Shown: in pieces, positions 1-33,882 of the stretch | Layout of the letters: every line of letters starts with the position of its first letter | How positions within the stretch are numbered: position 1 is the first letter of the stretch | NCBI GenBank assembly: GCA_045106895.1 | Contig: JBGCFM010000210.1 | Location: 1-33,882, forward strand | Length of the DNA stretch: 33,882 bases | DNA from: Polyangiales bacterium | GTDB lineage: Bacteria > Myxococcota_A > Polyangia > Polyangiales > Houyiibacteriaceae | Reading direction: 5' to 3' | The notes under the pieces: generated by a model | What the model was told of the DNA's origin: nothing | The model's database searches: none | What the model saw: only the letters and a program-made list of their open reading frames with translations | Translations under genes and position numbers: made by a program

Positions 1-329
1 CCCGAAAGGAGGAGCGCCGACGCTTCATTCTCATCTTTCGAGTGGCAAGTTCACCATGCATGTCGGAGCTGCTCACTTCTCTATTGCGCGATGGAGGTAC
101 GCCGGGACGGGAGAGACCTTGTGTCGCCGCAAGGGGCGGCGACACAAGCCAGCCGAATGGCCTTGGGCCCACGCGGGCCCACCCCGAACCGGACGGACTT
201 AGAGAGCGAATTCCGAGACGGAACCCCGAGCGGATCACAGAGACCCAGCGAAGCGTTGTGCCCGCCCCGAACCGAACGTGATTCCTGGAGCCGAATTCGA
301 CAGGAAAACAGGAGCCAGCGAAGTGTCGC

Positions 330-887
330 CTACTCCCCGAGAACTTTCATGAGTCCCGCCTCGTCGACAATCGTGATGCCGAGGCCCTCCGCCTTGTCGA
401 GCTTCGAGCCGGCGTCTGTTCCGACGAAGAGGATGTCTACGTTCTTCGAGACTCCACTTCGCACAGTGGCCCCAAGGGCCGTGAGCTTCAGCTCCGCTTC
501 TTTGCGCTTGATCCCCATTTTACCGGTGACGCAGACGTTCTTTCCGCTCACCGACGTGACCTTGCCCTTCGCGAGACTCTTAGCCTTGGTCACCTTCGCT
601 TCCTTGGCGTCCTTCGCTTTCTTGACGACCTCTTTCGCCTTCGACGCCGCCTTCGCGCCACCGCCCGCAAGGATCGTCATCAGGGCTTCTTCATCCATGA
701 TCTCAATGCCGAGCTGTTGCGCTTTGGCGAGCTTCGAGCCTGCATCGGTTCCAACGAAGAGGATGTCCACGTTCTTGGAGACGCCGCTCTTGACCGTCGC
801 GCCGAGTTCCGTGAGCTGCGCTTCCGCCAGGGAGCGCTTGATCTCCATCTTGCCCGTCACGCATACCGATTTTCCTGAAACGCTCAT
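330..887 (-). CDS. Tandem BRCT-domain protein (two LigA-C-terminal-like BRCT repeats, Lys/Ala-rich linker)
   Basis: Two near-identical repeats SGKxVCVTGKM...LGATVxSGVSKNVDILFVGTDAGSKLxKAxxLGI; ATG at 887 preceded by AGGGGG. Confidence 0.85.
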   Translation of the reverse strand: MSVSGKSVCVTGKMEIKRSLAEAQLTELGATVKSGVSKNVDILFVGTDAGSKLAKAQQLGIEIMDEEALMTILAGGGAKAASKAKEVVKKAKDAKEAKVTKAKSLAKGKVTSVSGKNVCVTGKMGIKRKEAELKLTALGATVRSGVSKNVDILFVGTDAGSKLDKAEGLGITIVDEAGLMKVLGE

Positions 888-1006
888 CGCCAATCCCCCT
901 GTTTGTTCGGCTCTCTTGAGTGCGGCCGACTTGTCCGGAGGGAGCATACAAGCTGCGGGCTCCTCGCCGCTAGGCTTGAGCCGCGCGCATGCCCTAGAGT
1001 TGGGTT

Positions 1007-1714
1007 GTGCATCGACCTCTCGGACGAAAGGCGTACACGTCGATCCCGCACCTGCCGGGTTCGCGAACTGCCGGAGACCGTCACATCTCACTTCGCCAAG
1101 CCGAACGTCTGACGTGTGAGGCGCCTCGCGGTTTCGAGGTCGTGGTGCAAGAGAAGCTCGACGGTTCGTGCGTAGCGGCGGCGCGAATCGGCGACGACAT
1201 CGTTGCACTGGGCCGAGCAGGCGACCTGGCGGCGGAGTCACGCAACGCGGGCCGGCGCTTGTGGGCTGCCTGGGTCCACGAGCATCAAGGGCGCTTTCGA
1301 GCGTTGCTTCGGCCGGGGGAGCGGCTTGTCGGAGAGTGGCTGGCCCTCGCGCATTCCACTCACTATTCCCTCGTCCATGAGCCTTTCGTCGCCTTCGATC
1401 TGATGAGCGAGGCTGAACGCCTGACGTCGCTGGCGCTTGGACGGCGACTCCGGCAGACTGGCTTTTGTCTGCCTCACGAAGTTCACCGAGGGGATGCACT
1501 GGCCGTTCCCGCGGCCCTCACGATGCTAGGCCATGGCGGCCACGGCGCGATGGAGCCGCCCGAAGGGCTCGTCTATCGCTTGGAGTCCGAGGGAGCCGTG
1601 GCCCTCATCGCAAAACACGTTCGCCCGGGGAAGGTCGATGGCAGCCTTCTCGAGGAAAACACGGGGAAACCGCCGGTCTGGAACTGGCATCCCGACTTCA
1701 ATGAGCCTCGATGA
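1007..1714 (+). CDS. ATP-dependent RNA ligase family protein (Rnl2-like nucleotidyltransferase domain)
   Basis: KAYTSIPHLPGS N-terminus, motif I EKLDGS, GEW, FVAFDL, EGLVYR, AKHV. Confidence 0.8.
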   Translation: MHRPLGRKAYTSIPHLPGSRTAGDRHISLRQAERLTCEAPRGFEVVVQEKLDGSCVAAARIGDDIVALGRAGDLAAESRNAGRRLWAAWVHEHQGRFRALLRPGERLVGEWLALAHSTHYSLVHEPFVAFDLMSEAERLTSLALGRRLRQTGFCLPHEVHRGDALAVPAALTMLGHGGHGAMEPPEGLVYRLESEGAVALIAKHVRPGKVDGSLLEENTGKPPVWNWHPDFNEPR

Positions 1715-2847
1715 TCCACTTCATCACATCCAACCGAAAGCGCGCTGAACTCGAACTCCTCTTAGGAGGGCTGCCGCTGTCGTTTACGCGCCTGACCCTT
1801 CCACGGCCGTCGGCGGCGTTGCTCGCAGAGCGGGCACAAGAGCGCGCCGCCTCCGCATTCGCCGAGTTAGGTCAAGGATGCATCGCAGAGGTGACGGAGC
1901 TTCGCACCGCGGCCGGGGGCTTCAGTGGCGCGGACTACAAGAAGGCTCTCGAGCGCGAAGGCGACGAGTTTCACGCACGCATCGCAGGCCCCGCCGTCGC
2001 CGCCGTTGCTGTGGCGTACGTCGACGGCGAACAAACCCTCGTCTTCGAGGGGGCTCTTCACGGCGAGCTCTTGGCCGAACCTCGCGGAAGCGGGGGCATC
2101 GGTTGGGACGGTACATTTCAACCCGAAGACACGACGCAGACCTTGGCGGAGATGCGGCACCACAAGAGCTTCACGAACATGCGCTTGCGGCCTTTTCTTG
2201 AGCTCGCGGACGCACTTCGCGGACGTTCCTTTGGCGGCGTCTTCGAAGCGCATATCACCGTGGCACTCGTAGGAGAGGAGGAGCTCGTTCGCTTCGATGC
2301 GCTCTGCTCGGACCTCGCCGTGAAGTCGATCCATATCGTCCTTCCAAGAGGAGAGATTCGTTTTCAGCCAATGACGAGTAGCTACCATCATGGAGAGCTC
2401 CTCGCCGTTCAGGGTGAAGTGTTTGAGCTGGCGAGGCGCATCGCTGGCGCTGGTTTTGAAGTTACGCGTGCGAAGATCGAAGCCACCGGGAGCAACCGGG
2501 AGATTCCTCAGAGCGACGCGGATGCGGAGAGCTTTCCTCACAACTACTTCGAGTTTCACGTCAAGACGCGCATCGCGCCCAGCGCGGACGCCGGCAAGTT
2601 GGCAGAAGCGGTGAGCCTTCACGGCGCGCACCTCTCGCGCAACGCACGAAAGGTCTTCGCCGACGGGACTCGTCAGCACTTCGTGACGCTGCGGGTGTAT
2701 GAAGCGGGACGTCGCCGTGCCGAAGAGCGCTTCGCGACGCTGCGCGACGCGATTCAACAGGCCGGTTTCGAATGGCGTGAGCCGATTCGTGAGTACACGG
2801 TCTACGATTCAAACGTTAGTGTGGACAAAGGATGGCTCCCGACCTGA
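1711..2847 (+). CDS. HAM1/ITPase-like domain fused to an uncharacterised C-terminal domain
   Basis: IHFITSN, VFEG...G, PRGSGGIGWDGTF.P..TTQTLAEM resemble HAM1; C-terminal FEAHITV and YFEFHVK motifs; ATGA overlap with the ligase gene. Confidence 0.65.
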   Translation: MIHFITSNRKRAELELLLGGLPLSFTRLTLPRPSAALLAERAQERAASAFAELGQGCIAEVTELRTAAGGFSGADYKKALEREGDEFHARIAGPAVAAVAVAYVDGEQTLVFEGALHGELLAEPRGSGGIGWDGTFQPEDTTQTLAEMRHHKSFTNMRLRPFLELADALRGRSFGGVFEAHITVALVGEEELVRFDALCSDLAVKSIHIVLPRGEIRFQPMTSSYHHGELLAVQGEVFELARRIAGAGFEVTRAKIEATGSNREIPQSDADAESFPHNYFEFHVKTRIAPSADAGKLAEAVSLHGAHLSRNARKVFADGTRQHFVTLRVYEAGRRRAEERFATLRDAIQQAGFEWREPIREYTVYDSNVSVDKGWLPT

Positions 2848-3620
2848 AAGAAGCCGCGATGCTCGCCATCGTTGATAGCGCCGCGAGGACGTCGTCGGAG
2901 GTGTTCATCCTTCGCGGTGGGCTCGTCATGCGAGACCTCATCGCGCCACTCCGTCGACCCGTCGATGACGTCGACTTCCTCGCGCTGTGCAGCGACGCCG
3001 AGGCCCGCGAGCGATTGAGTCTTCTCGCTCAACGCAGCGGAGACTTCGAACTCAGCCTTGGTCCCATCGAGCGTATTTGGGAAGAGACGGAGTTTCCCGG
3101 ACTGCGAACTCAATGCACGGCGAGGGGACTCGGCGGAGCGCTCGTCGTGCAGATCGACGTCGGCTTTGGTGACCCAAGAGCGGCGCCGGAGAGGCAGCTG
3201 AAACTCCCTGGAGCCCACGAGGCGATCGCGGCCGTCGCTCTTGAGACCATGCTCGCTTGGAAGATTCACGGCATCTTCGAGCGAGGCGACGGTGCGTGGC
3301 GCGCGAAGGACTTGATCGATGTGCACGACCTGGCGGAGCGCTGCGTGGATGAGGCCACAGCGGTGCGTTGTTTGGCGTTGGCGTTTGAGTCGCGGAGCGA
3401 CGACTTTTCGATCTGTGAGCGCTTCCTCTGCGGGGACTGGGGCACCAGTCGCGGCAGCCGGCGCAAGTGGCGTCAGTTTCGCCGCAGGCGGACGGAGTTC
3501 GACGCGACGCGTTGCTTCCCCGAGGACCTACAGGACTTTGTTGAGGCTCTGCGAGGACAGGTGGGAGCCCTCATCGCCGCCGCCTCACATTTGCCTCACA
3601 TAACGAGAGACCCACTGTAA
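2832..3620 (+). CDS. AbiEii/DUF1814-family nucleotidyltransferase
   Basis: ILRGG, RxxDDVDF, IDVGFGDP, ETMLAWK, RAKDLID motifs; overlaps upstream gene; alternative start 2859. Confidence 0.8.
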   Translation: MAPDLKEAAMLAIVDSAARTSSEVFILRGGLVMRDLIAPLRRPVDDVDFLALCSDAEARERLSLLAQRSGDFELSLGPIERIWEETEFPGLRTQCTARGLGGALVVQIDVGFGDPRAAPERQLKLPGAHEAIAAVALETMLAWKIHGIFERGDGAWRAKDLIDVHDLAERCVDEATAVRCLALAFESRSDDFSICERFLCGDWGTSRGSRRKWRQFRRRRTEFDATRCFPEDLQDFVEALRGQVGALIAAASHLPHITRDPL

Positions 3621-3649
3621 GCCACGGCATTCTTCGGCGTTTGAGTCGT

Positions 3650-6600
3650 ATGAACGCCCGACTCTTCTGGTTTTTGCTCCTCTGCGCCTGTGGAGCTTCG
3701 ATGAGCCCCCAATCGACACGATTCGCCGGCGGCATGGCCTACGACGAGGAGTCAGCTGCCTCCATGGGAGGAGCCAGCGCGCCGGCGGCGGAGGAAGAGG
3801 GCGACGTCAGCGGGAGTGCGCCACAGAGCTGGCGTCGGCACACGGAGCAAGCGACCTTCGCGCAGGTATCGCTGGGCGGAGGCCACACTCTGGAGCTTCG
3901 GGACGTGCGCGTTTCCGTTCGTGTGGAAGGTCATAGGGCGCGCACCGTTGTCGACCATGTCTTCTACAACCCCCACGCGCGAACTCTCGAGGGCACCTTT
4001 CGCTACTCGCTCCCGCCGGAGGCGACGGTGTCGGGCTACGCGATGTTCCTCGGCACAGGAAGCGAGCAGCCTTCGTTCTTTGGCGACGACGACGAGCAAG
4101 CGATGCGCCGGCGGGAGGCGGCACTCCAAGGAGGCAGCGTCGAGGCGCTGACGCAGTCCGTCGATGAGCGTGACTGGGGCCAGCTTCGCGTGGGGCGCTT
4201 CGTTCGCGCGCAGCAGGGACGTGAAGTGTATGAGAACACGACGAGGCGTAACGTCGACCCAGCGCTGGCGGAGACCGTGGGGCCCAACAGCTTCGAAGCC
4301 CGGGTCTTTCCCATCCAGGCCAACGCCTACCATCGCGTCATCGTCAGCTACGAGCAGACGCTCCCGCGCCTCGGTGACGAACTCGAGTATCTCTTTCCAA
4401 TGCCTGAGGGCGAACTCTCCTCCTTGGACTTCTTGCTTCAGGCAGATGGACAAAGCGTGCGCTCTTTGCGTTACACCGGCGACGTTCGCGGTCACGCCCT
4501 CGGCACCTTCGAGCACCACGTTCGCGTGGAGGGGAACACGCAGCCCGGAGCGCTCTCGTATCGCTTCGGTGTGCGCCATCAGAACGGCGTTGAGGCGCTC
4601 GTAGGCACGGACCCCGTCACGAGCGTGAGCCACTTCGCCCTGCGCGTATCCGCCGACGACACGCTCGGTGGCAACACATCGACGGCTTCCAGCGACGCCG
4701 TTTTTCTCCTCGACACCTCTCTCTCGGAGCACCCGGATCGCTTCAGCATCGATGTCGCGCTTCTTCAGGCCATTCTTCGCGACAACTCGCGCATTCGGAG
4801 GTTCAACGTCGTCACCTTCGACGCCGGCGCGCGCTGGCTCTCGTCCGAGTGGTTGCCAAACTCGGAACAAGGGCGTGCCCGGGCCATGTCGACCATCGAC
4901 GAGGTCCTTCTCGAAGGGGCAACGGACCTCTCCGCCGCGCTCTCCACGCTTCACGCGCCGCCCATGAACGCGAGCGAGAGCGTCGATGTCTTTCTCTTGA
5001 GCGACGGAGCCATCACCTGGGGAGAGCGAGACATCGCGACGCTTGTCGCTCCGCGGCAGTCGCCTTGGAACACAATGCGCACCTTCGCGTACCGCACAGG
5101 CCTGGGCGCGGAGAACACAGATCTGCTCCGTCGCGTCGCGCCGGAAGGGGTCTTCAACTGTCTCTCCATGGACAGCGTCCCAGGCTGCGCCGCGGCTCAC
5201 AACCGTCAGGCGATGCGCATCGAGAGCGTGAGCGTGGAAGGCGTCGGCGAGGGCGCTGAAACCGAAGACGTCCTCATCGCCGGAGGCGCCTCGACCTTCG
5301 CGCCGGGCACGGAGCTCGTCGTTGTGGGTCGCCTTCGCCGACCCGGCGCCGCGCGACTTCGCATTCGTGGTCGCCTCGCCGGACGCGCGATGGAGTGGAC
5401 ACGTTCGGTTCAGCTGCAGCCTACCGGCGAACTCGCGTCGCGCGCATGGGCGGAGGTAGCCGTGGCGCACCTGCTGAGCGGCGGGGACTACTCCCAGGAA
5501 GGTCGCGCGCGCGAAGACCTCGCCGTGTCCATTGGTCAGCACTACCGTGTCCCTTCGCGGGTCACTTCGGTTCTTGTCCTCGAGACAGACGCCGAGTACG
5601 AACAGCACGAGCTCCAGGCAGAGTTTAGCCAATGGAGCCCGGAGACCGTCCCATCCGCGCAGGTGCGCACCTCCTGGAGCCGGCTTCGTCGCGCGCTGGA
5701 AGACGGGGAGAGCCACAACCGTTTGGCGCAGCTCGAAGACGGCCGGATCCTCCGCGAGCTCTCACGCATCGTATCTCAGCGTCCGCGTGCCTTCATTGGA
5801 ACCCCCCGCGACGTACCCCTTGTTCTGCGCTCGGATGTCGGGCGCCGCTATCGCCGCGGGATCACGCGGGACGCGGACAGCGTCGAGCACTTTCGAGATG
5901 AAGCCATTCGGCGGCACGCCGAAGGTCAGACCGGGGCCGCGATCCGCGCGCTCTCGAGTAGCGTGGAGAACGCTCCGACCTCGGCCGAGGTCGCTCGCTC
6001 TCTCGCATACACGCTCATCAGTTGGGGCGAGAACGCGGCGGCGGCGGAGCTGCTTTTTTCGGTCCTCGAGCGGCGCGCCTATGAGCCGCAGAGCTATCGT
6101 GATCTTGCTGGCGCGCTCTGGCTCTACCGTCCGAGCATGACGGCGCTGCTCTTCGAGGCGGCTCTTGCCGGCGAGTGGGACGCGCGCTTTCGCGGGGTGC
6201 TCACCGTCGTCCAAGAAGAGTACGCGCTCTTCGCTCAGGCTTTCATTCGCCAGCAGCCGAACGCGCCTTTGGCGCGCTTCTTACGACAGCGCCAGCAGAC
6301 GCTCGCGCTCCGCGTGCCGGAAGGTGACCTGCGAGTCACGATGACGTGGAACACTGACAACACGGACGTCGACCTCTGGGTCACGGACCCCTCCGGCGAG
6401 AAGTGCTACTACGCGCACCCGGATACGGCGGCCGGTGGACATCTACTCGAAGACGTCACGCGGGGCTTTGGGCCCGAGCGCTTCCAGCTTTCAGACGCGC
6501 CGAGGGGCGAGTACCACGTGCAGGCTCACTACTACGGAAACAACGGAAACCGTCTCGTCGCGGATACCTATGTCACGCTGACGGTGACGCGTTATGTCGG

Positions 6601-6685
6601 GACCGAACAACAGCAGATCACCCGCCATGTGGTGCGCCTGGTCGATGCCGGCGAGGACGTCAGCGTGGCGCGCTTTCGGCTCTGA
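3650..6685 (+). CDS. VIT + vWA + TPR-like + DUF2135/YfaP-like lipoprotein
   Basis: Lipobox-like LLLCAC; VIT (ARTVVDHVFYNP..LEGTFRYSLP); MIDAS-like FLLDTSLS and LLSDG; C-terminal LRVTMTWNTDNTDVDLWVTDPSGE...GFGPE. Confidence 0.8.
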   Translation: MNARLFWFLLLCACGASMSPQSTRFAGGMAYDEESAASMGGASAPAAEEEGDVSGSAPQSWRRHTEQATFAQVSLGGGHTLELRDVRVSVRVEGHRARTVVDHVFYNPHARTLEGTFRYSLPPEATVSGYAMFLGTGSEQPSFFGDDDEQAMRRREAALQGGSVEALTQSVDERDWGQLRVGRFVRAQQGREVYENTTRRNVDPALAETVGPNSFEARVFPIQANAYHRVIVSYEQTLPRLGDELEYLFPMPEGELSSLDFLLQADGQSVRSLRYTGDVRGHALGTFEHHVRVEGNTQPGALSYRFGVRHQNGVEALVGTDPVTSVSHFALRVSADDTLGGNTSTASSDAVFLLDTSLSEHPDRFSIDVALLQAILRDNSRIRRFNVVTFDAGARWLSSEWLPNSEQGRARAMSTIDEVLLEGATDLSAALSTLHAPPMNASESVDVFLLSDGAITWGERDIATLVAPRQSPWNTMRTFAYRTGLGAENTDLLRRVAPEGVFNCLSMDSVPGCAAAHNRQAMRIESVSVEGVGEGAETEDVLIAGGASTFAPGTELVVVGRLRRPGAARLRIRGRLAGRAMEWTRSVQLQPTGELASRAWAEVAVAHLLSGGDYSQEGRAREDLAVSIGQHYRVPSRVTSVLVLETDAEYEQHELQAEFSQWSPETVPSAQVRTSWSRLRRALEDGESHNRLAQLEDGRILRELSRIVSQRPRAFIGTPRDVPLVLRSDVGRRYRRGITRDADSVEHFRDEAIRRHAEGQTGAAIRALSSSVENAPTSAEVARSLAYTLISWGENAAAAELLFSVLERRAYEPQSYRDLAGALWLYRPSMTALLFEAALAGEWDARFRGVLTVVQEEYALFAQAFIRQQPNAPLARFLRQRQQTLALRVPEGDLRVTMTWNTDNTDVDLWVTDPSGEKCYYAHPDTAAGGHLLEDVTRGFGPERFQLSDAPRGEYHVQAHYYGNNGNRLVADTYVTLTVTRYVGTEQQQITRHVVRLVDAGEDVSVARFRL

Positions 6686-6697
6686 ACCCGCTGCGTA

Positions 6698-7639
6698 TCA
6701 ACTCTTGGAGGCCGCGATGCGTCGCTCAAGAAAGTCGACGACGCGCTCGAAGGGCTTCACGTCGAAGTGTTCCGCCACGCTCGGCCGAAGGTTGGAGTTC
6801 GCGTTGACGTCATAGAAGACGAGGCGTCCGTCAGGAGTCTCAAGGTACTCCACACCGCCAACGTCGATGTTGGCGGCCTTGAGGATCTTCTTCGCGGTCT
6901 CCACGGCTGCCGGCGGCACCTCTGGGTAAGGATAGAACTCCACCGGCGGCGTGTTGACGACGGGAACTTCGCAGACGCTCTCTCCGCCTTCGCCCGGGTT
7001 ACAGACCGGGGAGGGGCAGAGGTTGAACTTTCCGTGGGTGACGACGCGCATCGGGTAGAGGAGCTCGCCGTCGAGGACCTCGAGACGAATGATGCCGTGG
7101 CTCGCGTCGTGCGGCAGGTACTCCTGCAAGAGGAAGAGGTTGTCCGGCGCCCAAATGTCGGCGCTGACAAAAGCCTGGCGTAGCTCGTCGGCGTTTTCGA
7201 CGACCTGAATCCGCGCGCCGCTCCCGCCGAGGTCCGGCTTGATCAGCCGAGGCCACGTGTTGTTCTCTTCGATGGCGGCTTCGACGTCGTTGAAGACAAT
7301 GGACTGGGGATGGTCGATGCCGAGCTGTCGACAAAGGGCAACCTGCGCCGCTTTGGAAAGCTCCATCGAGAATGCTTCGGACCCGTTGATGACGTCGCAG
7401 CCGAGGCGCTCCAGGTGACGCATCATGGAGAGCGCCAAGGGCACCGCCCGTTCATTGCCACGGACGTATGCACTTGGGCTGGCTTGGTTGAAGACGACCT
7501 TCGCCAAGGGGGCAGCGTCACTTCCGAAAGCGCATCGCTTGATGTCCACCTTCACGTAGTCGATGCCCCGGGCATCGAGGGCGGAGAAAAGAGGCTCTTG
7601 CCAGAGTGGGTGCTCAAAGAGGATCGCCAAGTCGCGCAT
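6698..7639 (-). CDS. RimK-like ATP-grasp ligase
   Basis: IKPDLGGSGARI, LLQEYLP, GGVEYL...FYDVNANSN. Confidence 0.8.
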   Translation of the reverse strand: MRDLAILFEHPLWQEPLFSALDARGIDYVKVDIKRCAFGSDAAPLAKVVFNQASPSAYVRGNERAVPLALSMMRHLERLGCDVINGSEAFSMELSKAAQVALCRQLGIDHPQSIVFNDVEAAIEENNTWPRLIKPDLGGSGARIQVVENADELRQAFVSADIWAPDNLFLLQEYLPHDASHGIIRLEVLDGELLYPMRVVTHGKFNLCPSPVCNPGEGGESVCEVPVVNTPPVEFYPYPEVPPAAVETAKKILKAANIDVGGVEYLETPDGRLVFYDVNANSNLRPSVAEHFDVKPFERVVDFLERRIAASKS

Positions 7640-7712
7640 CGGACGTCTTTAGTGCCTCATGCGCGGAGTGTCACCCACCCATCCCAACGATCAATACTCG
7701 GGCCCGATGAGT

Positions 7713-8222
7713 TCACCGTTTCGGGCGAGCGCCCCGCGACAGCTCATCCACGCGACGCAGCATCTCCGGAAGCCGGTGCTCTCCGGCCATCGAGGCGATG
7801 CGGCGGGCCGCTGAGTTCGCGCTGCCGGTGCATGTCACATAGAGGGGTTTTGTGGACTTCCCCCGAAGCACCTCCGCCGCCGGCGCTCCGACGTATTCGT
7901 TCTTTGCGACGCCGATCACCTCGACGCGCCCATCCAGAGCTCGCTGAAGGTGTCGGCCGAGACCCGGCTTGCCGCCGCCGAGGTCCACGTAGCCGTCCAC
8001 GATGATCGTCTTCAGATGAAGGCTCTCGTACGCGCGCTTGATGAGGGGCAAGATGCACGGCAGTTCGCGACGAAAGAACTCGCCGGCGGCATAGTCCTCG
8101 ACGACGCCATTGCGCGTGTCCGCCCACTCATGCAGTCGCTCTTTGGCTCTCCACGTCTCGAAGAGCACCGCTCCGGTGATGGCCTCATCGCCAGAGTAGT
8201 GGACGTCCGTCGCTAAGATCAT
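7713..8222 (-). CDS. nfi: Endonuclease V (short form)
   Basis: ILATDVHY, YxxGEFFRRELP, IIVDGY, GLG, IGVAK, KPLYVT, HRLPEMLRRVD. Confidence 0.88.
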   Translation of the reverse strand: MILATDVHYSGDEAITGAVLFETWRAKERLHEWADTRNGVVEDYAAGEFFRRELPCILPLIKRAYESLHLKTIIVDGYVDLGGGKPGLGRHLQRALDGRVEVIGVAKNEYVGAPAAEVLRGKSTKPLYVTCTGSANSAARRIASMAGEHRLPEMLRRVDELSRGARPKR

Positions 8223-8300
8223 GAGTGCAGCTGCATAGTGTTGGCCAGCCGCGTACGGCGCAATGCGCCCGGCGAAGCGAACTTCGCCGGGCGCGCCTGA

Positions 8301-9866
8301 CTACAGAGTGGCGGCATCGATTACCTGTGTCCACGAGGCGCCATCCGCTTGCACGAACTGCCCGACCACGGTGAACACAGCATCGGAGAAACCTCCCACG
8401 TTGAGAACGTCTGGCCGCTGGAGGACTTGGCGGTGGACGTTCGGCGTCAGATCGATGCAGACCAGCTTGGCCTTTGGATTTCGTTTCTTTAGCGTCATCC
8501 ATTGAGACATCATCTCCGTGCCGCGGCTCCAGCCAGAGCGACCCTTCGCGTCCATCCAAGACTCGTTGTCCGAGATGTAGATGAGTACGTCGACCTTGGC
8601 CTTCTCTGCGTTGAGCAGCGCCAGCGGCGCCGAGCAATTCGTTCCTCCGCCGCCGATAGACGCCAGAGCTCCCGCGATGGACATGATGCTGTCCCGTGGG
8701 TTGATCGGCAGCGTCCGAACCTTGTTCTCGAAGGGCAGAACGCGCGCGAGCGGGTTCTTCCGAAGCAGCGCCGCCGAGATCAGACCCGCGACGTCGACGC
8801 AGCGAACCGCCGTAGTGGACCCGCTACGAAACCCCGTCACGGGGCTCTGCATAGAACCAGAAACATCCGGGCAGATCACGACGTGTCCCGAAAGCTCCGG
8901 GATGTTGTGCGTGGCGTGCTCCATGGCGTCCTGAAGCGCCTCGGAGAGACGCGTGGAGAGCCCCTGTGTGCTGTTCCAAGCGACGAGAAGCTGATACGGA
9001 AAGACTTTTGCGCTCCGGACCTCGTCCTCGTCGCCGATGCGTTTCGCCACGAGTTTGATCATCGCCTCGTCATCGAAGACGCCGTGGCGCTGAAACGTGT
9101 TCAGGTTCATTCGTGTCTCGTGCCAACGCGCACGATGCGCGATGTCCGTCCACTCCGTCTTGCCCAGAGGCAGACCTGTGAGCATTCGTGAGGGCACCTT
9201 CGGCACACCTTGAGACTTATCGCCACGCTTCCACGCCTCGTAGTTCAAGACCGCAGCCGGCAGCTTTGAGAGGTCGTGGGGCTTGCCCAGGAGGTAGCCG
9301 AACATAGCCCGCTGCTCGTCGCTTAGAGGCTTCGGGTGAACCATGCGGATCACGTCCGCGAGGGAGGGGTCGTTGCCCACAGAGTCGCGGAAGAGCTGCA
9401 TCGGCGAGCGCTGCTGGAGCCATCGCTGCACGGCCTTCTTTGGCGCGCTGCCCAGAGATTTTCGTCCGAGCTGACCCGAACGAAGGACCTGCACGAAGTT
9501 GCGCAGCATTCGCCCGTTGTCGATGACGCGGGGAAACGCGAGCTTCATGGCCACAAGACCCTCGGGGCCGCGCGTCGCCAAATGCGCCAGAAGCACAGCC
9601 GGCATGTCTTTCATGAATGCGCGCTCGCGTGCGTAGATCGCCGCCTTCGCGACGTAGCGAGCGTCGCACTGAGCGGCGTGCTCCAGGACCACGTCGAGCT
9701 GCTCTTGGCCTGACACGTAGAACGTGCTGCCAAAACAGCCCGTGGCCGCGAGCTGCGCGAGGGCCGTAGGTGAGTCGAGGATGTACGCCGGCGCGCCCGC
9801 GTGATTCATGCTCGTCGTTTTCGGCGCAGCCTTCGCTGCACTTCGGAATAGGGACTTGATGGCCAT
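8301..9866 (-). CDS. rsr: Ro60/TROVE-vWA RNA-binding protein
   Basis: NHAGAPAY, LAQLAATGC..TFY, MKDMPA, MLRNF, PSLADVIRMVHPKP, PYQLL, DVSGSM, GGGTNCS, ISDNESW, VGGFSD; ATG at 9866 after AAAGGA. Confidence 0.93.
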   Translation of the reverse strand: MAIKSLFRSAAKAAPKTTSMNHAGAPAYILDSPTALAQLAATGCFGSTFYVSGQEQLDVVLEHAAQCDARYVAKAAIYARERAFMKDMPAVLLAHLATRGPEGLVAMKLAFPRVIDNGRMLRNFVQVLRSGQLGRKSLGSAPKKAVQRWLQQRSPMQLFRDSVGNDPSLADVIRMVHPKPLSDEQRAMFGYLLGKPHDLSKLPAAVLNYEAWKRGDKSQGVPKVPSRMLTGLPLGKTEWTDIAHRARWHETRMNLNTFQRHGVFDDEAMIKLVAKRIGDEDEVRSAKVFPYQLLVAWNSTQGLSTRLSEALQDAMEHATHNIPELSGHVVICPDVSGSMQSPVTGFRSGSTTAVRCVDVAGLISAALLRKNPLARVLPFENKVRTLPINPRDSIMSIAGALASIGGGGTNCSAPLALLNAEKAKVDVLIYISDNESWMDAKGRSGWSRGTEMMSQWMTLKKRNPKAKLVCIDLTPNVHRQVLQRPDVLNVGGFSDAVFTVVGQFVQADGASWTQVIDAATL

Positions 9867-9886
9867 GGTGTTTCCTTTCGCATTCG

Positions 9887-9922
9887 GCTGCGAAGCTCGA
9901 TGGCAATCGAGTAGGACTTCAT
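9887..9922 (-). repeat. 3' arm of long-range inverted repeat pairing with 12082-12117
   Basis: 9901-9919 is the reverse complement of 12085-12103 at 18/19 positions; flanking GCTGCG/CGCAGC and GTTC/GAGC also pair. Confidence 0.8.
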
Positions 9923-9929
9923 AGAAAGC

Positions 9930-10049
9930 GGGCGACGAGGTGATGCTGAGACAAGGCTGATGTCCTGCCATTGGACGACCGCGTCCGAAGACGCGACTCG
10001 GAGTCGAACCGAGATAGTCAGAGTGATGTAGTCCCAGCGGCATTCGCCC
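9930..10049 (-). ncRNA. YrlA-type Y RNA, copy 1
   Basis: 5' GGGCGAAUG pairs with 3' UCGCCC; CUGGGAC/GUCUCAG stem; T-arm CUCGG-UUCGACU-CCGAG, closed acceptor hairpin CGCGUC-UUCG-GACGCG, D-arm GUCC-AAUGGCA-GGAC; just upstream of rsr. Confidence 0.88.
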
Positions 10050-10135
10050 TGGCGGAAGATGGAGGAGTCGAACCCCTGCGCGTTTACGCCCCCGGTTTTC
10101 GAAACCGGTGTAGCTCCACAGCCACGTCATCTTCC
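10050..10135 (-). tRNA. tRNA-Ser(CGA), 8/4 fold
   Basis: GGAAGAUG/CAUCUUCC acceptor, G73, CCA; CCGGU-UUCGAAA-ACCGG; long variable arm; T-arm GGGG-UUCGACU-CCUC. Confidence 0.85.
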
Positions 10136-10140
10136 ATTGC

Positions 10141-10594
10141 GCTTCTCCGCCCAGCACGCCGCCCTCTGCGTTGCGCTGCGGCTCGGCATCCACAGATGCC
10201 GTCGCCTTGCGCGCCTTGATGGCGGCGCGCTGGACGAAGAATCGCCGAGGATGTTCTTGGGTCCTCGGACCCGTTGGCCCAGCACGCCGCCCTCTGCGTT
10301 GCGCTGCGGCTCGGCATCTACCGATGCCGTCTTCGGTTGTTGTGCTTCCCCGCCCAGCACGCCGCTGACTGCGTTGCGCTCGGTTCGGCATCCACAGATG
10401 CCCTCACCTCGCGCGCCTTGTCAGCGACGCGCTGGACGAGGAATCACGCGGGGTGTTTTCCTGGCTTCGGGGAAGCTCGGTGGCGCCTTGATGGCGGCGC
10501 GCTGGACGAAGAATCGCCGAGGATGTTCTTGGGTCCTCGGACCCGTTGGCCCAGCACGCCGCCCTCTGCGTTGCGCTGCGGCTCGGCATCTACC
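10141..10594. repeat. Cluster of ~100-bp palindromic (REP-like) elements with an exact 112-bp direct repeat
   Basis: Full copies 10141-10243 and 10344-10445 with central GGCATC-CACA-GATGCC, plus half copies; 10211-10322 = 10483-10594. Confidence 0.85.
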
Positions 10595-10607
10595 TTCGAT
10601 AGTAGTC

Positions 10608-10724
10608 GGGCGACGAGGTTGTACTGAGACGTTTCCCGACGCCCTCCCATTGGGCCACCGCGTGTTGCGACTCGGATTCGAACCGAGATATTCGGGGTCG
10701 TTGTAGTCCCAGCGGCATTCGCCC
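10608..10724 (-). ncRNA. YrlA-type Y RNA, copy 2
   Basis: Same 5' GGGCGAAUGCCGCUGGGACUACA and 3' GUCUCAG...CCUCGUCGCCC as copy 1; T-arm CUCGG-UUCGAAU-CCGAG; D-arm GCCC-AAUGGGA-GGGC; compensatory changes versus copy 1. Confidence 0.88.
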
Positions 10725-10811
10725 TGGAGGAAGCTGGAGGAGTCGAACCCCGACGCGCTTGCGCCACCCGCTTTCCAGGCGAGCTCGGCGACCATCGCCG
10801 ATGCAGCTTCC
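10725..10811 (-). tRNA. tRNA-Ser(GGA), 8/4 fold, extended D-stem, U73
   Basis: GGAAGCUG/CAGCUUCC-U-CCA; D-arm UCGGCG-AUGGU-CGCCGA; CUCGC-CUGGAAA-GCGGG; long variable arm. Confidence 0.82.
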
Positions 10812-10820
10812 CAAGTTTGT

Positions 10821-10920
10821 GCTTCCCCGCCCAGCACGCCGTCTCAGCGTCGCGCCGCGGTTCGGCATCCATAGTGCCGTCGCCTTGCGCTCCTGGGTCT
10901 CGACGCGGTGGACGAAGAAT
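10821..10920. repeat. Diverged third full copy of the palindromic element
   Basis: GCTTCCCCGCCCAGCACGCCG...GGCATCCATAGTGCC...TGGACGAAGAAT. Confidence 0.8.
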
Positions 10921-10988
10921 TATCGTGCGGTGTGCACCCGCGAAGGCGGAGGCATGATTGGCGCGCCTCTTTCCGTTCGGCTCCATCG

Positions 10989-11064
10989 TGGTGTGAATGG
11001 AGGGAGTCGAACCCCCACTGGGCCGAGTTTAAAACGGCTGCCTCTTCCATTGGGCTACACTCAC
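10989..11064 (-). tRNA. tRNA-Leu(TAA), short variable loop
   Basis: 76 nt; GUGAGUG/CAUUCAC-A-CCA; loop UU-UAA-AC. Confidence 0.85.
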
Positions 11065-11153
11065 TGGTGCTGTACGAACTACGCCGCGGGTGTGCACCTG
11101 CGAAGGCGTAGGCGGCGCCTGCAGCTGACGGGTAAGGACGTCAGCATGGAGCT

Positions 11154-11229
11154 TGGTGACGATGGAGAGATTCGAACTCTCACTGAGCTGTTTCTAAGAC
11201 AGCTGCCTCTCCCGTTGGGCTACATCGCC
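11154..11229 (-). tRNA. tRNA-Leu(TAG), short variable loop
   Basis: 76 nt; GGCGAUG/CAUCGUC-A-CCA; GCUGU-CUUAGAA-ACAGC. Confidence 0.88.
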
Positions 11230-11251
11230 GATGTTTGTTTTAGAGAAAAAG

Positions 11252-11327
11252 TGGTGCGAGCGAAGGGAGTCGAACCCCCACTGGGCCGAGTTTGAAACGG
11301 CTGCCTCTTCCGTTGGGCTACACTCGC
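11252..11327 (-). tRNA. tRNA-Leu(CAA), short variable loop
   Basis: 76 nt; GCGAGUG/CGCUCGC-A-CCA; loop UU-CAA-AC; near-duplicate of Leu(TAA). Confidence 0.85.
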
Positions 11328-11351
11328 AGCGTCTTCTCGTCTGAGAAGACG

Positions 11352-11423
11352 TGGTCCCGCCGGGTGGAATCGAACCACCCTCGCCGCCCATATGAAGAGC
11401 GCGCCGGTCCAACCGTCGGCGGG
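11352..11423 (-). tRNA. tRNA-Met/Ile2(CAT) with shortened D-arm
   Basis: CCCGCCG/CGGCGGG-A-CCA; CGCUC-UUCAUAU-GGGCG; T-arm GGUGG-UUCGAUU-CCACC; 72 nt. Confidence 0.72.
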
Positions 11424-11426
11424 ATT

Positions 11427-11654
11427 TGGTAGCGGGGCCAGGAGTCGAACCTGAGTGCTGAGGGATATGAACCCAGTGTCGCGATGGGGTACTTTGACTC
11501 CGAACTCGAGGCCCTCGTCAGCGATCTCGGGTTCGCATCACCTCGAATGTGCAAGCACGTCCTTCGGCGAAGCGACTCCCGACCTCACGGGCGATCATCC
11601 ACGACTAAGGAGCCAAACCACCCCATCGCGACACAGACGCCGGTCTTCCCCGCA
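11427..11654 (-). tRNA. Initiator-like tRNA-fMet(CAT) interrupted by a 157-bp insertion (possible pseudogene)
   Basis: UGCGGGG/CCCCGCU-A-CCA with 1:72 mismatch; GGG-UUCAUAU-CCC; T-arm UCAGG-UUCGACU-CCUGG; insertion between D-arm and anticodon arm. Confidence 0.72.
11477..11633. mobile_element. MITE-like element
   Basis: TG...CA ends; 14-bp perfect TIR TGTCGCGATGGGGT extending to 25 bp with 3 mismatches; flanked by CAG at 11474-11476 and 11634-11636; no transposase. Confidence 0.7.
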
Positions 11655-11694
11655 AAGGAAGCCATCGATGCGCCCGTGGGCACACCAATGGACT

Positions 11695-11770
11695 TGGTGG
11701 AGTCGAGGGGAACCGAACCCCTGACCTCGTGGGTGCAAATCACGCGCTCTCCCAACTGAGCTACGACCCC
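11695..11770 (-). tRNA. tRNA-Ala(TGC)
   Basis: GGGGUCG/CGACUCC-A-CCA with G3:U70; loop UU-UGC-AC; T-loop UUCGGUU. Confidence 0.88.
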
Positions 11771-11783
11771 AAGATTTTCGAAA

Positions 11784-11859
11784 CGGTGATCCGAGCGTGA
11801 ATCGAACACGCGACTTCCTGAATGTTAAACAGGCACTCTCCCTACTGAGCTATCGGATC
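11784..11859 (-). tRNA. tRNA-Val(AAC)
   Basis: GAUCCGA/UCGGAUC-A-CCG; CCUGU-UUAACAU-UCAGG; T-arm GCGUG-UUCGAUU-CACGC. Confidence 0.8.
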
Positions 11860-11873
11860 AAAATGCGCCGGTG

Positions 11874-11945
11874 CGGCAGGTCGTCGAGGAGTTGAACCCC
11901 GCGCAGCTGGTGTTGGAAGCCTGCTTGTGCCCCGGCACACGACCT
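11874..11945 (-). tRNA. tRNA-Trp(CCA), shortened D-arm, degenerate anticodon stem
   Basis: AGGUCGU/ACGACCU-G-CCG; loop UU-CCA-AC; T-arm CGGGG-UUCAACU-CCUCG. Confidence 0.65.
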
Positions 11946-11983
11946 AGAGTTCCCTTCCGAGGAGTTTCCGAATGGAAGGAAAA

Positions 11984-12046
11984 GTGGCGACGAGAAGTTA
12001 GAGAGACATGGCTATCATGCGATGTAGTCCCCCTGGCATTCGCCAC
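11984..12046 (-). ncRNA. Minimal Y-RNA-like element (Ro-binding module only)
   Basis: GUGGCGAAUGCCAGGGGGACUACAUC...GUCUCUCU...UCGUCGCCAC: same termini and GGGACUACA core as the two Yrl copies, no tRNA-like domain. Confidence 0.72.
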
Positions 12047-12051
12047 GAAGT

Positions 12052-12079
12052 TGGTGCGTGAGCTTGGGAAAACCCACGC
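12052..12079 (-). other. ACCA-terminated microhelix
   Basis: GCGUGGGUUU-UCCC-AAGCUCACGC-A-CCA. Confidence 0.45.
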
Positions 12080-12081
12080 GA

Positions 12082-12117
12082 ATAAAGTCCTACTCGATTG
12101 TCAAAGAACGACGCAGC
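12082..12117 (-). promoter_or_regulatory. boxA-like antitermination site within the 5' arm of the long-range duplex
   Basis: CGUUCUUUGACAAU (12110-12097) resembles rrn boxA; complementary to 9887-9922. Confidence 0.65.
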
Positions 12118-12210
12118 ACGACATCCCTCCATGAGCTGGAGGCAAAGAAGTGCATTTGATATGTGCATTTGAAGTGCGCATATCTTCGTCTCTTGTTCGT
12201 TAGAACAAGT

Positions 12211-12286
12211 GGGTGGATCCGGAGGGCATCGAACCCTCAACCGCCCGGGTAAGAACCGGGTGCTCTGCCTGTTGAGCTACGGATCC
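12211..12286 (-). tRNA. tRNA-Lys(CTT)
   Basis: GGAUCCG/CGGAUCC-A-CCC; CCCGG-UUCUUAC-CCGGG. Confidence 0.88.
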
Positions 12287-12287
12287 C

Positions 12288-12362
12288 TGGTGGGGCTGAA
12301 GGGTGTCGAACCCCCAACCGTCCGGGTAAAAACCGGCTGCTCTGCCGTTGAGCTACAACCCC
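12288..12362 (-). tRNA. tRNA-Lys(TTT)
   Basis: GGGGUUG/CAGCCCC-A-CCA; GCCGG-UUUUUAC-CCGGA. Confidence 0.88.
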
Positions 12363-12467
12363 AGGTGGTGTTGCAGCGTCCGTTTGTATCGTTCCATGTG
12401 TTGTCTTTCCCGTGCGACCGTTGAGACTTCAGAGGGGACCCTCAGGAGGATGAGTGCGTCCAAGAAC

Positions 12468-12500
12468 AAAAAAAACCGCCCGAGGCTGGTGCCTGGGCGG
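12468..12500 (-). terminator. Intrinsic terminator (attenuator) upstream of the tRNA array
   Basis: CCGCCC-AGGC-ACCA-GCCU-C-GGGCGG followed by U8. Confidence 0.85.
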
Positions 12501-12535
12501 GTTCGATACGTGTGAGAACGTATTTCGAAGCCGCC
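12496..12535 (-). promoter_or_regulatory. Antiterminator hairpin overlapping the terminator 5' arm
   Basis: GGCGG-C-UUCG-AA-AUACG-UUCUCACA-CGUAU-CGAA-C-CCGCC; the final CCGCC is shared with the terminator. Confidence 0.7.
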
Positions 12536-12708
12536 TAGGTGAGGTTTGCCTCTCCCACGAGCTTGGCCATGAGCTTGGCTACGGGCTTGCTGAGAATTGC
12601 CGATACCGACAAGGATGAAGAACCTAATGAAAGGACGAGCGCATCGAGAGAGCCAAGGTGTTTGCCTTGCCATCGCTTTGCTTCGGTCTGTTCGTTCAGG
12701 TGTTGCAT
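12535..12708 (-). CDS. Putative 57-aa attenuator leader peptide
   Basis: MQHLNEQTEAKRWQGKHLGSLDALVLSLGSSSLSVSAILSKPVAKLMAKLVGEANLT*; stop codon at the base of the antiterminator; no clear SD. Confidence 0.5.
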   Translation of the reverse strand: MQHLNEQTEAKRWQGKHLGSLDALVLSLGSSSLSVSAILSKPVAKLMAKLVGEANLT

Positions 12709-12746
12709 GACGTGTTGGTGTGAGGGGATGCCCCCTCGAGAACTTC

Positions 12747-12774
12747 ATAGTGCACGCATATTTGCGAGGGTCAA
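12747..12774 (-). promoter_or_regulatory. Candidate sigma70-type promoter of the array
   Basis: TTGACC-16 nt-CACTAT; spacer contains the palindrome CGCA-AATA-TGCG. Confidence 0.45.
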
Positions 12775-12862
12775 GAGATGTGATCAATTAAAGTAGATTT
12801 TAAATTCTCGTGTCTCTCGGAAGGCGGTCGCTGCTGGATACACGTGGACTACAATTGGCGCG

Positions 12863-13462
12863 ATGAGCAAAGAGACCTGGGATGAGCGCGCGGACGACTG
12901 GGACGAGCAAGAGGAGACACATGTCTACGCCGCTCAGGCGTTTGAAACATTGGTTCCGTATGTTGAAGAACATCTCGGCGAGTGGAGGAGCTTGCGCGTC
13001 CTCGACTTTGGAGCGGGCACCGGACTGCTGACGGCGAAGCTCGCGCCCAAGTGCCGACAGCTCGTTGCCCTCGACCTCTCGCCGAAGATGATCGCGCAGC
13101 TCGACAAGAAGGCCACGGCGGCAGGGTGGGACAACGTCTCGTCCGTCGCAGGGACGCTGAGCGCACTCGACGACACCGGCGCGTTCGATCTGATCGTTGC
13201 GTCCTCGGTGTGTAGTTTCCTCTCGGACTTCCCCAGGGAGCTACGCAAGCTCTCTTCAATGCTCCGGCCGGGGGGCTTGTTTGTGCAATGGGATTGGCAA
13301 CAGAACGCAGCCACCGAGTGGTCTGACGGCTTCTCGGAAGAGGACCTCCGCCGGGCTTACGCTCCAGCGCAGCTCGAAGTCGTTCGCGCGAGTCTCGGCT
13401 TCACGTTTGCCTTTGATGGCAAGGGACTCGAGGTGTTGATGGGAGTTGGCAAGAGAGCGTAG
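12863..13462 (+). CDS. Class I SAM-dependent methyltransferase
   Basis: VLDFGAGTGL, ALDLSPKMI, FDLIVAS, LRPGG. Confidence 0.9.
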   Translation: MSKETWDERADDWDEQEETHVYAAQAFETLVPYVEEHLGEWRSLRVLDFGAGTGLLTAKLAPKCRQLVALDLSPKMIAQLDKKATAAGWDNVSSVAGTLSALDDTGAFDLIVASSVCSFLSDFPRELRKLSSMLRPGGLFVQWDWQQNAATEWSDGFSEEDLRRAYAPAQLEVVRASLGFTFAFDGKGLEVLMGVGKRA

Positions 13463-13498
13463 CGGTGCTGCGCGGCGGCACTGAGCGCCGGCTGTTCT

Positions 13499-14062
13499 TT
13501 AGGAGGCGAAACTCTCGGGGTCGGCGTCGCCAAGGGGAGGCGGAAGACCGGGGAGCGCGGTTTGGTTCTCAATGTCGAGGAGGATGTCCTCGAAGGACTC
13601 TTCGTTTTCTTCGCACCACGACTCGACGCATACAGGGTGCAGGTAGCCCGCGCCCTTTCGTGTGAAGTTCCCCGTGTCGATCTCACGCTCCACGGCGATA
13701 CGAACGCTGCCTTTTTCGATGGCGTCATCACAGAGAATGCACTTGGCGCGGCCTGTCGGGGCGAGGTCCGCGTTGGGGAGTGCACCGCTTCCCTTTGAGC
13801 CTTTTCCGGCGCTGCTCTTGATGAGCGCGTGAAGCTCGTCGCGATTCGGGACCTCGTCCGAATACGCTTCGAGGGCGGGACCCACGAGGTCTCCTTTGGC
13901 GCCGGCGGCACACTTCAGGTGATGCCAGACTTTCTGTACGCCAGCCGAGCCAAACTGGCTGGGCACCTCTTCGCCGAAACGCAGGTCGCCCTTGGGGATC
14001 TTGTCTTTGCACGTTCGGCACGCGGCGCGTCCCGAAGGAGAAACATGAATGCTGTGTGCCAT
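13499..14062 (-). CDS. Tandem PARP-type zinc finger protein
   Basis: SPSGRAACRTCKDKIPKGDLRFG...WHHLKC and APTGRAKCILCDDAIEKGSVRI...YLHPVC; AAGGAG SD. Confidence 0.82.
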   Translation of the reverse strand: MAHSIHVSPSGRAACRTCKDKIPKGDLRFGEEVPSQFGSAGVQKVWHHLKCAAGAKGDLVGPALEAYSDEVPNRDELHALIKSSAGKGSKGSGALPNADLAPTGRAKCILCDDAIEKGSVRIAVEREIDTGNFTRKGAGYLHPVCVESWCEENEESFEDILLDIENQTALPGLPPPLGDADPESFAS

Positions 14063-14180
14063 GGTGGTCCGTTGCTCCTTGTTGGTCGCGGGAATCTCGC
14101 ACGACGAGGAGAGGGGCGGCAAGGGCGAGGAAGCGCGAATCTATCGAAGGCTTCACCTGGAGGCGGCGCTATAGTGCGCC

Positions 14181-15419
14181 GTGCGTCGCGCTCTTACATT
14201 GATGGCTTTGGTGTTAGCCGGGGAAGCGATCTTCTCTCTGCCCTTCATTCTGCCGCGCATCTTCCGGCCCACGATCCTCGATGTGTTCGCCATCGACAAC
14301 ACGCAACTCGGTAGCGCCATGAGCGTGTACGGCGTCGTCGCGATGGTGTCTTATGTGCTGGGCGGTCCTCTCGCCGACCGTTTCTCCACGCGCCGGATGA
14401 TGTCCCTCGCCCTTGTCAGTACGGCGCTCGGCGGGGTGTACCTTTGGACGATTCCAAGCTTCAGCGGGCTCGTCGCCGTGTACGCGCTGTGGGGCGTGTC
14501 GACGATTCTTCTCTTCTGGGCGGGGCTCATGCGGGCAACGCGGGAGTGGGGCGGCGCATCGACGCAGGGTCGCGCCTTCGGCCTCCTCGATGGTGGACGC
14601 GGTCTTGTGTCGGCGCTCCTCGCCACGCTGGGGACGGCGCTCTTCGCGCTCTCCTCGGGCGAAAATGCAGGCGAGGGGACTGCGGCCGCGCTTCGCGTCG
14701 TCATCGCCGGCTTTGTGTGTCTGACGCTCGCCGCGGCCCTCGCCGTGTGGTGGCTGCTCCCGGAGAGCGAGAGACGTGAGAGCGAATCACGCTTTCAAAT
14801 CGCCAAGCTCCGCTCCATCGCGGCGCTCCCCGGCATCTGGTTACAGGCGCTCATCATCGTCTGCGCGTACGTCGCTTACAAAGGCACCGACGACCTCTCG
14901 CTTCTAACACGCGACGCTCTTGGCGCCAGCGATGTGGAGGCGGCATGGGTGGGCACCTTCGCGTTTTGGATCCGCCCGGTGTCCGCCGTCTGCGCGGGGC
15001 TTCTCGCAGACCGCATCGGCGGCGCAAAAACCGTGGGCCTCTGTTTCGCGCTTCTCCTCGCCGCGGACCTCGGCGTCGCCGGCGGAGTTCTGGTTCCCGT
15101 GCACGCGCTGCTCGTTGCGTCCATCGTCGGGACCTGCGTGGCGGTGTATGCGCTCCGTGGTGTCTACTTTGCGCTCTTGCCGGAGGCCGGAGTTCCACTC
15201 GCCCTTACGGGAAGCGCCGTCGGTATTGTCAGCCTCGTCGGCTACACCCCCGACGTATTCTTCGGTCCGCTCATGGGCTGGATCCTCGACCGAAAGCCAG
15301 GCGCGGAGGGACACCAGGATCTCTTCTTGGTGCTCAGCGTCTTCGCCCTGGTGGGGCTCCTCGCGACGATGCTCTTCGCCGGCGTGAGCGCGAAAAGGAA
15401 ACCGGTTTTGCCTGGCTGA
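14181..15419 (+). CDS. MFS transporter
   Basis: About 12 hydrophobic segments; GGPLADRFSTRR and GLLADRIGG motifs. Confidence 0.9.
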   Translation: MRRALTLMALVLAGEAIFSLPFILPRIFRPTILDVFAIDNTQLGSAMSVYGVVAMVSYVLGGPLADRFSTRRMMSLALVSTALGGVYLWTIPSFSGLVAVYALWGVSTILLFWAGLMRATREWGGASTQGRAFGLLDGGRGLVSALLATLGTALFALSSGENAGEGTAAALRVVIAGFVCLTLAAALAVWWLLPESERRESESRFQIAKLRSIAALPGIWLQALIIVCAYVAYKGTDDLSLLTRDALGASDVEAAWVGTFAFWIRPVSAVCAGLLADRIGGAKTVGLCFALLLAADLGVAGGVLVPVHALLVASIVGTCVAVYALRGVYFALLPEAGVPLALTGSAVGIVSLVGYTPDVFFGPLMGWILDRKPGAEGHQDLFLVLSVFALVGLLATMLFAGVSAKRKPVLPG

Positions 15420-15526
15420 GCAAACTTTGCTCGGTCGATTGTACGTTCTTTGTTGTTGTAAGTGCCTGAAAACAAACGTGAAATCGCTACGCGCGTCGTT
15501 GGCCAAGGCCTTGCTCTACCCGAGCC

Positions 15527-16429
15527 ATGTTCTTCGCATCCAAGCTCGTCGCCCTCATCCTTGTCTTCACCATCGGCACCTCCATCATCGCCAGCGCATC
15601 TCCGGTGACCCCGGCGGAGCGGGAGAGCGAGTCTGCATCCGAGGCCGCCGAGGAGAGCGCCGAGAGCGCGGAACTTACGCTTCCTTTCGGCTTCTCCCTC
15701 GACACCCAAATGGCCGTGTACTCGACGCGTTTTCGAACGCATGGACGCAGCCGTGCACGCGCACACAACGTGACGCGGGCCGCCGAGCTCCTGCATCAGA
15801 CCATCATCGCCCCACACGGAACCTTGAGCTTCAATGAGGCCGTCGGAGCGCGCACGCGTGCAAACGGCTTTCGGCGCGCCATGGTCATCGACGGCGGCGA
15901 GCTTGTGCCCGGCATGGGCGGCGGCGTCTGTCAGGTGGCGAGCACTCTCTACGCCGCCGCGCTTGGGGCGGGCCTCGATGTCGTCGACGCGCGACCCCAC
16001 AGCCGCCCCAGCAGCTACATCCCGATGGGTCTCGACGCGACGGTGTCTTACCCAAACCTGGACCTCGTTCTCAGCAACCCCTTCGACTTTCCGATCCAAG
16101 TGCTCGCTCATGCGAGTGAAGGCGTGATGGTCGTGGAGCTCATCGGACAGGCGCGGCCCATCGAAACAAGCGTGCGCCGCCGTGTCCTGAGCCGGCAGCC
16201 CTTCGAGGAGCGCATCGTCGAAGACCCCGCCATGCCCGTCGGTACGCGTGAGGTCACCCAAGAGGGCATTCGAGGCGCACGTATTGTCGTCACGCGGACT
16301 CTGAGGGACGAGAGCGGCGCGACCCGCGAAGAGCGAAACGTCGTGCGTTACCCTCCGACGGACGAGATCATCCGCGTGGGCTCGCAGGCTCCGTCGGGTC
16401 TCGCGCGCCTGACGTCCTGGCTTCGCTGA
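15527..16429 (+). CDS. VanW-family protein with G5-like C-terminus
   Basis: LSFNEAVG, GGGVCQVASTLY, PHS...GLDATV; EVTQEGIRG...EIIRVG. Confidence 0.88.
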   Translation: MFFASKLVALILVFTIGTSIIASASPVTPAERESESASEAAEESAESAELTLPFGFSLDTQMAVYSTRFRTHGRSRARAHNVTRAAELLHQTIIAPHGTLSFNEAVGARTRANGFRRAMVIDGGELVPGMGGGVCQVASTLYAAALGAGLDVVDARPHSRPSSYIPMGLDATVSYPNLDLVLSNPFDFPIQVLAHASEGVMVVELIGQARPIETSVRRRVLSRQPFEERIVEDPAMPVGTREVTQEGIRGARIVVTRTLRDESGATREERNVVRYPPTDEIIRVGSQAPSGLARLTSWLR

Positions 16430-16510
16430 CAACACGGCGGAGTCCCAGCACGTCGCGGGACAAGCTGTCGTCGATGTCCGGCGCCGCGGAGCGGAGAACG
16501 CGCACTTTGA

Positions 16511-17449
16511 GTGCATGACTCGGTGGCACGCGCGTTGCTCTTTGAGCACGTAATGTGCACCACGAAGAGACACTCTATGGCCGCGATATGCGCGTTCATC
16601 GCGCCCTTCTGCATGCTCGTGCCCGGCGAACTTGGGGGCGTGGGGGCGACGCTCTTTGCGCTCATCGCTTGGGCTTCCGCTACGCAGACATCCATCGAGC
16701 CCGCGATCATTCTCGTCTTTGTTCTCTTCGGCTTTGGAGCCGCGAACGCGCACCCCTACTTGCAGTGGGCGGTGTGCCTCGGCGTACCGTTTGGTGTCAC
16801 CGTCTTGATCAGTCTCTGCGAAGGGCGCATTCGACCACGCGCCTGGTTCCGACTTCTCCGCGGAGCCCTCGCCCGACTCTTCGCGACCCCGGGGACTCGC
16901 GGCACCATTCATGCGCGTTGGTTCGCTTTTGGCTTCTGGCTCGTGTTCCTCATCATCGCCGTTCAGACCGAGCACGCGCAGGCGCACTACCTCCAGGCTT
17001 GGCTGGTCGCGTTCCTCATGATGTGGGCGCTGCGTTGGTCGGTGCCGCGTTGGGAGCCGGCGAGGCTGGCGCGGCTGTCCCTCGCGTTCAGCGCGCAGCC
17101 GTTGCTCTACACCTTCACCTCGCACCCGAGCATGATCCGCTCTTCGTCTCTCACGTACGTCCCCATCGCGTGTATGTCTCTCGCGGCTCTTTGGCTCATC
17201 GCGGAGTGCTGGCGCGATTGGCGCATTCTCGCTGGACGCCACCCGCGCTGGACCCTCGCCGAACGAAAGGCCGAAGGAAAACGCCATCGCCACTTGATTC
17301 GCGAGCGAGTGGTCCAAACGAGCTACCGAGACTCCACGCAGGGGAGCGTCGTAGGCTCCCTTCCGCAGCGAGCCAGCTTTGGCACGGAGGTCTGCGTCTT
17401 CCTTGTCTTCACCGCCGCCTTTCAGTTCTTCAAGCTCTTGCTCTTCTGA
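16511..17449 (+). CDS. Hypothetical multi-pass membrane protein
   Basis: Many hydrophobic helices; fills gap co-directionally; start uncertain. Confidence 0.6.
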   Translation: MHDSVARALLFEHVMCTTKRHSMAAICAFIAPFCMLVPGELGGVGATLFALIAWASATQTSIEPAIILVFVLFGFGAANAHPYLQWAVCLGVPFGVTVLISLCEGRIRPRAWFRLLRGALARLFATPGTRGTIHARWFAFGFWLVFLIIAVQTEHAQAHYLQAWLVAFLMMWALRWSVPRWEPARLARLSLAFSAQPLLYTFTSHPSMIRSSSLTYVPIACMSLAALWLIAECWRDWRILAGRHPRWTLAERKAEGKRHRHLIRERVVQTSYRDSTQGSVVGSLPQRASFGTEVCVFLVFTAAFQFFKLLLF

Positions 17450-17495
17450 CCAAATCGGGGCTTCTTTCCGGGCCGTTTGGCACTAGACCCAGCCC

Positions 17496-17891
17496 ATGGG
17501 TCGCAGAGTCATGGTCGTCGGCGCGTCCGTCGCGCTTACGCTGCTTGTTCTCGACCTCGCCTTCCTCGGCGTCGTCGCCAAGCCCGTCTACGACGCTGCC
17601 CTCGGAGGTCTTCGGCGCCAACCGGTCTACTGGCCGCCCGCGTTGATTTTCTACGCCATTTACGTGTTCGCGATCAGCCGCTTCGCCGTCATGCGCGCGT
17701 CGAATCGGCGCGACGCGCTCAAGCGTGGCGCGTCGTTGGGCTTTGTCGCCTACGCCACGTTTGAACTCACGAGCTGGGCCGTGCTGGCGGGCTGGCCTTC
17801 CTTTTTGGTGCCCATCGATATCGCCTGGGGAGTCGTGCTCACCGGAGCGACGGCCCTCGCCGGGCGCGTGAGCATGGAGCGACTCGGATGA
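17496..17891 (+). CDS. DUF2177-family membrane protein
   Basis: LDLAFLG, YATFELT.WA.LAGWP...DIAWG. Confidence 0.82.
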   Translation: MGRRVMVVGASVALTLLVLDLAFLGVVAKPVYDAALGGLRRQPVYWPPALIFYAIYVFAISRFAVMRASNRRDALKRGASLGFVAYATFELTSWAVLAGWPSFLVPIDIAWGVVLTGATALAGRVSMERLG

Positions 17892-18679
17892 TGGGGGCCG
17901 TCGGCATCAACGCCCTCGTCGTCCTCGGCGCAGTGTCGCTTCTTTGGGTCGTCAGCGTCTTCAAGCGAGACGCCAGCATCGTCGATCCGTTGTGGGCGCC
18001 GCTCTTCGCCATCATCACTGCCTCCTCCCTCGCGCAGAGCACGCTCTCGCCGGCCAAGCTTCTCCTCGCCGCTATGGTTTTCGCCTGGGCCGCGCGCCTC
18101 GGTGGCTACCTGCTCTGGCGCAACTGGGGTCAGCCCGAGGACTTTCGCTATCAGGCCTTCCGCAAGAACTACGGCCCTGAGCGCTACTGGTGGTTCAGCT
18201 TCTTCCAAGTGTTCCTCCTCCAGGGGGCGCTCGCGTTCTTCGTGTCGGCGCCTCTTCAGGTCGCGACGCTGAGCGCGACTCCGGATGCCATCGGCGCCTT
18301 CGACATCGCCGGCGCGCTGATCTTCGGAGTGGGCTTTGTGTTCGAAGCGCTCGGTGACTATCAGCTGCTGACGTTCAAGAAAGACCCACACAACAAGGGC
18401 AAGCTCTTGACGCGCGGGCTCTGGGCGTGGACGCGACACCCCAACTACTTCGGCAACGCGGCGATGTGGTGGGGCTTCGGCTTGAGCGCCTTCGACTTCA
18501 CTTCCTTCGAGACCAGCGTCTCGGGCGTCGTCGCCTTTCTCGGGCCGCTCCTGATGACCTTCCTCTTGCTTCGTGTGTCCGGCGTATCGCTTCTTGAGAA
18601 GCACCTCGCGAAGACCAAGCCCGGCTTTGAAGAGTACATGGCCAACACGCCTGCGTTCTTTCCGCGGCCTCCACGCTAG
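17888..18679 (+). CDS. DUF1295 (steroid 5-alpha-reductase-like) membrane protein
   Basis: SIVD, EDFRY, DYQL..FK, GLWAWTRHPNYFG, SGV..LE. Confidence 0.9.
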   Translation: MMGAVGINALVVLGAVSLLWVVSVFKRDASIVDPLWAPLFAIITASSLAQSTLSPAKLLLAAMVFAWAARLGGYLLWRNWGQPEDFRYQAFRKNYGPERYWWFSFFQVFLLQGALAFFVSAPLQVATLSATPDAIGAFDIAGALIFGVGFVFEALGDYQLLTFKKDPHNKGKLLTRGLWAWTRHPNYFGNAAMWWGFGLSAFDFTSFETSVSGVVAFLGPLLMTFLLLRVSGVSLLEKHLAKTKPGFEEYMANTPAFFPRPPR

Positions 18680-18745
18680 CCATTGGTTCGGCGAAGGGCT
18701 CCGCCCACCTTGGCAAGAGCAAGGCGATCCCGTTACCTTACGCGA

Positions 18746-20032
18746 ATGAACGGACTCGCGCGTGCCTGGTTGGCGGCCTTCAGCGTGCTCGCTGCATGTT
18801 CCAACAATGGCAGCGAGATCTCAGTCACCCTGCGTACTGACTACGTACCGCAAGTGGAGTTCGATGAGGTCCGAGTATTCCTCGCCATGGACGGCGGCCG
18901 CGAAGAAGTGCTCTCGCAGTCCGCGCGTTCGCTCGACTATGTGCAAGGTCAGCGAATCGTCACGTTTGAGGACATCGTTCCTGGGGACTACCGTCTCCGT
19001 GCTCAATTGCATCGAGGTAACGTGATCGTTGGCTCCCGCTCGGTGGGCTTTTCGCCGACGCAGGATACAAACGCCACTCTGATCGTGACCCGCTCCTGCG
19101 AAGGTGTGATGTGCCCTGGCGCCGACCCCATGGCGACGGAGTGTTCCGGAGGGCGTTGCGTCTTGCCCGCATGCTCGCCCGAAGCACCGGCTGCATGCGG
19201 CGAAGGCTGCGTGGTGGATGGGGACTGCGTCGCGACGGCTGCGTGCGCGGAAGGACGTTGCACGACGGAAGGCTCGTGTGTGTTTACGGGCGCCGCCGGC
19301 GCTTGTGGCGACTCGGAGTACTGCGACGCGCAGGTCGGCTGTTTGCCTCGGTGCGCGAATGGGTCTTGCGGAGACGCTGGCGTCTTGGATGCGCGACCTC
19401 TCGGCTACGTCTGGCGCACTGGGGAGTTCGGCGCTTGCTCGGCGGGCTGCGGCGTCGGAGAAGAGAGCCGGACCGTGACCTGCGTCGATTCGGCAGGCGC
19501 GGAAGTCGATGGCTCGCTGTGTACAGGACCCGCCCCCGACGCTACTCGAGGTTGCGACGCAGGTTCGCCAACGTGCGGTCTGGGCGAGTGGTCCGAGTTC
19601 GATGGATGCGATTCAATGTGCACGCAGACCCAGACGCGTTCTTGCGACGTTCAGGGCCATTGCGCCGAGGCAACCGAACAAACGCGCGAGTGTTCGGGGG
19701 GAAGTTGCTGCCCTCGTGCGGGCGATACGTGTGGACCCACCACCTATCGGCAGTCAGGGGGATGGACATGCCGGGACGACGGACCGGGCGACTTCAACCA
19801 GCTCTTCTACTCCAACTACATCTTCGTCGAGCGTCGATGCAATGCGTCACGAACCTGTGTTCCTCAAGATCTCCTGCGGAGCCTGGAGTGTATCTGCAGC
19901 GAAGCCGGTCCGGGATGCAGCAGCCCTAGCAGCGGCTGCGAGGGTGAGATCGCTTTCGCGCGCTGCCGGGACGCCTCGACGGGCGACCGCGGCGACTGCC
20001 CGAGCACGGATGTGTACGCAGAGTGTTTCTGA
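18746..20032 (+). CDS. Cys-rich lipoprotein with thrombospondin type-1-like repeats
   Basis: Lipobox LAAC; WRTGEFGACSAGCGVGEESRTVTC and WSEFDGCDSMCTQTQTRSC. Confidence 0.75.
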   Translation: MNGLARAWLAAFSVLAACSNNGSEISVTLRTDYVPQVEFDEVRVFLAMDGGREEVLSQSARSLDYVQGQRIVTFEDIVPGDYRLRAQLHRGNVIVGSRSVGFSPTQDTNATLIVTRSCEGVMCPGADPMATECSGGRCVLPACSPEAPAACGEGCVVDGDCVATAACAEGRCTTEGSCVFTGAAGACGDSEYCDAQVGCLPRCANGSCGDAGVLDARPLGYVWRTGEFGACSAGCGVGEESRTVTCVDSAGAEVDGSLCTGPAPDATRGCDAGSPTCGLGEWSEFDGCDSMCTQTQTRSCDVQGHCAEATEQTRECSGGSCCPRAGDTCGPTTYRQSGGWTCRDDGPGDFNQLFYSNYIFVERRCNASRTCVPQDLLRSLECICSEAGPGCSSPSSGCEGEIAFARCRDASTGDRGDCPSTDVYAECF

Positions 20033-20072
20033 AGCGCTTCGTTTTCGTTCCGCCGCTAGAGCGCGCGAACGC

Positions 20073-21182
20073 CTACCACTGAAGGGGCATCGGCGTCGTG
20101 ACGTCGCGGTCCCGAGACCCGACGCCGGCGCGGTTTTCACCTCCGCGGTTCCAGCCCCAGCATCGCCAAGGGCCCGCGTCGCCGGCGATGCACTGAATAC
20201 GGCTGTGCATCTCGATGCGCGTTACGCCGCTGACGCCGGGCAGGGCGCTGGGGACGATGACGATGCCGCCCATCTCCGGCGTCGGCACATGAAGCTCGCC
20301 GCGACGGTTGACGCCCATGCACTGCGGGGTCCCGTCGATGAGCACGCACATATTCTCGCCGGCGAGGGCGATGGCGGTGGCACCGGCGATGGTGGGATGT
20401 CGCACGGGACGGTGCGCCGGCCCTGTTTGGCCGTGGTTGGAGAAGTCCTGGCCCCAGCAGCGGATGCCGCCGTCGGTGTTCAGCACGCAGCTGAACCCAT
20501 CGCCGAGGGCGACGCTCTGGATCGGGCCGGTGCCGCGCACCACGCGAGGTGCCGCGCGCTCCCCGCGTCTGGAGCCCGCTTGTCCGTAGGAGTTACTTCC
20601 CCAGCAAGTCAGGCGCTCGCGGGCATCGAGGACACAAAAGTGGGAGTGCCCCGCGAAGAGACGGGTGGCGTTGCGAACGCGCGGTACCTGCACGGGGGCA
20701 GCGCTTCCTTCGCGCACCCCGGGGCCCAGCTGTCCGTAGTTGCCGTGACCCCAGCACCAGACCGTGCCGTTTTCGGCGCGCGCGCACGCGCTGAAGTTGC
20801 CCAAGCCGAGCTCAGCGATGGGCGGCAAGCCGCTCATGGCGATGGGCGTCGCGCTCTGCTCCATTCCAGCAGCGGCGGGTCCAAGCTGACCGTAGCGGTT
20901 GTGACCCCAACAGCTCACGTCGCCTCCGGTGCGTGCACAGGCATAGGAGTAGCCCGCATCGATCTCGTCGACGCCGCTTAGTCCGGCGATGGGCCGTGTG
21001 GTCGACCCGCGCTCGTCCACGCCGCACTGCCCTTGCCTGGAATAGCCCCAGCAGCGAACGCCCCCGTCTTCGCCAAGCCCGCAACCAAAGCCGTTGCCGA
21101 GAGCGACATCGACGGGGCCTTGGGCGCTAAGCGGAGCCGTCGTGAAGAGTGCGAGTGAGGCGACGACAAGGGCAAAACGCAT
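20073..21182 (-). CDS. Secreted RCC1/BLIP-II repeat protein
   Basis: Repeated CA...G.V.CWG.N.YGQLG units; signal peptide. Confidence 0.88.
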   Translation of the reverse strand: MRFALVVASLALFTTAPLSAQGPVDVALGNGFGCGLGEDGGVRCWGYSRQGQCGVDERGSTTRPIAGLSGVDEIDAGYSYACARTGGDVSCWGHNRYGQLGPAAAGMEQSATPIAMSGLPPIAELGLGNFSACARAENGTVWCWGHGNYGQLGPGVREGSAAPVQVPRVRNATRLFAGHSHFCVLDARERLTCWGSNSYGQAGSRRGERAAPRVVRGTGPIQSVALGDGFSCVLNTDGGIRCWGQDFSNHGQTGPAHRPVRHPTIAGATAIALAGENMCVLIDGTPQCMGVNRRGELHVPTPEMGGIVIVPSALPGVSGVTRIEMHSRIQCIAGDAGPWRCWGWNRGGENRAGVGSRDRDVTTPMPLQW

Positions 21183-21214
21183 AACGGAATCATAGCCGCA
21201 TGCGCGTGATTGCC

Positions 21215-22138
21215 CTAATTGATCTCGTAGGAGAGGCCGAGCTTCCAGGCGGGGGCCGCGGGGACGTTTCGTGCCGCAAAAGCGCCGTCCATCCCGAAGC
21301 TCACGCTCCAACCAGGGACCATGCGGAACGAGATCTCCGCGCCAAAGCTCGTGTAGTCGACGCCGTCACCGAGGCCGGCGAAGCGAGCTGGTCCTTCGGT
21401 GTTGTCGCGGTCTTGAACGATGAGGAGGCCGCCCACGCGAAGGACAAACCAGAAACGCTCAATGAACGGTCGGTCGACACGAATGCCGGTCTCAATACGC
21501 CAGGAGAACTGGTCCCGGATGTCCCCGGGGGTGAGTCCACCAGGAGCACTTCGTGGCGTAGTCCGGATGACGTAGCCGGCGTCCGCGAGCACATATTGCT
21601 GCACTTTGCGCCAGCCGAAGCCGTGACCTGCGGCGAGACGAAGGGCCACGTCGACCTCTCCATCGCCCGTGGGCAAGACGCTCGCTCGCGTCTGAGCCAG
21701 CGCGTCGCTCCCGGCTGGGGCCTCAGGGGTCTCGTCACCCGTGGGGATGCCAACGTGCACTCCAAAAGAGAGCCGAAAGGGGGCCTCGAGGAGGCCAGTC
21801 CACGCGCCGATGCCAATGTCGCCGAGCCCGCTGACGGCGGCTTGGTCGGTGAGAACGTTGCGCCGAAAGAGCTCGCCATCGACGGTCAGCATGAGCCAGC
21901 GATCGACGACGCCGGCTTCGGCATAGAGGCCCACGGCGTGCTGACGATACGGGAGAATATCGCCGACGCTTCCGTCGGGGTTGTAGATCCGCTCTGCGCG
22001 AATGAGCCGGTAGTTGAGCTGCACGAAGGCTGACCCAGGGTCGCGAATCCACGCTTGGGCCTGGGCATCGCCATGGTCTGCGTGCACAGCCACGAACGTG
22101 AGCGTCGCGAGGAGGAGCGAAACGAATGAGCGATTCAC
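21215..22138 (-). CDS. Secreted protein, probable outer-membrane beta-barrel
   Basis: Signal peptide, amphipathic strands, C-terminal LGLSYEIN. Confidence 0.6.
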   Translation of the reverse strand: MNRSFVSLLLATLTFVAVHADHGDAQAQAWIRDPGSAFVQLNYRLIRAERIYNPDGSVGDILPYRQHAVGLYAEAGVVDRWLMLTVDGELFRRNVLTDQAAVSGLGDIGIGAWTGLLEAPFRLSFGVHVGIPTGDETPEAPAGSDALAQTRASVLPTGDGEVDVALRLAAGHGFGWRKVQQYVLADAGYVIRTTPRSAPGGLTPGDIRDQFSWRIETGIRVDRPFIERFWFVLRVGGLLIVQDRDNTEGPARFAGLGDGVDYTSFGAEISFRMVPGWSVSFGMDGAFAARNVPAAPAWKLGLSYEIN

Positions 22139-22737
22139 GGTGCCACCAACTGAGCGCGCGCGGTCTCAACGCCGAAAGGTTCGCAGTAGATGAAGATGTA
22201 CGCGTCGTCGGGCACCGAGGCTGCGCTGAACGGGAATGTGCCCGCTCCGGCGATCTGCTCGGCGTTGAGGGACGTGACGACGATGTCATCCGCGCCGAGA
22301 CGGGTCCCGATCGCGTCGCGGGGGGTGACGACGACGACGGGTCCGGGAACCGCGGCGCTGGAGAAGGTGTCCGAGAGCACGACCTGATATTCGCCGGGGG
22401 ATAGCTCTTCGAGGCGAACGTCTCCCATCGCGGGGTAGCCGCCGCGCCCTTCGAAGCTGCCACTTCCCAAGAGAGTCGGAGACGCGGGACCTGCATCGGT
22501 GGGAGGCGGACCGCTGTCCATGCCGGACCCGGCGTCTTCACCCGGAGCAGCGTCAGCCGGCGCAGCGTCAACCGGCGCAGCGTCAACCGGCGCGCCTGCG
22601 TCGTTCGTGCCTCCGTCGGGCGCGTTTGAGTCCGCGGAGGCGTCGAACATTTCACCGTTCGGCGGTGGGGTGAGGTCCGTGAAAATGGCTTCGCATCCGA
22701 ACACGAAGAGCAGGAATATCAAGGGCAGCGAACGCAT
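22135..22737 (-). CDS. DM13-domain lipoprotein
   Basis: Lipobox VFGC, DA-rich linker, GSFEG..GY...G.V, PGP, IYCEPFGV. Confidence 0.7.
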   Translation of the reverse strand: MRSLPLIFLLFVFGCEAIFTDLTPPPNGEMFDASADSNAPDGGTNDAGAPVDAAPVDAAPADAAPGEDAGSGMDSGPPPTDAGPASPTLLGSGSFEGRGGYPAMGDVRLEELSPGEYQVVLSDTFSSAAVPGPVVVVTPRDAIGTRLGADDIVVTSLNAEQIAGAGTFPFSAASVPDDAYIFIYCEPFGVETARAQLVAP

Positions 22738-22958
22738 AAAGCTACGACGCTCATCGCGCCGACAAGTTACGACGAGCACTCAAGTTTAAGCGCCGAAGGA
22801 CCTTGAAAAATTCGCACGTGGTGTTCGCAGAAATCGAACTGCGTGAACCCTGGCAGAACGCCACACATCCACAGAAACGCCCCACCCGCCCGCGCCAATC
22901 AGGCCTGCTATCTCGCAGGCTCTTCCCTCCTGGCATCGTCCGTGCACTGTTCAGAGGC

Positions 22959-23378
22959 ATGGAAAACTATCAACACACGACAGCCGCTGAAAGTGCTGCA
23001 CGCGTCTCACCGACGTCCCACATGAGTCCTGAACCCGAGCTCGCTCGCATGGCGGCGCTCGAGCGTCCACACGCGCCGCGACACCTGCGACCGCTCACCC
23101 GTGCTCTTTGGGGAATTGTGGCGGCGGTTCCCGCTCTCGCGTTCTTCACCTCGGCGATGAGCAGCGGGCCCGTAAGCATCCTCTTGGCCGGCTTTGGCCT
23201 CTTCTGGTGTGGCCTCTGCCTCGTCTTCTTCGGAAGCCACCTTTTTCGCGCGCCTCTATCCTTCGCTCGCCGTCGCCTTTGGGCTGCGGCTCTGCTCTTC
23301 ATGACGCCCATCGCGGCGCCCCTCTTTTGGTGGCGCTGGATTCAGAACGCTCCCGAAGGACGCGTGCAGCACGCGTGA
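22959..23378 (+). CDS. Hypothetical membrane protein
   Basis: Three hydrophobic segments; start uncertain. Confidence 0.55.
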   Translation: MENYQHTTAAESAARVSPTSHMSPEPELARMAALERPHAPRHLRPLTRALWGIVAAVPALAFFTSAMSSGPVSILLAGFGLFWCGLCLVFFGSHLFRAPLSFARRRLWAAALLFMTPIAAPLFWWRWIQNAPEGRVQHA

Positions 23379-23410
23379 CGGGATCGCGCGGATGTGTGTA
23401 GGCTGCCGCC

Positions 23411-25045
23411 ATGCGCACGCTACCGACCCTTGAAACCAAGCCCGAAGTACTCCTCTCACTCGACGGACTTGAACAGAACACGCCAACCTATGCGATCGCC
23501 GGAGGCGTCGATCTTGTGGTTGTACGCGTCGGCGATGACGTCAGCGTTCTGTACGGACGTTGCCTTCACCGCGGCGCGTTGATGTCGGATGGACACGTCG
23601 ATGGCGATAACCTGATCTGCGGGCTGCACGGTTGGGACTACCGAATCGACACCGGCGTCAGTGCCTACAACAACGCGGAGGTTCTTCCGAAGTTCCAGTC
23701 GTGGGTCGAAGACGGAAACGTCATCATCGACCGGGCGGAAATCGACGCGTGGGCCGCCGACCACCCGCAGCCTTACGCACGGGAGGAATACCTAGGCCTC
23801 TACCAGGACCCACACGGGACGAAGGACGAGGACAAGAACGGCTACATCCAGCAGCTCGCCCGCGAAGGCCTCTCCAAGCTTGGCCATCACGGCGCGATGA
23901 GCGCGATGGGCGTCGGACGGACTGAGCTGCCACGCTGGGCGGACCTGCAGATCGTGACGGCGCAGCTCTGGAAAAAGCCCCTCCTCGATGACGCGCAGGT
24001 GGACACGGAGTTCGTCCTTGGACCGCGCGCCAAGAAGCCGCTGAAGATGAAGATCCCCATCTTCGTCAGCGATATGTCCTACGGCGCTCTCAGCGAAGAG
24101 GCGAAGGTCGCCCTCGCGATGGGCGCGGAGATGGCCGGTACCGGGATTTGCTCCGGTGAAGGCGGCATGCTGCCCGAAGAGCAAGCGGCGAATACACGTT
24201 ACCTCTACGAGCTCGCGTCGGCGCGTTTTGGCTGGTCCATCGACAAGGTCAAGAAGTGCCAGGCGTTTCACTTTAAGGCAGGTCAGGGCGCGAAGACCGG
24301 CACCGGCGGTCATCTGCCCGGCGAAAAAGTGAAGGGCAAGATCGCGCAGGTGCGTGAGCTCAAGGAAGGCGAGCCGGCGGTCTCCCCTTCGACGTTCAAG
24401 GACCTCAATACGCCCGCAGATTTTCGCGCCCTCGCGGACGAAGTGCGCGAGGTTAGTGGCGGCATTCCGATTGGATTCAAGCTCTCGGCGCAGCACATCG
24501 AGCGCGACATTCACTTCGCGCTCGAGGCCGGCGCTGACTACATCATCATGGACGGTCGTGGTGGAGGTACCGGCGCCGCGCCGACGATTTTCAAGGACAA
24601 TATCTCTGTGCCGACGATGGCGGCCATCGCTCGGAGCCGTCGCTACCTCGACGCCAGCGGCGCACGCGACGTCTCGCTCGTCGCCACGGGGGGTCTTCGT
24701 ACGGAGTCCGATTTCGTGAAGGCCCTGGCTCTCGGCGCGGATGCCATCGCCGTGAGCAACAGCGCGCTTCAGGCCATCGGCTGTCTCGGTATGCGCGCAT
24801 GCCATACCAACAACTGCCCCGTGGGCATCGCGACGCAGAAGAAGGACCTGCGCGCTCGCCTGGAGATCGAGAAGAGCGCGAAGCGTCTCGAGCGCTTCTT
24901 TGAAGCCACGACGGAACTTATGCAGGTCCTCGCGCGCGCCTGCGGGCACGAGTCACTCAGCGACTTCAGCCTGGCGGATCTGACGACCTACAAGCGTGAC
25001 ATCGCAGAGTTGACGGGGGCTGCATTCGGCGGCGTCGGCGCCTAG
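23411..25045 (+). CDS. Rieske [2Fe-2S] + FMN-binding glutamate synthase-family protein
   Basis: CLHRG...CGLHGW; MSYGALS, SGEGG, GQGAKTGTGGHLP, DGRGGGTGAAP, CLGMRACHTNNCPVGIATQ. Confidence 0.92.
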   Translation: MRTLPTLETKPEVLLSLDGLEQNTPTYAIAGGVDLVVVRVGDDVSVLYGRCLHRGALMSDGHVDGDNLICGLHGWDYRIDTGVSAYNNAEVLPKFQSWVEDGNVIIDRAEIDAWAADHPQPYAREEYLGLYQDPHGTKDEDKNGYIQQLAREGLSKLGHHGAMSAMGVGRTELPRWADLQIVTAQLWKKPLLDDAQVDTEFVLGPRAKKPLKMKIPIFVSDMSYGALSEEAKVALAMGAEMAGTGICSGEGGMLPEEQAANTRYLYELASARFGWSIDKVKKCQAFHFKAGQGAKTGTGGHLPGEKVKGKIAQVRELKEGEPAVSPSTFKDLNTPADFRALADEVREVSGGIPIGFKLSAQHIERDIHFALEAGADYIIMDGRGGGTGAAPTIFKDNISVPTMAAIARSRRYLDASGARDVSLVATGGLRTESDFVKALALGADAIAVSNSALQAIGCLGMRACHTNNCPVGIATQKKDLRARLEIEKSAKRLERFFEATTELMQVLARACGHESLSDFSLADLTTYKRDIAELTGAAFGGVGA

Positions 25046-25054
25046 GCACCTGCC

Positions 25055-26296
25055 GTGAAAGTCCTCGCGCTCATCGTCCTCTCCGGCGTCGCTATCGCGT
25101 ACGCGCTGGTGTCCAAGTGGGTGCGCCGTTTTCCGCTGACGGGACCAATGCTCTTCGTCGGCGCGGGCATGCTCGTGTCGGGCAGAGCTCTCGGCGTCCT
25201 CGAGTTGGACGTCGAAACGAGCTCGATGCACCTCCTGGCGGAGTTCACGCTCATCTTCTTGCTCTTCGCCGACGCATCGAAGGTCGATGTGCGCGCGCTT
25301 CGACGGAAGCTCTCGCTCCCGGTCCGCCTCCTTCTGATCGGCATGCCGCTCACGATCTTGGCGGGCGTTGGCGTAGGCCTATTGCTCTTTCCCGATTGGC
25401 CATTCGCCTCGCTCCTCGTCCTTGCAGCGCTCCTCGCTCCGACGGATGCAGCGCTCGGTCAGGCCGTGGTGGAAGACGAACGTTTGCCGGAAGGCTTGCG
25501 GCGCGGTCTTTCCGTCGAGAGCGGGCTCAACGATGGAATCGCCGTGCCCATCGTCGTCACCGGCATCGCCATCGCGTCTATGTCGGAAGAGGGCGGGCTT
25601 GTCTTCGGCGTACTGCAGGTCACGGTGGGTCCCCTCATGGGTCTGCTCGTCGGCGGCGTCGGGGGAAGGCTTGTCCAGTGGGCGGAGGAGCGAGACTACG
25701 TCGGCGAATCCCAGCAGGCGATCGTGGGACTTGCGATGGCGACCTTCGCGTACGCCTCCGCGGAGGCGGTGCACGGCAACGGCTTCATCAGTGTCTTCGT
25801 CGCGGGCATGACCATCGGCGCGCTCTCCCCGAAGGCGTGCAAGTCGCTCCACGAGTTCGTCGAGCGCGAGGGCCAGGTGCTCATGTACCTCGTGTTCATC
25901 TTCGTGGGCTGTCTGTACGCGATCCCCGCGCTGACAGAATCAAGCTGGGAGCACGTCGCCTACGCCGCAGCGTCGCTCACGCTGGTGCGTATGATCCCCG
26001 TGGCGCTCAGTCTCGTGGGCAGTGACCTTCATCGCTGGAGCCGCGTCCTGGCTGCGTGGTTTGGGCCCCGAGGCATCGCGACGGTCGTCTTTGCCATCGT
26101 CGCCGTGGAGGCTGAGGAGCTTCCCATGCACGAGGAGATCTTCACCGTCGCCATGCTCACCGTCGTCCTCAGCGTCTTCGCCCACGGAGCGACGGCGGCA
26201 CCCGCGGCCGGTCTCTACGCACGCTACTGCAGTCCAAAGCTCGACGCCTCCGCTGCGGAGCATGAGAGCGTGTACCAAACGAAAGAAAACGAATGA
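25055..26296 (+). CDS. CPA1 cation:proton antiporter
   Basis: LAPTDAALG, VESGLNDG, WFGPRGIAT. Confidence 0.92.
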   Translation: MKVLALIVLSGVAIAYALVSKWVRRFPLTGPMLFVGAGMLVSGRALGVLELDVETSSMHLLAEFTLIFLLFADASKVDVRALRRKLSLPVRLLLIGMPLTILAGVGVGLLLFPDWPFASLLVLAALLAPTDAALGQAVVEDERLPEGLRRGLSVESGLNDGIAVPIVVTGIAIASMSEEGGLVFGVLQVTVGPLMGLLVGGVGGRLVQWAEERDYVGESQQAIVGLAMATFAYASAEAVHGNGFISVFVAGMTIGALSPKACKSLHEFVEREGQVLMYLVFIFVGCLYAIPALTESSWEHVAYAAASLTLVRMIPVALSLVGSDLHRWSRVLAAWFGPRGIATVVFAIVAVEAEELPMHEEIFTVAMLTVVLSVFAHGATAAPAAGLYARYCSPKLDASAAEHESVYQTKENE

Positions 26297-27060
26297 TGAT
26301 GCTTCCGATCCCGAACAAGTACATGGATTCGCGGCTCGAGCTACACCATGCGGCGCAGCTCCCGGCGGCGGCGAGCGCGCTGATGGAGGCGCAAGAAGAC
26401 TACTCCCACACGACTCTGGCCTTTGAGGATGGATGCTTGGTCTCCCAGCTGCTTCCCGACGCGCGTCGTGTTGGCATCCACGTTCAGAGCCTACAGCAGC
26501 GGCTAGGTCGGATGGCGGACCCGTCGAGCACGCTGGACCTTCACGGCCGAACGAAGTCAGAGGCGCTGAGCTGGCTACGTTCGGAGCTTGGCGATGAGGT
26601 CTCGCTCCTTACGCATGATCTTCCGGAACGCGCCGACAAAGTGTTTGAGCCGGGTGGGGGCGAAGTCGTGGAGGCGTGGCTCGCTCTTGGAACGAGCGTA
26701 CTAAGCGAAGCTGCCTGCGCGTTTGGCGGTTCAACTTTGCGCTTATGGCCTCACCACTTCGACATGGCGACGCTCGTCGACCTCGACGAAGAGGCGTCAG
26801 AAGAATCGCGGAGCATCAACATCGGTCTCTCCTTGGGGGACGGTAGCTACGGAGAACCTTATTGGTACGTCACGCCGTGGCCGAAGCCCCGCGGCGAGCT
26901 CCCCACATTGAGCCAGGGGCACTGGCACAGAGAAGGTTTCGTGGCAGCTGTGCTACCGGCTTCGGAGCACGCGGGCGATGACGTCGAGGGTGAAGCTCGC
27001 GCGTTCGTACGTTCCGCCACTCTGGCGTGTCGAGGGCTCCTCGGCGCGTCACTCCCCTAA
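26293..27060 (+). CDS. Hypothetical protein (DUF5996-like)
   Basis: LWPHHFD, GLSLGD..YGEPYWYVTPWP, GHWH. Confidence 0.65.
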   Translation: MMMLPIPNKYMDSRLELHHAAQLPAAASALMEAQEDYSHTTLAFEDGCLVSQLLPDARRVGIHVQSLQQRLGRMADPSSTLDLHGRTKSEALSWLRSELGDEVSLLTHDLPERADKVFEPGGGEVVEAWLALGTSVLSEAACAFGGSTLRLWPHHFDMATLVDLDEEASEESRSINIGLSLGDGSYGEPYWYVTPWPKPRGELPTLSQGHWHREGFVAAVLPASEHAGDDVEGEARAFVRSATLACRGLLGASLP

Positions 27061-27762
27061 GTCATACACAACGTCCACGCTGATGGAGAGCGGGATGGAC
27101 CCGGGCTGTGGTGGCAGTGCAGGGGCCGAGCCTGTCGGTGCTGCCACGACCATATTCGCCAACGCGGGCCGGTTGTGCATGGACGCGGCGGTTTCGCGAA
27201 TGCTGACGACCGCGCCGACGGAGGTGCCGAGCGTCTCCGCCATATCCCCAGCTTTGTCGCGTGCCGCCTGGAGCGCCAAACGAAGAAGCGCGGCCTTCTG
27301 TTCCACAAGTTCTGTCGAGTAGAACTGGACATTGACGCGTTCGAGACCGCGTGTTGCGGCATGAGTGATGATGTCGGGGATGCGCTCAAAGTCCTGCGTT
27401 CGCACGTTGATCTGCGCTGTGGCGGCGTGGCCGGCAATGATCCGCGCCCGAGAAGTGTGGTGGTCTTCGTAGTAGGGCGAGTAGCGGATGGCGCCTCGCT
27501 CGACACTGAGGTCGTCGACGTCGTCGAGCGTCTCGATGAGCAAGTCGACGTGGCGCATGAGTTCGCCGTGAGCTGCGTCAATCGCGACGTTTCGCGCACT
27601 CAATGTGAGCTCGACGCAAGACTCGTTGGGAACGAGGTCGATGCGCGCGGTCCCTGTCACGCTCACATTACGAGCCGGGGGCGGTGAATTCGCCGTGACA
27701 TAGTGATTCGCCGGCGCGCCGCAAGCGACGAGGAAGGCCAAGGGCAGCATTCGTATTTTCAT
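27049..27762 (-). CDS. SIMPL/DUF541-domain lipoprotein
   Basis: LVAC lipobox; VSVTGTARI...P; ALQAARDKA..MA..LG. Confidence 0.85.
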   Translation of the reverse strand: MKIRMLPLAFLVACGAPANHYVTANSPPPARNVSVTGTARIDLVPNESCVELTLSARNVAIDAAHGELMRHVDLLIETLDDVDDLSVERGAIRYSPYYEDHHTSRARIIAGHAATAQINVRTQDFERIPDIITHAATRGLERVNVQFYSTELVEQKAALLRLALQAARDKAGDMAETLGTSVGAVVSIRETAASMHNRPALANMVVAAPTGSAPALPPQPGSIPLSISVDVVYDLGE

Positions 27763-28088
27763 GCGTCCTATGGGAGCACACGATTTCTGCAGGCGTTGTT
27801 AGACCTGTGTAAAAGATGGCGTCGTCGCGCACCTCGTCCAAGGTCCACTTGGATGCAAGGACTCCGCACCCCTTCTCCCCGGCATCGAGAGAGCCGCTCA
27901 CGCTGCTGAAGCGATCTACGAATGTGCTCTCCCCGACCTCGGCTTGATACCAACAGAAGAACTCGCAAGCGATCGCTCCTTTGATTCTGCCGTGTTGTGT
28001 CTGCGGGGTAGGCATCGGTAGCCGGGTCTGCGGCGCACTCATGATAGCGCCGAGTTCGCAGCCCAGGTCGCTTCGGCGGCGCATATCC

Positions 28089-28979
28089 ATGGCCGTGCTA
28101 CGGAGTCTCGCTGTGTCGAACACCAAACCCGAGCGCCGTGAGCCGAAGAACCTCGTGGCGCCGCGGCGTCTTAGCGCTGTCCTCAGTCGAGATTTCTTCT
28201 TCTATTTCGTCGACGGAAGTTGGCGGCGCATCGTTGGATTCTTTTGTTTCTCGTTTCTCCTGGTCAACATTCTCTTTGCGGGCCTCTTTCTTCTGGACCC
28301 GAACACCATTCAGGGTGGAAACGGCTCATTCGTCGACGCGTTTTCGTTCAGCGTGCAGACGATGTCGGGGATTGGCTACGGCGCGCTCTCCCCGGGGAAC
28401 ACCTACGCGAACGTTCTCGTCGCCATCGAGGCGGTGATCTCTATGCTCGGGCTGGCCATCGCGACGGGCTTCGTCGTCGCGAAAGCGACACGCGCACGCG
28501 CACGCGTTCAGTTTAGCAATGTGTTCGTCATCGAGCCGATGAACGGCAAGCCCGTCCTCGCGTTTCGCGCCGGAAACGCCAGAGCGAATGAGGTCGTGCA
28601 TGCACGCATCAAGGTGACAGCGCTCATCGATGAGACCACGGCGGAGGGGCACTCATTTCGGCGACTCCGGGATCTTAAGCTTCAACGGGATGAGTCCCCG
28701 GTCTTCAGCCTGACGTGGACGGTGATGCACACACTGGACGAATCGAGTCCTCTCTTCGACTATGACTGGAGCAAGAGCGACGGTCCGCTGCGCCGGCTCA
28801 TCGTGACGCTTCATGCGCACGACGGAACCTATGGGCAGGCGATCCATGCGAGGCATGATTTCGATGCAGACGACGCCCGGCATGGCGAGCGCTTTGTCGA
28901 TGTCGTCAACGAGAACGAGAACGGGCAACTCTGGGTGGACTACGATCGCTTCGACGACACGGAGCCGGCGGTCGGCTAA
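28089..28979 (+). CDS. KirBac-type inward rectifier channel
   Basis: AFSFSVQTM..IGYG, ARVQFS, FRAGNAR, LTWTVMHTLDESSPL; start uncertain. Confidence 0.88.
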   Translation: MAVLRSLAVSNTKPERREPKNLVAPRRLSAVLSRDFFFYFVDGSWRRIVGFFCFSFLLVNILFAGLFLLDPNTIQGGNGSFVDAFSFSVQTMSGIGYGALSPGNTYANVLVAIEAVISMLGLAIATGFVVAKATRARARVQFSNVFVIEPMNGKPVLAFRAGNARANEVVHARIKVTALIDETTAEGHSFRRLRDLKLQRDESPVFSLTWTVMHTLDESSPLFDYDWSKSDGPLRRLIVTLHAHDGTYGQAIHARHDFDADDARHGERFVDVVNENENGQLWVDYDRFDDTEPAVG

Positions 28980-29398
28980 AAGCCCGCGGCGAGATGCCCG
29001 CGTTCACCAGAGCGCAGATCACGTACGAACCCTTCCACGCGCTTGGGCGAAATGAGCTCATCGCGGGGCCCGCGACGGTACTCAAGAACGCGCTCCGTCA
29101 ACGTCTCAATGTCTGAGGAGAGGTGAGCGCTCGCTCCGCACTCATGGGCTAGGTCCGCGTCACGCGGGTCGTCGCTGAAAGCCAGAATCGGTGTGTTTGG
29201 GAATCTCTGTCGTAGTACCCGCACACGCTCGCGACCGATGACATCGAAGGCGATGACAAAGAGGGATGCTTCGCGCGTTCCCCAGGCGGCCCGGTCGACG
29301 CTACGCGCTTCGATGCCTCGGCGACGAAGGCCGGTGATGGTGACCAATGCACGGACAGGTAAGCTGTCGGAAACAAGAACGTTTTCTTCGCTGTTCAT
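28976..29398 (-). CDS. Degenerate receiver-like domain protein
   Basis: VLVSD, LRQRFPNTPILAFS, AHECGASAHL. Confidence 0.5.
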   Translation of the reverse strand: MNSEENVLVSDSLPVRALVTITGLRRRGIEARSVDRAAWGTREASLFVIAFDVIGRERVRVLRQRFPNTPILAFSDDPRDADLAHECGASAHLSSDIETLTERVLEYRRGPRDELISPKRVEGFVRDLRSGERGHLAAGF

Positions 29399-29566
29399 GA
29401 TTGCCCTTGAGGTGAGCCACTCGAGGAGAGCGGCGAAAGGTCATTCGCTCGATTCGCGCGGACCTTGAGCGGGCTTCGTGACATCGAGGTGACGCTCAAG
29501 AATCGGCACGAAGACAAAAAAAAGGCGCAGCCGAAGCTGCGCCCTTCATTTCGAGTGATGCGAAGT

Positions 29567-30907
29567 TCAGGTCGCGGGCGGAAGGAGCACGCCTGCGACG
29601 ACGTGGACAACGCCGTTCGTTACGTTGATGTCAGCAGGCCCGATGGCCTCGCCGTTGGCCGTCGGGCCATCGACGGCGATGGTGATGTCTGCGCCGTTCA
29701 CTGTAGGAACGTCTCCGTCAGCAAGGTCCGTGGAGAGCACCGGGGCGTCCCCGCCGACCACGTGGTAAAGGAGAATGTCGCGGACCTCTTCGGCGCTGAG
29801 TCCAGCGACGGTGTCAGCGATGTCTTCGAAGGCGGCGTTCGTTGGAGCGAAGACCGTGATGGGGCTAAGCGTTCCGAGGGCGGCGGCGACCGTCGTGTCT
29901 TCGTCGATGTCAGCAGCTGCGCCGACGGCTCCGAGAAGCTCCGTGAGGCCGGCTGCTGTCGCTGCTCCGACGACATCCATTGGAAGGAGAACCGCGTCGA
30001 TGACGTGGACGATGCCGTTCGTCGTGCGGATGTCCGCAAGGTCAAGGATGACCGATGGACCGCCGTTGATGGTGACGCCGTCGGTGGTGTCGAAGAGAAG
30101 CGTCAGGCCATTGCCGAACTCGTTCTCGGAGAGAGTGTTGGCCGCGGCTGGAACGGACCCGGAGTCGACCTGTGCGCCAGCGATGACGTGGTAGGTCAGG
30201 ATGCCGGCGAGCGCCTCGGCGGGAACTTCGCCAGCAGCGGTGAACGCCTCGTTCGTTGGAGCGAAGACCGTAAGGTCTGCTTCTGGGTCCTGGACGGCGC
30301 CGAGAAGGTCGGCGGCCGTAAGAGCGCCGGCGAGGGACGTAAGACCAGCGATGCCAGCCATGTCAGCAACCGATGCGGGCATGATGATCTCATCGACGAC
30401 GTGGATAATGCCGTTGTCGGCAGCGATGTCGACAAGGTCAAGATTGACGGAGACGCCGTTGACGGTGACACCGTCCGCGGTGTTGAAGAGCAACGTCAAG
30501 CCAGCGCCGTTGTCAGCGCGAGCTGGAATCGCAGAGGACGGGACCTCGGCGCCGATGATGACGTGGTTGAGCAGAATCTGAGTGAGCGCCTCGTCGCTGA
30601 TCGCTTCGAGGTCGACGCCTTCGAAGGCCGAGTCTGGTGGAGCGAAGACGGTGAATTCGCCTTCTCCGGCGAGCGTCTCGGTCAGGCCCAAACGGTCGAC
30701 GGCTGCGAGAAGCGTGGTGAAGTTTCCGTTGGCCGTCGCGACATCCACGATGGAGTTCCCGGTGCTTGGGACGTCGTCGCCGATCGGTCCCGTGTCGACG
30801 GGACTACCGTCTGGAGTCGGGGGCCCGGCGTCTGTGACAACGTCGTCGTCGCCACAGCCCACAAGACCGATCATTAGACAAAGAGAACAAGCAAAAATCC
30901 GTCGCAT
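29567..30907 (-). CDS. Fasciclin (FAS1 x3) lipoprotein
   Basis: LVGC lipobox; three TVFAP...AF...L.(Y/N)HV...NG..H.(V/I) repeats. Confidence 0.92.
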   Translation of the reverse strand: MRRIFACSLCLMIGLVGCGDDDVVTDAGPPTPDGSPVDTGPIGDDVPSTGNSIVDVATANGNFTTLLAAVDRLGLTETLAGEGEFTVFAPPDSAFEGVDLEAISDEALTQILLNHVIIGAEVPSSAIPARADNGAGLTLLFNTADGVTVNGVSVNLDLVDIAADNGIIHVVDEIIMPASVADMAGIAGLTSLAGALTAADLLGAVQDPEADLTVFAPTNEAFTAAGEVPAEALAGILTYHVIAGAQVDSGSVPAAANTLSENEFGNGLTLLFDTTDGVTINGGPSVILDLADIRTTNGIVHVIDAVLLPMDVVGAATAAGLTELLGAVGAAADIDEDTTVAAALGTLSPITVFAPTNAAFEDIADTVAGLSAEEVRDILLYHVVGGDAPVLSTDLADGDVPTVNGADITIAVDGPTANGEAIGPADINVTNGVVHVVAGVLLPPAT

Positions 30908-31123
30908 AAAAAATGTACCTCCGTAAAAGCCGCTCCCTGCGGCGCGTCAGTACACTGGGGTTAGAATGCTGCCGGACAATACCGGAAATAAGATTCGTGA
31001 ACCGCGACATGCGTGTCATGCCGGAAAGACTGAAATGTCAGTGTGAAGTCGCGCTGCGGCAAAATGCCGCGGCGAAATTATTCGGCTCATGTTCCCCTTC
31101 GAAAGTGCCTGTACCCTGATCGC

Positions 31124-31561
31124 GTGAGTGGATACCGAGAGAACAAATCATGCGAAGGCTGCGGCGGTCCGCTGCAACGCCCCGGCTACGATGAGTGGGG
31201 TCGTTTTGTGTGCGCTTCCTGTGTCGCCCGCGGCTCTTTGATGGAAGGAGAGCGGCGCGCGGCGGAGAGCGCTGCGAATCATCTGAACGTCGAACTGAGC
31301 GACAGTCCGGTCGCGGCGGCGCAGCAGGTCCGGGGGATTCTCGCCGGAGTGATGCTGCTCATGTCGTTCTTTATGTGCGGCGGGATGGGCGCTGCGTTGA
31401 TGGGACTCACTTTCTACCAAGAAGGAGAAACCTTGCTCGGCCTTGGCCTCGGTCTTGTTGGGCTCATTTTGATGTCCACGCCCTTTCTCTTCGCCCTCTA
31501 TCGAGCCCGGCGTGCGAAGCGAGCCGGCCAGATGGGTCCGCCTCCAGGGCCACGCCACTGA
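31124..31561 (+). CDS. Hypothetical membrane protein with N-terminal CxxC...CxxC
   Basis: CEGC...CASC then two TM helices; GTG start assumed. Confidence 0.55.
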   Translation: MSGYRENKSCEGCGGPLQRPGYDEWGRFVCASCVARGSLMEGERRAAESAANHLNVELSDSPVAAAQQVRGILAGVMLLMSFFMCGGMGAALMGLTFYQEGETLLGLGLGLVGLILMSTPFLFALYRARRAKRAGQMGPPPGPRH

Positions 31562-31590
31562 GCGGCTCGCGGATGAGGTATCCTATCGGC

Positions 31591-32025
31591 ATGCGCCTCC
31601 AGCTTCTTGTCTTCGCTTTCTTGGCCGCGTGTGGTTCTGCGGAGACCCATGGGCCGAGTGGAAACCACCAGATGCAAGAGGAGCCGATATCGGAGACAGC
31701 CTCGGCGGCGAATGCGGAGACGCCTCCGGGGACCGCTCCTCTCGTCGTCGAGGGGTTCTTTTCGGGAGAAGGAGCTCCGCGTCCACAGGCTTGTGACGCC
31801 GCCTCCGACTGCATCGGTGACACAATCCCGGACGTACAGAACCCTTGCTGCAACAACCCGCGGAGTCTCAGACCCTATAGCCGCGCGTATCGGCAGTGGG
31901 TCGGTGAATGGCGCGCCGCGGAGTGCGGGGGTGTCGAGTGCCCCCCGCCGCCGGCCCCGGCGATGCCAGCGGACTGCTCCTTCGAGATGCAGTGCGTCGA
32001 GGGCACCTGCACGAATCAGTGTTAG
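31591..32025 (+). CDS. Cys-rich lipoprotein
   Basis: MRLQLLVFAFLAACG lipobox; Cys-rich C-terminus. Confidence 0.65.
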   Translation: MRLQLLVFAFLAACGSAETHGPSGNHQMQEEPISETASAANAETPPGTAPLVVEGFFSGEGAPRPQACDAASDCIGDTIPDVQNPCCNNPRSLRPYSRAYRQWVGEWRAAECGGVECPPPPAPAMPADCSFEMQCVEGTCTNQC

Positions 32026-33734
32026 GCCGTAGGGTCGGCGTTCAAGTGTTCGCTGAGAGCGGAGAGTGAGAGCGCCGCGCGCCGCTTGAAGTTAGCGCGT
32101 TCCGTCGAGGTCCCGGGCGTGTTCTGTGGACGACGCTCGCCCCACTCGTCTTCCAGGTTCAGCACGACGTGCGCGGCTTCGCTCTCGACGACGTGCGCCT
32201 TGATGGCTGCATACGTGCCGGCGACGGCGACGCTCTCGGAACGCGTTACTAACGACGCTTCGAGCTCCGCGCTTTCAAGAAATCCAAGGTCCGCGAAGTC
32301 GCGCAGGTCGTCCCCCGCGGCATACGCCGCGAAGGTGGCGAGGTCGTGCGTGTTGATACTGGCGCAGCTGCCGGCGACCACGGGAAGGGCCGGCTCGAGC
32401 TGGGCGACGTGCATGCCGAGGACGCCATGGAGGGCGAGGGACTTACGAACGGCGGCTGGTACAGTGCCGAGGTCTTCGCCGATCAGCACAGGCGGTCGTT
32501 TTGCGCTCGCCGCGGTAGCGAGGAGCGCCGCGTAGAGTTCCTCGGGCTGAGCGCGGATGTAGACGCCCTCGCTCGCTTCGGCCCCGTCGGGGACGCAGAA
32601 GGTCCGGTGAAGCGCCATCACGTGGTCGAGGCGAAGGAGCCTCGCGTAGCGACTCAGCGTCTCTACTCCGGCGCGAAGCGACGCGTACGCGCTCTTGCGT
32701 GCGCCGATGGGGTTGAGCGCGCTGATTCCCCAGCACTGGCCGCTGCGGAACATGGCGTCTGGTGGCGCGCCGGCAGAAAAGCCGGGCAAGAAGTCACCCG
32801 CGAAACGGTCCGCGTCGAAGCCCGCGCGATGCACACCAACGGGAAGGTCGAGGTAGAGCGAGGCTTTGTCGGATAACGCCTCAAGCTGCTCGGCGATGCG
32901 CACCTGCACGTAGCGATGAAAGCGCGACTCGTTCGGGTCGCCATGAGCGCGGAAGTGGGCGTAGTCGACAACGTCGCCCTCGCCGAGTTCGCCAGCCGCG
33001 TCGGCGAGCGCTTGGAGAACAGGTCGTCGAAGTCGCGCGACCTTCGCGTAGTCTACGTTCGGTTGCGCGAGTTCTTCGGCGAGGGCTGGGCGCCGCGCTT
33101 CGAGGGCTGTGTGTGCCTCTGTGCAAGTGTCCCACTCCGGCGTCGCTCGGGGGTCGAGGTAGAGCTCGCTAAAGAACGAGCGCGAGATCGGCGCGTAGGG
33201 GCTGGGGTCGAACTTGCTGGCATCTGCGCCGGCGTCGTCGGTGAAGTTCGCGAAGAGCGGCAGCGTGGCAACGAAACCAAAGTCTCGCTCGCAGGCCCGC
33301 GCGAGCATGCCGAGGTCCGAGAGATCACCGATTCCAAGGCTGCGTTCGGAACGCAGCGCGTAGAGCGGCAGAAACGCGCCTACGCGTGGCGCGCTTTGCG
33401 CTGGGTAGCGTCGTGGCGCGCTGAGGGTGAACCCACGCTCGTTTTGGTGGCAGCCGTACGGGACGAGTGTGTTCCCGTTGCCGCCGTCCCAGGCCACCTT
33501 GACCGGCGATGGGCGAACCTGCTGTGTGCCGATCCACCGGAGGGCCGCGGCGGGGCTGGTGATGGGAGCCCCCATCGCCGCCATCGCGGCACGAATGGTC
33601 TCGAGGGGTGCCGTGCATGTTTGGCCGAGGCCGTCCTGGTAGCACGCGTCGATGCCCAGTTGCTGCGCGGCTCGATGCCAACGTTGTGTTTCGCTCAGAG
33701 CGGCGTGCGCTGTCGCGCGTGTGGAAGTGTTCAC
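32022..33734 (-). CDS. malQ: 4-alpha-glucanotransferase (GH77)
   Basis: GIGDLSDL, SPY, YLDLPVG, GAPPD, GQ.WG, LRLDH, IGEDLG, THD, QNTPGT. Confidence 0.92.
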   Translation of the reverse strand: MNTSTRATAHAALSETQRWHRAAQQLGIDACYQDGLGQTCTAPLETIRAAMAAMGAPITSPAAALRWIGTQQVRPSPVKVAWDGGNGNTLVPYGCHQNERGFTLSAPRRYPAQSAPRVGAFLPLYALRSERSLGIGDLSDLGMLARACERDFGFVATLPLFANFTDDAGADASKFDPSPYAPISRSFFSELYLDPRATPEWDTCTEAHTALEARRPALAEELAQPNVDYAKVARLRRPVLQALADAAGELGEGDVVDYAHFRAHGDPNESRFHRYVQVRIAEQLEALSDKASLYLDLPVGVHRAGFDADRFAGDFLPGFSAGAPPDAMFRSGQCWGISALNPIGARKSAYASLRAGVETLSRYARLLRLDHVMALHRTFCVPDGAEASEGVYIRAQPEELYAALLATAASAKRPPVLIGEDLGTVPAAVRKSLALHGVLGMHVAQLEPALPVVAGSCASINTHDLATFAAYAAGDDLRDFADLGFLESAELEASLVTRSESVAVAGTYAAIKAHVVESEAAHVVLNLEDEWGERRPQNTPGTSTERANFKRRAALSLSALSEHLNADPTA

Positions 33735-33737
33735 GTT

Positions 33738-33882
33738 CTACCCTTTGACGCCGCCAGCGTTGAGGCCACTGACCAAGTGACGCTGGAGCCAGAAGAAGAG
33801 AATCATGACGGGGATCGTCACGAGGATCGCGCCCGCCGCGAAGGCGTTCCAGTTGGCGCTGTGTTCGCCGACGTAGCGCTGA
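33738..33882 (-). CDS. malG: Sugar ABC transporter permease (MalG-like), C-terminal fragment
   Basis: [38 protein letters not shown]; truncated by the window edge. Confidence 0.85.

Follow-up and report, generated by a model that had tools for sequence, protein, structure and literature searches.

A phage-related tRNA, Y RNA and rsr array of the Myxococcota behind a putative ribosome-dependent attenuator

Overview of the locus

The window, a 33,882-nucleotide stretch of a Polyangiales genome (contig JBGCFM010000210.1), contains an array of 11 tRNA genes, one tRNA-like gene, two YrlA-type Y RNAs, one short Y-like RNA and rsr, with the leader frame, terminator, tRNAs, Y RNAs and rsr all found on the minus strand. 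The locus is probably a piece of a horizontally mobile, phage-related L-array of the Myxococcota, of which Y RNAs and Rsr form part and whose transcription is gated by a ribosome-dependent attenuator. The unit resembles L-arrays, uORF attenuators and Ro/Y RNPs. The original prediction described a co-transcribed backup-tRNA/Ro RNP unit, with a ribosome-dependent attenuator as its gate and with rRNA-operon-style signals; at the level of sequence this reading is partly supported, with comparative evidence in its favour, membership of nfi not supported and the promoter only suggested. No RNA run was found to contain the sequence. Coordinates below are positions of the window, and all features lie on the minus strand.

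Atypical tRNA genes and Y RNAs make up the array

ARAGORN at default settings identified 10 tRNA genes from 12362 to 10050, and a relaxed run added tRNA-Trp(CCA) (11945–11875), whose counterpart in G001, a genome of the same genus, is 96% identical. From the leader onwards, the other genes are tRNA-Lys(UUU) (12362–12288), tRNA-Lys(CUU) (12286–12212), tRNA-Val(AAC) (11859–11785), tRNA-Ala(UGC) (11770–11695), a group comprising tRNA-Met(CAU), Leu(CAA), Leu(UAG) and Leu(UAA) (10989–11423), tRNA-Ser(GGA) (10725–10811) and tRNA-Ser(CGA) (10050–10135). Seven tRNAs exceed the Rfam tRNA gathering score, and three further ones (Ser, Ser and Met) are matched by Rfam only as weak tRNA-Sec-like hits. Of the 12 atypical tRNAs predicted, 11 stand as tRNA genes and are indeed atypical: the three Leu tRNAs measure 76 nt and lack the long variable arm (85–87 nt for housekeeping Leu tRNAs), the Val anticodon is AAC, and identity to the best housekeeping tRNA for the same amino acid is 59–86%.

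The twelfth is a tRNA-like gene (11655–11424) carrying a 157-nt insertion, in which a rod of ~75 bp replaces the anticodon arm, alongside an acceptor stem, T arm and ACCA end (ΔG −119 kcal/mol, z −6.4). G001 has a 75-nt version, bounded by the same 20 nt at the 5' end and 30 nt at the 3' end. This insertion, the relaxed settings needed for tRNA-Trp and the dispersed repeats between genes are signs of decay in the array. The repeat unit of ~100 nt gives 31 BLAST hits on 17 contigs of the genome, with one copy inserted at 10817–10933 and several at 10137–10600.

Three Y-RNA-like genes had been predicted, and all three are present. The two YrlA-type genes (10725–10604 and 10050–9926) match the Rfam YrlA model over positions 1–114, with 48 and 50.3 bits respectively, so the matches are full-length while both fall below the gathering score of 69. 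The first abuts the 3' end of tRNA-Ser(GGA) and the second abuts tRNA-Ser(CGA); YrlA genes lie 0–3 nt from their flanking tRNAs in the window and at two other loci (L018 and L023). The tRNA-processing enzymes that act on these abutting neighbours would also cut out the Y RNAs. The short, YrlB-like RNA (~12046–11984) lacks a tRNA-like domain, and its stem is of the Ro type and contains the GGCGAAUG motif; both of its stem halves are common to the two YrlAs (repeat families D10 and D12), and the hairpin is predicted to be stable (ΔG −21.3, z −2.5).

rsr belongs to the array and the nfi-like gene is a neighbour

The rsr gene (9866–8301) encodes a Ro60 ortholog of 521 amino acids with TROVE and Ro60-vWA domains and a full-length match to Deinococcus radiodurans Rsr (2nvo, E 1.2e-20), and its reading frame is intact with zero internal stops. 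Its inclusion in the unit is supported by relatives, since rsr adjoins tRNA genes in all six that have a close ortholog. Directly after the rsr stop codon is a perfect 13-bp hairpin without a T run (8265–8294; inverted repeat I10), which is possibly a 3' end or a stabiliser.

This stable hairpin stands between rsr and a 169-residue endonuclease V-like (nfi-like) ORF (8222–7713), a weak match at 27.3 bits against a Pfam cut-off of 23.4. The ORF had been counted as part of the unit, but among the loci searched an nfi-like gene lies beside an rsr-type locus only in L025, on the opposite strand. In G001, where rsr was not found, the nfi-like gene keeps its ATP-grasp partner and sits behind a LysR gene. 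These two observations rule against a conserved membership, and we regard the ORF as a co-oriented neighbour whose place in the unit is doubtful. The RimK-like ATP-grasp ORF (6698–7639), its conserved partner, is likewise a neighbour and not part of the core.

A boxA-like element lies within a long-range duplex

The predicted enclosing duplex is present, with a boxA-like element, and recurs elsewhere. Its 5' arm (12117–12082; inverted repeat I1) holds a boxA-like 17-mer (12109–12093), and its 3' arm (9922–9887) lies 21–56 nt upstream of the rsr ATG. The arms are 36 nt long with 81% complementarity, and the extended duplex has a ΔG of −59.5, compared with a mean of −32.8 and a minimum of −47.0 for shuffled sequences. 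With at most two mismatches, the 17-mer occurs in 10 other arrays and on a phage contig (L083), and a 12-mer of the element is at most two mismatches from rrn leader and spacer elements of relatives. A duplex enclosing most of the array and ending just before rsr was found in six arrays, the window included. The partner arm was not found in six of the 11 17-mer arrays tested, five of which have cut-off sequence or no rsr; in the sixth, L070, 6.1 kb were searched and gave no partner arm. As the 17-mer sits inside the duplex, the stem alone might account for its conservation.

By analogy, the duplex, of 36–60 bp, may be the counterpart of the leader-spacer stalk of rRNA operons, guarding against premature termination of a long transcript that is not translated. 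It may also offer a double-stranded site for processing, where the rsr mRNA would be cut away from the tRNA/Y RNA block. Nus factors and RNase III would have roles in these steps.

The array is linked to phages

Between its terminase and portal genes, phage contig L083 carries 26 tRNAs, rsr (71% identical to that of the window), the attenuator and the 17-mer. In Myxococcus phage Mx1, the tRNA region includes a Ro-like gene (46% identity) and also an HNH gene. The array of G001 is shrunken to four tRNAs.

Such a history could also have left a silenced relic, a phage tRNA region that is decaying and that its terminator keeps off, with a leader frame and complementary segments that have no regulatory role here. 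The dispersed repeats, the insertion in one tRNA gene, the low identity of the tRNAs to housekeeping ones, the splitting of an ancestral array into two loci and the reduced state of G001, in which no rsr was found, all fit this explanation, and some L-arrays are described as poorly transcribed (PMC8421152). We nevertheless consider it unlikely: the leader design, 17-mer and duplex are kept among arrays whose Rsr proteins are only 51–75% identical, and also on the phage contig, the rsr frame is intact, and the leader frame is maintained while its peptide drifts freely.

Mutually exclusive helices follow a conserved leader frame

The leader ORF (12708–12535) comprises 57 codons and ends in TAG; it has no match among Pfam or NCBIfam families. 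Ahead of its ATG is a CA-rich stretch preceded by a 5'-UTR hairpin, GAGGGG..CCCCTC (12722–12737), and the equivalent position in a paralogous leader (contig C270) reads GAGGGC..GCCCTC. Region 2 (12534–12524), which begins right after the stop codon, is complementary to region 3 (12506–12496), and with an inner hairpin between them they form an antiterminator (12496–12534; ΔG −19.3). The competing intrinsic terminator (12468–12500; ΔG −19.0) has the stem CCGCCCAGGC/GCCTCGGGCGG (12500–12476) followed by a T run, and the antiterminator uses the same 5' strand. A stop codon abutting a segment complementary to the 5' strand of a terminator is the layout of a ribosome-dependent attenuator.

A loose pattern for the terminator gave 45 matches in 401 genomes of the same order, from which we picked 17 motif instances by eye, 15 with the core CCGCCC(C)AGG..GCCTCGGGCGG and two variants; the other 28 matches were left out of the tRNA count. 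All 17 lie 16–476 nt upstream of co-oriented tRNA genes, with 1–26 tRNAs per locus. In G000, the genome of the window itself, the pattern followed by a T run occurs only in the two array leaders. The predicted combination of leader ORF and attenuator was found to recur: 15 genomes of the order and one phage contig have tRNA arrays preceded by the leader/antiterminator/terminator design.

A region 2 : region 3 helix with a GGCGG:CCGCC core is predicted in 12 of the 17 leaders, at −19 to −31 kcal/mol, against −15 to −20 kcal/mol for the terminators. When 15 nt from the stop codon onward are masked, the terminator is predicted to form in 17/17. In an unrefined MAFFT alignment of 13 related sequences, 81% of cells are paired (74.2% in shuffles; 0/500 reach the observed value) and the covariation score is 0.187 (0.095 in shuffles; 0/500), with slid registers only 34–52% paired; the same alignment gave only a weak, terminator-like consensus in RNAalifold. 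The simple helix was not predicted in L064, L066, L015 and L022, nor in L072 with the stop codon used there; three of these five end in TGA and may work differently.

Adding L018 and L083 to the 17 motif instances gives 19 leaders, all with an ATG frame of 15–75 codons ending at or beside region 2, although the peptides are unrelated. The stop codon is TAG in 16/19. Competing frames do not exceed 21 amino acids, except one of 47 in L068 and two long frames in L022. Substitutions show no preference for any of the three codon positions, and indels are multiples of three. All 20 amino acids are present in 7/19 peptides, against 0.23 expected (P(≥4) = 6e-5; 0 of 400,000 simulations reached five). 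Where the array is partial, the codons that its tRNAs read are used in the leader above background in 8/8 cases (individual p 0.003–0.25), and for the two complementary arrays present in G000 the Fisher p is 3e-4 and the odds ratio 5.6; the signal per leader is modest, and several leaders are mutually related.

A switch controlled by a protein, by a small RNA or, in a T-box-like manner, by uncharged tRNA, the frame being incidental to GC-rich sequence, would accommodate the unrelated peptides, the lack of codon-position bias, the five leaders without a simple helix and the upstream stretches, in which we saw by eye no Shine-Dalgarno sequence ahead of the leader ATGs. We hold this to be quite improbable, since in every leader the frame ends at region 2 with the stop codon at its start, in 17/19 a GAGG-type motif is found no more than 16 nt ahead of the stop (read by eye in the 15 nt before each stop codon), and the ending Glu-(Asp/Gly)-Pro-x recurs with synonymous codon changes. 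The frequency of peptides with all 20 amino acids also argues against it, and no Rfam family, T-box included, matches the leader at E ≤ 1.

The promoter predicted ahead of the leader is represented by a candidate only: a −35-like hexamer, TTGACC (12774–12769), lies 66 nt upstream of the leader ATG, and TTGAC(A/C) occurs 52–71 nt ahead of the ATG in five leaders, but a consensus scan of 7000–13500 revealed no sigma-70 type promoter. That the leader is a small gene in its own right, closed by a separate terminator, with the tRNAs and rsr having promoters of their own, is very improbable: the terminator-to-tRNA gap is 109 nt in the window and 256–476 nt in five arrays, and the duplex 3' arm with the 56-nt spacer ahead of rsr could hide a promoter, but the gap is at most 30 nt in six distinct arrays, which leaves a separate promoter no room, the motif is found only before tRNA arrays among the instances examined, and the same scan found no promoter-like site.

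Proposed mechanism and implications

For the ribosome-gated array that we favour, transcription would start upstream of the small leader frame. A ribosome reaching the leader TAG would sit on region 2, so that regions 3 and 4 form the terminator and the array stays off. If leader translation were slow or stalled, region 2 would pair with region 3, no terminator would form and RNA polymerase would enter the array. Any missing, cleaved or uncharged tRNA might cause such a stall, as might ribosome inhibitors. The benefit would presumably be replacement tRNAs together with Ro/Y RNA-guided clearance of damaged RNA; that stalling switches the array on, and that a rescue follows, is inferred.

A precedent for this logic is the uORF attenuator of whiB7, where, as described, efficient uORF translation leads to termination and translation stress to read-through, with induction also reported on knock-down of tRNA and synthetase genes. 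If the proposal is true, the long-unexplained bacterial ‘tRNA arrays’ would become testable as a translation-stress response.

Organisation of the array

The array is read on the minus strand of contig C125, the whole of which forms the window (33.9 kb, part of a 7.7-Mb draft genome in 288 contigs). Its first element, reading down from 12774, is a −35-like hexamer, followed by a small hairpin and a CA-rich leader, a leader frame of 57 codons (12708–12535) and an intrinsic terminator (12500–12468). Next come tRNA-Lys(UUU) and tRNA-Lys(CUU), a boxA-like 17-mer (12109–12093) contained in the first arm of a long inverted repeat, then a short Y-like hairpin, and tRNA-Trp, tRNA-Val(AAC) and tRNA-Ala in that order. 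A 232-nt tRNA-like gene (11424–11655) then precedes tRNA-Met and three tRNA-Leu genes of 76 nt (10989–11064, 11154–11229 and 11252–11327). A tRNA-Ser gene with the Y RNA gene YrlA immediately behind it is present twice, and the second inverted-repeat arm lies between the second YrlA and rsr, the gene of the Ro60 ortholog Rsr, which is the last element and ends at 8301.

The inventory of the original prediction, comprising 12 atypical tRNAs, three Y-like RNAs, rsr, a leader with its terminator and a duplex with a boxA-like element, was correct. The promoter that it also listed is suggested by the visible −35-like hexamer, the sole candidate, as a promoter scan returned none. The array packs 11 tRNA genes and one tRNA-like gene into 2.3 kb, so that its density is high but its count falls short of 20; the definition of an L-array available to us from Tran et al. 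(2015) is at least 20 tRNA genes at no fewer than 2 per kb. Several copies of a dispersed repeat of ∼100 nt lie between the tRNA and Y RNA genes of the array (10137–10600 and 10817–10933). The repeat unit gave 31 BLAST matches on 17 contigs of the genome, and is probably a small mobile or REP-like element.

tRNAs of the array and its sister array

The genome contains 74 tRNA genes, with a near-complete set outside the arrays. Array tRNAs are 59–86% identical to housekeeping tRNAs for the same amino acid, and their genes are supernumerary and redundant with the housekeeping set, as is characteristic of L-arrays. A second array of 20 tRNA genes, also led by a predicted attenuator, is split between contigs C270 (1–1130) and C74 (15452–19569), taken as loci L002 and L001, and the ends of these contigs overlap at 95% identity. 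Whereas the window array serves Lys, Trp, Val, Ala, Met, Leu and Ser, the second serves Tyr, Gln, Asn, Asp, Phe, Ile, His, Gly, Cys, Arg, Pro, Glu and Thr. Their contents are complementary, and the window array makes up half of a larger, mobile unit. The sister array also encodes an HNH endonuclease (9318–9848 of L001) and an Rnl2-family RNA ligase (7829–8863 of L001), and a gene of this ligase family lies immediately upstream of rsr in a genome of the same genus (locus L005).

Several tRNA genes are unusual in form. The genes with Leu anticodons in the window and in a relative's array (L023, 8240–8472) are 75–77 nt long and have no long variable arm; housekeeping Leu tRNAs are 85–87 nt, and the Leu genes in the arrays of relative L028 and of phage contig L083 are still 84–89 nt. 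Elsewhere, class I tRNA-Leu is known from animal mitochondria. The gene at 11424–11655 has an acceptor stem, a T arm and an ACCA end, with a rod of ∼75 bp in place of the anticodon arm (dG −119, z −6.4). Its counterpart in a second genome of the genus (G001) is 75 nt long with the same ends, and no further copy of the inserted rod was found in the genome under study. The gene could be a tRNA gene carrying an insertion, or a new tRNA-like RNA. A permuted tmRNA at 11573–11722 was also considered (23.8 bits, E 0.078); ARAGORN called no tmRNA, so this candidate was dropped and a tRNA gene with an insertion is preferred. The arrays also encode A34 tRNAs, with Val-AAC in the window and Gly-ACC, Leu-AAG and Arg-ACG in relatives.

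Rsr, Y RNAs and synteny in relatives

Rsr of the window was assigned by its TROVE domain (Pfam, E 2e-7) and its Ro60-type vWA domain (vWA_Ro60, E 5e-17) in a protein of the ∼500–540 aa typical of Ro60, and its residues 6–506 align with residues 14–531 of structure 2nvo. It scores 75 bits against the NCBIfam equivalog, below the cut-off of 900, and is by this measure a divergent member of the family.

The two predicted YrlAs score 50.3 and 48.0 bits, below the gathering score of Rfam RF02553 (69 bits), and stand by their alignment to the full model (positions 1–114) with every helix formed. Elsewhere the gathering score is reached, with 70.1 bits in L023 and 69.2–75.4 bits in Lysobacter. Each window YrlA has the GNCGAA(N)G Ro-binding stem and an internal tRNA-like T/D arm module and lies less than 4 kb from rsr; the distance from the end of the YrlA to the start of rsr is 60 nt for one copy and 738 nt for the other. 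In the window and in the array loci L018 and L023, YrlA genes are separated from the flanking tRNA genes by 0–3 nt. The YrlA genes are genuine members of the array, and their ends may be defined by tRNA-processing enzymes.

The layout of array and rsr recurs in relatives. All six close rsr orthologs found in relatives adjoin tRNA genes (1, 4, 7, 25, 4 and 2, with several loci ending at contig ends), and tRNAs lie beside rsr in four of five further Myxococcota loci (2, 26, 1 and 21), with none in the fifth. Four rsr loci of Hyphomicrobiaceae and Lysobacter (52–56% identity) have no adjoining tRNAs. In relatives the array is single and syntenic, with 21–26 tRNAs and rsr near the 3′ end, in the order Tyr, Lys, Lys, Gln, Asn … Leu, Leu, Leu, Pro, Ser, Ser, Gly, Glu, Glu, rsr, Thr, Gln. 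The sister array, L017, L018 and L023 each contain an HNH gene, which the window's own piece lacks. The distribution is patchy and points to horizontal spread, as for L-arrays: close Rsr orthologs (51–75% identity) were found in six of the 40 relatives searched, the best of them in a different family, and the array also occurs on a phage contig.

A leader with the layout of an attenuator

The leader of the sister array on C270 matches the plan in the window, with TTGACA, a hairpin with compensatory changes, ATG-CAA and a near-identical terminator; its frame has 75 codons and encodes a peptide unrelated to that of the window. The arrays of relatives at L023, L028 and L018 start with the same plan. 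Of the 401 genomes of the order, 40 contained a total of 45 matches to a loose terminator pattern, and a reversed-pattern control gave roughly half as many (column count), so the loose pattern is noisy. We report on 17 instances chosen by eye from the 45, 15 with a specific core and two variants, in 15 genomes. All 17 lie 16–476 nt upstream of co-oriented tRNA genes.

Together with L018 and phage contig L083, these instances form a set of 19 leaders. Each has an ATG frame of 15–75 codons that ends at or beside region 2, a segment complementary to the 5′ strand of the terminator (region 3), and 16 of the 19 frames close with TAG. For 12 of 17 leaders, folding predicts the region 2:region 3 helix, with energies of −19 to −31 kcal/mol; the terminators score −15 to −20 kcal/mol. 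The simple helix was absent from the folding of L064, L066, L015, L022 and, at the stop used, L072. When 15 nt from the stop codon onward are blocked, the terminator folds in all 17. Across an alignment of 13 sequences, 81% of the cells of the helix are paired compared with 74.2% in shuffles, its covariation is 0.187 compared with 0.095 (neither value was reached in any of 500 shuffles), and slid registers gave 34–52%. RNAalifold on the leader alignment returned a weak consensus that is uninformative alone.

Leader peptides drift without codon-position bias, and indels are multiples of three, a pattern that fits a frame that would need to be translated but whose product would be irrelevant. 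With a stop codon that abuts region 2 and two mutually exclusive helices, the leader has the defining layout of an attenuator, a small frame that is predicted to decide between an antiterminator and a terminator sharing a strand. Known attenuators with upstream frames (uORFs) that sense translation stress, namely mycobacterial whiB7 and the classical trp, leu and his leaders, likewise place a short reading frame before the regulated genes, together with an antiterminator and an intrinsic terminator; Escherichia coli toiL is of the same class. In whiB7 and the classical leaders, efficient translation leads to termination and stalling leads to read-through, and the same logic is proposed here. 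Known attenuators control a transcription factor or biosynthetic enzymes, whereas the genes behind the present leader are those of tRNAs, Y RNAs and Ro60.

Two further features recur near the leader stop. A GAGG-type (Shine-Dalgarno-like) motif lies 8–16 nt before the stop in 17 of the 19 leaders (counted by eye, and including that of L083, 3380–3432), and several leaders end in Glu-(Asp/Gly)-Pro-x with codons that vary synonymously. The motif and the peptide end may hold the terminating ribosome on region 2. Minimal units of one or two tRNAs, YrlA and rsr (L015, 10960–11040; L022, 9512–9590) have a 15-codon leader; one genome has TAG as its stop and the other TGA, the frame is kept, and there is no simple region 2:region 3 helix.

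The specific core was not found outside the order among the matches listed for 251 sampled genomes of the phylum. A viral scan with the loose pattern, covering 15 of the 64 parts of the collection, gave 114 loci, none with a co-oriented tRNA within 600 nt. The leader of L083 is missed by the loose pattern because its region 4, the other terminator strand, differs by one base.

What the leader may measure

Seven of the 19 leader peptides hold all 20 amino acids (two of the seven, L063 and L074, are paralogs, and their count hinges on an N-terminal extension that is possibly untranslated), and two more hold 19. The expected number of all-20 leaders is 0.23 (P(≥4) 6e-5), and none of 400,000 simulations reached five; without L063 and L074 there are five such leaders, still far above expectation.

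Leaders of partial arrays favour codons read by the tRNAs of their own array, above background in eight of eight cases (individual p 0.003–0.25, with simplified wobble rules and several leaders interrelated). For example, a Leu/Asp-rich leader precedes an Asp-Leu-Leu array, and a 22-codon leader with two Trp codons and one Tyr codon precedes a Tyr-Trp array. When the two leaders of the genome under study were compared with its two arrays, codon matching gave a Fisher p of 3e-4. We consider the matching of leaders to arrays suggestive, not conclusive.

A tentative reading, to which we give rather less than even weight, is that the leader frames act as codon-matched gauges of the tRNA pool. Full-array leaders would then sample all 20 amino acids and partial-array leaders would favour the codons of their own tRNAs. 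The array would be switched on when tRNAs that it can replace run short, for example through anticodon nucleases of defence systems or of rival bacteria, and spare tRNAs would allow the leader to be translated again and the array to be switched off. Such a self-limiting feedback would be a phage counter-defence, domesticated by hosts together with Ro/Y RNA clearance and RNA ligase repair. In the account of the mycobacterial whiB7 uORF available to us, that frame is long and variable in sequence and is also induced by knock-down of tRNA and synthetase genes; it is enriched for a single amino acid (alanine), whereas the leaders here tend to hold all 20.

boxA-like element and enclosing duplex

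The 17-mer occurs once per array, on the array strand and with at most two mismatches, in 10 other arrays and in phage contig L083. Its first 12 bases lie within two mismatches of rrn leader or spacer elements in three of five relatives; this 12-mer gave five matches in 10 rrn regions, and shuffled regions match in 22 of 2000 trials. The rrn leader of the genome under study is unassembled, and the only other 17-mer match in this genome (contig C147) is not rRNA but falls in an ordinary intergenic stretch that has no Rfam match.

In five of the 11 tested arrays with the 17-mer (the window, L023, L028, L072 and L074), the element and the sequence beside it can pair with a segment that lies thousands of bases further downstream, with matches of 16–32 nt at 90–100% identity (E 1e-4 to 6e-10). 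The remaining six end at contig ends, have no rsr or, at L070, show nothing in 6.1 kb. In the four arrays whose rsr is in view, namely the window, L023, L028 and L083, the extended duplex ends 16–21 nt upstream of the rsr ATG and encloses 2.1–3.9 kb, and in the same four arrays the extended duplex has a dG of −59.5 to −87.6 kcal/mol compared with shuffled minima of −47 to −64.

A long-range duplex flanks structural RNA genes, as in processing of the rRNA-operon type. The array resembles rRNA operons in a candidate boxA-like sequence close to rrn elements of relatives, the long duplex enclosing kilobases of untranslated structural RNA genes, and the position of the element beside or inside one arm. 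The differences are that the enclosed genes here are those of tRNAs and Y RNAs and that the 3′ arm precedes a protein gene. In rRNA operons, Nus factor binding and RNase III cleavage have roles in antitermination and processing. Because the 17-mer sits inside the duplex, a boxA function and a stem function are inseparable here.

Relation to phages

Phage contig L083, from IMG/VR, carries 26 tRNAs, an rsr 71% identical to that of the window, an attenuator leader (frame 3286–3432) and the 17-mer. Its array lies between the large terminase gene and the portal and Mu-F-like head genes. No phage structural genes were found in the window. In Myxococcus phage Mx1, likewise, a Ro-like gene (46% identity over 99% of the query) is situated within the tRNA gene region, which also has an HNH gene and a peptidyl-tRNA hydrolase gene; unlike the window, Mx1 has neither the terminator motif of the attenuator nor the 17-mer. 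The Mx1 genome announcement mentions 22 tRNA genes and not the Ro-like gene. Ro-like genes are present in 218 phage records, and Mycobacterium and Streptomyces phages, like Mx1, have tRNA regions with Ro-like proteins.

Flanking genes

The product of the nfi-like gene (7713–8222) has 169 aa and matches Pfam Endonuclease_5 with 27.3 bits (cut-off 23.4) over profile positions 20–144 of 198. Its match to solved EndoV structures, whose chains are listed at 245–253 aa, is weak and in two segments (E 0.006). Together with a RimK-like ATP-grasp gene (6698–7639) it is kept as a pair in G001 (L068, 4645–6149), where the pair follows a LysR gene and a glutamate-synthase-like gene, and where rsr was not found in a genome that is 83% complete. 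Among the other rsr loci searched, an nfi-like homolog occurs in L025 only, on the opposite strand. Queries with the ATP-grasp protein, the leader peptide and the methyltransferase gave no matches in related loci. We rejected the two genes as conserved operon members and treat them as flanking genes. The original prediction had placed nfi in the unit; with this gene removed, the proposed unit of attenuator, array and Ro genes is largely upheld by comparison.

Other neighbours include a Ham1-like (ITPase) domain protein of 378 aa, followed by an overlapping ORF for an AbiEii-family nucleotidyltransferase toxin (1711–3620). Toxins related to this family modify the 3′ ends of tRNAs, and the ORF may accordingly encode a tRNA-targeting toxin 4 kb from the array. 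With the nfi-like and Ham1-like genes, two inosine-related genes lie close to arrays that have A34 tRNA genes. The flanks also encode a zf-PARP domain protein (13499–14122) and a BRCT-domain protein (330–1499, with Pfam BRCT and twin-BRCT matches), unusual eukaryote-like domains that are common in myxobacteria.

Comparison with known systems

Known tRNA arrays, such as the trn operon of PCC 7120 and the Mycobacterium units, have the same co-oriented supernumerary tRNA genes duplicating the housekeeping set, the same patchy distribution and dissemination through mobile elements and phages, and the same embedded HNH endonuclease, which here is found in the sister array and in relatives. According to the portions of the reports available to us, the Anabaena trn operon is induced by translation stress and linked to an RNA ligase gene (PMC8421152; PMC12803027), and its promoter is controlled through direct repeats and the repressor TrcR (PMC8421152; PMC10272220), whereas the control proposed here is a leader-frame attenuator. 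The available text of PMC8421152 covers L-arrays, their HNH and rtcB links and promoter-level control, and describes no boxA-like element or enclosing duplex for L-arrays of the kind found here. Among the rows seen of its Dataset 1B, arrays of cultured Myxococcota have at most eight genes. Ro60 is mentioned zero times in that paper.

With the Salmonella rsr-yrlBA-rtcBA operon and Rsr/Y RNPs, the array shares a Ro60 ortholog, a YrlA within a few hundred bases and a short second Y RNA, as well as the link to tRNA damage set out in the accessible parts of PMC4201824 and PMC7790460. In Salmonella rtcB and rtcA belong to the operon, whereas the window, as first noted for rtcB, contains neither gene, and the two RtcB genes of the genome lie elsewhere (matches on contigs C113 and C149). 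A further difference is that the Y RNAs here belong to a tRNA array and abut tRNA genes, with both YrlAs under the Rfam gathering score. The 2014 survey (PMC4201824), as far as its available text goes, listed YrlAs close to Ro in Sorangium and Plesiocystis; candidates overlapping tandem tRNA genes were excluded from it.

Implications

Long tRNA arrays are found across many phyla as well as in phages, their control is known for one cyanobacterium only, and their purpose, backup translation or counter-defence, is still debated. In the literature searched we found no report of tRNA arrays combined with Ro60 or with leader-peptide attenuation. As far as that literature goes, three features have not been described for such arrays: a conserved cis switch tying array transcription directly to ribosome progress, which the leader sequences suggest; rRNA-operon-like signals inside the array; and Ro60 and Y RNAs as members. 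The attenuator would be the first sequence-level, directly testable control mechanism for this Myxococcota family of tRNA arrays, and the layout puts Ro60 and the Y RNAs within this family. If confirmed, the mechanism would mean that a leader frame serves cells and phages as a gauge of tRNA supply, to which they respond with replacement tRNAs and RNA quality control, and it would give the biology of bacterial Ro60 and Y RNAs a defined inducing condition.

Follow-up and report, generated by a model that had tools for sequence, protein, structure and literature searches.

A conserved long-range helix with a boxA-like motif brackets tRNA and Y RNA genes ahead of rsr in a Polyangiales bacterium

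Gene content of the bracketed block

The window, i.e. the whole stretch of DNA analysed here, comprises 33,882 nucleotides of a Polyangiales genome (GCA_045106895.1, contig JBGCFM010000210.1). On its minus strand, a block of small RNA genes lies between two complementary arms, followed by rsr, the orthologue of Ro60. The features referred to below are, with the evidence for each in brackets:

8301..9866, minus strand: rsr (Ro60 orthologue), immediately 3' of the helix (Pfam vWA_Ro60, 5.1e-17; TROVE, 2e-7)
9887..9922, minus strand: 3' arm (trailer strand) of the helix (inverted repeat; position ahead of rsr)
9923..12081, minus strand: bracketed 2.16-kb block between the arms (ARAGORN, Rfam, repeats, folds)
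9926..10050, minus strand: YrlA-like Y RNA 2 (Rfam RF02553, 50.3 bits, E 1.4e-9; gathering score of 69 not reached)
10604..10725, minus strand: YrlA-like Y RNA 1 (Rfam RF02553, 48 bits, E 6.2e-9; under the gathering score of 69)
11985..12045, minus strand: short Y-RNA-like stem (direct-repeat families D12 and D13; sequence)
12082..12117, minus strand: 5' arm (leader strand) of the long-range helix (inverted repeat; RNAduplex; homologous arms at 12 loci)
12093..12106, minus strand: boxA-like core CUUUGACAAUCGAG (14-mer exact at 11 of 12 loci)
12118..12211, minus strand: AT-richer spacer from tRNA-Lys to the 5' arm (conserved in an alignment with G001)
12212..12362, minus strand: two tRNA-Lys genes, 5' of and outside the helix (ARAGORN, Rfam)

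The block contains a mini-Y stem, eight tRNA genes predicted by ARAGORN, a tRNA-Trp-like element, one structured RNA, and two YrlA-like Y RNAs, and structured repeats are also dispersed through it. There is no rRNA between the arms, where the Rfam matches are to tRNAs and YrlA-like RNAs only; the 16S gene is found on contig C69. Both YrlA-like matches lie within 0.9 kb of rsr and score below the Rfam gathering threshold, and one copy in a relative (L022) reaches 70.1 bits. Each of the two abuts a tRNA-Ser-like gene (Y RNA 1 at 10725-10811, Y RNA 2 at 10050-10135), and Y RNA 2 directly precedes the 3' arm. The short Y-RNA-like stem has its 5' (GGCGAAUGCC..GGGACUACA) and 3' (CUCGUCGCC) strands in common with both YrlA copies and is without a tRNA-like domain.

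On the downstream side, the rsr product matches PF05731 (TROVE) and PF25045 (vWA_Ro60), both above the cut-off, and rsr homologues across the order share 50-75% identity. On the upstream side, the spacer that follows the tRNA-Lys pair carries two copies of CAAATGCAC, and relatives have an equivalent layout with Tyr-Lys-Lys-Gln tRNAs ahead of the 5' arm. A scan of positions 9700-12900 found no sigma-70-like promoter and four weak terminator-like sites (2.6 expected). Altogether, the array of the window comprises ten ARAGORN tRNA genes in 2.3 kb, and arrays in relatives reach 20-24. tRNA array units have been defined by at least 20 tRNA genes at a density of at least two per kb and are described as being transcribed as polycistrons (PMC4758250); the array of the window has this density and a smaller number of genes. 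As in the L-arrays of Acidithiobacillus, Mycobacterium, and cyanobacteria, the genes are dense, co-oriented, and largely duplicate the dispersed tRNA set.

The long-range helix and its conservation

The preliminary description had proposed a duplex of about 35 bp between the two arms, and all of its coordinates and pairings were confirmed on the minus strand. A repeat search recovers the arms as inverted repeat I1 (36-nt arms, 81% complementary, 2159 nt between the arms), and 31 of the 36 positions pair, including two G·U pairs, in the register 12117-12082/9922-9887. Within it, UGACAAUCGAGUAGGACUU (12103-12085) and AAGUCCUACUCGAUUGCCA (9919-9901) form 18 of 19 possible pairs, the exception being an A·C mismatch, and the pairing extends through GUUC/GAGC, which includes one U·G, and GCUGCG/CGCAGC (6 of 6 positions); positions 12109-12097 of the 5' arm read GUUCUUUGACAAU. 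Between the end of the 3' arm (9887) and the rsr ATG (9866) there are 20 nt, as had been described. Duplex energy was a less informative check: RNAduplex yields -56 to -64 kcal/mol for the two arms, but it fails to single the pair out, as an unrelated site in the window reaches -65.9 kcal/mol versus -63.9 kcal/mol for the true arm. Two exact 16-nt inverted repeats spaced by up to 8 kb occur in the window, compared to 0.26 on average and 3 at most in 100 dinucleotide-shuffled sequences. The repeat itself is genuine, yet only modestly unusual by window statistics; since the shuffle statistics are modest and the energies not discriminating, the evidence from the window alone is no more than suggestive. 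The reality of the helix is settled by the conserved recurrence of the arm pair in relatives.

When upstream DNA was scanned by RNAduplex energy for partners of the rsr 5' UTR, spurious sites appeared at -60 to -79 kcal/mol, and one of them outranked the true arm in the window. As these scans were too noisy in GC-rich DNA, helices were detected with an ungapped helix scan. Both arms were found at 12 loci: the window, G002, G028, G045, G102, G026, G205, G015, the metagenomic locus L053, G089, G109, and G135. At the nine loci with a known span, the arms are 171 nt to 7.1 kb apart; in G002, G028, and G026 they are on separate contigs. The content between the arms differs greatly from genome to genome. 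In the short forms, a leader-trailer helix of ~45 bp is stacked on the YrlA stem (z = -7.7; RNAalifold).

The 12 loci were aligned in one ungapped register of 32 columns, and pairs were counted by script on separately extracted arms. Of the resulting 384 cells, 335 pair (87.2%), compared to 36-46% after sliding the register by one to three columns, and as the loci are mutually related, with G205 and G015 near-identical, these cell counts overstate the number of independent events. When partner arms were swapped between genomes, none of 2000 permutations reached the observed count (mean 289.5, sd 7.6). Two-sided changes occur in 16 of the 32 columns, most of the covariation falling outside the boxA-like core (columns +14 to +24 and -7 to -2). 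These compensatory changes, which had been named as a check, support the long-range duplex as a conserved RNA-level structure. Furthermore, G·U cells outnumber A·C cells by 32 to 10, which favours an RNA transcribed from the strand bearing the tRNA, Y RNA, and rsr genes.

In relatives with rsr, the homologous 3' arms lie 43-51 nt ahead of its ATG, and at all loci with rsr the arm ends 10-25 nt ahead of the Shine-Dalgarno sequence. Three genomes (G089, G109, and G135) keep the helix around an SPFH/Band 7 gene, and the rsr search found no match there; in G109, tRNA-Thr comes next after the trailer arm. Thus, the block is not purely non-coding in every relative. The suggestion of the preliminary description that excision of the block would also generate the 5' end of the rsr mRNA is weakened, because relatives without an rsr match retain the helix, which is therefore not tied to that 5' end.

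The helix has a limited distribution. At 14 more distant rsr loci (rsr identity of at most 59%), no helix exceeded the background of 14-21 pairs, and the same was true for L056, L048, L050, L051, and L057 (background of 14-21 pairs). G170 and G125 have none or only a partial match of 21 pairs, and the helix is absent from the close relative G047. Of only six loci retrieved by a protein-seeded metagenome scan, one has both arms. In the window's genome, a second tRNA array (contig C74) has a boxA-like head but no detectable partner arm. In G001, which belongs to the same genus, the distal array, trailer arm, and rsr are lost and GCTCTTTGACAATCGA is kept, and L046/G222 retains a short helix despite a degenerate boxA.

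The boxA-like core and the comparison with rRNA operons

The 5' arm had also been described as containing a boxA-like motif, and the comparison with published forms bears this out. The published boxA consensus is GYTCTTTAANA (PMC5725501), the boxA of E. coli is given as UGCUCUUUAACA and that of B. subtilis as AUGAUCUUUGAAA (PMC13753749), and the M. xanthus rrn boxA, of which the CRISPR leader carries an identical copy, as GCTCTTTGAAA (bioRxiv 10.64898/2026.07.09.737519). Together with its three upstream bases (12109-12099), the core reads GUUCUUUGACA and matches the consensus at 10 of 11 positions; it differs from the M. xanthus motif at two positions, both degenerate (Y or N) in the E. coli consensus. 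The version in G001 and G109 is GCTCTTTGACA. By this close match, the core is a boxA-type motif and a putative NusB/S10 site; the window's genome (G000) encodes both NusB and RNase III.

The 14-nt leader core is exact at 11 of the 12 loci, whereas its trailer complement carries 0-3 changes, indicating that the leader is constrained beyond the needs of pairing. The core persists without a partner arm in G001 and also heads arrays without the helix, and similar motifs occur 24-65 nt ahead of the first tRNA in arrays L028, L030, L034, and L035. Among 201 genomes of the order, 24 contain the 13-mer CTTTGACAATCGA, with 26 occurrences in total compared to two of the reversed control, and about half of the 26 are in tRNA arrays. 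Outside chance look-alikes, G000 has a single copy of the core, and relatives have one or two per genome.

A boxA together with a leader-trailer helix is the textbook arrangement of rRNA operons. In the rrn operon of the window's genome, the leader motif ACUUUGAAAACUGAAUCGG forms part of the 5' strand of the helix between 16S leader and trailer (-50.6 kcal/mol), and a second boxA-like copy follows the spacer tRNAs ahead of the 23S gene; the core and the rrn motif agree at 10 of 14 positions and differ at four. The likeness to an rRNA precursor stem, which the preliminary description had drawn, thus holds structurally: in both cases, complementary flanks of a stable-RNA block pair over kilobases in a helix of at least 30 bp, the leader strand includes a boxA-type motif, and tRNA genes are located directly beyond the helix. 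Unlike the rrn helices, the present one encloses tRNAs and Y RNAs (in some relatives an SPFH gene) instead of 16S and 23S rRNA, its span varies from 0.17 to 7.1 kb among relatives, and its cleavage and Nus binding are predictions. boxA must be single-stranded for NusB/S10 binding. As the core sits within the helix, the bound and the paired states must occur one after the other. A tether model has been described for leader-trailer pairing (PMC10250234).

The usual rationale for boxA is antitermination and protection from Rho. The Rho_RNA_bind domain (PF07497) was found neither in G000 nor in any of 25 relatives (0 of 26 genomes), and in a sample of the phylum only one of 11 genomes of the same order had it, versus 48 of 50 genomes outside the order. 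TIGR00767 (Rho) reached only 78 bits, compared to a cut-off of 509. As Rho was not found in the order, Rho protection appears doubtful as the rationale for boxA here.

Outside rRNA operons, boxA is described in the suhB 5' UTR and in CRISPR array leaders (PMC5725501, PMC13753749). As in these systems, the motif heads a long untranslated array or non-rRNA transcript, but in the present loci the trailer strand pairs with boxA, and the rationale given for suhB and CRISPR arrays is protection from Rho. Y RNAs co-transcribed with tRNA upstream of rsr have been described in D. radiodurans and M. smegmatis, and the known rsr loci include the Yrn1/Yrn2-tRNA-Asp precursor of D. radiodurans, the YrlA/YrlB precursor of M. 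smegmatis, and rsr-yrlBA-rtcBA in Salmonella, their Y RNAs being part of polycistronic precursors, sometimes with tRNA (PMC4201824). The Polyangiales loci likewise have putative Y RNAs with a tRNA-like module beside rsr. They differ from those loci, as described in that source, in the flanking leader-trailer helix and boxA, and in that the unit also takes in entire tRNA arrays (up to ~20 genes). Term searches for Y RNA, Rsr, boxA, inverted repeat, and Myxococcota gave no hits in PMC4758250 and PMC8421152, and a literature search, subscription journals and supplements aside, returned no description of boxA or of a leader-trailer helix at loci with rsr and Y RNAs or with tRNA arrays.

Possible roles of the helix

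We consider it probable that a leader-trailer helix with a boxA-type motif closes the tRNA/Y RNA block within a transcript that runs into rsr, and that it works much as in rrn operons. Block and rsr would be co-transcribed in one polycistronic transcript, in which the nascent boxA could recruit NusB/S10 to RNA polymerase. The Nus complex would keep elongation processive over 2-7 kb of highly structured, untranslated RNA, with the leader strand presumably tethered near the RNA exit channel, until the trailer strand emerges and pairs with it. The resulting helix of ~35-50 bp is a candidate RNase III substrate, and its cleavage would free the block from the upstream tRNAs and from the RNA that follows (in the window, the rsr mRNA) and initiate Y RNA and tRNA maturation. 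Several observations weigh against this reading: no sigma-70-like promoter was detected in 9700-12900, Rho was not found in the order, the motif that NusB/S10 would bind single-stranded is part of the helix, the core and the rrn motif of this genome differ at four of 14 positions, the helix is not universal, L046/G222 keeps a short helix with a degenerate boxA, and the 12 loci are related.

A more specific version of this reading is offered tentatively. In an apparently Rho-less order, the boxA helix (~40 bp) might act as an rRNA-like assembly line, in which a Nus-modified polymerase loops out the 2-7 kb array of tRNAs and Ro60-binding Y RNAs, sometimes with an SPFH gene, and the block is released or matured as a unit. 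boxA would then serve mainly as a tether and chaperone and not against Rho, and the short form, a helix on a single YrlA, might represent the ancestral pre-Y-RNA stem.

Alternatively, an RNA helix under selection could do a job unrelated to that in rrn operons, such as clamping the ends against exonucleases or tuning the rsr ribosome-binding site, with the core binding a factor other than NusB/S10. This is rather unlikely, although the conservation of the helix, the constant placement of the 3' arm just ahead of the rsr Shine-Dalgarno sequence, and the degenerate boxA of L046 would all fit, and the apparent lack of Rho removes the classical need for boxA. Against it, the helix persists where rsr has no match and is followed by tRNA-Thr in G109, the core is close to published boxA forms including that of M. 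xanthus, and arrays lacking the helix still carry it at their head.

It is improbable that the trailer acts as an anti-boxA switch, sequestering boxA once the array has been transcribed and stripping off the Nus complex, so that downstream termination and translation control return to normal. The trailer does pair right across the core at 12 of 12 loci, and the helix ends where the non-array genes start. However, the location of most covariation outside the core indicates that a long helix has been selected and not a mere masking of the core, and in the rrn operon of this genome boxA is likewise embedded in a helix, an arrangement usually interpreted as a processing stem.

A DNA-level origin of the arms, as terminal inverted repeats of a mobile tRNA-array cassette or as inversion sites with RNA pairing as a by-product, is very improbable. 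The literature regards tRNA arrays as horizontally mobile, and the variable content between the arms would agree with this. Yet the core is nearly unique in each genome, and Pfam detected no transposase or recombinase domain in the ORFs beside the arms in the window. Moreover, the excess of G·U over A·C, the compensatory changes within genomes across divergent relatives, and the stronger sequence constraint on one arm all speak against it, and the enclosed genes share one orientation at every locus, so that no inverted state was seen. Finally, chance complementarity in GC-rich, repeat-rich DNA, which the modest window statistics and the spurious RNAduplex site ranked above the true arm might have suggested, is already refuted by the recurrence of the arm pair with covariation at 12 loci.

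The conservation of the helix in related Myxococcota suggests that rRNA-style transcription and processing signals may have been reused for other stable RNAs. boxA alone, without a helix, is known from suhB and CRISPR array leaders; a covarying boxA leader-trailer helix around tRNA and Y RNA genes would extend the co-transcriptional logic of rrn operons to Ro60/Y RNA biology. How bacterial Y RNAs mature is only poorly understood, and the helix offers concrete candidate processing sites. Since Rho was not detected in the order, these loci could also help to separate the RNA-chaperone role of Nus factors from their anti-Rho role, and with the arms as a simple sequence signature, such arrays can be located and their boundaries drawn in genomes of the Myxococcota.

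The long-range helix and the array it encloses

Every pairing of the ~35-bp duplex reported in the preliminary description was found at its coordinates in the window sequence, confirming the observation itself. A repeat search of the window returned it as two 36-nt arms, 81% complementary and spaced 2159 nt apart, in which 31 of the 36 positions pair, including two G·U pairs.

Features of the tRNA/Y RNA array in the window, in 5'-to-3' order of the minus strand
12362–12212, minus: two tRNA-Lys genes, first in order, before the 5' arm
94 nt, minus: A+T-richer spacer between the tRNA-Lys pair and the 5' arm
12117–12082, minus: 5' arm (leader strand)
12045–11985, minus: short Y-RNA-like stem
11875–11946, minus: tRNA-Trp-like element
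Next, minus: tRNA-Val, then tRNA-Ala
11424–11645, minus: 220-nt structured RNA
Next, minus: tRNA-Met, followed by the three Leu-anticodon tRNAs
10989–11064, 11154–11229 and 11252–11327, minus: 76-nt tRNAs with Leu anticodons (UAA, UAG and CAA)
10811–10604, minus: unit 1, tRNA-Ser-like (10725–10811) and YrlA-like Y RNA (10604–10725)
10137–10600, minus: structured repeats, ~460 nt, between the two tRNA-Ser/YrlA units
10135–9926, minus: unit 2, tRNA-Ser-like (10050–10135) and YrlA-like Y RNA (9926–10050)
9922–9887, minus: 3' arm (trailer strand), then a Shine-Dalgarno sequence
8301–9866, minus: rsr (Ro60 orthologue; ATG at 9866), product with TROVE and Ro60 vWA domains

By the statistics of the window alone, the helix is not overwhelming. 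Two exact 16-nt inverted repeats no more than 8 kb apart were counted, versus a mean of 0.26 and a maximum of 3 in 100 dinucleotide shuffles, and RNAduplex scored an unrelated site slightly better in energy than the true partner arm. The other such repeat (3779–3794 / 7871–7886), located within a VIT/vWA ORF and an Endonuclease V-like ORF, is probably due to chance.

Several elements of the array are unusual in their own right. In the spacer, CAAATGCAC occurs twice in direct orientation, with 13 nt between the copies (within 12130–12190, minus strand); the copies are mostly kept in the congener G001. No sigma-70-like promoter was detected at this position, and the repeat pair may serve as an operator or as a promoter of unusual type. 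The tRNA-Trp-like element, for which neither ARAGORN nor Rfam gave a tRNA call in the window, aligns at 81–90% to the tRNA-Trp genes of the G001 array and that of another relative (G002). In the 220-nt RNA (fold z = -4.65), inverted repeat I2 forms a long, rod-like hairpin; a second hairpin, resembling a T-arm, and ...GCUACCA lie 3' of it. The 3' third of this RNA (to 11474) can be aligned to G001 at 87%, and Rfam gave no match to the RNA beyond a weak hit to permuted tmRNA (E 0.039). At only 76 nt, the three Leu-anticodon tRNAs are too short to carry the extended variable arm typical of tRNA-Leu in bacteria. Copies of 85 nt with UAA and CAA anticodons are encoded elsewhere in the genome of the window (G000), and the short type also occurs in G002. 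Each YrlA-like RNA abuts its tRNA-Ser-like gene with zero spacer, and the resulting unit of tRNA-Ser and Y RNA is present twice (repeat family D10, 88% identical over 74 nt). The structured repeats between the two units, which include an exact 112-nt duplicate and a 209-nt stretch with z = -6.5, have copies on at least six other G000 contigs and in G001; they represent a small dispersed element, or a family of RNAs, with members within the array.

Conservation of the helix in relatives

Of the 201 genomes sampled from the order, 40 have rsr homologues, many of which lie behind co-oriented tRNA arrays, and both arms are present in 12 loci. These belong to the closest rsr clade (66–75% protein identity) and to a family with the array but no rsr match. 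The arms share one contig in nine loci (the window, G045, G102, G205, G015, the metagenome locus L053, G089, G109, and G135) and lie on separate contigs of one genome in G002, G028, and G026; the shortest known span between them, around one YrlA copy in L053, is 171 nt, and the longest, in G089, is 7.1 kb. In an ungapped 32-column register, 335 of 384 cells pair (87.2%), versus 36–46% with the partner slid by 1–3 columns, although such cell counts overstate independent events, the loci being interrelated and G205 and G015 nearly identical. Permuting the leader–trailer partners reached the observed pairing in none of 2000 trials. Compensatory changes in homologues, named as a check in the preliminary description, were found, with 16 of the 32 columns changed on both sides. 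The excess of G·U over A·C cells (32 vs. 10) fits an RNA on the gene strand and not a DNA repeat. For the three contiguous short forms, the predicted fold is a ~45-bp helix stacked on the Y RNA stem. At a 13th locus (L046, genome G222), a short helix is retained and its core is degenerate; no helix above background was found in the close relative G047 or in 14 more distant rsr loci. Taken together, the structural half of the rRNA-precursor-stem reading is supported.

The boxA-like core and the rrn operon

The 14-nt core of the leader arm, CUUUGACAAUCGAG, is exact in 11 of the 12 loci, whereas as many as three positions differ in the complementary trailer sequence, indicating that the leader is constrained as a sequence and not only for pairing. 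G001 has lost the distal array, trailer arm, and rsr, with glutamate-synthase-like and LysR genes there instead; it retains GCTCTTTGACAATCGA, and the flanking helix positions have decayed. A 13-mer of the core occurs 26 times in 24 of the 201 genomes, versus twice for the reversed control, and about half of the matches are within tRNA arrays. Core-like motifs also lie 24–65 nt upstream of the first tRNA in four more distant arrays (L028, L030, L034, and L035). A second G000 array (contig C74, 15452–19670, minus strand), with 17 tRNA genes and reaching the contig end, is headed by UUUUGAAAACCGAAG ~50 nt before tRNA-Asn. No partner arm was detectable for the motifs of these five arrays. With its upstream bases, the core reads GUUCUUUGACA; published boxA sequences include the gamma-proteobacterial consensus GYTCTTTAANA (PMC5725501), UGCUCUUUAACA of E. 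coli and AUGAUCUUUGAAA of B. subtilis (PMC13753749), and GCTCTTTGAAA in M. xanthus rrn and CRISPR leaders (bioRxiv 10.64898/2026.07.09.737519).

The rrn operon of G000 itself, on contig C69, has its leader motif ACUUUGAAAACUGAAUCGG within the 5' strand of a ~40-bp helix formed with sequence just 3' of the 16S gene (-50.6 kcal/mol), and carries the motif again between the spacer tRNA genes (tRNA-Ile and tRNA-Ala) and 23S. The array resembles this operon in three ways: tRNAs lie beyond the helix, the leader strand contains a boxA-like motif, and the trailer strand is kilobases distant. In contrast, it encloses no rRNA and is thus not a true rrn leader–trailer unit. Genes for NusB and RNase III are present in G000.

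The Rho RNA-binding domain (PF07497) was found in none of 26 genomes (G000 and 25 relatives), and in a phylum sample it was present in only 1 of 11 genomes of the same order versus 48 of 50 outside it; TIGR00767 scored only 78 bits in G000, far below the cut-off. The order may thus be without canonical Rho. If this absence holds, boxA would act via processivity, pausing, or leader-strand tethering, a model discussed in PMC10250234, and not via Rho protection.

Loci with no rsr match and the role of the unit

The suggestion that excision of the block would also generate the rsr mRNA 5' end is weakened by G089, G109, and G135, in which the rsr search gave no match, yet the helix is kept with 31–36 pairs. 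This indicates that the helix belongs to the array unit, not to rsr expression. In G089 and G135, an SPFH/Band 7 gene (L091, 972–2477, minus strand; L094, 1265–2377, plus strand) separates the trailer arm from the last tRNA and so lies inside the helix, showing that the enclosed block can hold an mRNA. At the equivalent place in G109 (L092) is a 485-codon open frame on the sense strand, putatively of the same family; in this genome, tRNA-Thr comes next after the trailer arm.

Around the array in the window, Endonuclease V-like and ATP-grasp (RimK-like) ORFs, not rtcB or rtcA, lie 3' of rsr (6698–8222, minus strand), the former keeping its position in G001 despite the loss of rsr there. The ORF at 13499–14122 (minus strand), upstream of the array, has a PARP-type zinc finger.

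In searches of the openly accessible literature, no description of such a unit was found for rsr/Y RNA or tRNA-array loci. From the conserved helix, its core, and the likeness to the rrn operon, we infer with good foundation that the array would undergo Nus-dependent antitermination and excision by RNase III, and this tRNA and Y RNA unit may work like an rrn leader–trailer unit.

Follow-up and report, generated by a model that had tools for sequence, protein, structure and literature searches.

How the ends of bacterial Y RNAs are formed is, to our knowledge, largely unknown. The question is raised in a concrete form by a Polyangiales (Myxococcota) locus in which two tRNA-Ser genes run straight into Y RNA sequences upstream of rsr, the gene for the Ro60 orthologue. 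Is such an abutment a site of RNA processing, does it reflect a chimeric RNA, or is it simply a by-product of dense gene packing? Here we examine the stretch of 33,882 nucleotides that carries this locus ("the window"), together with the genome to which it belongs and the rsr loci of related Myxococcota.

Organization of the locus

The features of the region are collected in Table 1. Both tRNA-Ser–Y RNA units form the 3' end of a 10-tRNA array that is situated 59 nt upstream of rsr. The central part of this array comprises, in order, a degenerate tRNA-like element (11877-11946), tRNA-Val, tRNA-Ala, a second tRNA-like element of 271 nt that bears a hairpin (11424-11694), tRNA-Met and three tRNA-Leu genes (CAA, UAG and UAA) of 76 nt each. 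Judging from its sequence, the terminator-like hairpin that precedes the array is likely to be the end of an upstream unit, in which case the promoter of the array would be expected within 12363-12467. The product of rsr shares 46% identity with the TROVE protein of phage Mx1, and rtcBA genes are absent downstream of rsr.

Table 1. Features of the tRNA-array–Y RNA–rsr region of the window, all on the minus strand, in 5' to 3' order of that strand
Feature	Position	Evidence and remarks
Terminator-like hairpin, U8 tail	12468..12500	Read from the sequence; ~105 nt upstream of first tRNA
tRNA-Lys(UUU) and tRNA-Lys(CUU)	12212..12362	1 nt apart; open the array; outside the bracket
Bracket 5' arm (long-range inverted repeat)	12082..12117	Core GACAAUCGAG; repeat I1; pairs with 3' arm
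Mini-Y RNA (predicted), 66 nt, YrlB-like	11981..12046	Covariance model R1 and Rfam YrlA
Remainder of array	10989..11946	Val, Ala, Met and three Leu tRNAs, two tRNA-like elements
REP-like hairpin copy A	10823..10922	nhmmer E 1.1e-20; MFE -47.1 kcal/mol
8/4 tRNA-Ser(GGA)	10725..10811	ARAGORN; U73, CCA encoded, long variable arm
Yrl2, YrlA-type Y RNA	10604..10724	Rfam YrlA 48.0 bits; R1 model 104 bits
Cluster of REP-like copies	10143..10593	Full-length 10346-10446 and 10143-10244; partial 10549-10593, 10483-10516 and 10277-10331
8/4 tRNA-Ser(CGA)	10050..10135	ARAGORN; G73, CCA encoded
Yrl1, YrlA-type Y RNA	9926..10049	Rfam YrlA 50.3 bits; R1 model 122.4 bits
Bracket 3' arm	9887..9922	Starts 3 nt past Yrl1, stops 20 nt short of rsr start codon
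rsr, Ro60 orthologue, 521 aa	8301..9866	Pfam vWA_Ro60 5.1e-17, TROVE 2e-7

Y RNAs adjacent to rsr

The original prediction had recognized two Y RNAs in the bare sequence and proposed a covariance-model search as a check. That search recovered both: the Rfam YrlA model (RF02553) matches over its full length (1-114 of 114) at 9926-10050 for Yrl1 (E 1.2e-9) and at 10604-10725 for Yrl2 (E 5.5e-9), and our own covariance model, R1, finds them as well (scores in Table 1). The Rfam matches come from E-value mode and lie below the YrlA gathering score of 69 bits, and an Rfam search of the window at gathering thresholds yields no Y RNA. The Yrl copies of relatives likewise score under 69 bits (38-62 bits). 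For annotation, the consequence is that the curated Rfam threshold overlooks the Y RNAs of this whole clade.

Yrl1 folds into a handle (GGGCGAAUGCC/UCGCCC), a second helix and a permuted tRNA-like domain with T arm, AS arm and D arm. In both copies the 5' strand of the handle contains the motif GGCGAAUG, which fits GNCGAAN0-1G, and it is through this GNCGAA-type handle that Yrl1 and Yrl2 would be expected to bind Rsr. As regards genomic position, the criterion given for a Y RNA in Chen 2014 (PMC4201824, in the part available to us) is location on the rsr strand at no more than 4 kb from that gene; Yrl1 is found 59 nt and Yrl2 737 nt upstream of rsr, on its strand. The fold covaries across 19 sequences, with 88.1% of cells paired, 26 of the 32 pairs changing on both sides and none of 500 shuffles matching this result. 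The T arm (97.8% paired), the AS arm (87.7%) and the handle helices (98%) are well formed throughout, and the D helix, paired in 55% of cells in the model-fitted alignment, is formed in both window copies. For this analysis the structure was mapped from Yrl1 with the R1 covariance model, replacing a MAFFT and RNAalifold run on 10 Yrl sequences that had misaligned the 3' strands and retained 18 pairs only. The stem differences between the two window copies that had been pointed out beforehand (CUGA/UCAG versus CCCGA/UCGGG) are present, as is a further one (GUCC/GGAC versus GCCC/GGGC).

A shorter element near the start of the array matches both R1 (44.1 bits, E 1.7e-9) and Rfam YrlA (28.7 bits, E 0.0013). 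It has a Ro-type handle, GUGGCGAAUGCC.../...CUCGUCGCCAC, plus GGGACUAC, and lacks the tRNA-like domain. On the strength of these model matches we predict that this mini-Y is a third Y RNA of the locus, newly found here.

The 8/4 tRNA-Ser genes

Both tRNA-Ser genes are called by ARAGORN, and the 8/4 architecture assigned to them at the outset is borne out by comparison: neither gene matches RF00005, both match the tRNA-Sec model (41.3 and 42.3 bits), and the eighth acceptor pair (columns 8-80) is present in 9/9 related Ser tRNAs, where it covaries (AU in five, GC in four). The T stem has 4 bp (100% paired) and the D stem 6 bp, and over the nine sequences 95.2% of cells are paired. The two window genes retain U33, a purine at position 37, an encoded CCA and a long variable arm that forms a hairpin, with G73 in tRNA-Ser(CGA) and U73 in tRNA-Ser(GGA). 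A long variable arm and G73 or U73 are described as Ser identity elements in the available text of Mukai 2017 (PMC5389517), and the array Ser tRNAs thus look as one would expect of chargeable tRNAs. The anticodon arm of each is intact, and compensatory changes accompany the divergence of the pair to two Ser anticodons. The tRNAs of the array are members of near-complete alternative tRNA sets; the tRNA-Ser(CGA) gene is 87% identical to its counterpart in a related locus, L033. Canonical 7/5 tRNA-Ser(CGA) and tRNA-Ser(GGA) genes are present on another contig of the same genome (C247), so the array copies should be dispensable for decoding.

The tRNA–Y RNA junction and its recurrence

The claim that no spacer separates tRNA from Y RNA proved exact for both units. 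Since the unpaired position 1 of the Rfam YrlA model is in each case the A of the tRNA CCA, the Y stem GGGCGA begins at 10049 and 10724, immediately after CCA ends at 10050 and 10725. The two units are identical at 157 of 213 positions, and their best-conserved block (74 nt at 88%) straddles the junction. Both copies appear to be under structural selection, the differences between them being compensatory in the acceptor, D and acceptor-like stems.

In 10 loci, 9 of 18 tRNA-to-Yrl junctions have a gap of at most 1 nt, as opposed to 11 of 80 tRNA-to-tRNA gaps, although 9/18 overstates the number of independent events, as related loci cannot be counted separately. On the other side of the Y RNA, the Yrl-to-tRNA gap is at most 6 nt in 7/15 cases, a spacing also seen for 31/80 tRNA-to-tRNA gaps. 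Across these 10 loci the abutting tRNAs have six identities (Ser, Asp, Gln, Phe, Pro and Asn), and at several junctions CCA is not encoded, as in L038, where 1-2 nt separate the discriminator from the Y stem. In L031, L033, L038 and L050 the order is reversed, with the Yrl preceding tRNA-Ser(CGA); in L032 and L034 a 43-nt spacer lies between tRNA-Arg and Yrl; and in a genome of the same genus (G002) the 394 nt upstream of rsr contain no tRNA and no Yrl. As far as these sequences go, the tRNA-Ser–Yrl arrangement itself is not conserved among relatives. Among phages, blastn returned only tRNA-level matches and the Mx1 TROVE gene; in Mx1, tRNAs surround the TROVE gene and R1 detects no Yrl at E <=0.001. 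The actinophages ET08 and Bordeaux have Ro loci in which the sole YrlA-type match is a partial one in ET08 (37.4 bits), with no abutting tRNA, so the fusion is not a general property of phage Ro loci.

One may also consider that the tRNA is mainly a processing handle in cis, a 5' leader whose 3'-end processing sets the 5' end of the Y RNA and which has little role in translation, as in tRNA-linked snoRNAs, viral tRNA-miRNA units and MALAT1-mascRNA. The tRNA-to-Yrl gaps that are tighter than the tRNA-to-tRNA gaps of the same arrays, the strong conservation of the junction block and the junctions without an encoded CCA all agree with this. Membership in near-complete alternative tRNA sets, intact anticodon arms, two different Ser anticodons and compensatory changes, however, speak against it, and we consider this explanation unlikely. 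It differs from the operon model proposed below in emphasis only.

A second alternative is that the tRNA-Ser–Y RNA chimera is itself the stable, functional product, its junction uncut and its tRNA uncharged, providing an added tRNA-shaped module that could, for example, recruit tRNA-binding proteins to Rsr. No spacer and no obvious nuclease site are seen at the junction, and a search of the organism's own 96%-complete genome for the RNase Z family gave no hit over the cut-off (best 68.2 bits versus 292.95). Dispensable array copies would be free to take on such a role, and in MFE folds the two domains stay independent, with 0-2 pairs crossing the junction. Nevertheless, the Ser tRNAs keep the features listed above from U33 to the encoded CCA, the upstream tRNA varies by locus, and 9/18 gaps exceed 1 nt. 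With so variable an upstream tRNA, and many Yrls having no abutting tRNA at all, a fixed chimera is not a conserved feature, and we find this scenario very improbable.

REP-like palindromes in the spacers

The original prediction had also included in the duplicated module a palindrome of about 100 bp located 5-9 nt upstream of each tRNA. Hairpins of ~100 nt are indeed found upstream of both tRNA-Ser genes, at distances of 7 and 11 nt by nhmmer envelope, the latter for copy A and tRNA-Ser(GGA). Their place in the module was not upheld. An nhmmer search of the genome gave 32 matches, spread over 17 contigs. The window holds six of them, of which three are full-length and three partial, and four of these six fall between Yrl2 and tRNA-Ser(CGA); the remaining 26 are on 16 other contigs, and none of those is within 2 kb of a tRNA. 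This dispersal without tRNA linkage indicates a dispersed repeat and not a component of the duplicated module. REP/BIME elements are a class of repetitive extragenic palindromes, and the hairpins here resemble them in being imperfect palindromes of ~100 nt that occur on many contigs and often in tandem clusters, whereas this sequence family has been assigned to no named family. The hairpins (MFE -47 to -85 kcal/mol) thus appear to be REP-like repeats that colonised the spacers. The cluster contains an exact 112-nt duplicate (10211-10322 and 10483-10594), and such repeats may have mediated the duplication of the unit.

A co-varying inverted repeat around the small-RNA block

The Y RNA/tRNA block is enclosed by a long-range inverted repeat, the bracket, whose 36-nt arms in the window are 81% complementary (duplex -52.3 kcal/mol) and which ends shortly before the rsr start codon. 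A bracket is present in all 7 closer-clade loci in which a Yrl occurs and the upstream sequence is long enough, with arms of 24-43 nt and 81-88% complementarity in 5 loci. Across the 7 loci, the mean duplex energy is -59.9 kcal/mol for arms of the same locus versus -37.0 kcal/mol for arms of different loci, and compensatory changes flank a conserved core. Such a conserved and co-varying bracket argues for a single transcript, though it could in principle be an inverted repeat that acts at the DNA level.

The conserved core includes a perfect TTGACA, and judging from this motif an internal promoter or operator may be located there. In that case the Y RNAs and rsr might be transcribed independently, the element serving as promoter or operator in both orientations and the abutment of tRNA and Y RNA being a by-product of close packing and of duplication that has no processing logic. 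In L032 and L034 the element precedes the Yrl by 21 nt, most loci have an inverted copy ~45-60 nt ahead of the rsr start, and tRNA arrays are tightly packed anyway, as the gaps of up to 6 nt attest. In the window, however, the 5' arm ends (12082) ~35 nt upstream of the mini-Y, and the element does not precede Yrl1 or Yrl2. Moreover, the arms co-vary outside the core in each locus, which a protein-binding site would not need, and a scan of 8200-12700 for sigma-70-like promoters gave 0 sites. By our own count on the sequence no -10 element is suitably spaced, and the TTGACA element was rejected as a promoter in our main reading. Independent transcription is, in our opinion, quite unlikely.

A scan for hairpins with a loop of at most 8 nt found no terminator-like site on the minus strand between Yrl1 and rsr; the hairpin upstream of the array has a larger loop and is omitted by that scan. 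Because the tRNA-to-Yrl gaps are tight and the inverted repeat around the block co-varies, the comparative data favour the view that the tRNA-Ser–Yrl junction is a selected processing junction within one transcript.

In rRNA operons, flanking processing stalks are cut by RNase III. The bracket is similar to these stalks in that complementary arms kilobases apart on one (here, presumed) transcript enclose structured RNAs, and the locus has the long same-strand complementary arms with compensatory evolution that typify them. It differs in enclosing tRNAs and Y RNAs and in ending within the 5' UTR of a protein gene. The locus thereby provides a candidate for a processing stalk of operon scale in a setting other than rRNA operons.

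A model for processing

In our view the region is probably the promoter-distal end of a tRNA-array–Y RNA–rsr operon that is matured by endonucleolytic cuts of the tRNA type. A single transcript would start upstream of both tRNA-Lys genes and end in rsr, carrying in succession the mini-Y, about ten tRNAs, the two paralogous units of 8/4 tRNA-Ser and YrlA-type Y RNA, and rsr. The bracket helix would probably serve as an rRNA-like processing stalk that splits the small-RNA block, from mini-Y to Yrl1, from the rsr mRNA. Within the block, RNAs would be released by the tRNA-maturation machinery, with RNase P cutting the 5' ends of the tRNAs and an endonuclease acting at or within CCA|G to make both the 3' end of tRNA-Ser and the 5' end of the Y RNA. 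We infer an endonuclease because there is no single-stranded spacer, and a 3' exonuclease arriving from downstream would destroy the Y RNA. The released Y RNAs would then bind Rsr by way of their handles.

RNase E prefers AU-rich single strands, and the CCA|GGGCGA junction offers none, an observation that counts against the model. So do the RNase Z search of the genome, with no hit over the cut-off, and the variable arrangement of tRNA and Yrl among relatives. RNase P measures its substrates from the T loop by a rule of 12 bp; at the 5' end of the Y RNA the corresponding distance is ~22 bp plus loops, and a cut there by this enzyme is unlikely.

Relation to known systems and implications

Deinococcus provides a known case of a tRNA–Y RNA polycistron, and by analogy the window locus would be a variant of it. 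As described in the part of Chen 2014 (PMC4201824) available to us, D. radiodurans produces Yrn2 as part of a polycistronic precursor that also contains tRNA-Asp and Yrn1, and in M. smegmatis the Y RNAs arise by processing of a single precursor upstream of rsr. The proposed window transcript resembles the former in yielding Y RNAs and tRNA from one precursor beside rsr. It differs in that the Y RNAs are embedded in an alternative set of 10 to >20 tRNA genes, that at half of the tRNA-to-Y junctions the spacer measures 0-1 nt (a comparison that leaves aside spacer lengths in Deinococcus), and that a bracket surrounds the block. With YrlA and YrlB of Salmonella Typhimurium and M. smegmatis, the window Y RNAs share the GNCGAA-type handle, the second helix, the circularly permuted tRNA-like domain with its GGUUCGA T loop, a location on the rsr strand <4 kb from rsr and, in the mini-Y, a second Y RNA of the short hairpin type. 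In contrast, the window Yrls score 48-50 bits versus 69, lie within a tRNA array, start right after CCA and have no rtcBA after rsr.

The tRNA side of the locus also has precedents. Allo-tRNAs, reported from phages and proteobacteria in the available text of Mukai et al. 2017 (PMC5389517), likewise have a 12-bp acceptor branch split 8/4, a long variable arm, G73/U73, Ser anticodons and placement in tRNA clusters, whereas the 8/4 tRNA-Ser genes of the window are found in Myxococcota arrays beside rsr, fused to Y RNAs; that text makes no mention of Y RNA, Ro60 or TROVE. Dense alternative tRNA sets with a TROVE/Ro60 gene are described for archaea, where such a gene is present in 20/29 tRNA clusters (Morgado & Vicente 2019, PMC6333295), and for mycobacteria (PMC12803027). 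The available portions of these two papers do not describe Y RNAs inside the arrays, the terms Y RNA and Ro60 having 0 occurrences in the text of PMC12803027, and our search of the literature on Y RNAs with tRNA arrays or clusters found no description of tRNA-fused Y RNAs. What is new here is the tRNA-to-Y abutment that recurs in related Myxococcota rsr loci with tRNAs other than Ser (Asp, Gln, Phe, Pro and Asn), and the conserved, co-varying inverted repeat of 24-43 nt around the Y RNA/tRNA block.

The zero-spacer tRNA-Ser–Y RNA units upstream of Ro60 suggest, from their sequence arrangement, that the enzymes that trim tRNAs also cut out Y RNAs. The genome hard-wires the 5' end of the Y RNA to the 3' end of a tRNA and, in relatives, the 3' end of the Y RNA to the 5' end of a tRNA, which makes the processing model concrete and directly testable. 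The locus also unites topics that have been studied separately, namely Ro60/Y RNPs, non-canonical 8/4 tRNAs and mobile tRNA arrays, the latter proposed to be anti-defence units. More tentatively, it is possible that, in this Myxococcota clade and on one contig classed as viral, mobile tRNA arrays that form near-complete alternative sets and end in rsr include Y RNAs as a regular component. The Y RNAs would be matured like tRNAs, a single CC(A)|G cut giving a finished tRNA 3' end together with the Y RNA 5' end, and the RNase P cut of the next tRNA giving the Y RNA 3' end; the block would be excised from the rsr mRNA at a conserved stalk of 24-43 bp, and the Rsr–Y RNP may act as a dedicated quality-control or anti-defence partner of the non-canonical tRNAs of the array, that is, the 8/4 tRNA-Ser, the short-armed tRNA-Leu and the insert-carrying tRNAs.

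tRNA-Ser genes abutting Y RNAs

ARAGORN placed 10 tRNA genes in the window, from 12362 to 10050 on the minus strand, on which all features of interest lie. At gathering thresholds Rfam recognised only seven ordinary tRNAs in the window; in E-value mode, both Y RNAs, Yrl1 and Yrl2, gave full-length matches to the YrlA family (RF02553), each below its gathering score of 69. In both units the first YrlA model position, which is unpaired, is the A of the tRNA CCA, so that the Y stem GGGCGA opens at the very next base. The YrlA boundaries and the ARAGORN tRNA ends thus bear out the original prediction that a tRNA-Ser CCA meets GGGCGA without a spacer, twice. The two tRNA-Ser-Yrl units are identical at 157 of 213 positions, and the junction lies inside their best-conserved block.

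Features of the tRNA-rsr locus in the window
Feature	Position	Strand	Basis and remarks
Terminator-like hairpin	12500..12468	-	U8 tail; ahead of array
Bracket 5' arm	12117..12082	-	36-nt inverted repeat, 81% complementary; ~35 nt upstream of mini-Y
Mini-Y RNA, 66 nt	12046..11981	-	Covariance model R1, 44.1 bits, E 1.7e-9; Rfam, 28.7 bits
tRNA-Ser(GGA)	10811..10725	-	ARAGORN; penultimate array tRNA
Yrl2, YrlA match	10725..10604	-	Rfam E-value mode, 48.0 bits, E 5.5e-9
tRNA-Ser(CGA)	10135..10050	-	ARAGORN; last array tRNA
Yrl1, YrlA match	10050..9926	-	Rfam E-value mode, 50.3 bits, E 1.2e-9
Bracket 3' arm	9922..9887	-	Starts 3 nt past Yrl1; ends 20 nt before rsr start codon
rsr, 521-aa ORF	9866..8301	-	Ro60 orthologue, with TROVE and Ro60-vWA domains; starts 59 nt downstream of Yrl1
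Genes beside rsr	1007-8222		RNA ligase; Ham1-family protein; AbiEii nucleotidyltransferase; VIT/vWA protein (1014 aa); endonuclease V-like protein; RimK-like ATP-grasp protein

Both RNA classes, 8/4 tRNA-Ser and Y RNA, are real. Neither array Ser tRNA matched the general Rfam tRNA model, and both matched tRNA-Sec (42.3 and 41.3 bits), the pattern expected with an 8-bp acceptor stem. When Ser tRNAs from rsr loci, nine homologues in all, were aligned, 95.2% of cells were paired in the 8/4 cloverleaf, 15 of 26 pairs changed on both sides and none of 500 shuffles scored as high; the diagnostic eighth acceptor pair forms in all nine (AU in five, GC in four), with four pairs in the T stem and six in the D stem. 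The proposed 8/4 identity therefore stands: fold, discriminator (G73 or U73), long variable arm and Ser anticodons of the window's tRNAs all agree with the (8/4) tRNA-Ser described by Mukai et al. 2017 (PMC5389517). For the Y RNAs, a covariance model built here (R1) was searched, as originally proposed, and supports the fold: among its 19 best matches, from 13 sources, 88.1% of cells were paired, 26 of 32 pairs changed on both sides and 0/500 shuffles were as high, in an alignment that was fitted to R1 and is therefore biased towards the structure. Yrl1 and Yrl2 are mutual closest relatives (76%), and the predicted covariation of their stems was confirmed, with compensatory differences CUGA/UCAG vs CCCGA/UCGGG and GUCC/GGAC vs GCCC/GGGC. 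The mini-Y RNA has the Ro-type handle and no tRNA-like domain. RNAs like it, 66-90 nt long, are present at other rsr loci (L029, L031, L033, L040, L042 and L050), some adjoining tRNA-Gln or tRNA-Asn without a spacer.

The palindrome upstream of each tRNA-Ser, by contrast with its supposed place in the duplicated module, is a real hairpin (MFE -47 and -76 kcal/mol) that does not belong to it. An HMM from 22 copies found 32 family matches on 17 contigs of the genome: six in the window, half of them full-length and half partial, with four lying between Yrl2 and tRNA-Ser(CGA), and 26 elsewhere, often in tandem, none of the 26 within 2 kb of a tRNA. These are REP-like dispersed repeats that colonised the spacers, and they may have promoted duplication of the units. 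Within the cluster, 112 nt are duplicated exactly (10211-10322 and 10483-10594), either by recent rearrangement or as an assembly effect.

The tRNA complement

Canonical tRNA-Ser(CGA) and tRNA-Ser(GGA) genes exist in this genome besides the array copies. Three array tRNA-Leu genes (UAA, UAG, CAA; 10989-11327, minus strand) are 76 nt long, with A73 and a short variable region in place of the long arm, versus 85-87 nt for the genome's other, canonical tRNA-Leu genes. Another array, of 17 tRNAs (contig C74, 15452-19569), and three further tRNAs at a contig end (C270, 180-675) lack rsr and Yrl; together with the window's array they cover nearly all amino acids. In gene order this second array resembles those of L033 and L038, and its amino-acid set complements the window's. 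A 271-nt element (11424-11694, minus strand; MFE -141.7 kcal/mol, a very stable predicted structure) combines an acceptor-like stem and a T arm with a terminal ACCA, and a ~190-nt near-perfect hairpin takes the place of the anticodon arm; in Rfam it gave only a weak permuted-tmRNA match (23.8 bits). In L050 a tRNA match spans 164 nt (2626-2789) and contains a large insert, and 8/4 tRNA-Ser-like genes with ~65-70-nt inserts in the T loop occur in L031 (1212-1373 and 1614-1896), L033 (5509-5609) and L050 (4532-4690). In L031 and L033 the insert is a repeat, with copies in both orientations elsewhere in those arrays; the inserts matched no Rfam family at E 0.01 or better.

A long-range inverted repeat around the small-RNA block

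Arm pairs equivalent to the window's bracket occur in L032, L033, L038 and L050 (24-43 nt, 84-88% complementary, 0.23-4.0 kb apart) and, by energy scans, in L034 and L037. Across the seven loci the mean duplex energy is -59.9 kcal/mol within a locus versus -37.0 kcal/mol between loci: beside a conserved core, the arms are locus-specific yet mutually complementary. This fits an RNA helix within one transcript, comparable to rRNA processing stalks. One may also consider a role at the DNA level. The core contains TTGACA, and inverted core-like elements precede rsr also where the upstream partner is missing or lies past the contig end. A small conserved hairpin with CGAAUG, right before the rsr ribosome-binding site (9867-9886, minus strand; likewise in L030, L031, L033 and L038), is similar to the handle motif of the Y RNAs and may serve as a site of Rsr autoregulation. 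The functions encoded next to rsr are suggestive of RNA repair or defence.

Proposed processing

With the bracket read as an RNA helix, anatomy and comparative pattern, together with the Deinococcus precedent in which Yrn2, tRNA-Asp and Yrn1 share a common precursor (Chen 2014, PMC4201824), suggest one operon, whose transcript would begin ahead of the tRNA-Lys genes and continue into rsr. The stalk would part the block of small RNAs from the mRNA of rsr, RNase P would release tRNA 5' ends (in relatives also Y RNA 3' ends), and an endonuclease would cut at or within CCA|G. Without a spacer, maturing the tRNA by exonuclease trimming from downstream would destroy the Y RNA, so a precise cut, possibly with CCA repair, would be the economical solution. 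The CCA|G junction is presumably not a typical RNase E site, and a search of the window's genome gave no RNase Z above the family cut-off; CCA is encoded in 32 of 44 host tRNA genes outside the array contigs.

Y RNAs adjoining rsr, their tRNA mimicry and tRNA-Y RNA co-transcription (Chen 2014, PMC4201824), 8/4 tRNA-Ser within tRNA clusters (Mukai et al. 2017, PMC5389517) and TROVE genes in archaeal tRNA clusters (Morgado & Vicente 2019, PMC6333295) are already known. In the literature searched, we found no description of the spacer-less junction and its recurrence, of Y RNAs within near-complete Myxococcota tRNA arrays, of a link between Y RNA and 8/4 tRNA-Ser, or of the co-varying bracket.

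Recurrence in relatives

Rsr homologues were found in 12 of 61 related genomes, the window's included, and Yrl RNAs, set within tRNA arrays, in 10 of 13 examined loci of the window's type. We took a census of gaps in these 10 loci from the 33 best R1 matches plus three in L050, dropping matches that overlapped a tRNA call by >5 nt. A gap of <=1 nt was seen at 9/18 tRNA-to-Yrl junctions, 11/80 tRNA-to-tRNA and 2/15 Yrl-to-tRNA junctions (<=6 nt: 10/18, 31/80 and 7/15), counts that overstate the number of separate events, since junctions at orthologous positions are not independent of one another. Abutment involves the tRNAs Ser (two), Asp, Gln, Phe (two), Pro and Asn (two), joined as N73-CCA|G, as N73-CC|G, or as N73 with 1-2 nt before the Y stem. 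In L031, L033, L038 and L050 the order is reversed, Yrl preceding 8/4 tRNA-Ser(CGA); in L032 and L034 a spacer of 43 nt separates tRNA-Arg from the Yrl; and in a genome of the same genus (G002) the sequence upstream of rsr, of which 394 nt are available, shows neither tRNA nor Yrl.

Since Rsr identity does not track taxonomy (75% in another family versus 72% in the same genus), the sequences suggest that the rsr locus is a mobile cassette. A contig from a viral collection carries an Rsr copy 71% identical, with 26 tRNAs around it. In L039-L042 (Hyphomicrobiaceae, Lysobacter) rsr is followed by a tandem row of three to five Yrl RNAs and no tRNAs, so the embedding of Yrl in tRNA arrays is specific to the Myxococcota-type cassette.

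Follow-up and report, generated by a model that had tools for sequence, protein, structure and literature searches.

How would a bacterium keep a supernumerary array of tRNA genes in check, and what part could a short open reading frame (ORF) in front of the array play in this? The question is raised by a stretch of 33,882 nt (hereafter the window) from a soil/marine myxobacterium of the order Polyangiales (Myxococcota), in which a 57-codon ORF is followed by an antiterminator, an intrinsic terminator and a tRNA array (Table 1). The module lies on the minus strand of the window, to which all its coordinates refer. We propose that a supernumerary tRNA operon is controlled here by a transcription attenuator which responds to ribosomes and whose codon content has been selected to match the array. 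Judged from sequence comparison, the attenuator core by itself is probable, selection of the codon content for a match to the array is slightly favoured, and the proposal with both parts stands at about an even chance.

Anatomy of the leader and its alternative hairpins

Table 1. Features of the leader, the terminator and the tRNA unit behind them in the window.
Feature	Coordinates	Strand	Remarks
Upstream block with -35-like TTGACC (12774-12769)	12741..12800	minus	Nearly identical in same-genus G001 (alignment)
5´ UTR hairpin GAGGGG(G)/CCCCTC, then a C/A-rich unstructured stretch to the ATG	12722..12737	minus	Read and folded
Leader ORF, 57 sense codons and TAG	12535..12708	minus	ATG 12708-12706, TAG 12537-12535
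Leu/Ser-rich rare-codon run, codons 26-36	12601..12633	minus	Leu or Ser at 9 of 11 residues
Shine-Dalgarno-like GGGAGAGG, 11 nt 5´ of the stop	12549..12556	minus	
Region 2, outer 5´ arm of the antiterminator, CCUAGGCGG	12531..12539	minus	Holds the stop codon; resembles the terminator 3´ arm
Inner hairpin of the antiterminator	12502..12529	minus	Coexists with the terminator
Intrinsic terminator	12468..12500	minus	Region 3 12500-12491, loop 12490-12487, region 4 12486-12476, U8 12475-12468
Spacer from terminator to first tRNA, 105 nt	12363..12467	minus	Mostly kept in G001
Array of 10 tRNAs	10050..12362	minus	ARAGORN; Rfam tRNA matches
Two YrlA-like (Y RNA) elements, 10725-10604 and 10050-9926	9926..10725	minus	Rfam RF02553, below threshold
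Ro60 (Rsr) orthologue gene	8301..9866	minus	Pfam vWA_Ro60 5e-17, TROVE 2e-7

The upstream block is the probable promoter of a transcript comprising leader and array, and TTGAC(C/T/A) lies at a comparable position in other loci. A simple scan of 9500-13500 gave no full sigma-70 match, and the TTGACC is therefore treated here as a putative promoter; the simple promoter and terminator scan, in which the loop was limited to 8 and the stem counted differently, also missed the module's terminator. In the 5´ UTR, GAGGGGG (12737-12731) pairs with CCCCTC (12727-12722), which bears out the caution of the original prediction that this purine-rich element is locked in a hairpin. No Shine-Dalgarno sequence precedes the ATG of the window, nor many of the other leader ATGs. 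Hairpins of other sequence are found at the same place of the 5´ UTR in G001, G002, the second module of this genome (C270), L066 and L067.

The ORF had been predicted to stop in a hairpin that holds the 5´ arm of a U8 terminator, and coordinates and folding agree with this exactly. The terminator has a G+C-rich stem of 10 bp with one bulge, a loop of 4 nt and the U8 run. In the outer stem of the antiterminator, the stretch GGCGG that begins with the G of the stop codon (12535-12531) pairs with CCGCC (12500-12496), and a further pairing, of CCU (12539-12537) with AGG (12494-12492), leaves the A of the UAG bulged. This stem surrounds the inner hairpin, and its 3´ arm is the 5´ arm of the terminator. 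When the transcript of the window is cut before the 3´ arm of the terminator it folds into the antiterminator (-40.1 kcal/mol), and a ribosome-sized mask over the stop codon makes the terminator form. The unconstrained minimum free energy (MFE) fold of the full-length RNA has the terminator together with a shortened upstream hairpin (-49.4; z -2.40 against shuffles, 4 of 200 of which fold equally well). Since the full-length RNA prefers the terminator at equilibrium, readthrough in the window would depend on kinetics. A local hairpin touching the CCUA is present in the window and is not conserved among its relatives.

The structures suggest the following course of events. Transcription would start at the conserved TTGACC block, and the 57-codon leader would be translated while RNA polymerase proceeds. 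A ribosome that reaches the UAG in time would cover region 2, leaving region 3 to pair with region 4, such that the 10-bp/U8 terminator forms and the array is off. With a late, stalled or absent ribosome, region 2 would pair with region 3 once both have been made, no terminator would form, and polymerase would read on into all ten tRNA genes, both Y-RNA-like elements and the gene for Ro60. The GAGG a few bases before the stop may serve to hold the terminating ribosome on region 2. Leu, Ser, Ala, Lys, Val and Met codons abound in the leader, with rare Leu and Ser codons among them, and its composition appears tuned to the tRNAs behind it; the operon would be switched on when those decoders run short and off when they are in supply, a negative feedback in which the tRNAs are probably made only when ribosomes slow. 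Translation, termination, readthrough, the role of the GAGG and the feedback are all steps that we infer from the sequences.

In the array, ARAGORN detects Lys UUU, Lys CUU, Val AAC, Ala UGC, Met CAU, Leu CAA, Leu UAG, Leu UAA, Ser GGA and Ser CGA, among them every Leu and Ser tRNA that the original prediction had listed. A second unit of this genome (C270 and C74) has 3 + 17 tRNAs, and the two units together hold 30 of its 74 tRNA genes; the single arrays of relatives have 20-26 tRNAs. The YrlA-like elements each follow directly after a tRNA-Ser. They score 48.0 and 50.3 bits with RF02553 (E 5e-9 and 1e-9) and are candidates only, because the gathering score is 69. The Ro60 gene begins on the same strand 60 nt past the second of them and is probably the last gene of the unit; no Ro60 gene was seen beside the homologous arrays examined (e.g. 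G001). At the gathering score, Rfam gave only tRNA matches in the window, with no cis-regulatory family or T-box, and at E up to 10 the only other match in 12300-12900 was a chance match to a snoRNA.

Conservation of the module in the Polyangiales

Copies of the design were collected from 28 non-redundant loci in Polyangiales genomes and metagenome contigs. TRNA arrays, mostly of 20-26 genes, are headed by 26 of these copies and an HNH endonuclease gene by the other two. The exact terminator pattern occurs in 5 of 88 genomes of the family, on six genome contigs and on seven metagenome contigs. Within a sample of 151 genomes of the order the search model matched 16, of which 12 have true modules, and the distribution of the module in this sample is patchy. 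In a sample of the phylum outside the order (model R2), none of the five foreign matches was a module, all being ordinary terminators without tRNAs. Several further candidates were set aside. In seven of 13 genomes of the family that matched model R1, the match was an ordinary terminator that followed a protein gene or a lone tRNA, five of 21 new loci of the order found with model R2 were ordinary terminators (L069, L070, L072, L073 and L079), and L096 was an ordinary terminator without tRNAs. L026 has the exact terminator and downstream tRNAs and was left out of the 28: a TGA lies 32 nt upstream, and no antiterminator contains it. L031, on the same contig as the viral locus L093, and L032 have the terminator alone in common with the module.

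The arrangement seen in the window recurs throughout. The terminator is conserved at all 28 loci (one strain has U7 rather than U8), and the overlap of antiterminator and terminator, whose loss among relatives the original prediction had named as one of the findings that would speak against it, is kept in 27. The stop codon lies within the 5´ arm of the antiterminator in 27 of the loci and takes the same place in 28 of 28, in line with the conserved position expected of homologous arrays; it is UAG in 26, UGA in one and UAA in one, and the bases flanking it vary. At L025 and L066, where an inserted base alters the local sequence, it is kept as UGA or UAA. In most relatives region 2 (GCCUAGGGCGG) is the same as the terminator arm (GCCUCGGGCGG) except for one bulged base, which creates the stop codon. 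Compensatory changes are seen at L047, where GGACGG:CCGUCC replaces GGGCGG:CCGCCC, and in the C270 module, where the A of the UAG pairs with a U standing for the usual A. The sequence of the inner hairpin differs between lineages with the pairing kept: all four consensus pairs have changed on both sides, and none of 500 shuffles reached its covariation score. The outer stem was judged by folding each sequence, as MAFFT and model-fitted alignments put region 2 out of register (GGCGG against GGGCGG).

Folding of the relatives follows the same lines. By script, 26 of 28 loci form an antiterminator with the stop in its 5´ arm while region 4 is still to be made, and so does the window on separate refolding; short-context folds gave the antiterminator in 13 of 14. 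A mask from -12 to +14 around the stop, which is a test of geometry only, yields the terminator in 27 of 28 by script and also in the window. Without constraint, the terminator wins in 11 of 28 full-length folds (script), or 12 with the window as refolded, and because it wins so few, the default without a ribosome would be readthrough. No upstream 1:2 hairpin of the trp type is conserved, and the antiterminator still forms when 60-75 nt of upstream context are included.

Two further features concern the approach to the stop and the distance to the array. At 21 of 28 loci a GAGG or GGAG precedes the stop by 4-12 nt (mode 8); of 112 control windows taken further upstream, 5 have one. In L076, L067, L059, L063, L068 and L061 the first tRNA begins 10-27 nt past the terminator, a spacer so short that these relatives have no room for a separate array promoter.

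The constraints on the reading frame are likewise observed directly in the sequences, as are the anatomy and its conservation. The frame of the stop is the most open upstream frame in 21 of 28 loci, where one third would be expected (p 8e-6; the loci are not all independent); the window is an exception (69 vs 83 codons). Homologous leaders with conserved starts differ in length by 27, 9, 3, 6 and 6 nt, multiples of three in five of five groups ((1/3)^5 = 0.004), and start contexts are conserved within groups. The leader of G001, with an identical start context, accounts for the 27-nt difference. The start codons of the leaders and the limits of the arrays are choices of the analyst. The peptide itself has left few traces: the 57 residues have no Pfam match, a protein search of 201 genomes of the order gave only chance-level matches besides the window (best E 0.0375), no relatives of the leader peptide were found outside the genus at E below 0.03, and a 500-nt leader region had no match in phage records. 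Four related leaders differ from one another about equally at the three codon positions (e.g. 8, 12, 10), which indicates that the peptide is not under purifying selection; this fits a leader peptide and equally an untranslated RNA. The DNA contigs of four sequencing runs contain a handful of strain variants, too few for a test of selection.

The attenuator core is thus supported by an overlap of hairpins conserved with compensatory changes, an invariant stop, a preserved frame and the spacers of 10-27 nt in several relatives. The switch that had been proposed by analogy, in which complete translation masks the antiterminator and leads to termination and stalling leads to readthrough, finds its support in this comparison.

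Codon content and alternative readings

The leader of the window contains the run CTT TCA TTA GGT TCT TCA TCC TTG TCG GTA TCG, which was rightly described as AT-rich for its context (GC 0.53 vs about 0.63 for the window). Its content of Leu and Ser has a binomial probability of about 1e-4 after correction for 47 windows, and one strain variant falls in it (TCA to TTA at 12629). Rare codons (within-amino-acid usage < 0.1) number 11 of 57 in the leader, compared with a mean of 2.6 per 57-codon window of the genome's long genes (p 0.002), and its CAI is 0.457 vs 0.671 +/- 0.075. Low GC3 (0.61 here) and rare codons would also be expected of a weakly selected intergenic ORF. The claim that the rare Ser and Leu codons match the array finds partial support in this leader: 21 of 56 codons can be decoded by the leader's own array, with 21.5% expected (p 0.005), and under strict wobble the array's Ser and Leu tRNAs read 5 of 8 Ser codons and 3 of 10 Leu codons (8 of 18 overall).

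At the level of the family, the evidence favours codon matching. The second leader of this genome (C270) has 10 of 74 codons that fit the array of the window and 48 of 74 that fit its own, complementary array, and the reciprocal match of the two leaders to the two arrays is significant (Fisher p = 3e-4). At L076, 8 of 24 leader codons are Gln, before an array of tRNA-Gln CUG and UUG only (binomial 1.3e-7), although this CAG run could be a slippage repeat. A permutation of leaders against arrays gave p 0.011 for seven loci, all collected before the search of the order. No enrichment is seen at L074, where one tRNA-Phe is detected and the leader has a single Phe codon. The leader of G002, which precedes an undivided array of 23 tRNAs, has no bias (32 of 57 codons vs 0.627 expected); together with those of G229 (3 of 9) and L028 (6 of 22) it makes three of eight leaders without enrichment. 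G001 keeps a leader rich in Ser, Ala and Val, behind which ARAGORN detects only Lys, Lys, Met and Leu tRNAs.

It is on this mixed record that the most serious alternative turns, namely that the same attenuator senses the capacity for translation in general. Readthrough would then follow whenever the first ribosome is delayed, by antibiotics, ribosome shortage, starvation or tRNA damage of any kind, and the leader, with its Leu, Ser, Ala and Val and its rare codons, would reflect weak constraint and lower GC and no selection for a match to the array. Most modules precede full arrays of 20-26 tRNAs, at which no specific matching is possible; leader peptide sequences drift freely, and the GC3 of the leader is as expected with little codon selection. 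The unenriched leaders and the composition kept in G001 in spite of a reduced detected array point the same way, as does the induction of a long tRNA array of Anabaena by general impairment of translation (PMC8421152). Against a sensor indifferent to codons stand the reciprocal bias of this genome's two leaders to their own arrays, the leader with a Gln run at the head of a Gln-only tRNA pair, and the permutation result. We regard this alternative as possible and rather unlikely.

More improbable is a switch set by a factor bound to the leader instead of by translation, with the UAG kept as an RNA motif. The factor could be a free 30S subunit on the GAGG that covers region 2, an RNA-binding protein (e.g. 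the Ro60 RNP encoded further down the unit) or a tRNA. The distance of the Shine-Dalgarno-like element from the UAG (mode 8 nt) resembles that from a start codon, many leader ATGs lack such an element, substitutions are even across codon positions, and Ro60 and Y-RNA-like genes belong to the tRNA unit of the window. Against this speak a frame that is preferentially open towards the stop (21 of 28), indels that keep the frame in five of five groups, conserved start contexts, and UGA and UAA retained despite an inserted base; Rfam detects no T-box or other riboswitch, and Ro60 was not seen beside the homologous arrays examined. It is very improbable that the ORF is just a small gene, or has no function, and ends in a terminator of its own, with an array promoter in the 105-nt spacer and an incidental overlap of hairpins: the spacer is long enough and conserved in G001, and the full-length MFE fold of the window shows both hairpins side by side, but the first tRNA lies 10-27 nt past the U-run in six relatives, nearly every locus has a region 2 that imitates region 4, compensatory changes included, no conservation of the peptide at the protein level is seen, and the simple scan of 9500-13500 gave no promoter-like site.

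Known attenuators and tRNA arrays

Leader-peptide attenuators are known from enterobacteria, where they include trpL, hisL, leuL, thrL, ilvL and pheL and also that of pheST. The module resembles them in that its genes are preceded by a short leader ORF and by an intrinsic terminator, one strand of which is also used by the antiterminator (cf. PMC3082878). Further likenesses are a leader stop at the start of region 2, by which a terminating ribosome would favour the terminator, and, in some members such as L076, a run of codons for one amino acid. In contrast to the enterobacterial attenuators, the module would control tRNA genes, with Y-RNA-like elements and Ro60, and not biosynthetic enzymes or a synthetase. 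Its leaders are long (10-75 codons) and mostly of mixed composition, it has no conserved 1:2 "protector" hairpin, and a Shine-Dalgarno-like element lies about 8 nt before the stop. The 1:2 hairpin defines the trp type and not the whole class of attenuators. Because the antiterminator is favoured without a ribosome, an untranslated module should be ON, the opposite of trp superattenuation, in which an untranslated leader leads to termination. The conserved GAGG before the stop suggests a possibly undescribed way to hold a terminating ribosome.

T-boxes bind uncharged tRNA directly and independently of translation, and control synthetase or amino-acid genes. Like a T-box, the module would report tRNA status through the choice between antiterminator and terminator; unlike one, it does not fit the covariance model of T-boxes (stem I, specifier, T-box sequence). 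No description of a leader ORF or attenuator before tRNA arrays was found in the literature searched. A possible attenuator-like leader at E. coli pheU/pheV had no support in the literature search and was dropped. By attenuation, the module would keep the tRNA supply in homeostasis, for which the papers searched gave no precedent. To our knowledge, the regulation of individual bacterial tRNA genes is mostly obscure, and the authors of PMC8421152 present their own repressor-based result as the first indications of the way in which tRNA genes are controlled. A term search of PMC8421152 and PMC10272220 gave no occurrence of "attenuat*", "leader" or "terminator".

If the proposed attenuator is real, it would provide a direct, translation-coupled feedback on tRNA supply and explain how costly, horizontally acquired arrays remain silent until needed. 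It would also be a compact and portable sensor of decoding speed, of which the Gln-only L076 offers a clean single-amino-acid case, and the link with Ro60 and Y-RNA-like elements would join tRNA supply with RNA quality control. One tentative extension, to which we give slightly less than an even chance, is a Polyangiales family of self-regulating tRNA operons. Horizontally spread arrays or their fragments would each be preceded by a leader whose stop lies in the antiterminator, whose antiterminator copies the 3´ arm of the terminator and which carries a Shine-Dalgarno-like "parking" element 8 nt upstream. Where arrays have been split, the leaders would evolve to mirror the tRNAs that remain (here Leu/Ser/Ala/Lys/Val/Met; at L076 Gln only). 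Decoding speed would be sensed and those tRNAs replenished, e.g. after tRNA-cleaving toxins, phage attack or antibiotic stress, in concert with Ro60/Y-RNA RNA quality control.

Two systems come close to parts of this proposal. The uORF of whiB7 in mycobacteria (PMC10274678) is believed to cause antitermination by stalling; its sequence varies by species with an alanine bias kept, and whiB7 is activated when genes for tRNAs, tRNA synthetases or amino-acid biosynthesis are inhibited, so that it acts as a sensor of translation stress. It differs from the module in controlling a transcription factor, not tRNA genes, and in belonging to another phylum, and the likeness is one of description. The L-arrays and the trn operon of Anabaena (PMC8421152) share with the arrays described here a supernumerary, co-oriented organization of about 20-26 tRNAs and a patchy distribution. 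The induction of the Anabaena array on impairment of translation is the output that the attenuator proposed here predicts; the difference lies in the control, which in Anabaena is exerted by the repressor TrcR on direct repeats of the promoter and here would come after initiation, through leader ORF and terminator (PMC8421152). A linked HNH endonuclease gene is a further feature in common with L-arrays: such a gene follows the module at L033 (Pfam HNH 2.8e-13), and an HNH gene 70% identical to it lies inside the C74 array of the second unit.

Anatomy and folding of the leader switch

The leader, the switch and the tRNA array are encoded on the minus strand of C125, one of 288 contigs in a 7.7-Mb genome (G000). 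The original prediction paired GGCGG, beginning at the G of the leader stop codon, with CCGCC at the start of the terminator. This pairing is correct and extends further: the A of UAG is bulged and CCU:AGG is also formed, so that the antiterminator 5´ arm (region 2) includes the stop codon. The sequence of this arm in most relatives is GCCUAGGGCGG, and that of the terminator 3´ arm (region 4) is GCCUCGGGCGG. The two are near-copies that rival each other for CCGCCCAGGC, and their sole difference is the bulged base, which creates the stop codon. In folds of the window, RNA ending before region 4 forms the antiterminator. A ribosome-sized mask over the stop yields the terminator, which is also preferred in the unconstrained full-length RNA. 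Since the antiterminator forms before region 4 and the full-length RNA favours the terminator, the outcome would be kinetic. The outcome of the trp attenuator is decided kinetically.

Features of the window and HNH endonuclease genes of related loci
Feature	Position	Strand	Remark
Conserved block with TTGACC	12774-12769	minus	position is that of TTGACC
5´ UTR hairpin	12737-12722	minus	followed by a C/A-rich stretch, then ATG
Leader ORF	12708 (ATG) to 12537-12535 (TAG)	minus	57 sense codons
Antiterminator hairpin		minus	between leader ORF and terminator
Terminator with U8	12500-12468	minus
Spacer		minus	105 nt, between terminator and first tRNA
Ten tRNA genes	12362-10050	minus
YrlA (bacterial Y RNA) match	10725-10604	minus	48.0 bits, below gathering threshold of 69
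YrlA match	10050-9926	minus	50.3 bits, below gathering threshold of 69
Ro60 gene (TROVE + vWA_Ro60)	9866-8301	minus	second YrlA match 60 nt before
Class I methyltransferase gene	12863-13462	plus	upstream of leader, divergent
Protein with two PARP-type zinc fingers	13499-14122	minus
VIT-vWA-TPR protein	3641-6685	plus
Protein with thrombospondin type 1 repeat	18683-20032	plus
HNH gene in second array	C74 17847-17431	minus	70% identical to L033 protein
HNH gene of L033	486-40	minus	directly after module; metagenome contig
HNH gene of L029			after terminator; metagenome contig

Related modules and conservation of the switch

A same-genus genome (G001) can be aligned along its full length to the region, with 70% identity. 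Exact matches to the terminator motif came from 5 of 88 family genomes, from 6 genome contigs and from 7 metagenome contigs. Of 151 genomes sampled from the order, a covariance model matched 16, of which 12 carry true modules (leader ORF, antiterminator and intrinsic terminator) and 4 ordinary terminators only; sampling across the phylum gave five matches outside the order, and no module among them. Removal of duplicates and look-alike terminators left a comparison set of 28 loci, with tRNA genes downstream in 26 and an HNH endonuclease gene in L029 and L033. The arrays mostly hold 20–26 tRNAs in a recurring order starting Tyr, Lys, Lys, Gln, Asn, and are the “long arrays” of PMC8421152. The HNH linkage reported there is matched here by L029, L033 and C74. 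The latter contig of G000 starts inside an array (L035) of 17 tRNAs with an embedded HNH gene, and probably continues the array of a second module at the end of contig C270 (~1003-701, minus; L034), in which a 75-codon leader precedes Tyr, Gln and Asn tRNAs. Together, the window and C270/C74 arrays cover nearly all amino acids with no overlap except Met.

The overlap of the two hairpins, on which the original prediction depended, is conserved in folds of 27 of the 28 loci. Before region 4 exists, an antiterminator whose arm contains the stop forms in 26/28 loci by script, and in the window too when folded separately; in L030, it formed in a short context only. Masking the stop gives the terminator in 27/28, and in the window as well. 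In unmasked full-length folds the terminator wins in only 11/28 (script) or 12/28 (window refolded), and in these models the untranslated leader should therefore be the ON state. Compensatory changes support the antiterminator itself: L047 has GGACGG:CCGUCC, and the terminator 5´ arm (region 3) of the C270 module carries, where A is usual, a U that pairs with the A of UAG. The inner hairpin is lineage-specific in sequence with its pairing kept (double changes in 4/4 pairs; score reached by 0/500 shuffles). The terminator stem is nearly invariant, with 5 of 12 pairs never varying, and is uninformative either way.

Several features favour translation of the leader. A stop is kept in one codon place throughout: UAG in 26 loci, and UGA (L025) or UAA (L066) where an extra base alters the local sequence. 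The preceding bases are variable. Of the three upstream frames, the one that ends at the stop is the most open in 21/28 loci, not all independent (median open lengths 75.5, 34 and 22.5 codons), and leaders with clearly homologous start contexts vary in length by 27, 9, 3, 6 and 6 nt, all multiples of three. Against translation, or neutral to it, substitutions among four related leaders fall evenly on all codon positions; selection, if anything, would act only on the act of translation. Many leader starts, including that of the window, also have no Shine-Dalgarno sequence.

In 21/28 loci GAGG or GGAG precedes the stop by 4–12 nt (mode 8), compared to 5/112 control windows further upstream. With a spacing of 7, 8 or 10 nt, the element takes different registers to the reading frame in different loci, so it is conserved as RNA rather than as amino acids. 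Region 4 has no CCUC in L076, L047 or L068, which makes pairing of the element with that sequence unlikely. We infer that GAGG pairs with the anti-Shine-Dalgarno of the terminating ribosome, keeping it on region 2.

Leader codons and the proposed control of tRNA arrays

The window leader was predicted to be enriched for rare Ser and Leu codons matching its array. Codon usage bears out the rarity, which is also expected if the leader is weakly selected and of lower GC. The match holds in part: under strict wobble, 5/8 Ser and 3/10 Leu codons are decoded by the array and the remainder are not. Leu, Ser, Ala, Val, Lys and Met make up 36/57 residues (p 0.004 in comparison to windows taken from real genes), and the ten anticodons can decode 21/56 codons, with 21.5% expected (p 0.005). 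The amino acids are partitioned between the two arrays of G000, and the C270 leader is biased the opposite way, with 10/74 codons fitting the window array and 48/74 its own (Fisher p 3e-4). A relative with an undivided 23-tRNA array and one leader (G002) has no bias. When seven leaders were permuted over their seven arrays, p was 0.011. Matching is clearest in L076 (L080; contig C744 of genome G109, ~2060-1740, minus), where a 24-codon leader with a good Shine-Dalgarno has 8 Gln codons (7 CAG, 1 CAA; binomial 1.3e-7); the terminator is followed by tRNA-Gln CUG at +10 and UUG at +113, no other tRNA, and then a protein gene. Against matching, the G001 leader retains Ser, Ala and Val in front of detected tRNAs for Lys, Lys, Met and Leu only, and no match was seen in G229, L028 or L074. 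On balance, we lean slightly towards a leader codon content that matches the array.

In the proposed mechanism, efficient translation of the leader to its stop would lead to termination, and a late, stalled or missing ribosome would permit readthrough into the tRNAs. The first tRNA lies 10–27 nt past the U-run in six relatives, so that those arrays could be transcribed only through the terminator. The predicted output is expression of the array when translation falters. This is the output measured for the Anabaena tRNA array, where a promoter repressor is in control according to PMC8421152, in place of the attenuator proposed here. PMC8421152 and PMC10272220 make no mention of an attenuator, leader or terminator, and “terminator” and “readthrough” are absent from the accessible portions of three tRNA-array surveys (PMC4758250, PMC5966550, PMC6515697). 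No description of this type of leader before tRNA arrays was found in the literature searched, which lay outside subscription journals. The module shares its logic with leader-peptide attenuators and, as far as the available text describes it, the whiB7 uORF (PMC10274678), but differs from these in targeting tRNA genes, in having no conserved protector hairpin, in a stop codon built into the copy of a terminator arm, and in the GAGG element.

Organization and variation of the window array

Each candidate YrlA element is located immediately 3´ of a tRNA-Ser. With the Ro60 gene behind them, these elements appear to form a Ro60/Y-RNA module at the end of the tRNA array, probably on one transcript with it. 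In the 96%-complete G000 assembly, tRNA-Lys CUU, tRNA-Leu UAG and tRNA-Val AAC are found solely in the window array, which may thus not be purely redundant. The tRNA-Val (11859-11785, minus) has an A34 anticodon, an uncommon one for Val in bacteria; among the tRNAs of related arrays are Leu AAG and Arg ACG.

An 18-nt motif, CTTTGACAATCGAG(A/T)AGG, is seen in spacers within or just past the start of arrays in the window (12106-12089, minus; one match with one mismatch, 0.03 expected), in L024, L025, L027, L028, L030 and L074, and in G001 (L002, ~2165-2182). The motif might act as an internal promoter (TTGACA) or as a processing signal. Visual inspection suggests that a unit of ~60–120 nt, with strings such as gatgccga.ccgcagcgcaacgcag and ggcgtgctgggc, is present in several copies in the stretch that separates the two tRNA-Ser genes and past the second of them (~10900-10150, minus). 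Among contigs from other public runs, one run has TTA for TCA in the leader at 12629 (Ser to Leu, both rare) and two have U7 for U8 at 12468; small changes are also seen in the loop of the 5´ UTR hairpin.
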